This document shows, piece after piece, positions 1 to 64,000 of a stretch of DNA of 64,000 nucleotides; position 1 is the stretch's first letter; each line of letters opens with the position of its first letter. The stretch comes from an uncultured Desulfosarcina sp. (GTDB lineage Bacteria; Desulfobacterota; Desulfobacteria; Desulfobacterales; Desulfosarcinaceae): the NCBI GenBank assembly GCA_963674945.2, contig CAXXWQ010000003.1, positions 576,001 to 640,000 on the forward strand, written 5' to 3'. The position numbers and the translations under genes are program-made. Under the pieces are notes generated by a model that did not search any database, was not told the origin of the DNA, and was given only the letters and a program-made list of their open reading frames with translations.

Positions 1-112
1 CCATCCAATGTACCCCATATGAAAAACAAGCTCGTGGATTGATCAAAATGAAACGGACAGTACTAAGTTATTTTATAGGATACTCAACCTTATGGGAAAA
101 AAGTGCAAACCG

Positions 113-598
113 CTATTCGTGGCGTAATGCTTCGATTGGATCCAACCTGGCCGCCTGGCGGGCAGGGAAGTACCCGAACAGGACGCCCACGGCGGCGGAG
201 AAGAGAAAAGCAATGATGGTAATTCCAAAATCGAAAACGAAGGGAACATCCAGCAGGTTGGCACCCATGACCGCCGCTGCCAACCCGAGCAGAATCCCCG
301 CCAAGCCACCAAAGGCAGAGAGAACGACCGCCTCAATGAGAAATTGCAGTAGTACCTGGCGCGCCAGTGCACCGATGGCCAGACGGATCCCGATCTCTCG
401 GGTTCGCTCGGTAACCGATACCAGCATGATGTTCATGATGCCGATACCGCCCACCAAAAGGCTGACGGCCGCCACTGCTCCCAATAATGCCGTGAGAACA
501 CGGGTCGTGTCTGTCAGGGTACTCACGATCTCCTGCATGTCCCGCACGAAAAAGTCATCTTCTTTATTTCCCGTGATCTTTCGCCGCTGACGCATCAA
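113..598 (-). pseudogene. MacB/FtsX-type ABC permease, C-terminal fragment only
   Basis: Hallmark GGIGIMNIMLVSVTERTREIGIRLAIGA and C-terminal PARQAARLDPIEALRHE; ATPase and most of the periplasmic domain are absent. Confidence 0.85.
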
Positions 599-1373
599 AA
601 GTTCGACATCTGTTTTGACCCTTTCCGTTTTTATCCTCTTTTCGTGAAGACCGGTGACTGGGACGCCGCCGGGGAGGATGGGGCAGGAGTTTTTGAATCA
701 GGTTGCCGCCCTGTCTGGTGCCTGTTCGCCCATCGACCGGCGGAGTATAGCGGAAAGCGGCATTGGGGATCAGCAGGGTATTTTCCATCCGATGAACCGT
801 GATTTCCGCCGTGGCCGTCATTCCAGGCCGCAGGGTCAAATCCGAATTGTCCACATCGAGTACAGTGGCATAGGTAACAACGCCATCAACGGTTTTGGCT
901 CCATAGCGGACTTTGGTGACATGGGCTGGAAACGGCGATCCGAATAGGCATCCACAGTGAATTCAGCCGTCTGACCGGCACTGACGGCGCCTACGTCGGC
1001 CTCATCCACATCCACGATCAACTCCATGCGGGCAAGATCTTCGGCCAGGATGAAGAGTACCGGCGCCTGGAGGGATGCCACGGCAGCATCCAGATCGATC
1101 TGCGAAACGGCCTTGTTGCCGCTGATCTCGCGAAAACGGTTGAGCCGATCCACCTGGTTCCGGGCCTCATCGACAGTGGCTTGGGCCGACAGCACTTTGG
1201 ATTGCAACACCTTTGCCCTTAGTTTGGTGGTATCCAACACCGCCAGTGCCTGCCCCACCGTTACCCGATCGTTATAGTCCACTGCCACTTTCTCAACAAT
1301 TCCGGGGCTCGCTGCCCACATCCGCCTGATTGGTGGGTGCCAAATTGCCGGTGGCGGTGACCGTAACGATCAG
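564..1373 (-). pseudogene. MacA-like efflux periplasmic adaptor, fragmented
   Basis: Pieces VTVTATGNLAPTNQ, VDYNDRVTVGQALA, SLQAPVLFILAEDL..VDEADVG and DNSDLTLRPGMTATAEI lie in different frames, with the helical hairpin missing. Confidence 0.8.
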
Positions 1374-1778
1374 AATCGTTGTTGTATATGAATGCAAGTG
1401 AGAAGTCTTATAGAATCGCGGTTCTTACTAAAGCATCGCTTCTAATGTCAATATGGTTTTCATGGGTAAGAACTTTTTTACGCCCTTGGCACGATATTTC
1501 TCAATCTGACGATCAATAAAAAGCATTCCGTGCCAGCGGAAAATTTTACTTGACTGAAATTCGATAATGAGTTAAAGACCACAATCTTTGTTGGGAATCG
1601 CCTTTCCAAATCTGGCGCCATGAAGGTGCCACGACCCGACAATCTACTCGTCAAAAACAATCCAGACTTATAATGTAGTGTTGCCAAGAAGGCGGACGCA
1701 AATCATGGCGAACCGGGATGCTGCCCGGTGTTGCTCGCCTTTATTTCCGGCAGTCGTGCCGTTTGTTGGGGAGATATT

Positions 1779-2564
1779 ATGCGTTTGAAAATACTTTTTG
1801 GCCTATGGATGATGGTTTTCTTTTTCCTGGGAACGTTGCCTTGTCCGGCCGAAGAGCCCGGCAAATCGGGATTGAAGCGGCAGGTCGAACGGTTGGTCGA
1901 CGAATCCGTCGACATTCGTCAGGCGACCCAAAAAGAGAGCGAACAATGGCGGGAGGAAAAGCAAGCGCTGATCGACCGGTACGAGCTTCTGGAGAAGGAG
2001 CTCGTGCAACTTACGGCCCAAGAGCGTCAATTGGCGGAGAAAAATTCCGCCTGCCGGCAACGTATCGCCGAGAAACAACGGCAATTGGAGAATTCGGAGA
2101 GAATCCAGTCCGAGATTGCGCCCCTGATCGACGCCCAGGTCGCCAAACTCAATCGCCACCTCACCACCGACCTGCCGTTCCTTCCCGATGAACGCCGCCA
2201 ACGGATCGATCGATTGGAAGCCCTGCGCCTGGATCCGGACATTGCCGCTGGTGAGAAATTCCGCAAGCTGATGGAAGCGCTTCTGGTGGAGGCCGAATAC
2301 GGAAACACGATCGAGGTGTACCAGCAAACCGTCGGCGTTGCCGGCAAGGAAATGCTGGTCAATGTGTTCCGCCTCGGCCGCATCGGGCTCTTCTTTCAAA
2401 CCCTGGACGGCAAAACCAGCGGCATCTTCGATGTGGCTTCCTCAAAATGGCAACCCCTGCCTCCTTCGACCAACCAGGTCATTTGCGCGGCGATGGACAT
2501 CGGATCGAAACGGCAGCCGGTGGAAATGCTGACCTTGCCGTTGGGAAGGATGCGCGTCCAATGA
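1779..2564 (+). CDS. DUF3450 family exported coiled-coil protein (TonB2/TtpB-like)
   Basis: Signal peptide, coiled coil, DLPFLPDER, EAEYG and FRLGRIGL motifs; ATG 1779 after GGGGAG; first gene before ExbB/ExbD/TonB. Confidence 0.8.
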   Translation: MRLKILFGLWMMVFFFLGTLPCPAEEPGKSGLKRQVERLVDESVDIRQATQKESEQWREEKQALIDRYELLEKELVQLTAQERQLAEKNSACRQRIAEKQRQLENSERIQSEIAPLIDAQVAKLNRHLTTDLPFLPDERRQRIDRLEALRLDPDIAAGEKFRKLMEALLVEAEYGNTIEVYQQTVGVAGKEMLVNVFRLGRIGLFFQTLDGKTSGIFDVASSKWQPLPPSTNQVICAAMDIGSKRQPVEMLTLPLGRMRVQ

Positions 2565-4000
2565 GACTCACCCGCTTATGTGAATCATCGGCCCTTGTTC
2601 TCACGTTCGTCCTGGCCTTTGCAACCCTTTGCCAGTCGCAGGATATGCGCGACATGCATATTCGGGCCAGGGAACAGCTTCTCGAAAAATCGGCTGCCGA
2701 GAAGCAGGCTGCGGTAGAGGAAGCGGCCCGGGGAAAGGCCCGCATAATCGACGACCGCACGCAACTGGAGCAGTCATTGAAGGATCTGGAGTCCCGGGTT
2801 CAGTCGGTGCATCGGAAAATCGAAGGGCTCGAAACCGAGGAAACGGCGCTCGAAACCGAGGAGACCGAGCTGAACCAAAAGATCGCCCTGACCGATAGTA
2901 TGGTCCGGGAAATGGTCGGTGTGATCCGGGTCACGGCCAAGGATATCGTCACCCTCATCGACGGCAACCTGCAAAGCGCCATCGCCGACAAGCCGATGGG
3001 AGTGCTACGGTCCATTGCCGGTCAGGCCCGTTTTCCGGGAATGGAAGAGATCGAGACCATGGTGGCCCAACTGTGGCGGGAGATTCGCGATGCCGGCAAC
3101 GTTTATCTTACCTCCGGGACCATCGTCGACCGAGGCGGCAACCGCAGCCGGGCGGACATTCTCGTTCTGGGCAACTTCACGGCGGCCTATCGCATCGGCG
3201 AGGAGGTCGGTTTTCTCAACTACTCGGCATCCGGTCATAACCTGTTCGCCCTTTCCAAGCTGCCCCCAAAGCGGATGCAGAAATCCTTGTTTACTTACAT
3301 GCATGGAAAAAGCGATGCCGTTCCCATGGACATCTCCCGTGGCGCAGCCCTCGGCCAGCTCACCCATTCCCTCAGCCTATGGCAGCAAATTCCCAAGGGC
3401 GGCCCCATCGTCTGGCCGATCCTGGCCATTTTGGCCCTGGCCGTCATGATCGTGATCGAACGGGTTATTTTCCTGCTGCGCAAGCGCCTGGATGCGGACG
3501 GCCTTACCGACCGCATCGCATCCCTGGCCAAGACCGGAGACTGGAAGAAATGCGCGGATATGTGCGCCCGCCAGGGCAAAAAGCCCGTGGCGCGGGTAGT
3601 GGCCGCCGGTCTGGCGTGCTTCCCGGAAATTCAGCGGGAAACCATGGAAAACGCCCTCCAGGAGGCGATTTTAAAGGAAATCCCGCCCATGGAGCGGTTT
3701 TTGTCCACCCTGGGCATGCTGGCCGCCATCGCCCCGCTGCTGGGTCTCTTGGGAACGGTGACCGGTATGATCGACACGTTTCATGTGATCACCCGGCACG
3801 GAACCGGCGATCCGCGGTTGATGTCGGGAGGCATATCCGAAGCCCTGGTGACCACCATGCTGGGACTCACCGTGGCGATTCCCATCATGCTTGCCCACAC
3901 CCTGCTTAGCCGGGCCGTGGACAAACGAATCGGCCAAATGGAAGAAAAGGCCGTGACCCTCGTCAATATCGTTGAAAAAAACAATGACGCCGGCAATTGA
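2561..4000 (+). CDS. Long MotA/TolQ/ExbB family protein (TtpC-like)
   Basis: C-terminal IAPLLGLLGTVTGMI..GGISEALVTT; N-terminal signal peptide and coiled coil; ATGA overlap with the upstream stop. Confidence 0.85.
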   Translation: MRLTRLCESSALVLTFVLAFATLCQSQDMRDMHIRAREQLLEKSAAEKQAAVEEAARGKARIIDDRTQLEQSLKDLESRVQSVHRKIEGLETEETALETEETELNQKIALTDSMVREMVGVIRVTAKDIVTLIDGNLQSAIADKPMGVLRSIAGQARFPGMEEIETMVAQLWREIRDAGNVYLTSGTIVDRGGNRSRADILVLGNFTAAYRIGEEVGFLNYSASGHNLFALSKLPPKRMQKSLFTYMHGKSDAVPMDISRGAALGQLTHSLSLWQQIPKGGPIVWPILAILALAVMIVIERVIFLLRKRLDADGLTDRIASLAKTGDWKKCADMCARQGKKPVARVVAAGLACFPEIQRETMENALQEAILKEIPPMERFLSTLGMLAAIAPLLGLLGTVTGMIDTFHVITRHGTGDPRLMSGGISEALVTTMLGLTVAIPIMLAHTLLSRAVDKRIGQMEEKAVTLVNIVEKNNDAGN

Positions 4001-4604
4001 TCTGATTCGCGAATGCTTCCTGAAACTGGAAGACTACCTGCAGACAGGCGGTGTGGTGATGCTGCCGCTGGTGGCGGTGAGTCTTGTCATGTGGCTGTTG
4101 ATCATGGATCGGGCCATCTTCTTCAGACGCATGTACCGCCGGAATATGAGCTATCGGACCGCCTGGTCCCACGTGCGGGAAAACCGGATGCCCGATCCCG
4201 AAAAATACAGTGGCGCCGTTTCGCTGCTGGTGGCGCGCTTCATACCGGCCCGCAGCGGCGAGCCGGTCCTGGATCGTTTTATTCTGGATGAAACGGTGAT
4301 GCTCTTACACCGCAGCCTTTCCGACTATCTGGCGTTGATCGGCGTGCTTGCCGCCATTGCCCCTCTTCTCGGTTTGCTGGGCACGGTGACCGGCATGATC
4401 GCCACCTTCGACGTACTTTCCGTATTCGGCACCGGCAACGCAAAGGCCATGGCCGGCGGTATTTCCGAGGCCCTGATCACCACCCAGACCGGGCTGCTGG
4501 TGGCCATCCCGGGACTTTATATGAAAGGGTTTCTGGAGCGCAGGGCACGTACATTGAAACAACGCATCCTTGCCGTGGGGCTTTTTCTGAGGAGGCAATT
4601 GTAA
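3984..4604 (+). CDS. exbB: ExbB proton channel
   Basis: APLLGLLGTVTGMI..AGGISEALITTQTGL. Confidence 0.85.
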   Translation: MTPAIDLIRECFLKLEDYLQTGGVVMLPLVAVSLVMWLLIMDRAIFFRRMYRRNMSYRTAWSHVRENRMPDPEKYSGAVSLLVARFIPARSGEPVLDRFILDETVMLLHRSLSDYLALIGVLAAIAPLLGLLGTVTGMIATFDVLSVFGTGNAKAMAGGISEALITTQTGLLVAIPGLYMKGFLERRARTLKQRILAVGLFLRRQL

Positions 4605-4605
4605 C

Positions 4606-5028
4606 ATGCTCAACATCACCGCCGGCCGACGCACCAAGCGAACTCCCGCCGAATTGAATATTGCCCCGTTGATCGACATGGTGTTCATTCTGCTGATTTT
4701 CTTTCTGGTCAATACCAGCTTCGTGAAAGAGACCGGCATCGAAGTGAGCCGTCCCACGGCCTCCACCGCGGCCAGCCAGTCCAAGGCCACGATCCTGATC
4801 GGTATCGATGCCGCAAATCGTATTTTCATCAACCGTCGCGAGGTGGATGTACGCGCTGTTCGGGCCAATGTGGAGCGTGCCCTGGCCGAAAATCCCGAAG
4901 GTGCCGTGGTGGTGGTGGCGGATAAGGCCAGCAGCACCGGCATTGCCATCCAGGTAATGGACGGCTGCCGCATCGCTGGCGCACAAAATGTCTCCCTGGC
5001 GGCGATGCTGCCCCAGGAGAACCGGTAA
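4606..5028 (+). CDS. exbD: ExbD
   Basis: NIAPLIDMVFILLIFFLV transmembrane helix with the conserved Asp; ADK motif. Confidence 0.9.
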   Translation: MLNITAGRRTKRTPAELNIAPLIDMVFILLIFFLVNTSFVKETGIEVSRPTASTAASQSKATILIGIDAANRIFINRREVDVRAVRANVERALAENPEGAVVVVADKASSTGIAIQVMDGCRIAGAQNVSLAAMLPQENR

Positions 5029-5052
5029 CCATATGCAAAAATACCATCGGCT

Positions 5053-5751
5053 ATGAATCGTCATTCGGATACGACCGCCTATTTCGAAACCCAGATTCAC
5101 CGCAACTGGCTGACATGGCTGTGGGCCGTCCTGGGTGCGCTGACGTTGAATCTGGCGCTTTTTGCCGTCATGCCGCACCTTTTGCATCCGGTGAAAAACA
5201 GAGCGGTGTTCGATACGCTTGTTTCGCACATCAACGTGATCCGTATCAAACGGCCGGAAACGCCGGTAAAGCGCAACAACGAAAACCCCCCGGAACCGCC
5301 TCCCCCAAAGCGGCATTTGAATGAACCGCTGAATCGAAAACCCATTGCCGCGAAAATGACATTGCCTTTTTCCATCAATCCGCGTCTGCCCACGACGCCG
5401 AATGCCTTACACCTGCCGGTTCAATCGATGGAAGCACCGGACACGATGGATGCGGGCGGAATTTTTGCCGTCGGAGATTTGGATTCGCCCCTGACAGTGC
5501 TGGCCCGCATGCCTCCCATCTATCCCTTGAATGCCAAACACCGGGGTATCGAAGGATGGGTCCGCATCCGATTCATTGTAAACGAAGACGGCGGCGTGAC
5601 AGACATCGACGTAGTGGAGAGCGAACCGTCGGGCGTATTCGATCAGAGCGTGATTCGTTGTGTCTCCGGTTGGCGTTTTCGCCCGGGAACGGTAGAGGGC
5701 ATGGCAGTAAAAACCTGTGCCGAAACGACCATCCGGTTCACATTGGATTAA
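5053..5751 (+). CDS. tonB: Energy transducer TonB
   Basis: N-terminal TM, Pro-rich linker, C-domain YPLNAKHRGIEGWV..F..WRFRP. Confidence 0.9.
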   Translation: MNRHSDTTAYFETQIHRNWLTWLWAVLGALTLNLALFAVMPHLLHPVKNRAVFDTLVSHINVIRIKRPETPVKRNNENPPEPPPPKRHLNEPLNRKPIAAKMTLPFSINPRLPTTPNALHLPVQSMEAPDTMDAGGIFAVGDLDSPLTVLARMPPIYPLNAKHRGIEGWVRIRFIVNEDGGVTDIDVVESEPSGVFDQSVIRCVSGWRFRPGTVEGMAVKTCAETTIRFTLD

Positions 5752-5777
5752 ACGGTATTCAGTAAGGAGGTGCGGCG

Positions 5778-7145
5778 ATGCAACCAGCCGTACGAAGCCT
5801 GTCCGCTTTGCTTTTTTTGTTGTTCATCCTGCCTGATGTTTGGTTTTTCCCGACCTGTTGCCGGGCAGCGGAAAAAAGCGACATCCCCTTGCCGGCCAGG
5901 GTCGCGCTTTCCAAAGCCGGGGCCTTGATGAATCAAAAGGCCTATGACCGGGCGACGGAAATCCTGACCTCCTTTCGGGAGGCAGGCGGCGGTCCGCCGA
6001 CCCTGGGCGAACCGGACCCCAAGGGCCGCGGTCATGCCGAAATCCATTTCGCCCTTGGCACCTGCTATCTGTTTTTAGGCGACTACCGGCAAGCATCCGA
6101 CGAATTCGAAGTGGCCGTGAGAAAAAAACCGTCCCACACATCCGCCTGGCTCAACCTTGCCAAGGCACGGTATGAATGCACCCAGTATGACGAAGCGGCC
6201 CGGTGTTTTATTCTGGCCTATGAGAACTCTGAAAACGGCCGGCCGGAACACCTCTATTTCGGCGCGGCCGCCTATCTCATGGCCAAACAGCCCCAAGCGA
6301 GCATCGACCTGTTCGAACGGCTGATGGACCGTCATCCCGATGCCGTCCTGCCCGAGTGGCGCGAGACCTTTGTCCACGCACTTTTGACCACCGACCGCGC
6401 ACGCCGGGCCTTGCCGGAAATCCGGATACTGGCCGAGACGTACACGGGAGAGAAACAGATCCAGTGGCAGGAAATCCTTTTGCACCAATACATCCAGCTC
6501 GAAATGAGGGAAGCGGCCCTGGCATACGCCCAGACGCTCACCCGACAGTCGCCGACCGTGGCCAAGTGGTGGGAAGCGCTTGCCCACGTCCGGTTGCAGG
6601 ATAGCAACTATCGTCAGGCGCTGGTCGCATTGACCGTATGCGGCTACCTGAAACCGCTTAGCGCCCGCGAGAAAAAGTTGCTCGCGGATCTCAATTTGCA
6701 ACTTGGAATTCCCATCCAAGCCGTCCGGCTGTACGAAAATGCGCTGGCTGAAAAATCCGATGCACGGATGCTTCACAATCTGATGCTGGCCTTGCAGCAG
6801 ATGGGAGAACCCCAAAAGGCACTTGCGGTATTGGAACGGTTCGCACCCCAGAGCCGGGACCCGGACCTGCTCATGGCCAAAGCCGACCTGCTGTACGGCA
6901 TGAAACGATTCAAGGATGCACAGCGAATTTACCACGAAATTGCCATAGACGATTCGGAAAAAGCATCGTTCACGGGGCGCGCCTGGCTGATGGCCGGCTA
7001 TGCGGCGCTGCAGGCCAATGACCCCGATGCGGGCCGACGGGCGTTCATGCATGCGGCGGACTATAAGCCGCATCGCCGGGCGGCCCTTGCGGCCATCAAA
7101 CAGATTCCCAATACCCGGAAACGCGTCGGACATTCGTCGTTATAG
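5778..7145 (+). CDS. Exported TPR protein (TtpD-like)
   Basis: Signal peptide; repeated helical TPR-like units; follows tonB; RBS AAGGAGG. Confidence 0.75.
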   Translation: MQPAVRSLSALLFLLFILPDVWFFPTCCRAAEKSDIPLPARVALSKAGALMNQKAYDRATEILTSFREAGGGPPTLGEPDPKGRGHAEIHFALGTCYLFLGDYRQASDEFEVAVRKKPSHTSAWLNLAKARYECTQYDEAARCFILAYENSENGRPEHLYFGAAAYLMAKQPQASIDLFERLMDRHPDAVLPEWRETFVHALLTTDRARRALPEIRILAETYTGEKQIQWQEILLHQYIQLEMREAALAYAQTLTRQSPTVAKWWEALAHVRLQDSNYRQALVALTVCGYLKPLSAREKKLLADLNLQLGIPIQAVRLYENALAEKSDARMLHNLMLALQQMGEPQKALAVLERFAPQSRDPDLLMAKADLLYGMKRFKDAQRIYHEIAIDDSEKASFTGRAWLMAGYAALQANDPDAGRRAFMHAADYKPHRRAALAAIKQIPNTRKRVGHSSL

Positions 7146-7346
7146 GGACCGGTCGTATGGAAAAGAATAGTAAAAAGCAAGCAACCGCATCCCGGCCAGG
7201 AGACGGCGGCTGCTTGCATGGTTGAAGCCCCGGTTACCGGGGAGCTTCGGAATGGATTTTACCATCCGACTCCCCGCCGCGTCAATTCGAGATGCACACC
7301 GGCTTATGACAATTGTTGAAACGGATCATGACAGCAAAGGGAGAAA

Positions 7347-9449
7347 GTGGAGATGAAAAAGAAATGGTTGATTGTCAGGCGGATGGGACTGGTAGTATGG
7401 CTTACCGCCATGGTTATGACGATGGTTGTCGCCCCGGCAGCGGCGGCGGACACCGAGGAGAAAAAGGACGCCGCCGCAAAAGACGATATCGTCCAACTGG
7501 AGGAAGTGGAGGTAAAGGATAAGATCGGCGCCCCCGGCCTTGACGTGGAGCCCTTGAAAACCATTATCGAGGTGGACGATTTTATTCCCGTGGCACCGTC
7601 CGACAGTATCCTGGATGTGCTCAAAACCCAGGCGGCCATCGATTTCCGGGATACAAACGACCTGGATCCGGGCGTCGACAGCGTCTACCTGAACGGCTTC
7701 GACAGCACGCGCTTCGTGACCGCGCTGGACGGTCTCACCATTCAGAAAACAGGGGGGCGCAAATCCTCCAATATCGTGGATTATTCGATGCTGCCGGCCT
7801 TTTTGATCGATAAGGTAGAGATCCTTCCGGGGCCCCACTCGGCCATGTATGACGCCAAGTCCATCGGCGGCGTGCTGAATTTCGTAAGCCGTGCCCCCGA
7901 GCGTCGGGACAGCCGGAGGCCCGATGTCGACTTGAGCACCGGCTACAGCTCCTACAACACATGGAACAGCACCGCCTCCCTGGCGGGGTCGATATCGGCG
8001 TTTACCTATGATTTGGCCTACCAGCATTACGAAACCGATGGGTATTTGCGTAGCAGCGCCATGGATAAGGATATCTTCTATGGTCGCTTAGGCTTTGTTT
8101 TGCCCTACGACGGCTTCGTCACCCTGAGTGTTTCCCACTCGGATGTCGATCGCAATCCGCCGGTGCGCAACGATCCCGACGTGGCGGAAAGCGATTACGA
8201 CCCGGACTATCCCATTGTGATCAATAGCAGCACCAGCAGTGTGTTCAATGCCAACCAACAGCCCACATGGGACAGTACTTCCAACAATTACCGCCTCAAC
8301 TACGAGCAGTCGCTTCCCACTGGGCGGCTCAACGTCAGCGGCTATTATAGTGATACGAACCGCCTTCGCAGTTATTATGAATATACCGATGATACCAGAA
8401 CCACCCTCGAAACCCAAAGAACCGACATGGACACCGACTGGTGGACCCAGGGCGGCAAAATCACGGATGCCATCGACTGGACCCCAAGTCAGACCACTAC
8501 CGTGGGATATGACCTCGTCCAGATGTTCGACGACCAGCCGGAGGACCATTCCAAGCGCATGGAAAAGCAGGGTTTCTTCCTGCAGCACCGGTGGGCCATT
8601 GTCCCGTCGCTGGAGGTCACGGTGGGGGCACGCCATGAGGATTTGAAGATCTGGATACATGACGATGGCACCTTGGATCCGCCCCGCCATTTTTCCGACC
8701 TGATGCCCAAATCCTTCCTCACCTGGAAAATGGACCAGTTGGCCCCCTGGCTGCGGGACACCTCCGTGTCCGCAGGCGTCAGCAAGATCTGGCACGCCCC
8801 CGACGCCCACGGCACCTACAACGCCCGGGGACGGCCCATTGGACGCGAGATGGATCCCGAGCACGGCATGGGCTATGACCTGATCCTGCAGCGTCGGTTG
8901 TGGCGGGATATCGAGATCCAGATCGACTACTCCCTTTATTTGATCGACGATTACATGTCCGGCGGCGACAATCTGGAAGGCACCGTGGAACGTGACGGCG
9001 TGGGGTTGCAGATGGGAGGCCATCTGACCGAGGACCTCTCTTTCTATGCCTCCTGGGCCTGGCAGGATTTCGGATATGACGGCAACGATGCGGGCGGCCA
9101 TGAAGTTGTGGACCAGCGGGCCAAAAACCGGATCGGGGCCGGGCTGCGCTATAATCTGCTTGAAAACACCATGCTGCTGCTCGACTATTCTTACCAGGAC
9201 GACGAGATTACTGAAGATTGGACGGACAATTCCGACGGCACTTCCACGTTCAACGGATACACCGAGATTCCGGCCTACCATTTGTTCGACTTCGGCGTGC
9301 AGCAAACCCTTTTCAAAAATGCCGGCTGGTTTCATGACGGGGTGCTCAGCGCTTATGTCAAGAACCTGTTCGACGAAGAATATTCCAACGCCAAGGGATG
9401 GCCGGCCATAGACCGGACTTACGGCGTCTCCTTCAAGGTAAAGTTCTGA
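7347..9449 (+). CDS. TonB-dependent outer-membrane receptor
   Basis: Signal peptide, TonB-box-like LEEVEV, plug IDKVEILPGPHSAMY..GGVLN, C-terminal KNLFDEEY..RTYGVSFKVKF ending in Phe. Start could be ATG 7353. Confidence 0.9.
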   Translation: MEMKKKWLIVRRMGLVVWLTAMVMTMVVAPAAAADTEEKKDAAAKDDIVQLEEVEVKDKIGAPGLDVEPLKTIIEVDDFIPVAPSDSILDVLKTQAAIDFRDTNDLDPGVDSVYLNGFDSTRFVTALDGLTIQKTGGRKSSNIVDYSMLPAFLIDKVEILPGPHSAMYDAKSIGGVLNFVSRAPERRDSRRPDVDLSTGYSSYNTWNSTASLAGSISAFTYDLAYQHYETDGYLRSSAMDKDIFYGRLGFVLPYDGFVTLSVSHSDVDRNPPVRNDPDVAESDYDPDYPIVINSSTSSVFNANQQPTWDSTSNNYRLNYEQSLPTGRLNVSGYYSDTNRLRSYYEYTDDTRTTLETQRTDMDTDWWTQGGKITDAIDWTPSQTTTVGYDLVQMFDDQPEDHSKRMEKQGFFLQHRWAIVPSLEVTVGARHEDLKIWIHDDGTLDPPRHFSDLMPKSFLTWKMDQLAPWLRDTSVSAGVSKIWHAPDAHGTYNARGRPIGREMDPEHGMGYDLILQRRLWRDIEIQIDYSLYLIDDYMSGGDNLEGTVERDGVGLQMGGHLTEDLSFYASWAWQDFGYDGNDAGGHEVVDQRAKNRIGAGLRYNLLENTMLLLDYSYQDDEITEDWTDNSDGTSTFNGYTEIPAYHLFDFGVQQTLFKNAGWFHDGVLSAYVKNLFDEEYSNAKGWPAIDRTYGVSFKVKF

Positions 9450-9454
9450 TCGTA

Positions 9455-9487
9455 GCCCCGTTCCCGCACAGACCGTGGGAACGGGGC
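9455..9487 (+). terminator. Strong hairpin after the receptor gene (terminator or mRNA stabiliser)
   Basis: GCCCCGTTCC..GGAACGGGGC stem; only a short T tract follows. Confidence 0.5.
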
Positions 9488-9511
9488 AGTTTAATATAGG
9501 AGAAGAGTAAC

Positions 9512-11188
9512 ATGCGAAGCACACATACGAAGAGAAGAATCGTCATGGCATGGATGGGGCTGGCCCTTTTGGGGTTCGTTCTGTCGGCCTGCGCGGGACG
9601 GAGTCCGACGGCGCCCCAGAGCCCTGCCACAGGCGCGCGGGGAAGTTTTGCAATTGTGGGCATCGGCCCGGGTGACGGGGATCTCATCACCGTCAGGGCG
9701 GTGGAGGCCATCCGGGCGGCGGATTTGGTTTTCTGCGGTTCGAAAACCAGGAATAAACTCTCGCCATATGTTGATTTCAGCGGCAAGCAGGTCCTGGACG
9801 GGTATGGGGTTCTGTTTCGCTATTACGGCAGGGACTGCAGTCGGTTAAATGGAGAAGGAGAATCCAAACAGCGCATGAGCTGCGAGGAGTACCATCAAAA
9901 GCAGGCCGAATTTGCCCGGTTGGTAAGAGATGCCGTATCTGCAGGCAAGCATGTGGTACTGCTCAGCGGCGGCGACCCCACCATCTACGGGCCGGATATG
10001 TGGTCCGTGAAGGAACTGAAAGAACTCGATCCAACGGTCATTCCCGGTCTCAGTGCCTTCAACGCCGCCAATGCGGCCCTGAAGGTCAGCCTGGGCGAAG
10101 TGATGCTTACGGCGCCCTTCAAAAAGGAGGGCAGCCGGGACACCATCGAGCAATTGGCCGGCCACGAGCGGGCCACCATGGTCATTTTCATGCCACGGGA
10201 TATGAAAGATTTGTTTGCGCGTTTATCGCGTTCTTATCCATCCGATACACCAGTGGCCATCGTCGGCAATGCGGGAATGGTAGGCCAGGAAAAAATTACG
10301 AACGGTACCATGGGCAGCTTTACCAAGGATTTTTCCGACATCCATCGAATGCGTTCGATTGTCTATGTGGGAAAAGCCCTTGAGTATGCGCAATGCAAGG
10401 CAACACCGGCCGACACATCCGGCAAGGGCAAGTTCTATCTGGTTGGTGCGGGGCCAGGCGACGCGGATCTGATCACCCTGCGAGGATTGACGGTGATCGA
10501 ATCGGCGGACCTGATCTTCGCCCACCAGCGGCTGGCCCATAAATTCCAGCGTTACTTGACGGGCAAAGAGGTTCTCACCGGCTATCATCGGCTTTTTCCC
10601 TTTTATGGAAAGCCCTGTGCCGGGGTCTCACAAACCGACAGAGCAAAAGAGCGCATGAGCTGTGAGGAATATCATCAAAAACAGGCCGAGTTCGCCGCCC
10701 TGGTGCGAAAAGCGGTCGCCGAAGGCAAGACCGTGGCCATGCTCGACAGCGGAGATCCCCTGGTTTACGGCCCCTGTTCGTGGTCGCTGACCGAATTGCG
10801 CGACCTTTCTACCGAAGTGGTGCCGGGCGTAAGCTGTTTCAATGCCGCCAATGCGGCCCTCAAGGCCGGCGTCACCGAAGGCAAGACCTCTCATTCGGTG
10901 ATTTTGGCCTCCGGGTGGTCGGTGGAGGAAATGGCCGTCCATCAAGGCACCATGGTGCTGTTTACCATGCGTACGCAGTTCAAGAAGTTTATCGATGGCC
11001 TATCAGCCCATTACCCGGCAGACACACCCGTGGCCATCGTGTTCAGTGCCGGTTATGCTGAAAAAGAACGAGTACTGCAGGGTACCCTGGGAACGATTCA
11101 GGATCAGGTGGGAACCGGCCGGCTGCCATTCGAGTATTTGCTTTATGTGGGTGATTTTTTGGCTGATGGGGGGCGCGTTGCCCATTAA
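9512..11188 (+). CDS. Lipoprotein with two tandem tetrapyrrole methylase (CobM/CbiF-like) domains
   Basis: Lipobox LSA|C; two copies of GxGPGDxDLIT, GDPxxYG and PGxSxFNAANAA. Confidence 0.85.
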   Translation: MRSTHTKRRIVMAWMGLALLGFVLSACAGRSPTAPQSPATGARGSFAIVGIGPGDGDLITVRAVEAIRAADLVFCGSKTRNKLSPYVDFSGKQVLDGYGVLFRYYGRDCSRLNGEGESKQRMSCEEYHQKQAEFARLVRDAVSAGKHVVLLSGGDPTIYGPDMWSVKELKELDPTVIPGLSAFNAANAALKVSLGEVMLTAPFKKEGSRDTIEQLAGHERATMVIFMPRDMKDLFARLSRSYPSDTPVAIVGNAGMVGQEKITNGTMGSFTKDFSDIHRMRSIVYVGKALEYAQCKATPADTSGKGKFYLVGAGPGDADLITLRGLTVIESADLIFAHQRLAHKFQRYLTGKEVLTGYHRLFPFYGKPCAGVSQTDRAKERMSCEEYHQKQAEFAALVRKAVAEGKTVAMLDSGDPLVYGPCSWSLTELRDLSTEVVPGVSCFNAANAALKAGVTEGKTSHSVILASGWSVEEMAVHQGTMVLFTMRTQFKKFIDGLSAHYPADTPVAIVFSAGYAEKERVLQGTLGTIQDQVGTGRLPFEYLLYVGDFLADGGRVAH

Positions 11189-11189
11189 A

Positions 11190-11363
11190 TCAGTGCCCAT
11201 CCAGAAAGGGCCAATTTGCCCGATATCTTCGTTGCGCGAAAAATTTTATCCTCGGAATATCATCCATATGCACCCCAAGGGCATTTCCTTCGGGGCACCT
11301 CCGGTAAAATTTTTCGTACGGCTCGATCTCGACCAAATGTTCCTATTTCTGGACGGACACTGA
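11190..11363. repeat. Palindromic intergenic element (REP/MITE-like)
   Basis: Terminal IR TCAGTGCCCATCCAGAAA / TTTCTGGACGGACACTGA; inner IR CGAAAAATTTTA / TAAAATTTTTCG. Confidence 0.75.
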
Positions 11364-11383
11364 ATATGAAAAGGAGAATTGAA

Positions 11384-12223
11384 ATGTCACGAAAATCGTA
11401 TATCGTTCTGATGGCTTCTGTTTTTTTTGTGGTTGTATTCTATGGTGCCGCTCATGCCCACAACCTGTGGCTTAATCCCGGCAATTACTTCCCCGAGGTC
11501 GGCACCACCGTCGACATCGGCATTGGTTGGGGGCACAAGTATCCGGCCAACCGGGTCGACCAGGAAGTAAAAGACGGCCGGGTGGAAGAGATCAAGGCCG
11601 TTGATCCCGACGGCAAGACCATCGATTTGTCGAAAGTTTCTGCGGCGTTGTACCAGCTGAAGATCGAAAAACCGGGTGCCTATCTGATTACGGCCCAAAT
11701 CAAGCCCGGGTTTTTCACGACCACACCGGAAGGCCGCAAATGGGGAAACAAGAAAGAGATCGCCAATCCCATCAAGTGCACCAACTTTTTCATCCAGGCC
11801 AAAACCGTGCTCATTGCCGGCAACAGTGATAAAAATCTCGGCAATGCGGCCGGCCAGCCTCTGGAGGTCATTCCGCTGAACAATCTTGAGCGGATGAAAT
11901 CGGGTGATGCGCTACGCATCAAATTGCTGTTCGACGGAAAACCGCTTCCCGATGCAAAAGTCAGGGCCACCTATGCTGGATTTGAGACCGAGGATATCGC
12001 TCCCCATCAACCGGCCGCCAAAGAGAAGAAAGAAGATAAAAGGGGGCACCATCGACACTTTCCGGTGGAAACCGTTACGGACGGCCAAGGCAAGGCCGTT
12101 CTGCCAATACAAAAGCCAGGCTTCTGGATGGTCATGCTTTCCCATCGCTGCCCATATGCGGATGCGGGAACCTGCGATGAGTATATGTACAACATGGCGG
12201 TTACTTTCGAAGTTCCCGATTAG
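11384..12223 (+). CDS. DUF4198 (NikM-like) exported metal-uptake protein
   Basis: Signal ending AHA|HNLWL; GWGH; LEVIPL..LLFDGKPL; TDGQG; His-rich GHHRH loop; RBS AAGGAG. Confidence 0.8.
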   Translation: MSRKSYIVLMASVFFVVVFYGAAHAHNLWLNPGNYFPEVGTTVDIGIGWGHKYPANRVDQEVKDGRVEEIKAVDPDGKTIDLSKVSAALYQLKIEKPGAYLITAQIKPGFFTTTPEGRKWGNKKEIANPIKCTNFFIQAKTVLIAGNSDKNLGNAAGQPLEVIPLNNLERMKSGDALRIKLLFDGKPLPDAKVRATYAGFETEDIAPHQPAAKEKKEDKRGHHRHFPVETVTDGQGKAVLPIQKPGFWMVMLSHRCPYADAGTCDEYMYNMAVTFEVPD

Positions 12224-12273
12224 TATCGTCCAACACACCCTCACAGGGTAAGTCACTGCATATGGAGATAAAA

Positions 12274-13110
12274 ATGGAGACCAACAAACAAATCCTATTC
12301 TGGGTTGTTCTTTTCACTGCGGCGATAGTTCTGTCGGCTGCGCCGCAAACCGTTTTGCCCTACCAACAGGCCGAAAACAACTTCTATCTGGTCAGCCTCG
12401 GCGTCGGTGACCCGGATCTGATCACACTTCGGGCCATCAATACCATCAAGGCGTCCGACATTATCGTCTGCCGGGATCAACACAAGGAGGAATTCGCCGA
12501 ATATCTTACGGGCAAGACGATTCTGGACCAATCCATGGCCGGATGGCGTGGGTACCGCAAGGATTGCACATCCATCGAGGATCCCCAAAAACGGGCCGAA
12601 TGTCAGAAGAAAGCGGATTCACGTGCCCAATTGATCAAGCAGATTCGCCTTACGATTGAGGCCGGCAAGACGGTGTCGGTCTTAGGCAGCGGCGACATGA
12701 TGATCTATGGCGGTCCGTACCGCTGGTATCTCGAAGAATTCAAGGATCTTAATCCGAAGATCATACCCGGGGTAAGTTGCTTCAATGCGGCCAACGCAGC
12801 CATGGGCAAGGATATCATGTTGGGCAAGGCGTGCCATTCCGCGGTGCTGACCACCTTTCGCGAAATCGATAAGCTGGCCGGATCCAACCCCACGATGGTG
12901 ATTTTCACCATGCACACCAAATTCAATGAACTGGTGGACAAGCTTACAACCCACTATCCTGCCGACACCCCCATTGCCATCGTGTTTTATGCCGGATACA
13001 AGCAAAAGGAGAATATTGTCAGGGGACGCCTGGATACGATCATCGACCGGACGAAAGGCAAACCGTTTCCCTTCGAGCATCTTGTGTATGTCGGTGATTT
13101 CATGAAATAG
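12274..13110 (+). CDS. Tetrapyrrole methylase family protein with N-terminal signal/anchor
   Basis: Hydrophobic N-terminus, then VSLGVGDPDLIT, GSGDMMIYG, IIPGVSCFNAANAA. Start could be 12262. Confidence 0.8.
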   Translation: METNKQILFWVVLFTAAIVLSAAPQTVLPYQQAENNFYLVSLGVGDPDLITLRAINTIKASDIIVCRDQHKEEFAEYLTGKTILDQSMAGWRGYRKDCTSIEDPQKRAECQKKADSRAQLIKQIRLTIEAGKTVSVLGSGDMMIYGGPYRWYLEEFKDLNPKIIPGVSCFNAANAAMGKDIMLGKACHSAVLTTFREIDKLAGSNPTMVIFTMHTKFNELVDKLTTHYPADTPIAIVFYAGYKQKENIVRGRLDTIIDRTKGKPFPFEHLVYVGDFMK

Positions 13111-13121
13111 CATAACCAAAA

Positions 13122-14525
13122 ATGTCCAATCAATTGAAAAGAGAGTTGGGGTTGTTTTCGGCAACGGCCCTGGTCGTCGCCAACATGGTCGGCACCGGTA
13201 TTTTTACGACTTCCGGGTTTATCATGGCCGAGCTGCAAGATCCGCAGGCGCTGATCTCCTGCTGGCTGTGCGGCGGCCTGTTCGCCCTGTGCGGCGCCCT
13301 TTGTTACGGGGAACTCGGGGCACGGTTTCCCCAAGCCGGGGGTGAATATGTTTTTCTCAAGGAGAGTCTTGGCCGGCCGGTAGGTTTTCTCTCCGGGTGG
13401 ATCTCTTTGATCGTCGGATTTTCCGCACCCATCGCGGCGGCATCCATGGCCTTTGCCACCTACCTTTTTCATACCTTTTCGATTCCCATGGGCGAAGCTA
13501 TTCTCGTCTTTTCAATAGCCGACATCCGCTTGTTGACTTTATCGCCCGCGACGCTGACGGCCATCGGCGTAATCGTTCTCTTCTCCCTGATCCACTACCA
13601 CAGCCTGCGTTTGGGCAGCCGGTTTCAGAACGGATTGACCCTGTTCAAGATTGGCATGGTAGTTATGTTCATCGTCGCCGGTTTTTGGTTGGGGAAGGGC
13701 TCAACCGATCATTTTTCGGCCACGGCAACCACCCCCTGGTCGTCGGAAAAGTTTGCCGTGGCCCTGATTTTCGTTTCCTTTGCGTACAGCGGATGGAATG
13801 CCTCAGCATATCTGGGAGGCGAAATCGTCAATCCCCATAGAAATATACCGATTTCCCTTTTTGCGGGCACCACCATCGTGGTGATTTTGTATGTGTCGCT
13901 GAACCTCGTCTATCTGTACGCATTGCCACCCGAAGCTATGCAGGGGGTCATGGAAATCGGCGCAAAATCGGCGGCAGCCCTTTTCGGTACCGGCATGAGT
14001 CGGCTTTTCAATGGTGCCGTTGCCATAGGGCTTTTGTCTGTCCTGAGCGCCATGATCCTGACTGGGCCGAGAATTTACTATGCCATGTCCAAAGACCGGT
14101 TGTTTTTTTCAGTGTTCGGCCGTCTGGATATGAAACGAAACACCCCGGCCCCAGCAATTTTTCTGCAGGCCGCCATCGCTATCGCAATGGTGGTTTCCGC
14201 CTCTTTCGGCGGCCTTTTGCTGTACATCGGTTTTACGCTTTCTTTGTTTGCCATGCTGACGGTCATCGGATTGATGCGTGTCCGCAAAAGATTTCCCGTC
14301 GCAGACGGGACCTATCGGACGATCGGATATCCATTGACGCCGTTGTTGTTTATCCTGGGCAATCTGTGGATCATTTCTTTTTCCATCAGGAGCCGCCCCA
14401 TGACTGCCCTGTTCGGGCTCGGTACCATTGGCTTGGGGGTTGCGGCCTATCTGTACTTTAATCTCTGCAAGCAGCCGGCTGACAGGTCCCATCTCCACGA
14501 GGGTGTGGTAGATACCGAACGATGA
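13122..14525 (+). CDS. APC family amino acid/polyamine permease
   Basis: MVGTGIFTT, ELGARFPQAGGEY, FAYSGWN; about 12 TM segments. Confidence 0.9.
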   Translation: MSNQLKRELGLFSATALVVANMVGTGIFTTSGFIMAELQDPQALISCWLCGGLFALCGALCYGELGARFPQAGGEYVFLKESLGRPVGFLSGWISLIVGFSAPIAAASMAFATYLFHTFSIPMGEAILVFSIADIRLLTLSPATLTAIGVIVLFSLIHYHSLRLGSRFQNGLTLFKIGMVVMFIVAGFWLGKGSTDHFSATATTPWSSEKFAVALIFVSFAYSGWNASAYLGGEIVNPHRNIPISLFAGTTIVVILYVSLNLVYLYALPPEAMQGVMEIGAKSAAALFGTGMSRLFNGAVAIGLLSVLSAMILTGPRIYYAMSKDRLFFSVFGRLDMKRNTPAPAIFLQAAIAIAMVVSASFGGLLLYIGFTLSLFAMLTVIGLMRVRKRFPVADGTYRTIGYPLTPLLFILGNLWIISFSIRSRPMTALFGLGTIGLGVAAYLYFNLCKQPADRSHLHEGVVDTER

Positions 14526-14549
14526 GTTGATGCTTGAAAGGAAAACAGT

Positions 14550-15023
14550 ATGAAAACCCCTTTCTTATTACTGAGCAGTATTGCTGTGATCTCCATGCTG
14601 ACCGTTTCCATCGGATGGTCCCATGGCGTCGATGGATATGTCGAACCCATTGAGGCCCATTGTGTTACCGCCATGTACGACGACGGAGAACCCATGAGCT
14701 ATGCCGCCGTGGAAATCAAGGCCCCCAATTCGGAGATTGCCTTCCAGACCGGCCGTACTGATCGCAACGGCTGTTTCATGATAAAAACGGATAACCCCGG
14801 TGACTGGCAGGTCGTGGTCAGCGACGGTACGGGCCATCGCCTGGCCCTGGACTTCTCGGTCTCGGCAGATAAGGAGAATCTTCAGGCAGTGGAGAAAGTC
14901 TCCTCTCCGAGAGCAATCCATCATGCCATGGAACGGCCAATCAAAATCATCGCCGGTCTGTCAATCATTTTTGGATTGTGCGGTATTGTCTATGGATGGA
15001 AAGCACGACGCAACGTGTTGTAA
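14550..15023 (+). CDS. NikL/CbiL-like periplasmic Ni/Co uptake accessory protein
   Basis: Signal ending S|HGV; YDDGEP, GRTDRNG, DGTGHR; C-terminal TM. Confidence 0.65.
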   Translation: MKTPFLLLSSIAVISMLTVSIGWSHGVDGYVEPIEAHCVTAMYDDGEPMSYAAVEIKAPNSEIAFQTGRTDRNGCFMIKTDNPGDWQVVVSDGTGHRLALDFSVSADKENLQAVEKVSSPRAIHHAMERPIKIIAGLSIIFGLCGIVYGWKARRNVL

Positions 15024-15058
15024 TCAAAAAGGCTCTTCGTACCAACAAGGAGAAAAAC

Positions 15059-16057
15059 ATGAGACGAATCGTTCGTACCGGTTTTGCGGCAGCCCTGTTT
15101 TTGACTTTCGGATTGTGTACCCATGGTTTCGCGGTCACTTTCGAGGCCATGGTTTCCCAGGCCATGCAGACCCTGAAGGTGTCAAAAGGCGATCCCGACC
15201 TGCTGATTCTTACCGACGCCCCTTATGTCAAGATTGATGGCACCTGCGCACTTCAATGGCTGGATCAGGCCCAGGAGAAAACCGGTTGCACGGTGGGCAA
15301 GGGGAATCTGCTGTTTTTTCAGCGGTCTCAAACCCATCCCCTGCGACTGATGCTATTCAGTAAAAAAGATGGCCATGCGGTTATCATCAGCAGGGAGAAA
15401 AACAAGTTGGAAAGCGACGATCTCGACATAGGCCCGGCCACAATCTCCCAGGCGGCGTTCTGGGAGAAAACCAATGACTTTCATGCGGGCCGGGACTTGT
15501 TTACTTTGGTCGCCATGGCCAATGTGTGGGCCAAGGGTGGGCCGTATGACTTTCTGAAAAGCGCCGAACTGCACAACCATATCTGCCCGGGACTTACTTC
15601 GGGCTATCTCATGGCCCATTATATCCTCGATCACTTCCCGCTGAAACCGGGTGAGCGTTACACGGTAGTGGCCTGCCCCGTATGGTGTAAGGAAGATGCC
15701 TTCCAGGTGATCATGGACTGCACACCCGGCAAGAAAGGTATGGTGGTCAAACGGCTTTCCGAAGCGCAGAAAAAACGGATCTCCATTGACAATCCGGCCG
15801 GCATGGTGCTGATCTGGGATGCCACGCAAAAGCGGGGACGGGGGGCGGCACTGAGCTTTCGCTTCGATCCCTTGCGTTCCCTGTCGCCAAAAGACACACC
15901 CAAGGCCGCCATGGTACTGACCTCCCTTGACTATCTGGATCAGCCGGACCGGTTTGTCTCGACCGCAGCCGAATTCGATCTGGATGAGAAGCGTTACGAA
16001 GCAATTGTTCAGGCAGGTAACAATCCTTGGGAGACCGTGGGGTTGATTACAAATTGA
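15059..16057 (+). CDS. FmdE family protein with signal peptide
   Basis: HNHICPGLTSG, CKEDA and CTPGK motifs; Sec-like N-terminus; RBS AAGGAG. Confidence 0.8.
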   Translation: MRRIVRTGFAAALFLTFGLCTHGFAVTFEAMVSQAMQTLKVSKGDPDLLILTDAPYVKIDGTCALQWLDQAQEKTGCTVGKGNLLFFQRSQTHPLRLMLFSKKDGHAVIISREKNKLESDDLDIGPATISQAAFWEKTNDFHAGRDLFTLVAMANVWAKGGPYDFLKSAELHNHICPGLTSGYLMAHYILDHFPLKPGERYTVVACPVWCKEDAFQVIMDCTPGKKGMVVKRLSEAQKKRISIDNPAGMVLIWDATQKRGRGAALSFRFDPLRSLSPKDTPKAAMVLTSLDYLDQPDRFVSTAAEFDLDEKRYEAIVQAGNNPWETVGLITN

Positions 16058-16110
16058 AATCCGTTCTATCAATTTCGTCGGAAAAATCTTTCATCAACAT
16101 TGAAGGAAAC

Positions 16111-19100
16111 ATGATTTCCATCTTCGTGGCAGGCTGCTTTTTCCTCTCCGGCGCCGCCGGCCTGGTCTATCAAGTCATCTGGGTGCGGCTGATCGACAAA
16201 ATCATCGGCAGTGCGCCGTTTGCCGTGGCCACGGTGCTTTCCGTCTTCATGGGAGGATTGGCCGTGGGCAGCTATCTGTCCGGCCGGATCGCCGACCGGT
16301 TTACTCGGCGCCGCACACTTCTGGCCATGTATGGGATCTTGGAAATCGGTATCGGTATTTGCGCCTTGCTCGTACCCTTGATGATTCATGCGATCCAGCC
16401 GACCTACCAGGCCATTTACGACCGGCTCCTGAACGACTTTTGGTGTTATCAGATGGCTGCATTTGCCGGCTGCGTTCTCATCCTGGTGGTGCCTACCGCC
16501 CTGATGGGAGCGACGCTTCCGGTGCTGTGCCGGTTCTATGTTTTGCGCCTTGAGCATATCGGCGCCCGTACCGGATGGCTTTATGGCCTAAACACGGTGG
16601 GAGCCTCGATGGGTGTGTTGTTGTGCGGATTTGTGCTGATAAAAAGCCTTGGTGTTTCCATGAGTCTGGCGCTTTTTGCCGGCATCAATGGATTGATCAG
16701 CTTGTCCTGCATCCTGATCTCGCGATTTCTGCCGGTCGATGACGGGCCATCGGTTTCTTTACGCCAAAAAGAACCGGTAAAAACCGTAACACAGGTATCC
16801 GACAATCCCAATGCCGGCCCCATCTGCTGGGGCGTGCTGATCTTTACCGTCTCCGGGTTCTGTTCCATGGCCTATGAGGTTCTGTGGACGCGGTTGCTGG
16901 GGCTCATCGCCGGTCCGACGACTTATTGTTTTACTCTCGTGGTGGCCACCTTTATCATCGGATTGGCCCTGGGCAGCATTATATTCGGATGTTTGGCCGA
17001 CAAAACCCGCAACGCATTGGGCTGGCTGACCGGTACACAGATGGCAGCCGCCATGATGGCACTCGGCATCAGCCAGCTTTTAGGCAACGGGCAGTTCTTC
17101 TTCGCAAAGTTGATTCATACCTTTCAAGGAGAGTTTTCTCACCTTATCCTCATGCAATCCGTAGTACTGTTTTGTGTACTGTTGACGCCAACCATTTTTC
17201 TGGGCGCAGCATTTCCGCTGGTCAATCGACTCTATGTGCAATCGGTCGGCGCCATGGGACGTCGTCTGGGAACAGCCTATGCCTTAAATACCGTTGGCGC
17301 CCTGGCAGGATCCTTTGTTGCAGGGTTTGTACTGGTCCCGTGGCTGGGCAAGATGAACGGACTGCGCCTGGTCATTTTACTGCAGTTTTTCCTGTCAGGA
17401 CTGTTGCTCTTATTCCCGACAGTAGTGAAACCAAGGAAGAGCCGATACCGATTGGCCATCGTCGGGCTGGTCGTTATCGGCTGTTTGTTAATCGGCCATT
17501 TCCCGAACTGGCGCAGCGACCTGCTATCACGGGGATGGTATCGTGACTTTGACGCACTTGCGTCGGATCTTGACCGCATCGGGTGGCTGGATGCGTTGAT
17601 GAAAGGAACCCAGCGAATCGCCAACCATCGCCAGGGGCTGGATGTCGTCTTCCAGGGTGAGGGCGCCGGCGGATTTACCACCGTCGAGAAGGAGACTACC
17701 AGTTTGGGGACAGTGGAGTTCGCCATGTTCAACAGCGGCAAAGCAGACGCCTCATCCCATGGGGATCGTTCCACCCAGACGCTTTCGGCCCACATTCCCA
17801 TGTTGTTTCATCCCCACGCGAAGAAGGTAATGATGCTTGGGCTGGCCAGTGGCATGACCGCTGGAGAGATACTGCTATATCCGGTCGATCAATTGGATGT
17901 GCTGGAGATCAATGAAGCGGTCACGCTGGCTTGCAGAAACTATTTTTCTCTCTGGAACAACGATTGTCTGGAAGATCCACGCACGCGTCTGATTGTCCAG
18001 GACGGTCGAAACCATCTGGCCCTGACCCGTCAGTTCTACGATGTCATCATCTCCGAACCCTCCAATCCATGGATGGCCGGTCTTGCCAATTTGTATTCCC
18101 TAGAATTCTTCCAATTGGCCAGACGGCGATTGACCGAACGCGGTCTCTTCGCCCAATGGATTCAGGCCTATGAGATGGATTGGGAGACATTTTGTCTCCT
18201 GGGAAGGACGTTTGCCACCGTTTTTCCCAACAGTGCCCTGCTCAAGGTGGGACCGGTGGACTATCTGATGCTGGGGTTCAACGGCGATGAGGGAGGCTTC
18301 GATTGGCAAACCGCCAAACGCAATGAAATCTACGCGAAGAGATCGAACCTGATCAAGTTCACGGGTATCGATTTTCTCGTTCACCTGATTGTAACCGAGG
18401 ATCTACCGAAGCTATTCGGCCCCGGTCCGCTCCATACGGACGATCGGCCCCATCTTGAATTCACTGCGCCCATGAAACTTTACAACGACCATGGGGACAT
18501 CCCGGGACATGTCGCCGACGGCCGGCGGATATCTCCAGAGATCAGGCATTTTTTCGACACGCACAACGATTTGAATACGTTGTTGGACTTGGTCGAATTT
18601 GCCGCGTCGGCCAATGTGCCGATGTTCGGCATTCTGCCGTGGTCGCATCTTGATAGGGGGCAGCAGTCACGGTATCGAAGGGCCGTGGCCGATTACTGCG
18701 GCCGCGTAATGGTCCCCTCCTATGACATCTTCGATCATCCGGAGCTGAAATCCGAATGTGCCGAGATCCAGATCGATGCCATCCAAAAAAAGATCTCATC
18801 CGACGATGGGAATGTCATTGATCGCTACAATTTGGCATTGGCACAGATCGCCGCCGGCAGGAAAAGGGCGGCAAGGGAAAGTCTGCAGGCAGCCGTCGAA
18901 CGCGATCCGAACCATGAGCCCGCCATGACGGCATTGGGATTGTTGCTGGCCGAAAACGGTTTCCTGGACGAGGCGGCAAACGTGTTTCAAGACGCCGTCG
19001 CGCTGGCGCCGCGAAAAGCAGATCCACACAAGTACCTGGGAATGGTGGAGCTGCGGAGAAAAGCGCCGCAACGTGCTGTTATCAGTCTTTCCAAAGCGCT

Positions 19101-19275
19101 CTTTCTTGCGCCGGAAGACGATATCATCCTCAGTGAATTGGGCGCGGCCTATCTGATGCAGGGCGATCATGAAAACGCCGTGGTCTACTTGGAGAAGGCC
19201 CTTTCCAAAAATCCCCGGGACGAACAAAGTCATTACTACCTGGATTTGGCAAAGCAGCGATCCAAAGCAGATTAA
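16111..19275 (+). CDS. Fused membrane (MFS-like) / spermidine-synthase-like protein with C-terminal TPRs
   Basis: SGAAGLVYQVIW, about 13 TMs, LGLASG, DGRNHL, YDVIISEPSNPW, TDDRPHLEF; TPR tail. Confidence 0.85.
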   Translation: MISIFVAGCFFLSGAAGLVYQVIWVRLIDKIIGSAPFAVATVLSVFMGGLAVGSYLSGRIADRFTRRRTLLAMYGILEIGIGICALLVPLMIHAIQPTYQAIYDRLLNDFWCYQMAAFAGCVLILVVPTALMGATLPVLCRFYVLRLEHIGARTGWLYGLNTVGASMGVLLCGFVLIKSLGVSMSLALFAGINGLISLSCILISRFLPVDDGPSVSLRQKEPVKTVTQVSDNPNAGPICWGVLIFTVSGFCSMAYEVLWTRLLGLIAGPTTYCFTLVVATFIIGLALGSIIFGCLADKTRNALGWLTGTQMAAAMMALGISQLLGNGQFFFAKLIHTFQGEFSHLILMQSVVLFCVLLTPTIFLGAAFPLVNRLYVQSVGAMGRRLGTAYALNTVGALAGSFVAGFVLVPWLGKMNGLRLVILLQFFLSGLLLLFPTVVKPRKSRYRLAIVGLVVIGCLLIGHFPNWRSDLLSRGWYRDFDALASDLDRIGWLDALMKGTQRIANHRQGLDVVFQGEGAGGFTTVEKETTSLGTVEFAMFNSGKADASSHGDRSTQTLSAHIPMLFHPHAKKVMMLGLASGMTAGEILLYPVDQLDVLEINEAVTLACRNYFSLWNNDCLEDPRTRLIVQDGRNHLALTRQFYDVIISEPSNPWMAGLANLYSLEFFQLARRRLTERGLFAQWIQAYEMDWETFCLLGRTFATVFPNSALLKVGPVDYLMLGFNGDEGGFDWQTAKRNEIYAKRSNLIKFTGIDFLVHLIVTEDLPKLFGPGPLHTDDRPHLEFTAPMKLYNDHGDIPGHVADGRRISPEIRHFFDTHNDLNTLLDLVEFAASANVPMFGILPWSHLDRGQQSRYRRAVADYCGRVMVPSYDIFDHPELKSECAEIQIDAIQKKISSDDGNVIDRYNLALAQIAAGRKRAARESLQAAVERDPNHEPAMTALGLLLAENGFLDEAANVFQDAVALAPRKADPHKYLGMVELRRKAPQRAVISLSKALFLAPEDDIILSELGAAYLMQGDHENAVVYLEKALSKNPRDEQSHYYLDLAKQRSKAD

Positions 19276-19396
19276 CCGGCAGTTATAAATCAGTAGATTG
19301 AGCAAAAACCGGACGATTCTGCCCCCATCCATTCTCTGCCGGCAATAACAGGCGAAAAGGTGGAAAAGACCTTCATGCAATTCCCATCATCTCAGT

Positions 19397-19425
19397 TTGC
19401 CGAAAAAACAAGGTTTTGCTATAGT
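19397..19425 (+). promoter_or_regulatory. Putative sigma-70 promoter for the NosL-like gene
   Basis: TTGCCG-N17-TATAGT with extended -10 TG. Confidence 0.45.
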
Positions 19426-19480
19426 CTTACTTCCAATCTCACATCGCACCACGACAATATAACAGAAAAAGGAGTGTTGA

Positions 19481-20431
19481 ATGAAAACCTTCACTCGTCG
19501 TCATTTCATGTGGATGCTGGCTGCAGCGCCAATCATTACGGCAATTTTTCCCAAAACGACAACAGCCGAAGATTGCAATGTTCAACATCCGTTCATGCCG
19601 CCCGTAAACACATATCAGGGACAATGCCCTGTTTGTGGAATGGTCAGAAGCATGTGGGCGCGCACATGGATCACCTTTGACGAAGGCAAGGATGTATCAC
19701 AGGTCTGCTCCTTTCATTGCCTGGCGGACTGGATCGGCAAATCCGGGCACCCCCCCACCAATGTCATGCTCACTGTTTATCATCAACCCGACACCGCTGT
19801 TTCGGCCGGTGATGCGATTATCGTGATGGGATCGACCGCTGCCGGAACCATGAGCCCGGTTTCGAAGATCGTTTTTGCCGACAGATCCGAGGCCGAACGC
19901 TTCGCGCAGAACTGCGGCGGCGAGATCGTCAATTTTGCCGAAGCACTTCAGACGGCGAGATCCAACGTGGGAAAGGAAAACAGGATGATCAATGCACGCA
20001 GGCTGAAAAAAGGCAGGATCGTCGAACCGAAAGATAGCGACAATTGCCCGGTATGCGGCATGTTCCCGAAACGGTACCCCTATGGAAAATGCCAGATCAG
20101 AGCAAAGGACGGCCGCACCATCCATTTTTGCTCGACGCAGTGCTTGTTCGCCTTTTTGGGAAAACAGGGTCTGTATGTGGACACACCCGTCGATCCGCTG
20201 CTGATTTGGGTGGTCGATCGTGGTACCGGCATGTGGATCAGTGGTCGTACCGCCTTTTATGTGATCGGTTCGAAAAAGGTATTCGGACCCATGGGATATG
20301 AGGCCCTGCCCTTTTCTTCGCTGAAAGAAGCAGATGGATTTGCATCCGACAACGGAGGAAAAACCGCCATCTTTGCCGATGTGACCATTGAAAAAATCGT
20401 TCCCAACTGGAAATATGCAAGCAAGCGTTAA
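19481..20431 (+). CDS. Tat-exported double NosL-family metal-binding protein
   Basis: TRRHF twin-Arg signal; two CPVCGM..CSxxC..(GTM/GPMG) modules. Confidence 0.8.
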   Translation: MKTFTRRHFMWMLAAAPIITAIFPKTTTAEDCNVQHPFMPPVNTYQGQCPVCGMVRSMWARTWITFDEGKDVSQVCSFHCLADWIGKSGHPPTNVMLTVYHQPDTAVSAGDAIIVMGSTAAGTMSPVSKIVFADRSEAERFAQNCGGEIVNFAEALQTARSNVGKENRMINARRLKKGRIVEPKDSDNCPVCGMFPKRYPYGKCQIRAKDGRTIHFCSTQCLFAFLGKQGLYVDTPVDPLLIWVVDRGTGMWISGRTAFYVIGSKKVFGPMGYEALPFSSLKEADGFASDNGGKTAIFADVTIEKIVPNWKYASKR

Positions 20432-20446
20432 TGAGAGGAGAGCTTT

Positions 20447-21010
20447 ATGAAAAAATCACTGGGAGCAAACACATTTCTTACCACCACACCGGTTCTGCTT
20501 GTCGGAACCTACGATCAGGAGGGGAAAGCCAACCTCATGACTGCGGCCTGGGGAGGCATCTGCTGTTCCAAGCCACCTTGCATTGCCGTCTCCTTGCGCG
20601 AGGCAACCTACTCGTACGCTGCCATCGTCGAACGCAAAGCCTTCACCATCGGCGTTCCCACGGCGTCACAAGTTCAAGCGGCCGATTACTGCGGTATCGT
20701 CAGCGGCCGCAGGACCGACAAGTTTTCGAAAGCAGGTCTGACCGTCGTGAACAGCGACCTGGTCGATGCGCCATACGCCGATGAAGTTCCGCTCGTTCTC
20801 GAGTGCAAACTCGTTAATCGACTGGAACTCGGCCTGCACACACTTTTCGTGGGTGAAATTATCGATGTGAAGGCGGATGAGACGGTCCTGGCAAAAGACG
20901 GCCTTCCGGATATCGCCAAGATCGAGCCGATCGTCTACGACCCGGTGCACAAAAGCTATAACGGTGTCGGATCATTTCTGGGAAAGGCCTTTTCCGTGGG
21001 CAAAAAATGA
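20447..21010 (+). CDS. Flavin reductase (flavoredoxin) family protein
   Basis: NLMTAAWGG, GIVSGRRTDKF, LECKL, HTLFVGEI. Confidence 0.85.
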   Translation: MKKSLGANTFLTTTPVLLVGTYDQEGKANLMTAAWGGICCSKPPCIAVSLREATYSYAAIVERKAFTIGVPTASQVQAADYCGIVSGRRTDKFSKAGLTVVNSDLVDAPYADEVPLVLECKLVNRLELGLHTLFVGEIIDVKADETVLAKDGLPDIAKIEPIVYDPVHKSYNGVGSFLGKAFSVGKK

Positions 21011-21215
21011 AGGGATGTAAGGAGCAGCCTACGGACACCTTAATGTCACGATTTTCACTTTGCTCCATATGCTTCATCATGAGATCCAAGTATTAAAAAT
21101 TTCAATGTCTCATTTTCATTATCCATAGCTGTGCCAATCGGCGGAACCATCTTTTATTCGATTCCGAACGTCTAAAACAGCTTTGTAAAAATCTGGATTG
21201 GAATAAATAAGATCC

Positions 21216-21341
21216 ATGCTTTCCACGCAGGCCGTGGCACTTTCTTTGGAACATAATATCGACATTGTCTTTTTGGCTGGTTACGGCGATCCGGTAGGCC
21301 GGGTATGGTTTGCCAGAACCGGCAGCACGGTGTTGATGAGG
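21216..21341 (+). pseudogene. cas1: Cas1 N-terminal fragment
   Basis: LSTQAVALSLEHNIDIVFL..YGDPVGRVW...GST resembles the Cas1 beta-domain; only 42 codons. Confidence 0.6.
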
Positions 21342-21433
21342 ATTTCCGGCGCGTCAATGTGCTGGGCCAGGGGTTTGGCCGGAAATTGGTCAACGATGAA
21401 ATTTTGGCGAAGTTTTTCTGAACAGACCCTTTT

Positions 21434-21571
21434 AAATACAAAGAAACCAAAATCGACCTGGCCGATTGTCTGTTGGCCGCTTATTCATCACCCGACACAC
21501 CGGTGGTTTCTTTCGACACGGATCTTCGAAAACTTGGTGCACACTTGGGATTGATTCAGAGCACGCCTTGA
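21434..21571 (+). pseudogene. PIN (VapC-like) toxin C-terminal fragment
   Basis: A frame not in the ORF track reads KYKETKIDLADCLLAAYSSPDTPVVSFDTDLRKLG; the upstream part is broken. Confidence 0.6.
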
Positions 21572-21611
21572 AAAACGAAAAAAATAAACTTATCGCCCTC
21601 ATGGATATCAG

Positions 21612-22385
21612 ATGTGCCTCATCGCCTTCGCATGGAAGACAGGGCCGGGAAAATTGATCCTGGCGGCAAATCGGGATGAATTTTTTCATCGACCGGCCAG
21701 GAAAGCCTCGTTTTGGAATGACGGACACACGCTGGGCGGCATCGATTTGAAACATGGTGGGACATGGCTGGCAATCAACCGCTCCGGACGATTCGCAGCC
21801 CTCACCAACTACCGCGACCCGGCCGGCAGTAACGGTGATGCGCCCAGCAGGGGCAGCATCGTAGCGGATTTCGTCAAAGGCTCGGTCTCCCCCCGGCGTT
21901 ATACGGAACAAATCCGATCCCGATGGCCTCGATTCAATGGGTTCAACCTGCTGATGATGGAACAAGACCGGCTGTTTTACTTTTGCAATGTAAACAAAAA
22001 GTGCAAGATGCTCGACCCGGGCGTATATGGACTGAGCAACCATCTGCTCGATACCCCGTGGCCCAAAACCCTTCGCGTGAAAAAAGGATTACAGGCGTTG
22101 TTGGATAAAAATGCAGTGGATCACGACGCACTCTTGCAATTGCTCGGCGACAGAGAAAGGGCGCCCGATGAAAGACTTCCGGATACCGGCATTCCCAAAG
22201 ATCTCGAAAAGGCTCTCTCCTCGGTGTTCATATCCACGGATGGGTATGGGACCCGGTGTTCCACAATGGTTACCATCGCGCATGACGGGAAGGTCGATTT
22301 CACCGAAGTTTCCTACGATTCGCAAGGTGCCGTGACAGGGCGGGTGAGATTCAGGTTTTCGATCCAGCGTCCCGGAAATCGGTAG
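21612..22385 (+). CDS. NRDE/TANGO2 family protein
   Basis: MCLI..ANRDEF, GGTWL, LTNYR, YGLSN, WPK, YGTRCST. Confidence 0.92.
   Translation: MCLIAFAWKTGPGKLILAANRDEFFHRPARKASFWNDGHTLGGIDLKHGGTWLAINRSGRFAALTNYRDPAGSNGDAPSRGSIVADFVKGSVSPRRYTEQIRSRWPRFNGFNLLMMEQDRLFYFCNVNKKCKMLDPGVYGLSNHLLDTPWPKTLRVKKGLQALLDKNAVDHDALLQLLGDRERAPDERLPDTGIPKDLEKALSSVFISTDGYGTRCSTMVTIAHDGKVDFTEVSYDSQGAVTGRVRFRFSIQRPGNR
22211..22358 (+). repeat. Direct repeat copy 1 (NRDE 3' end)
   Basis: Hand alignment to 28276-28423 gives 125/148 identical, no gaps. Confidence 0.9.
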
Positions 22386-22411
22386 GCCGATCAATATCCC
22401 ATGTACGAACG

Positions 22412-23206
22412 CTATTCAAGTTGCCCGGCCCGAAACGCCTTCAGGTAGCTCATGCAATAACGATCCCGGCCGGCCAGGGTTTCGGCGGCGATGATGTTGG
22501 CCATCATTTTCCTGTCCAGCGGGTTGACGATTGCTCCGCCCAACCCCTTGGCGATGGCCATGGTCATGAAGGTCTGGTTCATGAACTTGCGCGCCGGCAA
22601 ACCATAGCTGATGTTGCTAAGACCGCAGGCGGTATGAATCCCCGGATATGTGGCAACGATCTTCTCGATGGTGTCGATGAACGCCACGCCGAAGGTATTG
22701 TCCACCGAGATCGGCTGCACCAACGGGTCCACGAAGATGTTCTCTATCTTGACATTGTTCTCGAGAAGTCCGCTTACCAGATCATCGGCGATCTTCATGC
22801 GGTCGTCCACCGTCTTCGGCATGCCCGCATCGCTCATGCAAAGGGCGATCACCTTCAAATCCGTACCGGCGATGATCGGCATCAGCTTCTCGTAGCGTTC
22901 TTTTTCCAGGGATATGGAGTTGATCATGGGGATTCCCCGGTGAATGGCAAGGGCTGCCTCCACGGCCATCGGATCGGGACTGTCGATGGCGCAGGGCTTA
23001 TCCGTCACCTCCTGCACGATCTCGACCAGCCATTTGAGGTATTCGGGCTCCTTGCCCACGAAGACGCCGGCATTGACATCGATGTAGTCGGCACCGGCCT
23101 CGTCCTGATCCCTGGCCACCTTCTGGATGGTTGCGGCGTCCTGCGCCTCGATGGCCGCCTTGATTGCCTTGCGGCTGGCGTTGATGAGTTCGCCGATGAT
23201 TATCAT
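22412..23206 (-). CDS. Methyltetrahydrofolate:corrinoid methyltransferase (AcsE-like pterin-binding)
   Basis: MIIIGELIN, GADYIDVN, IDS, INSIS, GLSNISYGLP. Confidence 0.9.
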   Translation of the reverse strand: MIIIGELINASRKAIKAAIEAQDAATIQKVARDQDEAGADYIDVNAGVFVGKEPEYLKWLVEIVQEVTDKPCAIDSPDPMAVEAALAIHRGIPMINSISLEKERYEKLMPIIAGTDLKVIALCMSDAGMPKTVDDRMKIADDLVSGLLENNVKIENIFVDPLVQPISVDNTFGVAFIDTIEKIVATYPGIHTACGLSNISYGLPARKFMNQTFMTMAIAKGLGGAIVNPLDRKMMANIIAAETLAGRDRYCMSYLKAFRAGQLE

Positions 23207-23226
23207 TCTTTTTCTCCCTTATCGGG

Positions 23227-23847
23227 TTAGGCCACCAGTTGCTTGACCAGCTTCACTGCACCCGGCGCATCTGCGCTGAAACCGTCGGCGCCGATCTGAT
23301 CCGCGAAGGCCTGGGTCACCGGGGCACCGCCGATGATCGTCTTTGCCGAGATGCCCGCCTCCTTGATCGCCTTGACCGTGGTCTCCATGGCCGGCATGGT
23401 CGTGGTCAACAGCGAAGACATGGCGATCATTTGCGCCTTCTTCTCCACTGCTGCCCGGACGAATTTCTCGCTGTCCACATCAACCCCCAGGTCCACGACG
23501 TCGAACCCGGCGCCTTCGATCATCATCGCCACCAGGTTCTTGCCGATATCGTGCTGGTCGCCCTTGACCGTGCCGATCACCACGACGCCCCTGCTGTTGC
23601 TCTGGTCCGTGGCCAAAAGCGGCTTTATCATCTCCAGTCCCGCCTTCATGGTGTGGGCTGCCATGAGCATCTCGGGCACGAACATATCACCTGAGCTGTA
23701 CCGCTCGCCGACCTCGTCCATGGCGCTGATCAACCCCTCGCTGAGAATCCTCTGGGTGTCCGTGCCGGCATTCAGCGCCTCCTGTACCTTGGTCTTAACC
23801 TTAACCTCGTCGAGGTCCAATACCGCCTTAAAAATATCGTTTGTCAT
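23227..23847 (-). CDS. Corrinoid (B12-binding) protein, MttC-like
   Basis: FVPEM, GTVKGDQHDIGKNLV (DxHxxG), SSLLTTT, GGAP. Confidence 0.92.
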   Translation of the reverse strand: MTNDIFKAVLDLDEVKVKTKVQEALNAGTDTQRILSEGLISAMDEVGERYSSGDMFVPEMLMAAHTMKAGLEMIKPLLATDQSNSRGVVVIGTVKGDQHDIGKNLVAMMIEGAGFDVVDLGVDVDSEKFVRAAVEKKAQMIAMSSLLTTTMPAMETTVKAIKEAGISAKTIIGGAPVTQAFADQIGADGFSADAPGAVKLVKQLVA

Positions 23848-23963
23848 GTGATTTTCCTTTTTCCCTTATTTTGAGCGATAAGCCGTTCGCTGTCAGCAAT
23901 ACAATTTTCAAGAATTGCCCATTGATGCGCAATAGACAAGAGCTAACAGCTGATTGCCAAAAG

Positions 23964-25412
23964 CTATCCGACGAGGATGGCCTCGATGCCCTTTTTCACG
24001 GCATCGGATTTGGGAACCACCCGGTGCTCGGCCAGGATCTTCTTGGCCTTTTCATTGCAGCGAAGGCGCATCTTTTTGGCCCCGCCGGCCTCCCAATGCT
24101 CAAACCGGCTGCGGTCGCACAACTCGGGATTGAACAGCGCCGTCTTGAAATTCGTGAAGGTGTGCTTGTCGCTGAGAAAAATGGCCCCGCTGCTGCCGTT
24201 GCGGGCCACGCGGTCGATCACATCCAGGGCCAGTGTGTCGTCATCGATGCGCAATCCGTCCACGAAATAGCGACTCATGGCCACCAGTTCATCGGCCAGG
24301 GTCACCATTTCCAACGAGGAGGTATGCCCGGACTCGATGTAGCCCACGTCGTGAATGAAGTTGCAGCGGGACAGCATGGCCGTGATGATGGAGAGCATGC
24401 CCTCGGCGCCGGCCTGGGCATCCACCGACTTGGAATCCGTGGCCCCGGCGAAGGCCCAGATGGGCAGGTGGTAGATCATATCGCGCATATCGGCAAGGGC
24501 CGCCTGGGTGAGGCTCCACTCGGTGCACCCATAGGAAATGACCGAATGACGCATGTCCAGCACGCTCACATTGGGGGCGAAGAGAAAGGGAGCGCCCTTG
24601 TTGGTCAACTGATGGATGGTCAGCCCCACCAGATTTTCGGCAATGCCCAGGGCCATGGCCCCGGCCAGTGTCACCGGACCGCCGCCGCCGGCATTGCATC
24701 CCGACGGCAGGCAGATGGGAATCTGCTTTTTGGCGCAGAAGACCAGCTTCTCCATGACATTGGTGGGATAGCGCAACGGGCTGATGGCCTCCGAGTAGTT
24801 GAGGAGAAACGGCCGCCGGGCCAGGGCCTCCTCACCGCCGGCCACCAGGCAGGCGATGTCGTGAATTTTGGAGATGTCCCGTCCGCTGTCGGCGATGAAA
24901 CAGATCGGTTTGTTGCTCTTGCGCACCATCTCGGCAAACACATGCACGTAGATATCCTCGATGGGCACATCCGTGGGGTTTCCCATGGACATGGAAAAAT
25001 CCATGTTCGGCAGCCCGTCCACCAGGTGGGCGAAGTTTCCCGTGTCCCGGAGCACGGTGCGCCGTCGCTCTCCGGTTTCCAGATCGATGGTGAAAATCGT
25101 GTCCGAACCGGTGCCGTAATAAAAATTGCCGTCGACCAATGGCATGCACCGTCGGCCCTGCTGATCGTACAAGGTAATCTGCCGGGGCGCGGACTGCAGG
25201 GCATCCTCGACCAGACGCGCCGGCATGAGAACCCGGTCCTCACCGTCAGTGCGACAACCGGCCGATAGCAGCATCTGGCGCACCTGTGGATGCTCCATAA
25301 CAAAACCGGTGTTTTCTAAGATCTCCAGGGCGGCATGATGAATGGCCCGGGCCTGCTGTTCGTTGATCACCCGCATTCGCGGGCGCAGCGTGCTAATCTG
25401 GGGTTGTTGCAT
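23964..25412 (-). CDS. MttB-superfamily (trimethylamine methyltransferase-like) methyltransferase, non-pyrrolysine
   Basis: IHHAALEILE.TG, PVTLAG, DSKSVDAQAGAE, FLSDKHT, DRS; open frame with no internal TAG. Confidence 0.88.
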   Translation of the reverse strand: MQQPQISTLRPRMRVINEQQARAIHHAALEILENTGFVMEHPQVRQMLLSAGCRTDGEDRVLMPARLVEDALQSAPRQITLYDQQGRRCMPLVDGNFYYGTGSDTIFTIDLETGERRRTVLRDTGNFAHLVDGLPNMDFSMSMGNPTDVPIEDIYVHVFAEMVRKSNKPICFIADSGRDISKIHDIACLVAGGEEALARRPFLLNYSEAISPLRYPTNVMEKLVFCAKKQIPICLPSGCNAGGGGPVTLAGAMALGIAENLVGLTIHQLTNKGAPFLFAPNVSVLDMRHSVISYGCTEWSLTQAALADMRDMIYHLPIWAFAGATDSKSVDAQAGAEGMLSIITAMLSRCNFIHDVGYIESGHTSSLEMVTLADELVAMSRYFVDGLRIDDDTLALDVIDRVARNGSSGAIFLSDKHTFTNFKTALFNPELCDRSRFEHWEAGGAKKMRLRCNEKAKKILAEHRVVPKSDAVKKGIEAILVG

Positions 25413-25663
25413 GGTCAACCTCTCCTTTTCCTTCTTGGTTTGGCGCAACGGGGTTATTCATGTCCTCATACGGCCGGGCGCACATCGGCGCCCGGTTGGC
25501 GTTTCCATCCGTATGCCGGTTCATGATGGGGTATCGCCCACAAATCCGTGAGGCCGTAATGGTCCGACTACACCACCACCCCCATACGGGGGCGAAGCAG
25601 TGGGCGGCATGGTCACTTGGCAAGGGGCTTGATAATGACGGTCTGGTTCAGTCGGCAGGCATG

Positions 25664-26407
25664 TCAGAAATCATTTTCTTTGCGGCCCACGACGGCGTAA
25701 TAGTGGAGGGGATCGCCGGTCATGGACAATCGATGGCAGTAGTGGTGTTTTTTAATCATCTTCAGGTTCTTGCCGATCATCTCCTGCAGCACCTCGTTGT
25801 AGCCGGTGTCGTCATCATCGCTGAAAAAGCGATCCTTGATGTTGAAAACGACCCAGCTGTTGTCGTCAACCAGGTTGAAGGCGTTGACAAAGGCCTGGGT
25901 GGGAATGTCACCGAAGCCGAGGGCGGCCACCGTCACCAGGGCATTGAAATTCCAACGATTCAATCGCTGTTTGTCCTGCTTGTCGGTCTGGCTGAGGTCC
26001 ATGACGTAGTAGTCGTCATAGACGCCCGGTCGATCTCTTTTGACCGCTTTTCTGGCCTCATCGATGATATCCACACCGACGATGGCTTCGGTCTCCAGCG
26101 CATCTTGAAGGCATTCGCCGACGATACCGTTACCGGCACCGAAGTCCAGCACCCGCAAGGGTTCGCTGGTATCGGCAGACTGTTCGACGGCCTCTTTGAG
26201 CAATCCGGTAATCACGTTCGGGGAACTGCACTGCAATTTGTTGTATACCACCTCTTCGTACAGACCGGGTACATCGTACACCCGGTCGTATTCGTGGATT
26301 CGAATGCACTCCCTGCCCTCGTCGGTAATCAATTCAAAAAACTCCTCATCCTGATCCAGCATACACTTTTTGCTGGGATAGGCCACCTGCAGATCACAGG
26401 TATTCAT
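25664..26407 (-). CDS. Class I SAM-dependent methyltransferase
   Basis: RVLDFGAGNG..VGVDI; RBS AAGGAGG before ATG 26407. Confidence 0.85.
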   Translation of the reverse strand: MNTCDLQVAYPSKKCMLDQDEEFFELITDEGRECIRIHEYDRVYDVPGLYEEVVYNKLQCSSPNVITGLLKEAVEQSADTSEPLRVLDFGAGNGIVGECLQDALETEAIVGVDIIDEARKAVKRDRPGVYDDYYVMDLSQTDKQDKQRLNRWNFNALVTVAALGFGDIPTQAFVNAFNLVDDNSWVVFNIKDRFFSDDDDTGYNEVLQEMIGKNLKMIKKHHYCHRLSMTGDPLHYYAVVGRKENDF

Positions 26408-26493
26408 CGCTACCTCCTTATGTATTGTCGAAAAATGAGTTGTCCCGATAAGCTTGGATGGCGCATTGCACCGCAAGCTGAAGCACAAATACT

Positions 26494-26509
26494 ATCAACA
26501 AACATGCCA
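26494..26509 (-). promoter_or_regulatory. Possible sigma-54 promoter of the methyltransferase operon
   Basis: Minus strand TGGCATGTTTGTTGAT (-24 GG intact, -12 GA instead of GC), next to a divergent sigma-54 activator. Confidence 0.4.
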
Positions 26510-26907
26510 TACACAGAACAATGATAGTAACCTATTGAATTTGATGTTTTTTATATATATTTACATCCCGATTCATTCTAAGAACACGTCGCCTGCGAGC
26601 AAAAGTGGGCAATTTATATACATTTTACCAATATTTACTCCACCAGCGTAAAGTATCTGCACACAGTCAATGTCATGTCGCCCATGTCATCAGGCACCTG
26701 AAAAAAATATATATTTACTAAGTTACTGAATAAGAATGGAGAAATCCAGCCCTTGGTACTGGCCCCCACCGGGAGCGGCAAATTATCCTTGACAGTAAAC
26801 TTTTTATACACCACTTATGAAAATAAAACGATATCCCTGCAACGCAGGCAACCAATCCGTCCGAACAGAGTATACGATCGGCCACCCACCGACGCAACCG
26901 GAGCAAT

Positions 26908-28275
26908 ATGGCAGCCAACAAGAAAGTCAACATTCTGGTCATCGAGCGAGGCGTGGAGCTCATCCGCCAGCTCAAACGCATCTGCAGTGAAAAAAAGTTT
27001 ACCATCATGGGTACCCAGACCATTGAACACGGTTTCGAAAAGTTCGAGGAATGTGAGATCGACATCCTTTTTCTCACCGGATCGCTGGCACGCTTCGGAA
27101 GGATTCGGGGCATGGCTCTGTTGGACATCATTTCAGAAAAAAGCGCCGCCACCCAGATCCTCTTTTTGGCGGCGTCCAGGGATATGTCACTGGTCCTTTC
27201 GGCCCTCAAACGTGGATCCTATCAATACGCCAAACTGCCCATCTCCGATGGCGAGCTGCGCATGCTCATCGATGCGGCTCTGCTGCATCAACCCCAGTAC
27301 ACACCCAACCTGCTGTTGAAAGCCAACGCCCGAAAAACCACCTTCGAACAAATGGTAGGCGGCTCCACCACCATGCGCGAGGTCTACCGGGAGATCCGCC
27401 AGGCGGCCAGTACCGATATGCCGGTATTGCTCACCGGCGAGACCGGAACCGGCAAAGACCTGGTGGCCCGCGCCATCCATCAGCAGAGCCATCGCAGTCA
27501 GGCGATGTTTCATCCGATCCATCTGGGCGCCCTGCCACCGGAATTGGTGGCCGGCGAACTGTTCGGCTATGAGAAAGGAGCCTTTACCGGAGCCACGCGA
27601 AGTCACAGGGGCCTGTTCGAGAAGACGAATGGCGGCACGATCTTCTTGGATGAGATTGGCACCATCGACGAGAAGATACAGATCAGCTTGCTGCGCCTGA
27701 TCGAAACGCAGCAGTTGGAGCGCATCGGCGGCAGCCGCACCATCTTCTCAAACGTGCGAATTGTGGCTGCCACCAATGAGAACCTGTCTGAGGCCGTCGA
27801 TCAAGGGCGATTTCGCGAGGATCTGTTCTTCCGGCTGGACATCTTCCAGATCATGCTGCCACCGGTGCGTGAACGCGGCGGGGATGTCGTTCTTCTGGTC
27901 AACCATTTCCTCAAGCGCTTCAACGACGATTACCAGCGGGGTATTGTCGGTATTTCACCGGAATGCATCTCGATCCTCGAATCCTACGACTGGCCGGGAA
28001 ATGTCAGAGAGATCAAGAATGTGATGCATCGCGCCGTGTTGAACGCCACCGGCGGGATTCTGCTGCCCGGGCACCTGCCACAGCGCCTGCAGAAGGCCCG
28101 GACCAAAACGCCTGAAATCAAGCTGTCCGTAGGATGCACCCTCAAAGAGGCCGAAAAAGCCGTTATCGTCAGGACCCTGAACTGGACACGCAACAATCGG
28201 CAGCGAACCGCCGCCATTTTGGATATCAGCAGGCGAACGCTGTACAACAAGCTGGCGAAGTATAATCTACTATAG
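26908..28275 (+). CDS. Sigma-54-dependent activator with atypical receiver domain
   Basis: GETGTGKD, ELFGYEKGAFTGA, FLDEI, WPGNVRE, Fis-type HTH. Confidence 0.9.
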   Translation: MAANKKVNILVIERGVELIRQLKRICSEKKFTIMGTQTIEHGFEKFEECEIDILFLTGSLARFGRIRGMALLDIISEKSAATQILFLAASRDMSLVLSALKRGSYQYAKLPISDGELRMLIDAALLHQPQYTPNLLLKANARKTTFEQMVGGSTTMREVYREIRQAASTDMPVLLTGETGTGKDLVARAIHQQSHRSQAMFHPIHLGALPPELVAGELFGYEKGAFTGATRSHRGLFEKTNGGTIFLDEIGTIDEKIQISLLRLIETQQLERIGGSRTIFSNVRIVAATNENLSEAVDQGRFREDLFFRLDIFQIMLPPVRERGGDVVLLVNHFLKRFNDDYQRGIVGISPECISILESYDWPGNVREIKNVMHRAVLNATGGILLPGHLPQRLQKARTKTPEIKLSVGCTLKEAEKAVIVRTLNWTRNNRQRTAAILDISRRTLYNKLAKYNLL

Positions 28276-28423
28276 GGCGCTTTCCTCGGTATTCCTATCC
28301 ACGGATGGGTATGGGACCCGATGTTCGGCGATGGTTACCGTCGCAAATGGCGGAACGGTCGATTTCACCGAAGTTTCCTGAAATTCACAAGGTGCCGTGG
28401 CAGGACGGGAAAGATTCAAGTTT
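28276..28423 (+). pseudogene. Direct repeat copy 2: orphan NRDE 3' end
   Basis: About 84% identical to 22211-22358; TAC to TGA in-frame stop; starts right after the activator stop codon. Confidence 0.85.
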
Positions 28424-28590
28424 CAATTGCGCGGTAGCTATGGTAATCGAAGGTCGGTCGCATTGCCTGGATGATCATCCGTGGCGAATTCACCACAATC
28501 TTGCCTTGGACACGATGAAAATGCTAACGTCGCCGGCAGATGGTGATGGCTCATTGTTCCGAAAAAGATTTCACAGAAGGCAAATCGATT

Positions 28591-28932
28591 ATGAATACAG
28601 TAGCTCACCGACGCCAATATCCGCGCTACAAGACCGATTTCAGTGCGAAATACACCCTCAAGGAGGGAAAGTTCAGAGATATCATCCAAGATATCGGTGC
28701 GGGCGGCGTTTATTTCAATACCAGAAGAAGAATCCAACCGGGGCGATCCATCAATATCCAAATCCCCATATTCGCCTTCGGCAGACCCGTCAGCGTCATG
28801 GGTACCGTGGTACGCACAGAAGATGACGGGTTTGCTGTGGCGTTCGATTGGGCATTGGAGGCCAGATTGTTTAATGATGGGGACTTTCCGCGAAGTGCCC
28901 GTGAAGTTTCTCTGCAACCTGACGTCGACTGA
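28591..28932 (+). CDS. PilZ domain protein
   Basis: RRQYPR and DIGAGG motifs. Confidence 0.8.
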   Translation: MNTVAHRRQYPRYKTDFSAKYTLKEGKFRDIIQDIGAGGVYFNTRRRIQPGRSINIQIPIFAFGRPVSVMGTVVRTEDDGFAVAFDWALEARLFNDGDFPRSAREVSLQPDVD

Positions 28933-29007
28933 GTAAAAATCCGGATACAGAGGGGCCGGCTTTGGGCTCCCCTATAAGGGGGTTGCATCACGAGCGCATG
29001 GTATCGT

Positions 29008-29122
29008 AGGAGCCAGAAGCCAGAATGAATCTGAAGTCGCTTCGCTCCATCGATTGCATAAAATGGATCGAACCGAAGGCGAATACCTGATTCTGGATTC
29101 TGAATTCTGACTCCTGGATTCT
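29008..29122. repeat. Inverted 7-mer tandem arrays around a ~60-bp core
   Basis: Left AGGAGCC AGAAGCC AGAAT; right ATTCTGG ATTCTGA ATTCTGA CTCCTGG ATTCT. Confidence 0.7.
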
Positions 29123-29197
29123 TGTAACAATCATACGGCATAGCCAAGGAACGCTGACCTGGCCCAGAGGACTATGTTTTCTACACCCCAATAACCG

Positions 29198-29500
29198 TTA
29201 CAGAACCGTCAGTTTGCGCACGTAGTCACGCACGTAGTGGGGAAGATCACCGGTTTTGAGATATTCCCGAAAATCCGCATCGGCCGTCCGGGCTCCAAGG
29301 GACCAGGTGGCCGCAGCCCTTTTGAACACCTCGTGTTCGCTGATCCCCTGCCTCCTGGCGTGGTTCCACAACCGCTCTTCATCGGTCAATGGCGTCCTAT
29401 TGGCCCAGTACTTATCCAGCCGGCGCATCGCTTCGAAATAGATCACGACGGCCACAAGGGCCAACAGCATTGGCCAGCCGATGACATCCCCCCCATTCAT
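29198..29500 (-). CDS. Small hypothetical membrane protein
   Basis: ATG after GGGAGAG; one TM; ends LPHYVRDYVRK. Confidence 0.55.
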   Translation of the reverse strand: MNGGDVIGWPMLLALVAVVIYFEAMRRLDKYWANRTPLTDEERLWNHARRQGISEHEVFKRAAATWSLGARTADADFREYLKTGDLPHYVRDYVRKLTVL

Positions 29501-29646
29501 CCATACTCTCCCGCTGACGTGTTCCGATATTGCCGAGCCCGCACCGATTCGTTCAGTATACCATATATATCGAACAATCTCATTGCCGATATTCCAAGGA
29601 ATCACTTGAAATTTAGCCGAAACATCGGATAACAGGTACCACTTCT

Positions 29647-29818
29647 TGATGATCTCGTAATAAGTCGATGCTCGGACGGCTTTGTAAAAAGTTCGAGATC
29701 AAGCTTTGCGAGTCCCGAGAATACCGCTATCGCGGGTGCCGTAGGCAGCGTACATAGGGTACTCCGCCGTGACGAGGGATGAGGGGTAACGCCGATATCG
29801 GACTTTTTACGAATCCGT
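29647..29818. repeat. Palindromic REP/MITE-like element, copy A
   Basis: CGGCTTTGTAAAAAGT..ACTTTTTACGAATCCG; reverse complement of 38083-38255 (about 92% in the core by hand count). Confidence 0.85.
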
Positions 29819-30003
29819 AAAAATATGGAACCGGAGCAAGAGGGTGGTGCGACAGGAGCCGTTCACGGGAGTGTGAACGGCTTGGCAACTGGGTGCCAGT
29901 TTGCGTTGCTCCGGTATAATAAGATAATAATTCTTCATCGAGATCCAATCAAGTTGAAAATAGCACTTTTTTTTCATTGGAACATAGCGATCCCCCTTCC
30001 CCC

Positions 30004-30030
30004 TAAAGCGAAGCGACCATGTGCCGATAA
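30004..30030 (+). promoter_or_regulatory. Sigma-28 (FliA)-type promoter
   Basis: Exact TAAA-N15-GCCGATAA upstream of the PilZ gene. Confidence 0.75.
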
Positions 30031-30130
30031 TGTACACGTTATACATAAACGTGTAAGGTGCCGAATCATGAAAGCTCGCGCGAAACCCTCTCAACTGACC
30101 CGACACGCGAAAAAACCTGAAACGAAAAAC

Positions 30131-30604
30131 ATGCCGGTTCGTGTGTTTCTCAATGAAAACTGCCAGGGAACATTCATTTGTCCATCCTGCGGTAACAGCG
30201 TCATCAAGCGCCTGGGAGATCATATTCATGGCGGATCGGTGGTACGAATAAAATGCAAATGCAAATGCGGCCATGTTTTTCCCGCAATCATCGAACAGCG
30301 CCACTTTTTTCGAAAGCCATCCGACTTCATGGGCGGTTTCACCTACAGGGGTGGAAATGGCCCGCAACAGAAAGGAATGATCCGGATAACGGATATCTCC
30401 CAGTCCGGCATGCAGTTTACCTTAACAGAAGCACCCTCGTTTCGGGTGGGAGACCGGTTGTCCATCGAATTCAGGTTGAACGATAAGGATCAGACCCTGG
30501 TCCAGGAAGAGGGAACCGTCCTTCGGATTCAGCATCGACAAGTCGGCCTGCGATTCGATTCCCCCGAACGATACGGAAAGCTCGGCCAGTATCTCTTTCT
30601 CTGA
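30131..30604 (+). CDS. Zn-ribbon plus PilZ domain protein
   Basis: CPSC..CKC, RHFFR, DISQSG. Start could be 30068. Confidence 0.8.
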   Translation: MPVRVFLNENCQGTFICPSCGNSVIKRLGDHIHGGSVVRIKCKCKCGHVFPAIIEQRHFFRKPSDFMGGFTYRGGNGPQQKGMIRITDISQSGMQFTLTEAPSFRVGDRLSIEFRLNDKDQTLVQEEGTVLRIQHRQVGLRFDSPERYGKLGQYLFL

Positions 30605-30640
30605 TTCCATATCGATATGATCGATGTGGATCCGCGTTTT

Positions 30641-32596
30641 CTACGCAAGTACCTGCTTTATCTTATTGGACAGTTGCGTAAGGTTGTACGGCTTCTGAAT
30701 GAAGCCGTCACGGCTTCCCTTCAAGATGGATTCGGCCTGCTCTTCGATGCCGTATCCCGAAGAGAGAATGACGCGAAGGTCGGGTCGAATCGCCTTTATT
30801 CGATGGTATACGACCTCCCCACTCATGTCCGGCATGACCAGGTCCAGAATCATTATATCGATTCGTTCCTTGTTCTCCGTAAAAACGCGAAGGGCGGCTT
30901 CACCACCGTTGGCGAGCAAGACTTCGTAACCGAGGTTTTTCAAAAGGACTTTATCGGCATTTAGGATATATTCCTCATCATCCACCACCAAAACGGTTCC
31001 GGTCCCCTTTTCCGGTCGCCCCCCGACCGATGTCGTTTTCCCGTTGTCCCTGCTCTCGGGCCGTTTTGTGACTTCGGCCTCCGGCAAATGGATGGTAAAC
31101 GTCGTTCCCACACCCACCTGACTGGTTACGGTGATGATTCCCATGTGTTTTTTCACGATCCCGAATACGGTGGACAACCCCAGGCCGGTCGCTTCCCCCA
31201 TGTGCCGCGTGGTATAAAATGGTTCGAAGATCCGCTCGCGTATCGACTCGTCCATTCCCGAGCCCGTATCGGTAACTTCGATTGTTATGTATCTGCCCGG
31301 AGGCAAATCATAGGGTTTGACGAAGGCGCCATCCAGGTCGGTATTGCCCGTTGCGACGGTCAACTGCCCCCCCTTGGCCATGGCGTGGCAAGCATTCAAA
31401 AACAGTTCCATCATGGCCAGTTCCATCTGGACGGAATCGGCCTGGGCCACTGCCGGATCAGCTTCCAATGTAAGCCGAACACGCATCTCCTTACGGGTCC
31501 GGGAGAACATGTTCGACGATTTTTCCACCATGCGGTTGATATCCATGGGTTCCAATGAATATCGACCGCCCTTGGCAAAGCTGAGCAATTGACGGGTCAA
31601 TTTGGCACCGCTTTCGATGCACCCTTCGATTCTTGAAAGCTCTTCGTATCCCGCGTCTCCTTTCGATTTATCCTGCTCCAAGATGGAGACATTTCCCTGG
31701 ATTCCCATAAGCAGATTGTTGAAGTTATGGGCGATTCCACCGGCAATGTTGCCGATTGCATCCATACGCCGGACATGCTGAAGCTGATACTCCAGGTTTC
31801 GTTGTTCCGTAACGTCGGTAATGAGAAATATAGTCGTATCCGATTCACCGATAACCGGAAAGCTTCGAATGACGACCTGGCGGTTATTGAGTTCAAAGGG
31901 GCGTGCCAGACCCACCACCGATGTCTTCGCCTGGCTCGGATTCATCAAACGGTCGATCCTGCCTTTCTCCACTTTGCCGAAAAGATCGGACGGCTCGGCA
32001 GACAGAAGGTTTTCCAAAGGGATGCCAAAAAGGGAGACGGCGGCGGAATTGGCATAGACCACTTTGCCCGTGTACAATTCGATGATCGCTTCCGTCATGC
32101 TTTCCAGTATGGTCTCCAGATGGCGGTTTCGTCCCAACAACTCTTTGGTCATACGACGAGCATACACGGGAATCCCACTGACAGAGGCAATTCCTCTAAT
32201 CTGTTTACCGGATCTTGATCGACATGGGGTATCGGCATCGGATACGGCAGAGAGAATATGCTTCCCCATCTGCCCGAAAGGCCCTTTTGCAATGCAGGCG
32301 TCGACGCCGATCGTGTCGAAGTCCAGGTCCATCTCGGCAATGGCGGCAGAAACGATCACGATATAGCAATGTTTCATATGTGCCATCGTCCGGATGATCT
32401 GGCACAATTTGTCTCCGCCGATCTTCGGCAAAATCAGATCGATAAAAGCGATATCCGGTTCATACGAGGTGAGCAGGCTTAAGGCGGAAAGCCCATCTTC
32501 GCATGTTTTTACCTCATGCCCTTCCTTCTCCAGAAGATTTGAGAGGAATTTCAAGATCATTCGATTGTCATCGACTACCAGAATCTTCTTTTTCAT
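30641..32596 (-). CDS. Hybrid sensor histidine kinase (REC-PAS-HisKA-HATPase-REC)
   Basis: ILVVDD, AGGIAHNFNN, DTGSG, EPFYTT, GLGL, C-terminal VLVVDDE..DLVMP..KP. Confidence 0.92.
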   Translation of the reverse strand: MKKKILVVDDNRMILKFLSNLLEKEGHEVKTCEDGLSALSLLTSYEPDIAFIDLILPKIGGDKLCQIIRTMAHMKHCYIVIVSAAIAEMDLDFDTIGVDACIAKGPFGQMGKHILSAVSDADTPCRSRSGKQIRGIASVSGIPVYARRMTKELLGRNRHLETILESMTEAIIELYTGKVVYANSAAVSLFGIPLENLLSAEPSDLFGKVEKGRIDRLMNPSQAKTSVVGLARPFELNNRQVVIRSFPVIGESDTTIFLITDVTEQRNLEYQLQHVRRMDAIGNIAGGIAHNFNNLLMGIQGNVSILEQDKSKGDAGYEELSRIEGCIESGAKLTRQLLSFAKGGRYSLEPMDINRMVEKSSNMFSRTRKEMRVRLTLEADPAVAQADSVQMELAMMELFLNACHAMAKGGQLTVATGNTDLDGAFVKPYDLPPGRYITIEVTDTGSGMDESIRERIFEPFYTTRHMGEATGLGLSTVFGIVKKHMGIITVTSQVGVGTTFTIHLPEAEVTKRPESRDNGKTTSVGGRPEKGTGTVLVVDDEEYILNADKVLLKNLGYEVLLANGGEAALRVFTENKERIDIMILDLVMPDMSGEVVYHRIKAIRPDLRVILSSGYGIEEQAESILKGSRDGFIQKPYNLTQLSNKIKQVLA

Positions 32597-32771
32597 GCGA
32601 TTGTAATCCGAAAAAATGTGAAATGCCCGGTTCAGGGAATAAAAAGGCAACGGAACACCAGCCGGTCGGTACTTTCGTTCAATGCGCAACAGGTCACGTG
32701 ATTATGCGCAAAGGCGTCTGGTACCGTCAAGAAAATAATTGGAAATCCCACCTGGCCACCCTTTGTTTTTA

Positions 32772-32800
32772 TTGACAGCGTTGCTCTGTCCTTCTAAATA
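32772..32800 (+). promoter_or_regulatory. Putative sigma-70 promoter for the GGDEF gene
   Basis: TTGACA-N17-TAAATA. Confidence 0.4.
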
Positions 32801-32945
32801 GGAACAATGATCAGTTTCTACATGATAATAAAACAAATTGCTCACCTAACGAATCAATGTCGGATAAAGACATCGAAAAACACCCATGACGCCCATCGCA
32901 ATTGCAAAGCGAAGGGGAATCCTTACATGGAGAGGCGACGACGCA

Positions 32946-33968
32946 ATGATGTACTATGAAGATACAATCGATGATTCACGACAATACCTGCGGATTGCCA
33001 TAGAGAAGATGGGCGCATACGGATTGCCGACGGATCCTTTGAATTATTGCGTTTGGTATGAGTACAGCAGCGGAAGAAACCAGACGTTGAACAACGCCAT
33101 CGATGAATTTATCAATAAGAATGGCGTCTTTTCCCAACAGGTCACACAACAATTATACACCCAATTCATCGTCAATGGGGAAGAAAAGGTCAGAACCCTG
33201 GTCCGGGAGAATCTGAAAAGGATATTTTCGGAAATCATCGACGCCATCAAGACCACCAACGCCAACTATTCCCAGTCCGAAACAAATCTGGGAAATATTA
33301 ATGATTCCATTCCGGCCGTTCTTTCCGAGGAGAATGTGGAGATTATCGTCAATCAGATAAAACGGGAAATCAGGAACCTGGAAGCAACCAACGGATCTTT
33401 CCAGGACGAACTCCACAGGGCCACCAAGGAAATTGATCAGCTGAAAGCCAAGATGGCACAATATCGAACGGAAGCATTCATCGATCCGTTGACGCGGGTC
33501 GAAAACCGCCGGGGCTTCGACAAAAGACTCCAGGAAGCCATCAAAAATGCCTCTTCCGAAGATACCCCCCTCTGCTTGATCATGGCCGACATCGATCACT
33601 TTAAATCGATCAATGACAGCCACGGACATCTGGTCGGAGACAACGTTCTCCGCATGGTTGCCGCGACCATCAAGGAAACCATCAAAGGAAAAGACCTGGT
33701 TGCCAGAATCGGTGGTGAAGAGTTTGCCATCCTTTTGCCTGACACCCCCATCCAAGGAGCCATGAAACTGGCCGACAATATGCGAATCAGCTTCGAACGG
33801 CTCGATTTGAAGAAAAAAACCACCGGAGAACGTCTGGGACGGATCACCCTCTCTTTCGGCGTGACAATCTACCAGAAATGTGAGACGGACGAGACCTTCT
33901 TGCAGCGCGCCGACGAGGCGATGTATCGATCGAAAAAAGCGGGAAGGAACAATGTCACCCAATTGTAA
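32946..33968 (+). CDS. Diguanylate cyclase
   Basis: DPLT..NRR, DIDHFK.IND.HGH..GD, RIGGEEF. Confidence 0.92.
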   Translation: MMYYEDTIDDSRQYLRIAIEKMGAYGLPTDPLNYCVWYEYSSGRNQTLNNAIDEFINKNGVFSQQVTQQLYTQFIVNGEEKVRTLVRENLKRIFSEIIDAIKTTNANYSQSETNLGNINDSIPAVLSEENVEIIVNQIKREIRNLEATNGSFQDELHRATKEIDQLKAKMAQYRTEAFIDPLTRVENRRGFDKRLQEAIKNASSEDTPLCLIMADIDHFKSINDSHGHLVGDNVLRMVAATIKETIKGKDLVARIGGEEFAILLPDTPIQGAMKLADNMRISFERLDLKKKTTGERLGRITLSFGVTIYQKCETDETFLQRADEAMYRSKKAGRNNVTQL

Positions 33969-34013
33969 ATTTCCAATCATAAACGATCTTCGGATTTCCC
34001 CATCTTTCTTTTG

Positions 34014-34223
34014 ACCTAAGCTGAGCGATTGTCGAGTTTGCCGCAGGTACAAGGAAGATGCTTTTCCGCTATAGTCGCCTATGCGGGAAGGCATCTGACG
34101 CCGTAGATGCGGTAAGATCGGCAATCCCGGAGGGTTTCAAATTTTTGAGGGAATATTGCACCAACGTTCAACGATTTTAAAAACTTACATTAGTTAGAAA
34201 AATTTGAAACGCTCAGCTTGGGT
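34014..34223. repeat. Palindromic intergenic element
   Basis: Terminal IR ACCTAAGCTGAGCG / CGCTCAGCTTGGGT (13/14); inner IR TTTCAAATTTTT / AAAAATTTGAAA. Confidence 0.7.
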
Positions 34224-34297
34224 ATGAATATCGTGCCGCACCATGTTGTTACCGTGTCACCGGGATATGCTATAATAAACGGATGGAGGACGATGGC

Positions 34298-35488
34298 ATG
34301 ACTGACAGACTCGTCGAACACTTGGCCGAAGAGACCGAGATTTTAAAGGAAAAAGGCCTGTATAAGGGCGAACGGGTGATCACCTCCGCACAACAGGCCG
34401 CGATTCTGGTCCAGGGCGGAAAAACCGTTATAAACTTTTGCGCAAACAACTACCTGGGCCTTTCCAACCATCCCCAACTGATCGAAACAGCACAAAAAGC
34501 CCTGAAGGAGCATGGATTCGGCATGTCCTCGGTCCGTTTCATCTGCGGGACCCAGGACATCCACAAAAAACTGGAGGCTCGCATCAGTCATTTTCTGGGC
34601 ACGGAAGACACCATATTGTACAGTTCGTGTTTCGATGCCAACGGCGGTTTGTTCGAGGCGATTCTGGATGAAAATGACGCGGTGATCAGCGACGCCTTGA
34701 ACCACGCCAGCATCATCGACGGCATCCGTTTGTGCAAAGCCAGACGATTCCGTTATGAAAACAATAATATGGATGATTTGCAGAGGCAACTGGCAGCGGC
34801 GTCGGACTGCCGATTTCGGCTGATCGCCACCGACGGCGTGTTTTCCATGGATGGTATCATCGCCAATCTGGAAGGAATTTGCGACCTTGCCGATCGGTAC
34901 GATGCCCTTGTCATGGTGGATGATTCCCATGCCGTGGGTTTTCTGGGGGATGGGGGTCGAGGAACACCGGAATATTGCGGTGTATCCCATCGGGTGGATA
35001 TCCTCACCGGAACCCTGGGAAAAGCCCTGGGCGGTGCGTCGGGCGGCTATACATCCGGAAAAAAAGAGATCGTCGGCTGGCTGCGCCAGCGCTCCCGGCC
35101 CTACTTGTTTTCCAATTCCCTGGCACCGGTCATCACCGCCACTTCCATCGCAGCGCTGGAATTGATTGAAACCAATCCTTCCCTTTTGAAACGACTGAGA
35201 GAAAACAGCCGCTATTTCAGACAAGGCATGGAATCTGCCGGCTTTACCCTCGTTCCCGGCCATCATCCCATCATTCCGGTGATGCTGGGCGAAGCGCGGC
35301 TTGCCAATGAAATGGCGGACCGGTTGCTGGAAAGAGGAATCTACGTCGTGGGTTTCAGCTATCCGGTCGTTCCCCATGGAAAGGCCCGCATTCGCACCCA
35401 GATGTCCGCCGCCCATACAAAGGAACACCTGGACCGGGCCATCGACGCATTCATCGGGGTGGGAAAAGAACTGGGCGTCATTCAGTAA
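34298..35488 (+). CDS. kbl: 2-amino-3-ketobutyrate CoA ligase (glycine C-acetyltransferase)
   Basis: [44 protein letters not shown]; upstream of tdh; TGcTATAAT near 34268-34276. Confidence 0.95.
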
Positions 35489-35525
35489 CATACCTGTGTT
35501 GGGTGCTCAATTTCGGGAGAAACCT

Positions 35526-35723
35526 ATGAAAGAGGAAAGAACACAGCTTACAGAATTTTGTCCAAAATGCCAGAGGACGCGAAACATCAATGGTGTCACG
35601 ACCACAAATAGTGTGAACGATGCCCATGGAAATACGAAACATGTTGTTATTATCAACTACCATTGTGAATCGTGTAATACATTCCTTCGGTCAGAGGAAC
35701 TTGAGACGGAGGAAAAAGAGTGA
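35526..35723 (+). CDS. Small CxxC..CxxC (zinc-ribbon-like) protein
   Basis: 65 aa, FCPKC and HCESC; RBS GGGAG. Confidence 0.55.
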   Translation: MKEERTQLTEFCPKCQRTRNINGVTTTNSVNDAHGNTKHVVIINYHCESCNTFLRSEELETEEKE

Positions 35724-35856
35724 GTTTCTGCTCATCCGTGCAGGCAACCGTCTCATGTCAAATTCGGGAGGAAATCACCCAGGGAAAGAGCGCCACAAGA
35801 CCGCTCAATAAGGAAACGATCCCAATGCAATTGACTTTACAAAATCCGGTGCTCCC

Positions 35857-36890
<1,034 letters not shown>

Positions 36891-37032
36891 GGGCACTGGC
36901 AAGTAAACGGAGTTTGTTCCAATGAAATAAAATTGACTTTTCCATACCATCGGATTAGGTATACGCGAATTTGCAATCGTTGCCAATCAACATTGATGAA
37001 GCCATAAAAAGTCAGACTTCAGGAGTTTGTAT

Positions 37033-38079
37033 ATGAAGAAATCGCTCACCTATGCCGATGCCGGTGTGGACATCGACAAGGCGGACGCCCTGGTCGATAC
37101 CATCAAAAAAATCGCCAAAAAGACGAGAAGAATGGGCGTAATGGGTGAAATCGGCGGATTCGGCGGTCTCTTCTCACTGAACACCGCCAACATGGACAGT
37201 CCGGTATTGGTCAGTTCCACGGATGGCGTGGGGACCAAACTCAAGATTGCCTTTCTCATGAATCGTCATGACACGGTGGGCATCGATCTGGTGGCCATGT
37301 GTGTAAACGACATCGCCGTTCAGGGGGCAAGGCCGCTGTTTTTCCTGGATTATTTGGCTACGGGAAGATTGGAGCCCGGAACGGTCACCGACATCATCAC
37401 GGGTATCGGAGAGGGATGCATCCAGGCCGAATGCGCCCTCATCGGCGGTGAGACTGCTGAGATGCCCGGTTTTTACCGGGACAACGAGTACGACCTGGCC
37501 GGTTTTGCAGTGGGTATCGTGGACAACAGCAAGATCGTGGACGGATCGGAAATACGCCCCGGCCACCAGATCATCGGCATCGCCGCCAATGGCCTGCACA
37601 GCAATGGCTATTCTCTGGTTCGCAAGATCTGTTTCGACGTATTGAAACTATCGGTGGACGACCATGTTCCGGAATTGGGAAAGACCTTGGGAGAGGAATT
37701 GATCATACCCACCCGCATCTACTCGGAAACGATTCAGAACCTGATTCGGGATCTGCCCATCCAAGGATTGGCTCATATTACCGGCGGTGGAATAACGGAC
37801 AATATCATCCGGGTGATTCCACAGGCCTGCGGCATCGCCATAAAGAAGGGCTCCTGGGATGTACCCCCCATCTTCCCGTTTTTGCAGCAGGCCGGAAACG
37901 TCAGTGAGAAGGAGATGATGCGCACCTTCAACAACGGGATCGGCCTGGTTGCCGTGGTTCCCGAAAAAAGTGCCCAGGACGTGCAAAACCGGCTTACCGG
38001 CAGCGGGGAAAAAGCCTGGGTCATCGGCGAGGTAACCAAAATGAGGAAGAATGCCCGTTCCCGGGTCAAATGGGTATGA
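37033..38079 (+). CDS. purM: Phosphoribosylformylglycinamidine cyclo-ligase
   Basis: YADAGVDI, TDGVGTK, GGETAEMP, GLHSNGYSL, AHITGGG, RTFNNG. Confidence 0.96.
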   Translation: MKKSLTYADAGVDIDKADALVDTIKKIAKKTRRMGVMGEIGGFGGLFSLNTANMDSPVLVSSTDGVGTKLKIAFLMNRHDTVGIDLVAMCVNDIAVQGARPLFFLDYLATGRLEPGTVTDIITGIGEGCIQAECALIGGETAEMPGFYRDNEYDLAGFAVGIVDNSKIVDGSEIRPGHQIIGIAANGLHSNGYSLVRKICFDVLKLSVDDHVPELGKTLGEELIIPTRIYSETIQNLIRDLPIQGLAHITGGGITDNIIRVIPQACGIAIKKGSWDVPPIFPFLQQAGNVSEKEMMRTFNNGIGLVAVVPEKSAQDVQNRLTGSGEKAWVIGEVTKMRKNARSRVKWV

Positions 38080-38082
38080 CAT

Positions 38083-38255
38083 GGCGGCTTCGTAAAAAGT
38101 CCGATATCGGCGTTACGCTTCATCCCTCGTCACTGCGGAGTACTATATGTACGCTGCCTACGGCACCCGCGATAGCGGTATTCTCGAGATTCGCAAGCCT
38201 TGATCTCGAACTTTTTACGAAGCCGCCCATAATATGATTTTTTACGGGTTCATCA
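38083..38255. repeat. Palindromic REP/MITE-like element, copy B
   Basis: GGCGGCTTCGTAAAAAGT..ACTTTTTACGAAGCCGCC perfect IR, plus an extra outer arm TTTTTACGGGTTCATCA. Confidence 0.85.
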
Positions 38256-38400
38256 TAACATGATCAAAAAACTCTTCGCTCCGCTTGTTCGGCTGTTTGA
38301 ATGGATTGCCGAAGGCCAGAAAAGAGAGCCGGTTTGCAAAAACTGAGCTGTCAAAAACAGGGGCTCCGGTCGGATCCCCTCCAAGAAATAGTCGTTTACC

Positions 38401-39441
38401 TTGATCATACTCGGCATAGAATCCTCCTGCGATGAAACGGCGGCAGCCGTGGTGAAAGACGGCAGTCGAATCCTTTCCTCCGAAGTCGCCTCCCAGGTGG
38501 CTGTTCATCATCCTTATGGTGGCGTCGTACCCGAACTGGCTTCCCGAAAGCACATGGAGGCCATCGTTCCCGTCGTCGAAACGGCCGTCGCCACAGCCAA
38601 AATCGACGCCCGCAGGCTCGACGGCGTTGCCGTCACCCAGGGTCCGGGGTTGGTTGGCTCGCTGCTGGTCGGATTTTCCTTCACCAAGGGATTCGCCTTC
38701 GGGCACGGGATTCCGTGGATCGGCGTAGACCATCTGGAGGCACACATCAACTCCGTCTTTCTGGAACCGAATCCGCCTGACTTCCCCTTCGTGGCACTTC
38801 TGGTCTCCGGCGGCCACACCTGCATCTACCACGTGACCGACCATCTTGCATTTCACCGACTCGGACAAACCCGTGACGATGCGGCCGGCGAGGCTTACGA
38901 TAAGGTCGCCAAGATGCTGGGGTTGGGATATCCCGGCGGTGTGATCATCGACCGCCTGGCGGCCCAGGGCGACCCGACCCGGATCCGTTTTTCTCGCCCC
39001 TTTCTCGACAAGCGCCGATTCGATTTCTCCTTCAGCGGTATCAAGTCGGCAGTCCTCCGGTATATCCAAACCAACCCGGAAGCCGCCCAAAAAGACCGGG
39101 CCCACATCGCCGCCGGATTCCAGGCCGCGGTCGTCGAGGTGTTGTCCTTCAAGATCGTCCACGCGGCGAAAAACAAAGGATGCCGTCATCTTGCCGTCGT
39201 GGGCGGCGTCGCCGCCAACCGGGGACTCAGGGAGGCCGTGAACCGGCGTGCAGCCGAATCGGACATCCGTGTCCATATCCCCGCCGTCGATCTTTGCGGT
39301 GACAATGCCGCCATGGTGGCGGCAGTGGGCTATCACCGTCTGATGGCCGGCGAGCGGTCCCATTTGGACGACGACGTCTATTCGCGCGTGAAATTCAGGC
39401 CCGACGCGGTGGAAGTCGTCGAAAAGAAAGCGACTTTATGA
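38401..39441 (+). CDS. tsaD: tRNA N6-adenosine threonylcarbamoyltransferase
   Basis: LGIESSCDET, GGVVPELASR, HLEAH, SGGHT, DDAAGE, DNAAMV; TTG start. Confidence 0.95.
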   Translation: MIILGIESSCDETAAAVVKDGSRILSSEVASQVAVHHPYGGVVPELASRKHMEAIVPVVETAVATAKIDARRLDGVAVTQGPGLVGSLLVGFSFTKGFAFGHGIPWIGVDHLEAHINSVFLEPNPPDFPFVALLVSGGHTCIYHVTDHLAFHRLGQTRDDAAGEAYDKVAKMLGLGYPGGVIIDRLAAQGDPTRIRFSRPFLDKRRFDFSFSGIKSAVLRYIQTNPEAAQKDRAHIAAGFQAAVVEVLSFKIVHAAKNKGCRHLAVVGGVAANRGLREAVNRRAAESDIRVHIPAVDLCGDNAAMVAAVGYHRLMAGERSHLDDDVYSRVKFRPDAVEVVEKKATL

Positions 39442-40136
39442 GCAAACGGGAAGCGTTGAAAGACTTCTGTTACCAGAAAGTGATTCCCCGCGCCGGTTTG
39501 GTTCTGGTCAAACTCATCTCCCGGACCTATCGGTACCGCATCGTGGGGACAGACCACGAGCGGGCGGCATTGGATACGTACGGCAGCGTCGTCTATGCCT
39601 CCTGGCACCAGCGTTTCTTTCCCGGCATCACCTTCTTTGCCAGTCGCAAACCCATCGCCATCATGATCAGTCAGAGCCGGGACGGCGAAATGATCGCCAG
39701 GGTAGTGGATATCCTGGGCTGGCAGTCGGTTCGCGGCTCATCTACCAGGGGCGGTCTTCGCGCCCTGAAGCGTCTCAAATCCCTGACCCAAAAGGGGTAT
39801 CGCGTGGGGCACATCGTCGATGGCCCCCAGGGACCCTTCGGTGTGATCAAGCCCGGCCTGATCACCATCGCCCAATTCGCCGGCGCCCCCATCGTTCCCG
39901 CCATCATGACCGCCCAACGGTACTGGTCCGCCAACAGCTGGGACCGGTTCATGATCCCCAAACCCTTTACCAAAGTGATCGTCCGTTTCACTCCCCCCAT
40001 TCCCGTTCCCCGCCGGCTGGATGCACCGGCCTTCGAAACCCTTCGGCAAGATGTGGAGAAAGAGATTAAAGAACGATACATCGAGACCGATAATTGGTGG
40101 AGAAGCCCGGAAAAAATCAGACGATATTTTCCATAA
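39438..40136 (+). CDS. DUF374 / lysophospholipid acyltransferase family protein
   Basis: WH, SQSRDGE, RGSS, DGPQGP, SWDRF.IPKPF. Confidence 0.85.
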   Translation: MSKREALKDFCYQKVIPRAGLVLVKLISRTYRYRIVGTDHERAALDTYGSVVYASWHQRFFPGITFFASRKPIAIMISQSRDGEMIARVVDILGWQSVRGSSTRGGLRALKRLKSLTQKGYRVGHIVDGPQGPFGVIKPGLITIAQFAGAPIVPAIMTAQRYWSANSWDRFMIPKPFTKVIVRFTPPIPVPRRLDAPAFETLRQDVEKEIKERYIETDNWWRSPEKIRRYFP

Positions 40137-40252
40137 CACCATAACAAGAAACATGTATCACATGGATTTTCAAACGGATGCGGCCGCACTGTTCCGGAAA
40201 TCCGAAAACTGAGTCACCATTTCTCGCTTTGCGGCGTTGCGAGACAGGAAGG

Positions 40253-41887
40253 ATGGCGAACGCCATGACGGACGCCATGGCCAATGATACCGCCCAATTG
40301 CAAGCCAGGACCCGTTCGACACGGGTCTACCTGGACTACTACAGTCTTGCCGAGGCACCCTTTGCCATCACACCGGATCCGGACTTTCTCTTCTTCTCGG
40401 GTTCTCTCCAGCAGATATTGGAAAAGATCCACTACGCCATTGACGGCCGGATGGGATTCGTCCTGCTCACCGGCGAGGTGGGAACGGGCAAAACCACCGT
40501 TTGCCGAACCTTGCTGGACCGGCTCGACGGAAAGGCGGACACCGTCTACGTGGTCAACCCTTCCGTTTCCGGCCGCGAACTGTTGTCCGGTATCCTCGAC
40601 GACCTGAACGAAACGGTACCGCCCAAAGCAACCAAAAAGGATCTGATCGACAGGCTGAATAACCGGCTGCTCGAAAATGGCGTTCAACGCCCCCTGGTCG
40701 TAATCATCGACGAGGCACAGACCATGCCGCCGGAAACCCTGGAGGATCTTCGCCTGTTATCCAACCTGGAGACGGACAAGCACAAACTCATCCAGGTGAT
40801 TCTGTCCGGCCAGCCCGAGCTTTCCGGACTATTGGAAAAGGCGAGCCTTCGGCAGTTGCGGCAACGCATCGCCATTCATTGCCGACTCACCCCCCTGTCC
40901 GCCGACGAAACGGGCGCCTATATTGCCCGGCGGCTGTTCGTGGCCGGCAACCAGGGACAGGTCCGGTTCTCCCGATCCGCGATACGCCTGATCCACAGGC
41001 GGTCTTGTGGGATTCCACGACTGATCAACAAAATATGCGATTTCGCCCTTACCGCAGGTTATGTGACAGATACATCGACCATCGGAACACCCCATGTACG
41101 AAAGGCGTTGGCGGAGTCGGCGGTTCCCGGTCTCGACACCCTCGGGAAACGATTCGTCGGCCATTCTCTCTTTGGGCCGACAGCTGCCATCGCGGCACTG
41201 ATTCTGCTTATCGTCTCCGGTTTCGGCATCGCTACATGGTCATCCGTGGCAATCGCTCCCGGTGATTCCATGGCGCGTCAAGAAACCGGCAGATCGACGG
41301 TATCGACGACAGCCCGCCGTACACCGGATATGCGCCCCCTTTCCACAACCATGAAAGATAAGATCGCATCCGAAATCCCCGTAACCGACACTCCGGCAGC
41401 CGACAGGGATACCGGCGAGTCCTTGCAGGAGATGGCGCAAACGAACTTTCGATCCACGGTCTATGCACTTCAATTGGGTTCCTATCGTTCGGAAGAATGG
41501 GCCGAACGTGGCGCGGCCCAGTTCGCGGAAAGGGGAATCCCCGCCCAATGGCAGAGGCTGCGTGGTGGAAAGTGGTATCGGGTCTTCACCGGAAAGTTCG
41601 ATACGCTCGATCAGGCAAATCACTACAAAATCGAAAACGGATTGATATCGGCAATGGTCATCAATGCTCCTTTTTCGGTGAAGGTGATCTCCCGGGAACC
41701 GGGCGTCCGCGATACAGATCTTCCGGTGCTTCTTTCCGAGATGGGTTATGACAGCATCATGGAAACAAATGTGACCGGCGACAAAGAGTGCCACACCGGG
41801 GTGTTCAAATCCATGGCGGACGCATCTGCAACCGCCGGGCGAATCAATGGATGCCGCCGTTTGCTGGCCCAGGTGGTCGCCCGATAA
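40253..41887 (+). CDS. ExeA/MshM-like AAA ATPase with SPOR-like C-terminus
   Basis: PFAITPDP, GEVGTGKT, IIDEAQ, GQPEL, GIPRLIN, TM, LQLGSY. Start uncertain. Confidence 0.85.
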   Translation: MANAMTDAMANDTAQLQARTRSTRVYLDYYSLAEAPFAITPDPDFLFFSGSLQQILEKIHYAIDGRMGFVLLTGEVGTGKTTVCRTLLDRLDGKADTVYVVNPSVSGRELLSGILDDLNETVPPKATKKDLIDRLNNRLLENGVQRPLVVIIDEAQTMPPETLEDLRLLSNLETDKHKLIQVILSGQPELSGLLEKASLRQLRQRIAIHCRLTPLSADETGAYIARRLFVAGNQGQVRFSRSAIRLIHRRSCGIPRLINKICDFALTAGYVTDTSTIGTPHVRKALAESAVPGLDTLGKRFVGHSLFGPTAAIAALILLIVSGFGIATWSSVAIAPGDSMARQETGRSTVSTTARRTPDMRPLSTTMKDKIASEIPVTDTPAADRDTGESLQEMAQTNFRSTVYALQLGSYRSEEWAERGAAQFAERGIPAQWQRLRGGKWYRVFTGKFDTLDQANHYKIENGLISAMVINAPFSVKVISREPGVRDTDLPVLLSEMGYDSIMETNVTGDKECHTGVFKSMADASATAGRINGCRRLLAQVVAR

Positions 41888-41934
41888 CCCGACGGCCGAC
41901 CTGAATCGGAAGATGACTGATGTAAGGTGACTTC

Positions 41935-43095
41935 ATGAGTTTGTTGAACGATGCGCTGAGAAAAAAAGATCGGGAGGCGACACGAATGCCCGCACCGGAA
42001 AGTCCCTTCCGGCGCACGGGGCGGTGGAGGAACGTAAAGTGGCTTCTCTGGCCGACCGCGGTCGTTCTGGTGATCTCTTCGGCCCTGGTCGGGATGCACT
42101 TCGTTCCGTCCACCGCCGAAAACCGGCAATTGGCGGCCGACCATAAAGATCCGGGTACCCTGCCCCCATTGGCGGGAAAATCGACGGCAAAAAATGCCGA
42201 CACAACACCACTGCCCCGGCAGGCCCGGGAAGTCGTCCGGATCGATCCACCATCGGCACTGCCGGCGGCAGCCAATGGGAAACATACCGATCCTGCCCGG
42301 CCACGGGATCTTGAGCCCATTCCCCTGCAATTGGGGGTGGTCGAAAAGAAGAGAAGCGTAATCCCACCGCACACGAAAGATCGAAATCATCCCTCCCATG
42401 GCGGCGGTGCCCCAATCGCGACGATGGTCAGTGACAGGCCGGAGGATAGTGACGCGCAAACCAATGCGTCGTCTGGCGTTCCCTCGGACGAAATCGAGCC
42501 CTTCTACCGAAAGGCGCTGACAAACCATCGAGAGGGCCGCCTGGCAGAGGCCCTTCGCCTCTACCGAAAAGTCCTCGCAGCCGATCCCAACCATGAAGGG
42601 GCCATGATGAATCTGGCTGCCATCGCTTTGGCGCAGGCCGACTACCGGCAGGCCCAAACGCTTCTTACGCGACTGGCGCACAGGCAGCCCCGACCGAAGG
42701 GTGTATTGTTGAACCTGGCCATCGCCGCCATCGGCATTGGCGACCATTCGACGGCATTGGCGTATCTGGACCGGGCCGGGCAGGAATCGGATGCGCCGAC
42801 CTGGGACATTCGGTTTCACCGTGCCGTTGCCTACTCCCAACTGAACCGCCCCCAGGACGCACTGGCCCTATACGAAGCAGTGATGGCAGAACGGCCCGAC
42901 GATCCACGGCTTCGATTCAATCTGGCCGTCACCTATGACCGCCTTGGCGATTATGAAAAGGCGCTGCCCCACTATGAAGCAGCCGTCCATCATAACGGCG
43001 CCTCACCGAAAATGGACGAAGCGGCCATCACCCGGCGGATCAGGACCCTTCGACGGCACTTGGATGAAACGCGGCAAGGGGAAAAGGGACAGTAA
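41935..43095 (+). CDS. TPR protein (MshN-like)
   Basis: MSLLNDALRK, TM, low-complexity linker, C-terminal TPRs. Confidence 0.75.
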   Translation: MSLLNDALRKKDREATRMPAPESPFRRTGRWRNVKWLLWPTAVVLVISSALVGMHFVPSTAENRQLAADHKDPGTLPPLAGKSTAKNADTTPLPRQAREVVRIDPPSALPAAANGKHTDPARPRDLEPIPLQLGVVEKKRSVIPPHTKDRNHPSHGGGAPIATMVSDRPEDSDAQTNASSGVPSDEIEPFYRKALTNHREGRLAEALRLYRKVLAADPNHEGAMMNLAAIALAQADYRQAQTLLTRLAHRQPRPKGVLLNLAIAAIGIGDHSTALAYLDRAGQESDAPTWDIRFHRAVAYSQLNRPQDALALYEAVMAERPDDPRLRFNLAVTYDRLGDYEKALPHYEAAVHHNGASPKMDEAAITRRIRTLRRHLDETRQGEKGQ

Positions 43096-43096
43096 C

Positions 43097-44746
43097 ATGG
43101 CAAAACGTATCGGTGACATTCTTATCGAACTCGGCTTCATCGACCGCGATCAGTTGGAGATGGCCGTAACCGAATCCAAAAAAACCGGTGTCATGCTCGG
43201 GGACGTGCTGTTGCGTCTGGACTGGGTCACCCAGGAACAACTGCAGATGAGTCTCGCCGTACAGAGCGGCGCAAAGCTTCTGGATACCGATGCCATCAAA
43301 GTGGATCCGGGGCTCGTCGCCCAGGTTCCCCAGTCTTTCGTTACCGCCCACGGCATCCTGCCGCTGCAAAAACGCGACGACACGATTCTGGCTGCCACCA
43401 ACAACCCCTTCGACGTCGTAGCCAAGGATCAGCTGGCCCGTATCACCGGGTGCCGCGTGGAGACCTATATCGCGTCCAAGGACTGGCTCTCCGGTTCCAT
43501 CGAACTTTATTACCATACGGCCCTGGCCATCGATACGGACATCGACCGCATCACCCGCACTACGGTAACGGGCGACGGATTCGAAGAGAACCAGATCGTT
43601 TTGCTGGGCAACCGTATTTTGGAAAAGGGATTGGTACTGGGCGCCAGCGACATCCATGTGGTGCCGGACGTCAAGCTGACCCGAATCTATTACCGAATCG
43701 ACGGTGTCCTGCAACAGACGTTTCTCTTTCCCATCCGTTTCCACAAGAGCCTGGTCACCCGGTTAAAAATCATGGGGGACATGGACATCTCCAACCCCAA
43801 CATCCCCCATGACGGAAGACTCCAATATTCCGGTGACATCGGCGACATCGACGTACGGGTCTCCACTTTCCCCACACATCTGGGCGAAACCGTGGTCATG
43901 CGGCTTCTGGTCTACAGCAAGGTGGTCGGTGATATCCGTCGCCTGGGGCTGGAAGAGACGGATTACGAGGTGTTTGTCAAACAGATCCAAAGGCCCTACG
44001 GTTTGATCGTGGCAACCGGTCCCACCGGTTCGGGAAAGACCACGACCCTCTACTCGGCCATCATGACAATCAACAATCCCAACATCAACGTGATGACCGT
44101 GGAGGATCCCATCGAGTATATCATCCCCACCATCCGTCAGACAGCCGTCAACCCCAAGGCGGGGCTCACCTTCGGCAATGCCCTGCGGTCGGCCATGCGA
44201 CAGGACCCGGACATCATCCTTGTTGGCGAGATCCGGGACACGGAGACGGCCGATCTGGCCCTTCGGGCTTCCATGACCGGCCACTTGGTCTTTTCCACCC
44301 TGCATACCAACGACGCCGCATCGGCCATCAACCGGCTTCTGGATCTGGGAGTGAACAAGGGAATTCTGGCATCTTCCCTGAGTATGGTCATCGCCCAGCG
44401 CCTGGTACGGAAGATTTGTACCAATTGCTGCGAACATGCGGTGCCCACCGAACGTCAGGCGGCGATATTCGACCGGCACGGCATCCCCGTTCCCGACCGA
44501 CTGGCCGTACCCGTTGGATGTGAATCGTGCTATCAGGCCGGCTACCGGGGAAGGACAGGCATTTACGAACTGATTCGGGTGGACCGGGAAATTCAACGTC
44601 TGATCTTCGAAGGCGCCCTGCAAAGCACCATCGAAGAATCGGCAGTGCGTTCGGGCACCAACCTGATGCTAACGCAAGCCCTGAAAAAGGCCGCCGACGG
44701 CATCACTTCCTTCGAAGAGGTCTACCGGGTGGTTGCCGATGCCTAG
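43097..44746 (+). CDS. GspE/PilB/MshE pilus assembly ATPase
   Basis: GPTGSGKT, EDPIEY, RQDPD..GEIRD, TGH..STLHTN, CxxC pairs; MshEN-like N-terminus. Confidence 0.93.
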   Translation: MAKRIGDILIELGFIDRDQLEMAVTESKKTGVMLGDVLLRLDWVTQEQLQMSLAVQSGAKLLDTDAIKVDPGLVAQVPQSFVTAHGILPLQKRDDTILAATNNPFDVVAKDQLARITGCRVETYIASKDWLSGSIELYYHTALAIDTDIDRITRTTVTGDGFEENQIVLLGNRILEKGLVLGASDIHVVPDVKLTRIYYRIDGVLQQTFLFPIRFHKSLVTRLKIMGDMDISNPNIPHDGRLQYSGDIGDIDVRVSTFPTHLGETVVMRLLVYSKVVGDIRRLGLEETDYEVFVKQIQRPYGLIVATGPTGSGKTTTLYSAIMTINNPNINVMTVEDPIEYIIPTIRQTAVNPKAGLTFGNALRSAMRQDPDIILVGEIRDTETADLALRASMTGHLVFSTLHTNDAASAINRLLDLGVNKGILASSLSMVIAQRLVRKICTNCCEHAVPTERQAAIFDRHGIPVPDRLAVPVGCESCYQAGYRGRTGIYELIRVDREIQRLIFEGALQSTIEESAVRSGTNLMLTQALKKAADGITSFEEVYRVVADA

Positions 44747-45944
44747 TTTCCGCTACCAGGCCATCGATCCGGCCGGTCAACTCATAAAGGGCAGTGCCAT
44801 CGCCGCCAGTAACCGGGAACTGGAGGAACGGCTGGCGGAAAAAGGCATCACCCTGGTTTCCGGCCATGTAAAAAAAGAGAATTGGCTGAGCAAAGGTATT
44901 TTCGGAGAAAGGGTTCGACCGCGGGACAAGATCGAATTCTACCACCGTTTGCACCAGACCCTGGAACTGGGACTTCCCATGCTCTCGGCCCTGGAAGAGA
45001 ATGCCTCCGGGCTCCCATCCAAAGCCATGCGCCGGATCGTCGACGAGATACGGGTCGCCATCGAAAACGGCAACACGTTCCATTCGGCCATCTCCCGGTT
45101 TCCCAAGGTATTCGAGCCCCTGGATCTGGCCATCACGCGCATGGGGGAAGAGAGCGGCGTACTCCCCAAATGTCTCAGGGATCTCTCCTCGTTTCTGGAG
45201 TGGAAGGAGGAGATTCGATCCACGGTCCGTCGCGCGGCCATCTACCCATCTTTCATCATTCTCGTCATCGTGGCGGTTCTCGGCGTCTGGGTGGGGTATG
45301 TGCTGCCCCAGCTGGCCGTATTATTGAAACAGATGGGCGTAGCACTGCCCGCCATGACCCGATTCACCCTGTATCTGAGCGACATTTTTCATCAATGGTG
45401 GGGCGCCATGATTCTCCTCCCCGGTCTCCTTGCCATCGGTATTATTCTGATGAATAAAACGGAAAAGGGGAGCATTTTTCTTCACCGACAGGCGCTCAAG
45501 CTCCCCATCATCGGCGGGATCCTCTTCAATATCGCCCTGGCACGGCTCAGCCAGAATTTTGCCACCATGTACCAGTCCGGCATGTCCATCAATGCCATTT
45601 TCGAAATTCTGTCCCAAAGAGTCTTGAGCAATCGCTACCTCGAAATGCGGGTGAGAGGGGGCTTTGAGGGGGTACAACGGGGCGAATCCATCTCCGACAG
45701 CTTCGAAAAGGCCGGCGGTTTTCCGCCGCTCCTGCTCGGGGCCATTCGAAACGGTGAAACCACCGGCACCCTGGATACGGCCTTCTATCGCCTGGGAGAG
45801 TATTACGATCGCGAAGCCAAACGATCCGTGGAGACGATGATCGCGGCCTTAGAGCCCCTGTCCATCGTCATGCTGGGAGGAATCTTCGGATTCATCATCC
45901 TCTCCATTCTCTTGCCGCTTTATGATGTGATTGGGAACTTTTAA
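44739..45944 (+). CDS. GspF/PilC/MshG platform protein
   Basis: GEESG.L, YP, GETTG.LD, LEP; three TMs. Confidence 0.9.
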   Translation: MPSFRYQAIDPAGQLIKGSAIAASNRELEERLAEKGITLVSGHVKKENWLSKGIFGERVRPRDKIEFYHRLHQTLELGLPMLSALEENASGLPSKAMRRIVDEIRVAIENGNTFHSAISRFPKVFEPLDLAITRMGEESGVLPKCLRDLSSFLEWKEEIRSTVRRAAIYPSFIILVIVAVLGVWVGYVLPQLAVLLKQMGVALPAMTRFTLYLSDIFHQWWGAMILLPGLLAIGIILMNKTEKGSIFLHRQALKLPIIGGILFNIALARLSQNFATMYQSGMSINAIFEILSQRVLSNRYLEMRVRGGFEGVQRGESISDSFEKAGGFPPLLLGAIRNGETTGTLDTAFYRLGEYYDREAKRSVETMIAALEPLSIVMLGGIFGFIILSILLPLYDVIGNF

Positions 45945-45950
45945 ATTTCG

Positions 45951-45999
45951 GTTCACTGTTCACTGTTCTCGGTTCAAGGTTCAAGGTTCAAGGTTCAAC
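45951..45999 (+). repeat. 7 x GTTCnnn heptamer array
   Basis: GTTCACT GTTCACT GTTCTCG GTTCAAG GTTCAAG GTTCAAG GTTCAAC. Confidence 0.9.
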
Positions 46000-46004
46000 A
46001 AAAA

Positions 46005-46394
46005 TCAGTTAAATTTTGATCCTTTGAAATCATTATTTCGTAAATACCGAAGCAGGCCTCCGTTGAGCCGAGCCGTCGTCTCTGCTTTTTCGAATAGCTT
46101 TTCAAACTGTTCTTGGTTGAGATATCCAGCGTCCAGGGCCACGTATAGCAGACTTTTCACATCAGAGAGGGATCCGCTCGCAATGGAAAGAAATTGGACA
46201 AACTCCTTGTTGCCTCCTCGTCCAAAACCTTCGGCGATATTGGCCATGATCGACACTGCTGCGCGCCGGATTTGATCCCGTAACCCGAAATCTCTTGCGA
46301 ATTCACCAATATTTGACGCCAAATAGATGGCCTTGGTCAGTTCCCTGGCCTTTTTCCAGGCATCGATTTCCTCAAACGTTCTTATTGATGCCAT
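46005..46394 (-). CDS. Four helix bundle protein (23S rRNA IVP / Avd-like family)
   Basis: FEEIDAW, FGLRDQIRRAAVSIMANIAEG, F..IA.GS; RBS GAGG. Confidence 0.92.
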   Translation of the reverse strand: MASIRTFEEIDAWKKARELTKAIYLASNIGEFARDFGLRDQIRRAAVSIMANIAEGFGRGGNKEFVQFLSIASGSLSDVKSLLYVALDAGYLNQEQFEKLFEKAETTARLNGGLLRYLRNNDFKGSKFN

Positions 46395-46431
46395 TTCAAT
46401 TCCTCATGTTTTGAAACCTATAAACATTTAC

Positions 46432-46508
46432 CATTAACCAGAAACCGAGAACTGGGAACCGGGAACCTTGAACTAGGAACGGGGAACCTTGAACTGGGAA
46501 CCGGAAGC
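46432..46508 (+). repeat. nnnGAAC heptamer array, inverted relative to 45951-45999
   Basis: CGAGAAC TGGGAAC CGGGAAC CTTGAAC TAGGAAC GGGGAAC CTTGAAC TGGGAAC plus degenerate units. Confidence 0.9.
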
Positions 46509-48554
46509 CTAATAGGCTTCCATTATCTCATCCGACGTCAACGCCTGATCGTATACCGCCGCCTGATCGATCAACCCTGTAAAAAAATGGCCGGTGCCCT
46601 CGTAATCGGCGCCGATCGTCAAGTCCACGCCGGATACATCGGGTAGACTCACGGTCACGGTGGTTTCGTCGAGGGTGCCATTGAAGTAGATCTGCATTCG
46701 ATCCGTTGCATCGTCGTAGACAAAGGCCACGAAGTGCCACTGATCGGAAATCATGGCGATCGACCCGCGCGTCATTGCGGTGTGATGGCCGTCACCGATA
46801 CCGCCGTAGGGCCGACCATTGTCCACTCCCAAAAAATAGAAGTAATTTCCCCTATGCCGGGAAACGATTCTCCCATGGGGACGCGATGCCCTCTCCCGGA
46901 TCCATGCCGTCAACGTCAATCCACCGGTCAGTTCAAAATCCGGATGATCGGCGACGAGTACCCGATCACCGCCGTCCAGACGCAGCGCACGATTGGGAAT
47001 TTCATGGCGATCGCTTGTATACACGGCGCCGGCGAGTGTGCCGTCATGTCCTCCTGTGCCGAGATCCTCCAGGTTTCCATCGAATCCATAGCCGGCAACC
47101 CGGTCGGGATGGCCGGCCCCATTCAAGATCCCGCGGATTTCTTCATCGGTCAGAGCCCTGTCGAAGATGGCCACGTCGTCGATATCACCATTGAATCCAC
47201 CGCCATGCCCCTGGGAATCTCCGCCGATAGCGAGATTCACGCCGTTTCTTGCCGGCAGTTGCAGGGGCGTCGAAGTGATCCGCTCGGTTCCGTCGAAATG
47301 AAGGAACATCCGGTCGATGTCATCGTCATAGACGAAGGCCAGATGGTTCCAATGGTCCAGGGACATCAACAAAGATTTCCCCGTGACGGCCCAATCCACG
47401 TCGTCGCCGATGCCGCCGTATGGACGCCCGTTGTCCACCCCAAGAAAATAGAAATAGTAGCCGGTGCGCCGGCTGATCACCTTGGCGAAGGATCCGGTGG
47501 CGGTCTCCTTGACCCATGCCATCAGGGTCAATTGGCCCGTAATGTGAAGACTGCTGTGGTCAAAGACACGCACGTAGTCACCGGATCCATCGAAGGAAAG
47601 GGAGGTCCCGCCGGTATCGGGCGTGTCCGTGGACCAGGTCGTGTCTCCCACCAGCGTCCCATCGTTACCCCCGATACCATCTCTGGCAGTCGGTCCCGCC
47701 CCTTCATCGAAATCCCAGCTGGAGACCGGTGAAGGGCCGCCGGCGCAGGTCGCCACGGTGATGTCGAACCAGCGTCGGACCGGAGTTCCCCCTGCATCGG
47801 CCAGAGTCACGTCCACCGTGTAGGCACCTGGCGACGCTGGACTTCCACTCAAATGACAGGCGTCACCCGCCGGGGTCAGGGTCATCCAGGCCGGTTGGGA
47901 CGTCGTCGACCAGGTGTATGCGCCCGCCCCGCCTTCTGCGAACAGATCTCCGCTATAGGCCTGCCCGTTGCATCCATCGGGCAGTTCGTTGTTGAGCAGG
48001 GTCAGCCGGCCGGCGGTCCGGTCGAAGCAGCCGGCGCGGTTTCGAAGATCCGCCAGGAAGACAACTTCGACCAAATCCATAGAAGAGAGGGTGGCGTTTC
48101 CGGCATAGGCACCGGAAACCGCCGGCGTGGAATCGACGGTAAGATCGGAGGATCCGCTGACGATAAAAAACGCGGCATCGGCCGATCCACCGGCGTTGAT
48201 GGAAGTGGATTCCCGGCCGCACAGGCCCCCGCCGGCGGATGTGGCCAGATTGCCGTCGTACCCGTAAACGAAGGCCCGGTTCCAGGAATCATTTCGCACG
48301 CCGGATGCATCCGCGAATTCGGCGGCCGTGGGCAACCGGCCGTTGGCTATGCTCCAGGCGATGACGGATCGTGAGGCGTCGGCCATCCGGCTTCTGGCCG
48401 TTTCTGTCTTCAGCCGTTGGGTCACCGGTCCGATCAGGTTCAGTCCCGCACCGATCAGTGCACCGATGATGGCGATGGTCATGACGATGGGCATCAGGGC
48501 CATCCCGGACTGACTGCCGGCGTGTCGTGATGAACCTGGAAAAAATCGCCTCAT
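46509..48554 (-). CDS. Pilin-like protein with Ig-like and two LamG-like domains
   Basis: QSG|MALMPIVMTIAII; WDFDEG; duplicated YFYFLGVDNGRPYGGIGD; FNGDIDDVAIFDRALT. Confidence 0.8.
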   Translation of the reverse strand: MRRFFPGSSRHAGSQSGMALMPIVMTIAIIGALIGAGLNLIGPVTQRLKTETARSRMADASRSVIAWSIANGRLPTAAEFADASGVRNDSWNRAFVYGYDGNLATSAGGGLCGRESTSINAGGSADAAFFIVSGSSDLTVDSTPAVSGAYAGNATLSSMDLVEVVFLADLRNRAGCFDRTAGRLTLLNNELPDGCNGQAYSGDLFAEGGAGAYTWSTTSQPAWMTLTPAGDACHLSGSPASPGAYTVDVTLADAGGTPVRRWFDITVATCAGGPSPVSSWDFDEGAGPTARDGIGGNDGTLVGDTTWSTDTPDTGGTSLSFDGSGDYVRVFDHSSLHITGQLTLMAWVKETATGSFAKVISRRTGYYFYFLGVDNGRPYGGIGDDVDWAVTGKSLLMSLDHWNHLAFVYDDDIDRMFLHFDGTERITSTPLQLPARNGVNLAIGGDSQGHGGGFNGDIDDVAIFDRALTDEEIRGILNGAGHPDRVAGYGFDGNLEDLGTGGHDGTLAGAVYTSDRHEIPNRALRLDGGDRVLVADHPDFELTGGLTLTAWIRERASRPHGRIVSRHRGNYFYFLGVDNGRPYGGIGDGHHTAMTRGSIAMISDQWHFVAFVYDDATDRMQIYFNGTLDETTVTVSLPDVSGVDLTIGADYEGTGHFFTGLIDQAAVYDQALTSDEIMEAY

Positions 48555-48785
48555 GAGTGCCTCATACACCGCGTACTACGAATTAGATAAACAATCTGAA
48601 AAACGGTTTTCAGACGGATTAGTAAAAAGTTCAAGTTCATCATAGCGGTTGAAAAGAAAAATTCCCCGACCCCTCAAATAATTATTTTTAAAAGAACTTT
48701 TCTTTTCTATACCATCGGTAAAAAATGGGGAAACGATTCCCTCTTTCCATAAATGTTTTGCCATATTCGGCCTGGAAAAGTTTTT

Positions 48786-49796
48786 TCATGGGCTCACGGT
48801 CAGCACGAACGACCTTTTGGCACAATTGTCCAGATTCGATCCGGCACTGCAGGCGGAATCCAGTACCGGGTTGCTGTTGTCTCGAACCCAGACGGTGAGA
48901 AGATAACTTCCGGCGGTGGTGGGCGTGCCGCTGATCCGGATATGATCGGCATCGGTCCATGTGGCACTGTTTTCGGCCAAAAGAGAGCCGTCCGTGTCGA
49001 ATCCTATATTGTCGGTGTCCGTGTGGTCGCGAAAGTTCAGGCCGGCGGGTGCGGTACCGGTCGGGGTCTCTACACACCAGAGATAGTCGCCACCGGTGGA
49101 AAAGGGGACGCCGCCATCCACGTATAGGGTCGCGGAATAGGGGCTGGTGGTGCGCCCCGGCGGAAGCTCATTGTTGAGAACAATAAGTCGCGGTCCCCTG
49201 CACCCCACCTGGCCGCGCAGTTCGTTCAACGTCGCCCACCGGACGATGTCGTCATAGGGCTCTGTCCGGTTCATGTCGGTGGCATAATCGTCCACGTTGT
49301 CCAGACCGGTGGGATAGACATCGATCACCGTGGGGCCCGACACGGCAAGGTCGCCCGCGGTCTGGTTGTTGAAGTTCTCGCCGCCGCTGAGGATGACGAA
49401 TGCGACGTTGGCGACCGTTACCGGTGCCGTACAGGTCGCGTCGGGACATTGGCGTAAGGTAATTTGCGTGGTTTTCCGGGTGCACAGGTCGCCCGTGGCC
49501 GGATTCCCATCTGCTAGGTCGGCGTCGTAGATGTACTGAATGGGGCGGATCCAGCCGTCGTTGCGCTTGTTGACGATGCCGGGAAACTGGGTGAGTGTGG
49601 GCAGCACGCCTTCGTTGGCGGCGGCATGGCCGACGATGGCGGCGGCCCCTGCCGCGATGATCTCGGTGGATTCGATCCGTTTGGCACGAACGGACAAAGG
49701 ACCGATGAGGGACGCGCCGAACCCCACGATCAGACCGATGATCACCATGACGATGGCAACTTCGATGATGGTGAATCCGGCTTGTCGGCGGTTCAT
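48786..49796 (-). CDS. Minor pilin (prepilin cleavage motif) with Ig-like C-terminus
   Basis: QAG|FTIIEVAIVMVIIG; shares LR...GC...LNNELP with the 46509 protein. Confidence 0.85.
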   Translation of the reverse strand: MNRRQAGFTIIEVAIVMVIIGLIVGFGASLIGPLSVRAKRIESTEIIAAGAAAIVGHAAANEGVLPTLTQFPGIVNKRNDGWIRPIQYIYDADLADGNPATGDLCTRKTTQITLRQCPDATCTAPVTVANVAFVILSGGENFNNQTAGDLAVSGPTVIDVYPTGLDNVDDYATDMNRTEPYDDIVRWATLNELRGQVGCRGPRLIVLNNELPPGRTTSPYSATLYVDGGVPFSTGGDYLWCVETPTGTAPAGLNFRDHTDTDNIGFDTDGSLLAENSATWTDADHIRISGTPTTAGSYLLTVWVRDNSNPVLDSACSAGSNLDNCAKRSFVLTVSP

Positions 49797-49851
49797 GATC
49801 GCTCCAACGATATCGATTTTCCAGGGACCGTATCGATAAAAGGATTTCACG

Positions 49852-49892
49852 CGGCCGCCTCCCTCCTTACCATCGGGAACGGGAGGCGGCCG
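49852..49892 (-). terminator. Hairpin after the major pilin gene
   Basis: Perfect 12-bp stem CGGCCGCCTCCC / GGGAGGCGGCCG; no long U tract. Confidence 0.55.
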
Positions 49893-49922
49893 ATGGATCC
49901 GACCGTATGGATCGGATGAAGA

Positions 49923-50492
49923 TTACATGGGCATGTAAAATTGTGGCAGTGGATCGGTGGCAGCCGAATAGGCGGCACTGCCACGGATGTCTCCGGTGGT
50001 GGCGTCGCCATCGTCAAATTTGGTGTCGATCTCCAAAGCCACTTCCCAGGGCAGATTGTCGTATCGGATATAGTGACCGGCCTTTCCGTTTTGCGCACTC
50101 GTACGCCATATAACATAATAGATGTCACCGAAGGCGTGGTTCGGGTAGTCGCCTGCGGCACCGGTGTAATTGCCGGATATAACGCCCGCCAGGGCGAGGT
50201 CTTCAAACATCATCCCGGCTTCCCCAGTCGTAGTGATCTGTCCGCTGCCATTGCCTTCATTGGTATCGTTGGGTGGAATGTTGGCAATATTCTCATCTCC
50301 GGGATAGGCGCCGTATTTATCGTAAAAGGTATAGAAGGCCGCCCGCAGTTCATCGGCGGACTTGACCACCCGTTTGACCTTGGCGTTCTGGATCATGGAC
50401 TGCCCCTTGAGGACGCCACCGATGAGAAGTCCGATGATCACCAGCACGATGGCGATCTCGACCAGGGTAAATCCCTTTTGATTCCGTGTCAT
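49923..50492 (-). CDS. Probable major type IV pilin
   Basis: QKG|FTLVEIAIVLVIIGLLIGG; strong RBS GGAGG; own promoter and downstream hairpin. Confidence 0.88.
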   Translation of the reverse strand: MTRNQKGFTLVEIAIVLVIIGLLIGGVLKGQSMIQNAKVKRVVKSADELRAAFYTFYDKYGAYPGDENIANIPPNDTNEGNGSGQITTTGEAGMMFEDLALAGVISGNYTGAAGDYPNHAFGDIYYVIWRTSAQNGKAGHYIRYDNLPWEVALEIDTKFDDGDATTGDIRGSAAYSAATDPLPQFYMPM

Positions 50493-50573
50493 TTTTTCCT
50501 CCATGGTTAGTAAATTTTCGTTTCAGCATATCCGAAGAGCGACGCCGCTGCCGTTTTCACTCGATCAATTCCC

Positions 50574-50600
50574 TTATCGGTCTTCTGATTTTGCACTTTA
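50574..50600 (-). promoter_or_regulatory. Sigma-28-type promoter of the pilin gene
   Basis: Minus strand TAAA-N15-ACCGATAA. Confidence 0.65.
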
Positions 50601-50634
50601 GGTAAAATATCATTCACCTATTCAACTGATATCC

Positions 50635-52134
50635 CTATCCTTTTTGCCGAATGTGAGGGGTGATGAAAATCACCAGTTCACGGGTCTGGATCTGGTTGTC
50701 CGTGTGCTTGAAAAGGCCTCCGATCAAGGGAAGGCGTCCCAGACCGGAGACGCCTTCGTGACTCTTGTCCTTGGTCTGGCTGATCAATCCGGCGAGCACC
50801 AGGGTATTGCCGCCTTGCACCCGAACGGTGGTGGCCAGTTCCTGCAGATCGATGATGGGATTCTTGATGGACTGAACCGTCGTGGTCGAGGTGGGCAGCT
50901 CCACATCGGCCTCTTCCTGGATCCGGGTGATGGTGGGAACGATGTTCATGGTCACGACGCCGTCGCCGGCGATCTGAACGGCAATTCCCAACTGAAGTCC
51001 GAGAATGGCCCGTTTGATGCTCACACCGAAGGTGACCACCTTGGTATCGTCGTCGCGGTCGACGCCGTCGATATCGCCGTAGGGAAACTGAAAGCCGACG
51101 GTCATGAGTGCCGATTTGCCGTTCATCAGGGCCAGGTGGGGATTGGACAAAACGGAAACCTCCCCCTGGGTTTGCAGGAAATCCACCACCGTGCTCAATC
51201 CGCTCTGGTCGGCCAGGGTCAGGGTGGAGCCGCCGTTGAAATTCATGTTGAAACTGTCCACAAAAAAGCCCGATGCACTGGTAAAGGCCGCATCCATGGC
51301 CGTCCAGTCGATCCCCAGTTGATTGCGGTCGGTCAGCCGGACCTCCATGATCTTGGCCTCGATAAACACCTGCCGGGAAAGCGCTTCGGTCAAGGCATCC
51401 AGAAAACGCACCATGGCCTCCACCCGTTTGGGCAGATCCGACATGTAGATGAGCCCGCCGTTTCGATTGATGCGAACGTTTCCCGCCTCGGATTTGAGCG
51501 TCCCCAGGGTCTCTTCGATGGCGCTCCAGACGTCCGCCGTCTTCTCCTTCTTGGCGGTTTTCATGATGTATTTGCCGCTGACCCCGGCATCCTCCACGCT
51601 GGAGGCGAGCATGTCCCCCCCCACCTGGATGTCCGTCTCTCCCGGCATATCCAGGTAATCGAGGGCGTAGATCCGTTCCATGAAGGTCTTGACCATCAGC
51701 ATGTCACCTTCCACGCTCCATGCATACCCGGCCCCGTTTTTCACCACCATATCCATGGCCTCGCTAAAAGTGGCCTGTTTCAAATGCACCGTGACGGTCC
51801 GGGAAAGGTCCACGTCCGACGCCACGGACAGGTTCATGGGTGCATCCTGCATGATGGCAGAAAGGGCGGTGGAGAGGGGAACGTCGTTCAAGGTCATGGA
51901 ATAGAGGGTTTCCGGCAGGTCCAACTCCGTGGTCTTGGGGTTGATCTGCATGGGAAAAGGAGGCGGTCCCGGCGTCCGTGGTTCGATATCCCGCCGGATT
52001 GCGGCTTTTATCTGATCCCGCCGTACCGGTTCGATATCCGGCGCCGCCGGTGGCGTCGCCGCACATCCGGCAAAAAGGGACAAGGCCACGACCGCCCGGA
52101 TCATCCATCGAAAGCCTTGGCGTAATCGGTTCAT
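50635..52134 (-). CDS. Lipoprotein secretin (MshL-like)
   Basis: Lipobox FAG|C; QVFIEAKIMEV, GIDW, VLSNP, LGRLPLIGGLF, ELVIFITP. Confidence 0.9.
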   Translation of the reverse strand: MNRLRQGFRWMIRAVVALSLFAGCAATPPAAPDIEPVRRDQIKAAIRRDIEPRTPGPPPFPMQINPKTTELDLPETLYSMTLNDVPLSTALSAIMQDAPMNLSVASDVDLSRTVTVHLKQATFSEAMDMVVKNGAGYAWSVEGDMLMVKTFMERIYALDYLDMPGETDIQVGGDMLASSVEDAGVSGKYIMKTAKKEKTADVWSAIEETLGTLKSEAGNVRINRNGGLIYMSDLPKRVEAMVRFLDALTEALSRQVFIEAKIMEVRLTDRNQLGIDWTAMDAAFTSASGFFVDSFNMNFNGGSTLTLADQSGLSTVVDFLQTQGEVSVLSNPHLALMNGKSALMTVGFQFPYGDIDGVDRDDDTKVVTFGVSIKRAILGLQLGIAVQIAGDGVVTMNIVPTITRIQEEADVELPTSTTTVQSIKNPIIDLQELATTVRVQGGNTLVLAGLISQTKDKSHEGVSGLGRLPLIGGLFKHTDNQIQTRELVIFITPHIRQKG

Positions 52135-52174
52135 GGTCTCCTCGACAAAAATCTGGCGCAATGACAATGATCCA

Positions 52175-52717
52175 TCAGCGCATGGTTACCGAATGGGTAA
52201 CGGCAGGTGCCGCCAGGAACCAGCGCCGTCCCCCCTTGGCCAACAAAACGCCCCTGTCCGTAATTTCTCTGACGACGAATGCTCCGCATCTCTCTCCCTC
52301 CGTGTAAATATGCCCTCCCAGCATGGCCAGCGGACGGCTGGAGCCCCGGTCCTGAATGGCACGACGGGTCACGATACCGGTCAACGACGGCAACGATACC
52401 GGTTGCGCGACCGTCCGTTTTGGCATTGCGGCCGAAGGGGGCCTGGTTTGTTGCGTCTTTGGTGGCACCGGACTTGCCGCCGTCTTGAAACGTAGGGCCA
52501 GTTCATTCACCTCCGAACCGATCGATTCGGCCTTTTCGGTCATGATCGTTTTCAAATGACGCAGGGACCGATCCATGGCGTGGACCTGGGGGCTGTATCC
52601 GGACAGGGGCGTATCCACAAGCGACAGGAGGGCAAAACCGTTGAACGCTGCGACCAGAATACCGGCCATCAGCCACCCCCCCATCCACAGATGTTTCGCC
52701 ATTTTTTCCGATACCAT
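52175..52717 (-). CDS. MshK/PilP-like pilus protein
   Basis: TM, Pro-rich linker, LTGI..AML.G..Y.EG; directly upstream of the secretin. Confidence 0.55.
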   Translation of the reverse strand: MVSEKMAKHLWMGGWLMAGILVAAFNGFALLSLVDTPLSGYSPQVHAMDRSLRHLKTIMTEKAESIGSEVNELALRFKTAASPVPPKTQQTRPPSAAMPKRTVAQPVSLPSLTGIVTRRAIQDRGSSRPLAMLGGHIYTEGERCGAFVVREITDRGVLLAKGGRRWFLAAPAVTHSVTMR

Positions 52718-52718
52718 A

Positions 52719-53240
52719 TCAACCCGACCCTTCCGGCGACATCGGCGCATATCGATAATCGAAAGAGGCCTGCATCCGTCCGGTACGATGGTGTTCATCG
52801 AACGTCACATCGACGCGCCCGAGGTTCAGATAGGGATGTTCCTTTTCCACCGCCGTCAACCACGTCACGATTGCCGTGACCGAACCGGTGGCGAACACGT
52901 CGATGGGCACCGCCCGGTCCCCCTGGAAATTCGTTTTGGCCTCTACCCGCATCTGTGTCATGCCCGCTTCCCGGGAAATTCGTTTCAAGCCGTTTTCAAC
53001 AACCAGAAAACCCAACCCGAAAGAGTCTACCCGATGAACGAGACGGGCCTTTTGGGCACGTACCGCAGCAATTCCGGAACGATTCGCGTTGAGGTATCGC
53101 ATGTCCATTTTAAGGGCTTCCAGGTCCTGACGGCGCCGTTGCACGTCTGAAATCCGAACCATGTTCCATCCGGTCATGACCAACACCACGCCCCAAAGCA
53201 CACCGACGGCAAGCCATCGCTTATTGAATCGATCCATCAT
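52719..53240 (-). CDS. MshJ/PilO-like protein
   Basis: N-terminal TM plus coiled coil; operon position. Confidence 0.55.
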   Translation of the reverse strand: MMDRFNKRWLAVGVLWGVVLVMTGWNMVRISDVQRRRQDLEALKMDMRYLNANRSGIAAVRAQKARLVHRVDSFGLGFLVVENGLKRISREAGMTQMRVEAKTNFQGDRAVPIDVFATGSVTAIVTWLTAVEKEHPYLNLGRVDVTFDEHHRTGRMQASFDYRYAPMSPEGSG

Positions 53241-54652
53241 AGCAGATCCAGTCCTATGCGTATCCGGTATACCGGCCGGTCGTCGACACCCTCGGGCCGA
53301 ACAAGAGAGATTTCCACGTCCTTCTCATGGAGCATTGGGGCTTTGGATTCGAATCGACGGTTCAACCGACGGATAAACGCCTGCAAAGCGGCTCTGAATG
53401 TTTCGGGGTCGTCCCCATGAACGACAGCATCGAGGGTCAGACGCGGTGTCGAAGAGAGATCGACGGAAAGCTTTTCCATGGATACGGAATCGTCCAGGGC
53501 CAGCAGGGCCTGCATGGTGGATCTCGCGCCCGAAGGTCGCTGCAGCGATTGCCGGATTTCCTCGATGGAGGAAGTGGTCTGGTCGAGTACCATGGCAGGT
53601 GGTTGATCACCGGACATCCGCAACCGCTGGATCTGCCGGTCGGCATCGTCGGACCATTTGACCAAAAACGCCGTTTCGATAAATAAAAGCACGGCCACCA
53701 CCGCACCGACGGCGATTCCGGTCCATTGTACCGTCCGCCAGTGCAATTCCCGTTTGAGCGGTTTATGGGAAATGGCGAGACTGTCCGTCATGGCCAGATC
53801 ATCCATGGAAAAAGGCAAACAACAAACGGGCATGATTCCGCCCACACAGCCATCTTCCGGCGACCGGGGATCGGTCAGCGGCCGGATTTCCCGACCCAGC
53901 AACTCCGCCAGTGCACTCTGGGCCGCCCCGTCGGATGACAGCAGATACAGCGTTTCCACCGCACTTTTGGTCTTTTGGGAATAGTGGTAAAAGGACTGAT
54001 TGATTTCGTAGTTCAACAGATTGTAGGTCTGTGTGGCATCATCGGTGGAATTGGGGAGTTGAATCGTTCGAGAAAAAAGATATTGTCCCCGAAAGAACAG
54101 GTACAGAAAGCAATCCGTCTCACACAGGTGGATTACACCGATCCCTTTCCCGTCGAATCCGTCCACCAGGTCCTTCAGCTTGGCCTGCCATAAAAGGGCG
54201 GGCGAAGTAATACGAACGGGGTTGATCCCCAAATCCGCCATTCGTTCATAAAGCCCATATGCAGCGGGTTCCTGGAGAAAATAGGTGTACAGGACCGATC
54301 CTCCATCCGGATCCGTGGCCATGGCGTAGGAAAAAAAATCCGGTGCCTTTTCGAGCGCGGGTTGCTCGGATCGTAGCTTTCGTTCGATAAAGGCTTCCAC
54401 CACTGATTTCTTGCGCGCCTGGAAACGGTCTGCGCGACTTCCGATCCAATAGTCCGGGACCACAAGCAACTGGTTGACCGCACGGTTGGCCAGTTTGGCA
54501 AGTGGATCGGCGTGCCCGCCGTCCTGGGACATGAAATCGTCCATGCTGCGGCTGGCGATCTCCATCTGGCTTCCGTTGCCCTGAATCTCGGCAAAACGCA
54601 CCCCTTGTTCACTGGCGACACAGATCAATTGTTTCCGGCGTCGTATCATCAT
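53237..54652 (-). CDS. MshI / PilM-PilN-like protein
   Basis: FSRTI..EINQSFYHY PilM-like segment followed by TM and periplasmic part. Confidence 0.6.
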   Translation of the reverse strand: MMIRRRKQLICVASEQGVRFAEIQGNGSQMEIASRSMDDFMSQDGGHADPLAKLANRAVNQLLVVPDYWIGSRADRFQARKKSVVEAFIERKLRSEQPALEKAPDFFSYAMATDPDGGSVLYTYFLQEPAAYGLYERMADLGINPVRITSPALLWQAKLKDLVDGFDGKGIGVIHLCETDCFLYLFFRGQYLFSRTIQLPNSTDDATQTYNLLNYEINQSFYHYSQKTKSAVETLYLLSSDGAAQSALAELLGREIRPLTDPRSPEDGCVGGIMPVCCLPFSMDDLAMTDSLAISHKPLKRELHWRTVQWTGIAVGAVVAVLLFIETAFLVKWSDDADRQIQRLRMSGDQPPAMVLDQTTSSIEEIRQSLQRPSGARSTMQALLALDDSVSMEKLSVDLSSTPRLTLDAVVHGDDPETFRAALQAFIRRLNRRFESKAPMLHEKDVEISLVRPEGVDDRPVYRIRIGLDLL

Positions 54653-54659
54653 GCCATAC

Positions 54660-54686
54660 TTATCGGCATGCCCAGTTGTTACTTTA
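54660..54686 (-). promoter_or_regulatory. Sigma-28-type promoter of the pilus assembly operon
   Basis: Exact TAAA-N15-GCCGATAA on the minus strand, 7 nt before ATG 54652. Confidence 0.75.
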
Positions 54687-54824
54687 TCGTTCTTTTTTTA
54701 TTGACAAAATGGGTCTTGTTTTGACTTATCCGGGGAATATGCTAATTATATGGGTAACCAAACGCCGGAAAATGGAAACAAATCGGCATTGCCGCGGCAA
54801 TGTCTCCGAATCAGGGGAGGAACG

Positions 54825-55388
54825 ATGATGAGAAGAAGATGGATCCCCGTGATCGTACTGGTCGTAATTGCGCTGGGATGTTCAGGTGTCCAGGTCAGTC
54901 AGGATTACGCGCCGGGAGCGAATCTGACGGCACTTCGGACGTATCGGTGGAAGTCGCCGACACAGGAAAAAACCGGTGATCCGCGCATCGACAATCCGCT
55001 TCGCAACGAACGGATTCGGGCGGCGGTGGATGGGCAACTGGCAGGCAAGGGATTTGTGAAAGCAAACGATGAGGATCCGGATTTTTTGGTCCAATATCAA
55101 AACCTCCTCAGACGGAAGATCGAATCCGCCGGCACCAGCGGGGGTGTGGGATTCGGATTGGGCAGTTACGGTCGTCACGGTACAATCGCCATCGGCACGG
55201 GCAATGACGTTCGAGAATACGATGAAGGTTCCCTCGTCATCGACTTCCTTGATCCGGGTTCCGACGATCTGCTATGGCGCGGCAGCGGCAATCAGCGGTA
55301 CAGGGAATACAAGGACCCGGAGAAGGCGACCCGGGACATCAACACGCTGGTGGAGAATATTTTGAAACAGTTTCCCCCCAAAAACTAA
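54825..55388 (+). CDS. DUF4136 lipoprotein
   Basis: Lipobox ALG|C; YDEGSLVID, LLWRG, FPP; RBS GGAGG. Confidence 0.85.
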   Translation: MMRRRWIPVIVLVVIALGCSGVQVSQDYAPGANLTALRTYRWKSPTQEKTGDPRIDNPLRNERIRAAVDGQLAGKGFVKANDEDPDFLVQYQNLLRRKIESAGTSGGVGFGLGSYGRHGTIAIGTGNDVREYDEGSLVIDFLDPGSDDLLWRGSGNQRYREYKDPEKATRDINTLVENILKQFPPKN

Positions 55389-55400
55389 AGCGGAGCGCAG

Positions 55401-58400
55401 TTGCCTCTATTTTTCGACAAGCGGGATCGGGATCTCCTCAAAATCGTCAACGCCGTTCTCAGCCGGACGGCCCCCGAAAAGTCCAGGAAAAAAGAGCTGT
55501 TTCCCTGGTTCCATCCCCACGGCATCAAGGAGCTTGCCGAAACCCGGGGGCTTCGCGTGGCCTACGCCGTCATCCATCTTTTGGATTCCTTGGAGATCGG
55601 TGATCTGGAAGATCGCCTCGATGCCCTTCGCGCCTTGCGGGATGAGGTCCGCCACGCCGCCGCCGGCAGCATGCCGAAAAATGCCGCCCGGGTGCTGTTG
55701 TCCATCATGAAGGACCTGGTTCGGGCCCATGGTGACGAAATCGAACAACTCAAGCTGGCCCACGATTTCAGGCGGGTAGCCACGGGAAAACCCACCATCA
55801 TCCGCGAAATGCTGCGGCGCTATCACCTGCTGGAGATGCCCGAGGCCTGGAACCAGCTCGCTTTCGATGACCACGTCCACGACGTCAACACCAAGGGACG
55901 AAAATCCGCTTCCCATCTTATCATGGACGCATGGATCAAGGGAATCCGGCGTCTTCGGGTCATCTACTACAACTTCATCGATCCGCCGTCGGCCGCCGAA
56001 CTATTGGAAGCCGCCCAGATCATGGGGGTCGACATCCGCATCGGCATCGAGTTCTCGGCACGATTCAGGAATCGCTACGTTCAATTGATCTGGGTTCCCC
56101 GGGGCTTTTCCGATGCCCAGAGTTTTCTCTGTTTCCTTGCCGAAGAGCCGGTGAAACAACTCATGGACCAGGGACGGTCGGTCACCCGCTTTCGCCAGCA
56201 GTACGTTCTGGAAATTCTCGGTGCCTTCAACCGTGTCCATCGGCACACCCTCAACGCCGAACTGGGCATCGACCTGCCGATACTGGAACCGGAGTCCTTT
56301 TTGCGTTTCGTTCGCCCGGGTCAACCGTCCATTCTTCACCTGGCCAAGTATATCCATCATCGATTGGTCCCGCTGATGGCAGATCGCATGGAACAACTGC
56401 GCAAGGATTACGACAGGACGGACCACAACCAACGGCAGGGAATCGCCGCCCAGGTGGCGAAGATGAACGACCTGGATTCCGAAATTATCGTCCGGCGATT
56501 TTTGCGCCCGGAAGTGAATTCCGACATTCCCGATCCCAATCGGGTACACGAAGATCCGAAGACGCCAGACCTTTTGTACCTCAGCCCGCGGCAACTGGTG
56601 GACCGGCTCACATCCCTTCGTACCGGTTACCGCATCACCATGAACCTCACCGATCTGTCGCCCGAGGATGTGGTGGAGATTCTCTACGATTGCGAAGGCC
56701 AGATCAATCGCCTCGAAATCTTCAATCTCAAGGACTACAAGACGGGCAAGACCCGTCACATGGCCGAAATCAGCGAACTCCAGCTGGCCCTGAACGAGGG
56801 CAATACCATCCACCTGAAACGGTTGATTCGGCGAATCATCGGCAGGCTCACCACGGCCGACCCCTTTCCGGGGAAAAGCGACCGTATCGAAAAGCTGGGC
56901 ATCATCCTGCACGATATCGGTGCATTCTCGGCCATGTACAGCGCCGTCCCCATAAAACCGAGAATCGGCAGCGACTCCACCGGCCACTCTTCCCGCATGT
57001 ATGGCATGGGACTGGCCATCTTGGACACCCTGCCCGCCCATGTCCGCCGCCGTTATAAACCGCGATCCCGCACGACAACGGTCCCGACGGATCCTGAGAA
57101 TCCATTGGAAACGGGCAAAGAGGCATTTCGCACCATCATCCCCTTTCATGTCCCCGTATACCGGAGAGTCACCCACATCCCCTACCAGAGTCCCAAAGGT
57201 TCCCAGGGAATTCACCAACGGCTGCTCCAGCGCCTTCCCATGCTCAAGATGGTGGGAAAAATCCGCCAGGTGGACTGGCTGGTGCAAACCCACCTGGCCC
57301 ACATGGGTGCGTCCGGCAATGTCATCACCTTGGGCGGCATTTCCCATCGGTCGGACAATGGTCTGCGACTGGATCGTCATCCAAATTCGCCGCCCAGGCA
57401 AAGGCTGTCCCTGACATACCTGAACAGCAACTTTAAAAATGGTCTCAAAATCCTTTTGGGATTCGTACCGGCCTTCCTCTCTTTCTATCTGACCAACGAT
57501 TGGTGGGTACTGGCCTATCTGGGGGCATTCATCTGGTTCGGCATCACGGGCTTTCGCAATATCGTCCAGTCGGTGCTCGGTGGCGGCGGAATCCGTCGTT
57601 CCCCGGTAATGCGTTGGAACGACTACGTCAGCTGGGTAAGAATCTCCGATTCGCTCCTCTTTACCGGATTTTCCGTGCCGCTTTTGGATTATCTGGTAAA
57701 AACCGTATTCCTGGACCGGCTTTTGGGGGTAACGACGGCGTCAAACCCCATCTTGCTCTACACGGTGATGGCCCTGGCAAACGGTATCTATCTGTCAAGC
57801 CACAACCTGTTTCGGGGGCTGCCCCGAACCGCGGTATACGGTAACTTCTTTCGCAGCCTGCTCTCCATTCCCATCGCCGTCCTCTTCAACATCCTCATCG
57901 GTGCCCTGTTGGGGCTATTCGGGGTTACCGGCATCGACGGGCATCTGCAAAAATGGGCGGCGGTCATCTCCAAGGGAGCATCGGACACCATCGCCGGTAT
58001 TATCGAAGGAGCGGCGGACCGGTTCACCAATATCCAGACCCGATTCAAGGACTATACCGATACCCTCTCTCTCTTGTTTTCCACCTACGGTCAGCTGGAG
58101 GCCATGCTTCCCGAACTGAACGTATTCGAGACACTTGACGCCATCGGGAAAGAACGGATGCAAATCAACCGGGACGCGGAAGACCTGGAAAAACGCGTCG
58201 TCATCGGATCGCTGGATATGCTCTACTATTGGATGTACCAGCCCCGGGCAAGAACCGTTTTGCAATACCTGGCAAAGACCCTTTCCGACGAAGAGAAACG
58301 AATCCTTCTGGGATGTCTGTCGATTCTAAAACGGGAGCGGGAGATCAGTCAGATGTTCATCGATGGTTTCGTGGGCATTCATTTCTCGAAAGGTCTGTCC

Positions 58401-58469
58401 TTCTACCTGCAATGTGCACCCGGTTACCTGAAGATCGCGGACCGGCTCTTTGGACCCCGGAAGCAATGA
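55401..58469 (+). CDS. Large protein with degenerate PHP-like domain and C-terminal multi-TM region
   Basis: DDHVHD, IGIEFS, IGSDSTG; several hydrophobic helices after about aa 680; TTG start. Confidence 0.7.
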
Positions 58470-58545
58470 AAATTCTTTTCGTGCACAGCCAGTTGTTGGG
58501 TGGGCACCAATAACGGTTCATCAATCGATAGAGGAGAAAACGACG

Positions 58546-60201
58546 ATGACGATTCATGAAATGGCAGGAAAATTGGCGCCGAAAACCATGCTTGCCAATA
58601 TCCCCAGGCTCGTGTCGGCTTACTACACGCACCGGCCGGACGTTTCCGAACCGAGCCAGCGCGTCGTTTTCGGAACTTCGGGTCACCGGGGGTCGGCACT
58701 GAAGAACAGTTTCAACGAAGATCATATTCTGGCGATCAGCCAGGCCATTTGCGAATATCGGACATCCCAAAACATCAGCGGGCCGCTTTTCATGGGAATG
58801 GATCCCCACGCCTTGTCCGAACCGGCCCTGGCCAGCGCACTCGAGGTCTTTGCCGCCGCCGGTGTCAACGTGATGGTGCAGAAAGGGTTGGGCTATACGC
58901 CCACGCCGGTAATCTCCCATGCCATTTTGACCTATAATCGAAACCGGCAGCAGGCCCTGTCAGACGGTGTGGTCATCACCCCATCCCACAATCCCCCGGA
59001 AGACGGCGGATTTAAGTACAATCCACCCCATGGCGGACCGGCGGGCGATGAGATCACCCGGCGCATTGCCGACAGAGCCAACGAACTATTGGACAAGGGG
59101 ACGGATCGGATCAACCGAATCCCCTTCGAAAATGCACGCAACGCCCATACGACCCATGCGTACGATTACATCACGCCCTATGTGAACGATCTTGTCAACG
59201 TGATCGATATGGAAAAGATCGCGGCCTCCGGTCTCAAACTCGCCGTGGATCCGTTGGGTGGGGCCGCCGTCGACTATTGGGAGCCCATTGCCGCGCGCTA
59301 CAACCTCTCCATCGAAATCGTCAATCCTTTTGTAGATCCCACATTCTCCTTTATGACCCTGGACAAGGACGGAAAGATCCGCATGGATTGCTCTTCTCCG
59401 TATGCCATGCAAGGGCTGATCGGCCTGATCGACAACTATGACATCGCCTTCGGAAACGATACCGACGTCGATCGCCACGGGATCGTTACCAGAAGCGCCG
59501 GGCTGCTCAATCCCAATCATTATCTGGCGGTGGCGATCTGGTATCTGTTTCAACATCGCCCCCGATGGCGACCATCGGCGGCCGTGGGGAAAACCCTGGT
59601 ATCCACTTCCATCATCGACCGGGTGGCGAATCACCTCCGAAGAGAACTGTGCGAAGTGCCCGTTGGTTTCAAATGGTTCGTTAACGGTCTGCAGAAGGGT
59701 GAATTCGGATTCGGCGGCGAAGAGAGCGCCGGCGCCGCCTTTCTGCGCCGAAACGGTTCCGTTTGGACCACGGACAAAGACGGTATTATCATGGATCTTC
59801 TGGCTGCCGAGATCATGGCCGAAACCGGCAGAGACCCGGGTGAACTTTACGCCGACCTCGAGGAACAATTCGGTACCTCGGTCTATGAGCGAATCGATGC
59901 CCCTGCAACGTTCGAGCAAAAGGCAATTTTGAAAAGGCTCTCCCCGGAAGCGATCACAGCCGGAGAATTGGCCGGAGAGCCCATCATTGCCAAACATACA
60001 AAGGCTCCGGGCAACCAGGCCCCGTTGGGGGGATTGAAAGTCGTTACGGAAAACGGATGGTTTGCCGCCCGTCCATCGGGAACCGAGGATATTTACAAAA
60101 TTTATGCGGAGAGTTTTAAGGGCCGGACTCATTTGGCGCAGATTCAGAAAGAAGCCCGGGAAATCGTCGGCAAGGCTTTTCACAGTGGGAGCACGAAATA
60201 G
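58546..60201 (+). CDS. pgm: Phosphoglucomutase
   Basis: [54 protein letters not shown]. Confidence 0.95.
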
Positions 60202-60203
60202 CG

Positions 60204-60722
60204 AAGGATTCGAGCCACGACTTCGGAAAAGATGTACTGCCGCTGCTTGTGCAGGGGCAAAAGGTCTACGCCTACCGATTCGGCGGTGAAGAGGGTCGGG
60301 TAACGCCCGATCGATACTGGAGGGATGTCGGTACAATAGAGGCCTATTACAAGGCGATAATAGAAAAATCCATCCTGTTTCGTAACGTTCGCGTCGGTGT
60401 CGGCGCCAGATTGAAAAATTGTATCATCGATAAAAGCGTTGTGATTCCCCCTGAGGAACAAATTGGTCACGATTTGGCCACGGACCGGCAACGCTTTGCG
60501 GTAACCGAAAACGGAATCGTCGTCGTTCCCCATGGCGTTGTTTTTGCGTCATATCCGGCAAAACCCGACAAAGAGACAGAGACCGCAAGATCCGGTTGCA
60601 TTCGATTTTATGGACTCCCCCGGAACATACAGAACTTCCCGGTGGCCAAAATTGATAATCTCTTAAAAAGATTCGTAAAAATTCCATCCCCTGCCCCCAC
60701 ACCCACAGGCCATCCATTATAA
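60204..60722 (+). pseudogene. glgC: Glucose-1-phosphate adenylyltransferase remnant
   Basis: SHDFGKDVLP, YWRDVGTIEAYY joined directly to IIEKSILF..NCIIDK..GIVVVP; N-terminal part absent. Confidence 0.85.
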
Positions 60723-61008
60723 CTGCGTTTGACAAAATCCGGTGACGAGGGCTACTATGTAAGTATTGCCACGCAATGGACTTGTCAGATACATTCAGCG
60801 GCGGGGGTAAAATGCCCCTCGCCGGAAAATTCATTCGGTAGCCCCTCTATGACCAGGGCGGTGGATCGAGGCATTTCGTTGCCTTTTACCATGCCTTTCG
60901 AGACACAATCATCGTTCGACTTGTTGCGACGCCATTTTCCCATCACCATTGCGAAAGAATACTTCAGTCCGGCGCCCCAGATGGTTTTTGTGTAGCAAGG
61001 AGAGAATT

Positions 61009-61428
61009 ATGTTTAAACTGATTGTTGTCGCCCTGGACGGGTCGGCGCATAGTGTAAAAGCGCTCGATTATGCTCGAGAACTGGCGGTAAAGCACGATTC
61101 AAAGCTTATTTTGCTGCATGCCTTCCATTCCACGTCAGATCTTCGAGGGTCTGAAGGCTTTAACCAAATGATAGGAAAACGGAAACAAAAAGGACAAGAA
61201 ATCCTCAACGATGCGTGCAAACGGATAGGGCACGCACCCTTTGACGTGGAAGAGGATTTGCTGGAAGGTCCCGCAGCCGATGCAATTGTCTCGGTCGTCG
61301 AAGCGCGGAATGCGGATTTGGTTGTGATGGGTACACGGGGGATGGGCTCTCTAAAGGGATTACTCTTCGGAAGCGTCAGCGCAAAGGTTACCCAATACGC
61401 CCCGTGCTCGGTGTTGGTTGTTCGATGA
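61009..61428 (+). CDS. Universal stress protein
   Basis: VALDGS, DLVVMGTRG....LLFGSVS, PCSVLVV. Confidence 0.92.
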   Translation: MFKLIVVALDGSAHSVKALDYARELAVKHDSKLILLHAFHSTSDLRGSEGFNQMIGKRKQKGQEILNDACKRIGHAPFDVEEDLLEGPAADAIVSVVEARNADLVVMGTRGMGSLKGLLFGSVSAKVTQYAPCSVLVVR

Positions 61429-61456
61429 ATGGATGTTCTGCAACAGGAAAACAAAT

Positions 61457-61984
61457 ATGAAAACCACCACGGAATGCGGATACTGGGACAAAATGAAAAC
61501 CTGCCAGGTTGACATGGCGGATCTTACCGACCTTCCCAGCTATCACAGACAGACGATCCCCGAAGATTACATGGATAAAATGGGTCACATGAATGTTCGC
61601 TATTACATGGCCGTATTTGACAGCGCAACTTGGTGCATGTTTGCGGACTATGGTCTGGACGAATCATATTTCAGCACGACGAAAAACGGAGTTTTCGCAC
61701 TGAAGCAGTTCATCCGGTATCTGGCTGAGGTCAGGCAGGGGGAGACCGTCGCTGTTTATTCCCGCATACTCGGCCTGACGGATAAGCGAATTCACTCGAT
61801 GCATTTCATGGCCAATCAGGACACCAACCAATTGGCGGCCACCATCGAATCCTTGACGACCCACGCGAATCTGGAGGTTCGCAAAGCGGCCCCCCTCCCT
61901 TCTGAAATAGCCGCCGGATTTCGTTCTCGTCTGCACAAAGACCGGAATCTGGACTGGGAACCTCCGGTTTCCGGCATAATATAA
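61457..61984 (+). CDS. Hot-dog fold thioesterase family protein
   Basis: DKMGHMNV.YY...FD. Start uncertain. Confidence 0.8.
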   Translation: MKTTTECGYWDKMKTCQVDMADLTDLPSYHRQTIPEDYMDKMGHMNVRYYMAVFDSATWCMFADYGLDESYFSTTKNGVFALKQFIRYLAEVRQGETVAVYSRILGLTDKRIHSMHFMANQDTNQLAATIESLTTHANLEVRKAAPLPSEIAAGFRSRLHKDRNLDWEPPVSGII

Positions 61985-62207
61985 TGAGCGTTGGAAAGAC
62001 AATACGGAAAATAAAAAAATACGACAAGATCGAAAACGCATTGTTTGTCACAGACGCCGCTGGATTCGGGCGTATGGCGTGTAATCACAAGCTTTGACGG
62101 TCTCAGGTTTCCGAAGACATCCTGTACGTATCTTTTCCGGGAGCAATTCCTGGACGAAGATTCGAATACCACCTACCACCGTTAAACCCAAACAGGAGGA
62201 TGGAAAA

Positions 62208-62588
62208 ATGAAACAGTTTTACATTCTGATCGCCATTTTTTTGTTGATTGTTGCAAGTAATGCTGCTGCAGCGGATCTCAATGGTACCTGGGAAGGAACA
62301 ATGTATTGCAGCGATGATTTTGGTGCAGTCGGTGAATATTTTAAGGTTGATATCACCCAGATTGGAGATTTTTTTCAAACAGACAACATACAACCGACGC
62401 CGGATGAAATATGTGGTGGCGTTGTCGATGGTAAGAATATCTCCATGAGTTGCCCCGGCGTCGCTGCCAACAATTGGACGCCTTCATTTGCATATGGTGT
62501 GCTTAAAGGCAACAATTTAAATGTAATAAGTCATGTACCATCTGAGGGGAAAACATGTAAAGGGGTTGCAACGCGCGTTTCCAATTAA
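62208..62588 (+). CDS. Small secreted hypothetical protein
   Basis: Signal peptide, DLNGTWEG, four Cys; AT-richer than its neighbours; RBS GGAGG. Confidence 0.65.
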   Translation: MKQFYILIAIFLLIVASNAAAADLNGTWEGTMYCSDDFGAVGEYFKVDITQIGDFFQTDNIQPTPDEICGGVVDGKNISMSCPGVAANNWTPSFAYGVLKGNNLNVISHVPSEGKTCKGVATRVSN

Positions 62589-62630
62589 CGAAAAAGAAAG
62601 TGAATTTTGAAAATTGAAACAAAAGATGTT

Positions 62631-62655
62631 TGGGGCGGTTGTCCGCCCCATTTTT
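62631..62655 (+). terminator. Intrinsic terminator
   Basis: TGGGGCGG-TTGT-CCGCCCCA-TTTTT. Confidence 0.75.
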
Positions 62656-62716
62656 ATGGGGTAGTGCCCATCCAGACACTATGCAATGCAGGTTGCGGAT
62701 GCTGATCCCTCTTCAA

Positions 62717-62992
62717 CTATTTGGATTCTTCCCTGTCAGGACCAAACAATCCCGAGCGCTCCCAACGCCACCCTTTTTTCCGCATGCACTCTTTTATCAA
62801 CTTCATCTCATCAAAATTATCGTAAGTATCAGGCTCGTCACGAATCGACTCCCGGACCCACTTTTCACAAATCTTGTGATCGGAAGCCCACTCCCGGTCG
62901 CTTTTGCTGGGATGGTAGGTCTTGTAGGTACAGGAGGTGGATAGTACAAAAGGGATCATCAGGAAAATCAGGCGAACGATCATTTTTTTCAT
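62717..62992 (-). CDS. Small lipoprotein
   Basis: STS|C lipobox-like; D...C and CMRKKGW; overlaps the upstream stop. Confidence 0.6.
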   Translation of the reverse strand: MKKMIVRLIFLMIPFVLSTSCTYKTYHPSKSDREWASDHKICEKWVRESIRDEPDTYDNFDEMKLIKECMRKKGWRWERSGLFGPDREESK

Positions 62993-63819
62993 TTGCCCAA
63001 TTCCTCGATAATCAGTTCGGGCAGTTTTCCAATCTCACGGTTGTTGATCTGTTTTCCGTTCATGTAAAGTGACGGGGTACCATTCACGCCGATGTCTCGA
63101 CCGTTTTTTAAATCCGCTTCGATCAACTCACGACTGGAAGCCAGATTTCGATCCTTTTCGAATCGATCCATATCCAATCCCACGGTTTTGGCGACTTCGA
63201 CGATTCGCTCTTCGTTCACCCGATTGTATTGCTCTATCAATTTTTCATGGAATTCCCAGAACTTGTTCTGTTTGCCCGCTGCCAGCGCCGCCATTGCCCC
63301 GTCATGGGAAAACTTGTGGCTGGAAAGGGGAAAGTGCTTGACCACGTATTTTACATCGTTCGGGAAGTTCTCCATCACCTGCTGGATGAATTTATCCAGA
63401 CGGGCACAATAGGGACATTGATAGTCATCGAACACCACCAGGGTAACCTTTGCGTCCGCCGGTCCCTTGAACGCCCGGCCGGACAGATCGATATCGTAAA
63501 TCCGGTCAAAACGGATGATGTTGATGTGAGACGGGTTGGCGCCGGTCAACACCAGGCGGTTCTTTTCCTGATAGGCAATCCGATCGTAGGATGTGGTAAC
63601 GGGAATGCGATCGAGAACCGTTTGCTCTTCGGTCGAATATATGAGGACTGCCTTGGCCGTGAGGAAAAATACCAGATCGCCCGATGGATCCGCGGTTACG
63701 TCCAAGACAGGCGAATCCAGCTTCTTGTCCAGAATCGAACGATAATCGAGGGTCGCATTGGATAGGGCCGGGACCAGAAGGATCATGATGACGATAAGTG
63801 CCGAAGGTATCTGTTTCAA
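62989..63819 (-). CDS. DsbA-like thioredoxin domain protein
   Basis: Signal peptide, DYQCPYC, HFPL, GVNGTP. Confidence 0.88.
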   Translation of the reverse strand: MKQIPSALIVIMILLVPALSNATLDYRSILDKKLDSPVLDVTADPSGDLVFFLTAKAVLIYSTEEQTVLDRIPVTTSYDRIAYQEKNRLVLTGANPSHINIIRFDRIYDIDLSGRAFKGPADAKVTLVVFDDYQCPYCARLDKFIQQVMENFPNDVKYVVKHFPLSSHKFSHDGAMAALAAGKQNKFWEFHEKLIEQYNRVNEERIVEVAKTVGLDMDRFEKDRNLASSRELIEADLKNGRDIGVNGTPSLYMNGKQINNREIGKLPELIIEELGK

Positions 63820-64000
63820 AATAGTATCCCCGTTTTTTGCGTTTTATAAATGGGCAGGGTGAATGCAAAGGCCTGTTGATGAATCGAAAGATACATTACA
63901 ACACAACTACTCGCATACGCAACATATCTATTGTGTTGGTATATTGGATGTTTTCTAAAACGGCCAAAACCCACTGTCATTCCAGATACGCTCCTTCAGG

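Follow-up and report, generated by a model that had tools for sequence, protein, structure and literature searches.

A four-helix-bundle gene of the S23p/Avd-like type and the two inverted arrays of 7-base repeats that enclose it very probably constitute one cassette, which in the genus of an uncultured Desulfosarcina sp. is present, absent, flipped or exchanged at a single junction between pilC and a LamG gene. What is new from this locus is the allele series at one junction, a deletion series and a negative test for G-U pairing in the arms; we found no description of a gene-plus-arms cassette outside rRNA in the open-licence literature (supplements aside). By the window we mean the whole stretch of DNA that was analyzed (64,000 nt), and positions are counted from its first letter.

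Anatomy and protein family of the cassette

The cassette occupies positions 45945..46508 (564 bp), from the stop codon of a PilC/GspF-type gene (44733..45944, plus strand), the last of an ATPase-TPR-GspE-PilC run, to the convergent stop codon of a LamG/Ig-domain gene (46509..48569, minus strand), the last of a pilin-secretin run. Both of these genes lie outside the cassette, and the LamG gene is upstream of the cassette gene on the same strand. The initial annotation had the unit filling the gap between convergent stops at 45944 and 46509 and being AT-richer than the pilus genes, and both points were borne out, with a GC content of 45.6% in the cassette, 55.8% in pilC and 60.2% in the LamG gene, that is, 10–15 GC points below both flanks. 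Window positions 40178–54652 carry two convergent type IV pilus/type II secretion-like gene runs (ATPase, TPR, GspE and PilC; secretin, pilins and the LamG-Ig protein), and the stretch that separates the LamG gene from the pilin-like gene after it (window 48600–48799) has a GC content of 36%, in surroundings of about 57–62%.

The arm downstream of the cassette gene (45951..45998, plus strand) consists of seven GTTCNNN units at exact 7-nt spacing (GTTC starts at 45951, 45958, 45965, 45972, 45979, 45986, and 45993), which read NNNGAAC in the gene's mRNA. The arm upstream of the gene (46439..46504, plus strand) consists of eight NNNGAAC units (GAAC starts from 46449 to 46498 in 7-nt steps) plus one degenerate unit, and reads GTTCNNN in the mRNA; AAAC at 46442 is in register, and further inward a weaker period of 7 can be followed to about 46425. 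The seven GTTC and at least eight GAAC units of the initial annotation, with exact complements between the arms (GTTCAAG/CTTGAAC and GTTCTCG/CGAGAAC), were recovered as it had described them. The longest inverted match between the arms is 51 nt at 76% (45946–45996 with 46456–46506), and there is also pairing in several registers offset by 7 nt. The scores of the left array (31), the right array (16) and the inverted match (54) were matched in none of 2000 dinucleotide shuffles, whose maxima were 11, 9.5, and 34, respectively.

When the minus strand was folded, the arms paired and the gene was looped out (z −3.2; 0/100 shuffles), and the plus strand behaved likewise. The models predict 35 expected end-to-end pairs on the minus strand and 42 on the plus strand, which amounts to the closing stem expected of an intervening sequence (IVS); the arm stem is interrupted, and the longest perfect helix at the locus is 11 bp. 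An 8-bp hairpin (46503..46521) straddles the cassette edge and the stop codon of the LamG gene. There was no long direct repeat within 45700–46800, a promoter scan returned no sites, the one terminator-like site lay inside the ORF and was at chance level, and Rfam had no match within the 64-kb window.

The gene itself (46005..46394, minus strand) encodes a protein of 129 aa with a pI of 9.3 and a net charge of +3, and is preceded by a Shine-Dalgarno-like GAGGA (46401..46405, minus strand), 6 nt before the ATG, which is a putative ribosome-binding site. The protein is a member of the known family TIGR02436/PF05635 (TIGR02436: E 2.9e-31, 107.9 bits against a curated cut-off of 24; PF05635: E 1.4e-34, 119 against a curated cut-off of 33.8). 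Its fold model (pLDDT 93.6), which replaced a poor earlier one made from a shallow alignment (pTM 0.41), has four helices at residues 11–27, 36–58, 62–88, and 94–120. The model resembles 2GSC (Xcc0516; TM 0.83, rmsd 1.5 Å, with a sequence match at E 5e-17) and 2RLD (BT_0352; TM 0.75) and, more weakly, the Avd protein of diversity-generating retroelements (DGRs) (4DWL; TM 0.70, 14% identity, E 0.026), so that the relation to Avd proposed in the initial annotation is upheld at the level of predicted fold, and the link of the family to 23S rRNA IVSs that it named is documented (PMC4990558). 2GSC is described as a toroidal homopentamer (PMC4990558), and Avd as a pentamer with a positive charge to which a structured RNA element binds (bioRxiv 10.1101/2023.10.23.563531). 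Five subunits and arms of 4–5 units suggest a match of one arm unit per subunit, which we offer as a conjecture.

Alleles of the junction within the genus

Of the 31 genomes of the genus, 18 had a pilC orthologue according to a PilC query. Thirteen of these were informative, namely 12 in which the end of the LamG gene follows pilC and L003, whose contig breaks off within the far arm; the remaining five were excluded because the neighbour of pilC was different or truncated. Two of the 13 sites were empty (L004 and L048), the two stop codons abutting with a gap of 0 bp, which supplies the empty orthologous sites that the initial annotation had proposed to look for. Six carried the four-helix-bundle cassette (L001, L003, and L007–L010), three carried gene-less arrays (L005, L006, and L049), in which a short interior is flanked on either side by heptamers, and two carried other hairpins (L011 and L047). 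Judged by eye, the arms of L005 and L006 are only loosely complementary.

Pairs of alleles were compared in turn with the divergence of the adjoining pilC. L003 and L007 carry one type of cassette in opposite orientations (local score 749 inverted, 53 direct), and in both of them the final pilC bases are in register with the array. Their cassette genes are 90.6% identical and their pilC genes 91.7%; the gene is thus as diverged as pilC, which fits inversion in place, while two independent insertions may be an alternative. Between L007 and L008, pilC is 96.8% alike, the cassette gene is 63.1% alike and the arm units differ, a combination that indicates replacement. On the pilC tree, L005 groups with L007 as its sister (support 100/100); it is without the gene. 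A single well-supported clade of that tree, made up of seven of these genomes, includes the empty, flipped, replaced and gene-less states. The two orientations of the cassette occur between species. In L008, L009, and L010, the frame of the gene reads through the downstream arm (142 aa) and ends at the edge of the LamG gene. Because the junction is convergent, the gene may lie behind a transcribed operon in either orientation, and both orientations may survive for this reason.

No target-site duplication was visible between filled and empty junctions across the 13 alleles, which are 2–26% diverged, so that a short one may have eroded. We also looked for further clean empty sites of three other cassettes in five close genomes each: two cassettes gave no match, and the third turned up a cassette in common, together with a locus where the downstream gene was different. 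Taken as a comparison of genomes, the alleles at the pilC/LamG site show that the cassette has been gained, lost, flipped and swapped together with its arms. The site is a natural experiment, offering empty, flipped, swapped and gene-less alleles beside a flanking gene that is 91–98% identical.

Homologues, arm inheritance and gene-less arrays

For a wider view, we surveyed the best 80 of at least 593 homologue loci in GTDB genomes of many phyla, and after five without full flanks were dropped, 75 were retained. Period-7 arms were present on both sides of 48 of these homologues and on at least one side of 68, leaving seven with no arm; any other period from 4 to 12 was found in at most 4/75, and most arms had 4–5 units. 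The initial annotation had proposed that the unit could be an IVS-like or mobile mini-cassette, a reading to be given up if the gene proved stably syntenic and the repeats were not enriched around homologues, and had suggested counting inverted period-7 flanks. What we found was an orthologous site that is empty, inverted or replaced, and both arms at 48/75 homologues against 18/159 upstream and 15/145 downstream control flanks of other ORFs at the same loci; the mobile mini-cassette reading is supported by this site polymorphism and repeat enrichment. Within the 75 loci, the gene's own downstream arm was the best inverted partner in 16 cases and among the top three in 38, where about three would be expected. 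Rates were lower in a second set from the genus and the order, in which 30/69 genes had both arms; in five distant genomes, 5/16 genes had both arms and 10/16 had either.

The upstream neighbour was co-stranded with the cassette gene in 70/72 cases, compared with 68% of ORFs in the source genome (G000). Housekeeping pairs, for example atpA-atpG, uvrB-uvrA and kdtA-lpxK, predominated among the scanned neighbours (73/143 proteins, loci L051–L092), and no transposase, recombinase or reverse transcriptase (RT) family was found among these 73 at E ≤ 1e-12. In three unrelated hosts (L052, L054, and L065), cassettes lie inside or adjoin DUF6079 gene clusters, and at L167 and L022 (G020:C1:4261067-4263385) three four-helix-bundle matches follow one another in tandem at intervals of about 1 kb, those examined having near-identical arms.

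A scorable arm was available for 128 of 159 genes, and for these we compared arms and proteins. Similarity between arms rose with protein identity, whatever the host (mean cosine 0.56 at 65–80% identity in near genomes), and was at background below about 55% identity, as it was for diverged paralogues within one genome (0.10–0.15). For the nearest distant protein, the similarity of the arms exceeded the average in only 23/52 cases. These comparisons show at the sequence level that the arm tracks the lineage of the gene and not the host, that is, co-inheritance. Simple co-inheritance explains the trend, and specific binding is not needed for it.

Arrays are not special to the pilC/LamG locus, a point to be added to the initial annotation. 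The source genome has 301 period-7 arrays, which form 46 inverted and 13 direct neighbour pairs, against 41–98 arrays for periods 5, 8, 10, and 11. It also has 10 TIGR02436-family matches, and most of these have heptamer arms built from units of other types. Nine of the 10 four-helix-bundle matches lie in two stretches of contig C2 (360000–452000 and 615000–640000), where some arms comprise 30–40 perfect units. On the same C2, inverted GGCTGTA/TACAGCC arms surround a putative PIN-domain toxin-antitoxin pair, named by eye from its translation (G000:C2:349672-350695), and a sole GxxExxY gene lies between inverted period-10 arrays (G000:C2:376512-376853; 35 nt, 34 matching), a gene-between-arms layout with a different period and a different protein family.

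Gene-less pairs of the GTTC family of the pilC/LamG locus exist in the source genome too. The window itself contains a gene-less element of another family, with CAGAAT-type inverted heptamer arms (29008..29122; E 2e-34 to a profile of eight other copies), which has a hairpin-like conserved core and lies between convergent genes. Its family has 63 near-full copies among 100 loci in G000, only three of them between divergent genes. The first 57 and last 60 bases of this element are about 90% identical to both ends of a gene-bearing sister cassette on C2, and a partly deleted intermediate is found at C2:627474-627821. The resulting series, from full cassette through partial to gene-less, shows by sequence comparison that these gene-less copies are deletion derivatives. 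A gene-bearing element accompanied by many internally deleted copies that retain its ends is also the arrangement of transposon/MITE pairs and of REP/RAYT, which the cassette resembles in this respect; it differs from them in that its gene has no transposase fold and in that the two Y1 transposase matches of G000 lack heptamer arms in the flanks examined. Like insertion sequences (IS) and MITEs, it has terminal inverted repeats, but no target duplication was seen and no transposase was found in cis or among the 73/143 neighbours scanned.

Paired heptamer arrays have been described in Xanthomonas (intergenic GGGAATC arrays; PMC4692102), Geobacter metallireducens (class 3 sites, MTYCTGA; PMC2700814) and Beggiatoaceae (TAACTGA arrays; PMC4679880). 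They share with ours the period of 7, mostly 4–5 units, an intergenic position and, often, inverted pairing, and the arms of the element at 29008–29122 agree with the Geobacter consensus. The main texts of these reports take the arrays to be either G-quadruplexes or regulator sites and make no mention of four-helix-bundle or S23 genes.

The arms could instead be a selfish or useful unit in themselves (a REP/MITE-like family of paired arrays with a part in mRNA processing or stability), with the four-helix-bundle gene as just one hitchhiking cargo. Gene-less arrays outnumber genes in G000 by about 30 to 1 (301 arrays, 10 gene matches), make up three alleles of the pilC/LamG site and have been described in Xanthomonas and Geobacter in pairs without any gene (PMC4692102, PMC2700814); arrays in G000 are few between divergent genes (20/238 intergenic arrays versus 715/3507 gaps), and other cargo, the putative PIN toxin-antitoxin pair, also occurs between inverted arrays. 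Against this, the commonest gene-less family of G000 aligns with a gene-bearing cassette at both ends and a partly deleted intermediate exists, so that gene loss fits better than repeated capture, and 68/75 homologues have arms.

A survey of 91 genomes of the order for two array types bears on both sides. Arrays were present in 39/59 genomes with the gene and in 8/32 without it (Fisher p 2e-4, which overstates the case because the genomes are kin), and the counts of genes and arrays were correlated over the 91 genomes (rho 0.54), although with a threshold of 10 matches the association was not significant (p 0.10). Array presence climbed with gene number (8/32, 5/15, 15/23, and 19/21), which counts against a hitchhiking gene. 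Neither of the two array types was found in 20 of the 59 genomes with the gene, and six of the 32 without a gene match had at least 12 array matches each; these array-rich, gene-free genomes speak for independent arms, and in them either the gene is not strictly required or it was missed in fragmented assemblies. On balance we consider it unlikely that the arms are the primary unit, and prefer the cassette of gene and arms.

Known relatives and a proposed route of movement

The Coxiella burnetii IVS contains an S23p ORF, has heptamer repeats at a mapped RNase III cleavage site and is excised (PMC4990558). Our cassette shares with it the S23p family, a similar size (428–444 nt for the IVS), inverted ends, heptamers in tandem on the upstream side of the ORF, a patchy distribution and a GC content below that of the host (PMC4990558). 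It differs in that its arms have 7–9 degenerate units forming an interrupted stem (11 bp perfect, versus a near-perfect 28 bp in Coxiella) and in that the cassette occurs in either orientation, with many paralogues and gene-less derivatives. Unlike a 23S rRNA IVS, it lies between protein-coding genes (pilC and LamG); in anatomy it is like an ORF-bearing IVS, and it falls outside IVS membership because it is not in rRNA. Its protein is akin to 2GSC and 2RLD in S23p-family sequence and in fold, 2GSC being described as a homopentamer (PMC4990558), and to Avd (4DWL, 8UB7) in being basic and having a four-helix fold, the Avd pentamer binding a structured RNA element (bioRxiv 10.1101/2023.10.23.563531, PMC10053308). 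The cassette is not a DGR, since there is no RT, template repeat or variable repeat beside its gene and its neighbours are pilus genes.

Genes that could move the cassette were sought in G000. It has three partial RT matches, all far from any cassette, and two matches to Y1, the only transposase family searched genome-wide; none of the examined flanks of these Y1 transposase and RT genes had heptamer arms. No recombinase was found among the scanned genes adjoining the cassette site. Among 15 of 18 joints covered in four contig sets of one study, no inversion joint was found, such contigs being prone to drop rare variants. A joint skipping 45938–46592 in a single contig (depth 3.8; short side of 25 letters) was rejected as probably from another organism. 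Of 72 pattern matches in viral contigs, none was confirmed.

Since no transposase, target duplication, G-U bias or excision reads were found, we infer the route of movement. Our proposal is that the cassette is moved by the host's own DNA recombination or repair, which would act on the repeat arms; we regard this route as plausible at slightly less than an even chance. The arms are predicted to pair into a stem of about 35–40 pairs on either strand, in several 7-nt registers, and the protein, as a basic pentamer, would bind its own 4–5-unit arms as single strands and hold them together. Inversion could come about when the inverted arms recombine with each other or when a template switch takes place between them; in exchange or insertion, arm units would anneal to arrays, or to short look-alikes, already present at gene ends. 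Host read-through transcription would likely express the cassette as a long stem-loop RNA, which RNase III would cut, by analogy with the Coxiella IVS. For the whole explanation, in which the cassette, host-recombination movement and read-through expression as a stem-loop RNA cut by RNase III are taken together, we see the chances of its being right and wrong as equal.

Movement through RNA would run differently: RNase III would free the cassette, an Avd-like pentamer would bind it, and a borrowed host RT would copy it back at the gene ends of transcribed operons. The fold likeness to Avd, an RT cofactor of DGRs (bioRxiv 10.1101/2023.10.23.563531), the excision shown for the Coxiella IVS (PMC4990558), the three RT matches in G000 and the near-exclusive position downstream of same-strand genes are consistent with such a route. 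The RT matches, however, are partial and far from cassettes, no RT is among the 73 scanned neighbours, co-orientation is also explained by selection for expression, and in-place inversion requires no RNA step. Nor do the arms have a G-U bias: on the mRNA strand, mismatches between arms at 58 loci comprised 95 G-U and 100 A-C, and without a G-U excess nothing favours RNA over DNA pairing. We hold an RNA route to be improbable. Least credible by far is an origin of the arrays by chance, as simple repeats, or by faulty assembly, next to an ordinary hypothetical gene that is inherited stably: period-7 arrays are common in the source genome and 11% of control flanks have one, but none of the 2000 shuffles matched the arrays, one public contig covers the whole stretch with no differing letter (though it may be the source of this DNA), and the empty, inverted and replaced alleles together with the homologue survey refute it.

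Beyond this locus, we put forward with some diffidence, as possible but on the unlikely side, a more general reading of the family. TIGR02436 genes would be widespread transposase-free mobile elements, rRNA IVSs would be copies that landed in rRNA, the excess of intergenic 7-base repeats would be gene-less progeny, and the Avd-like pentamer would recognise its own arms and drive insertion, inversion and exchange at gene ends. The cassette links three loose ends in the literature: what the S23p/IVS protein does, where rRNA IVSs come from, and why paired 7-base repeats between bacterial genes are in excess.
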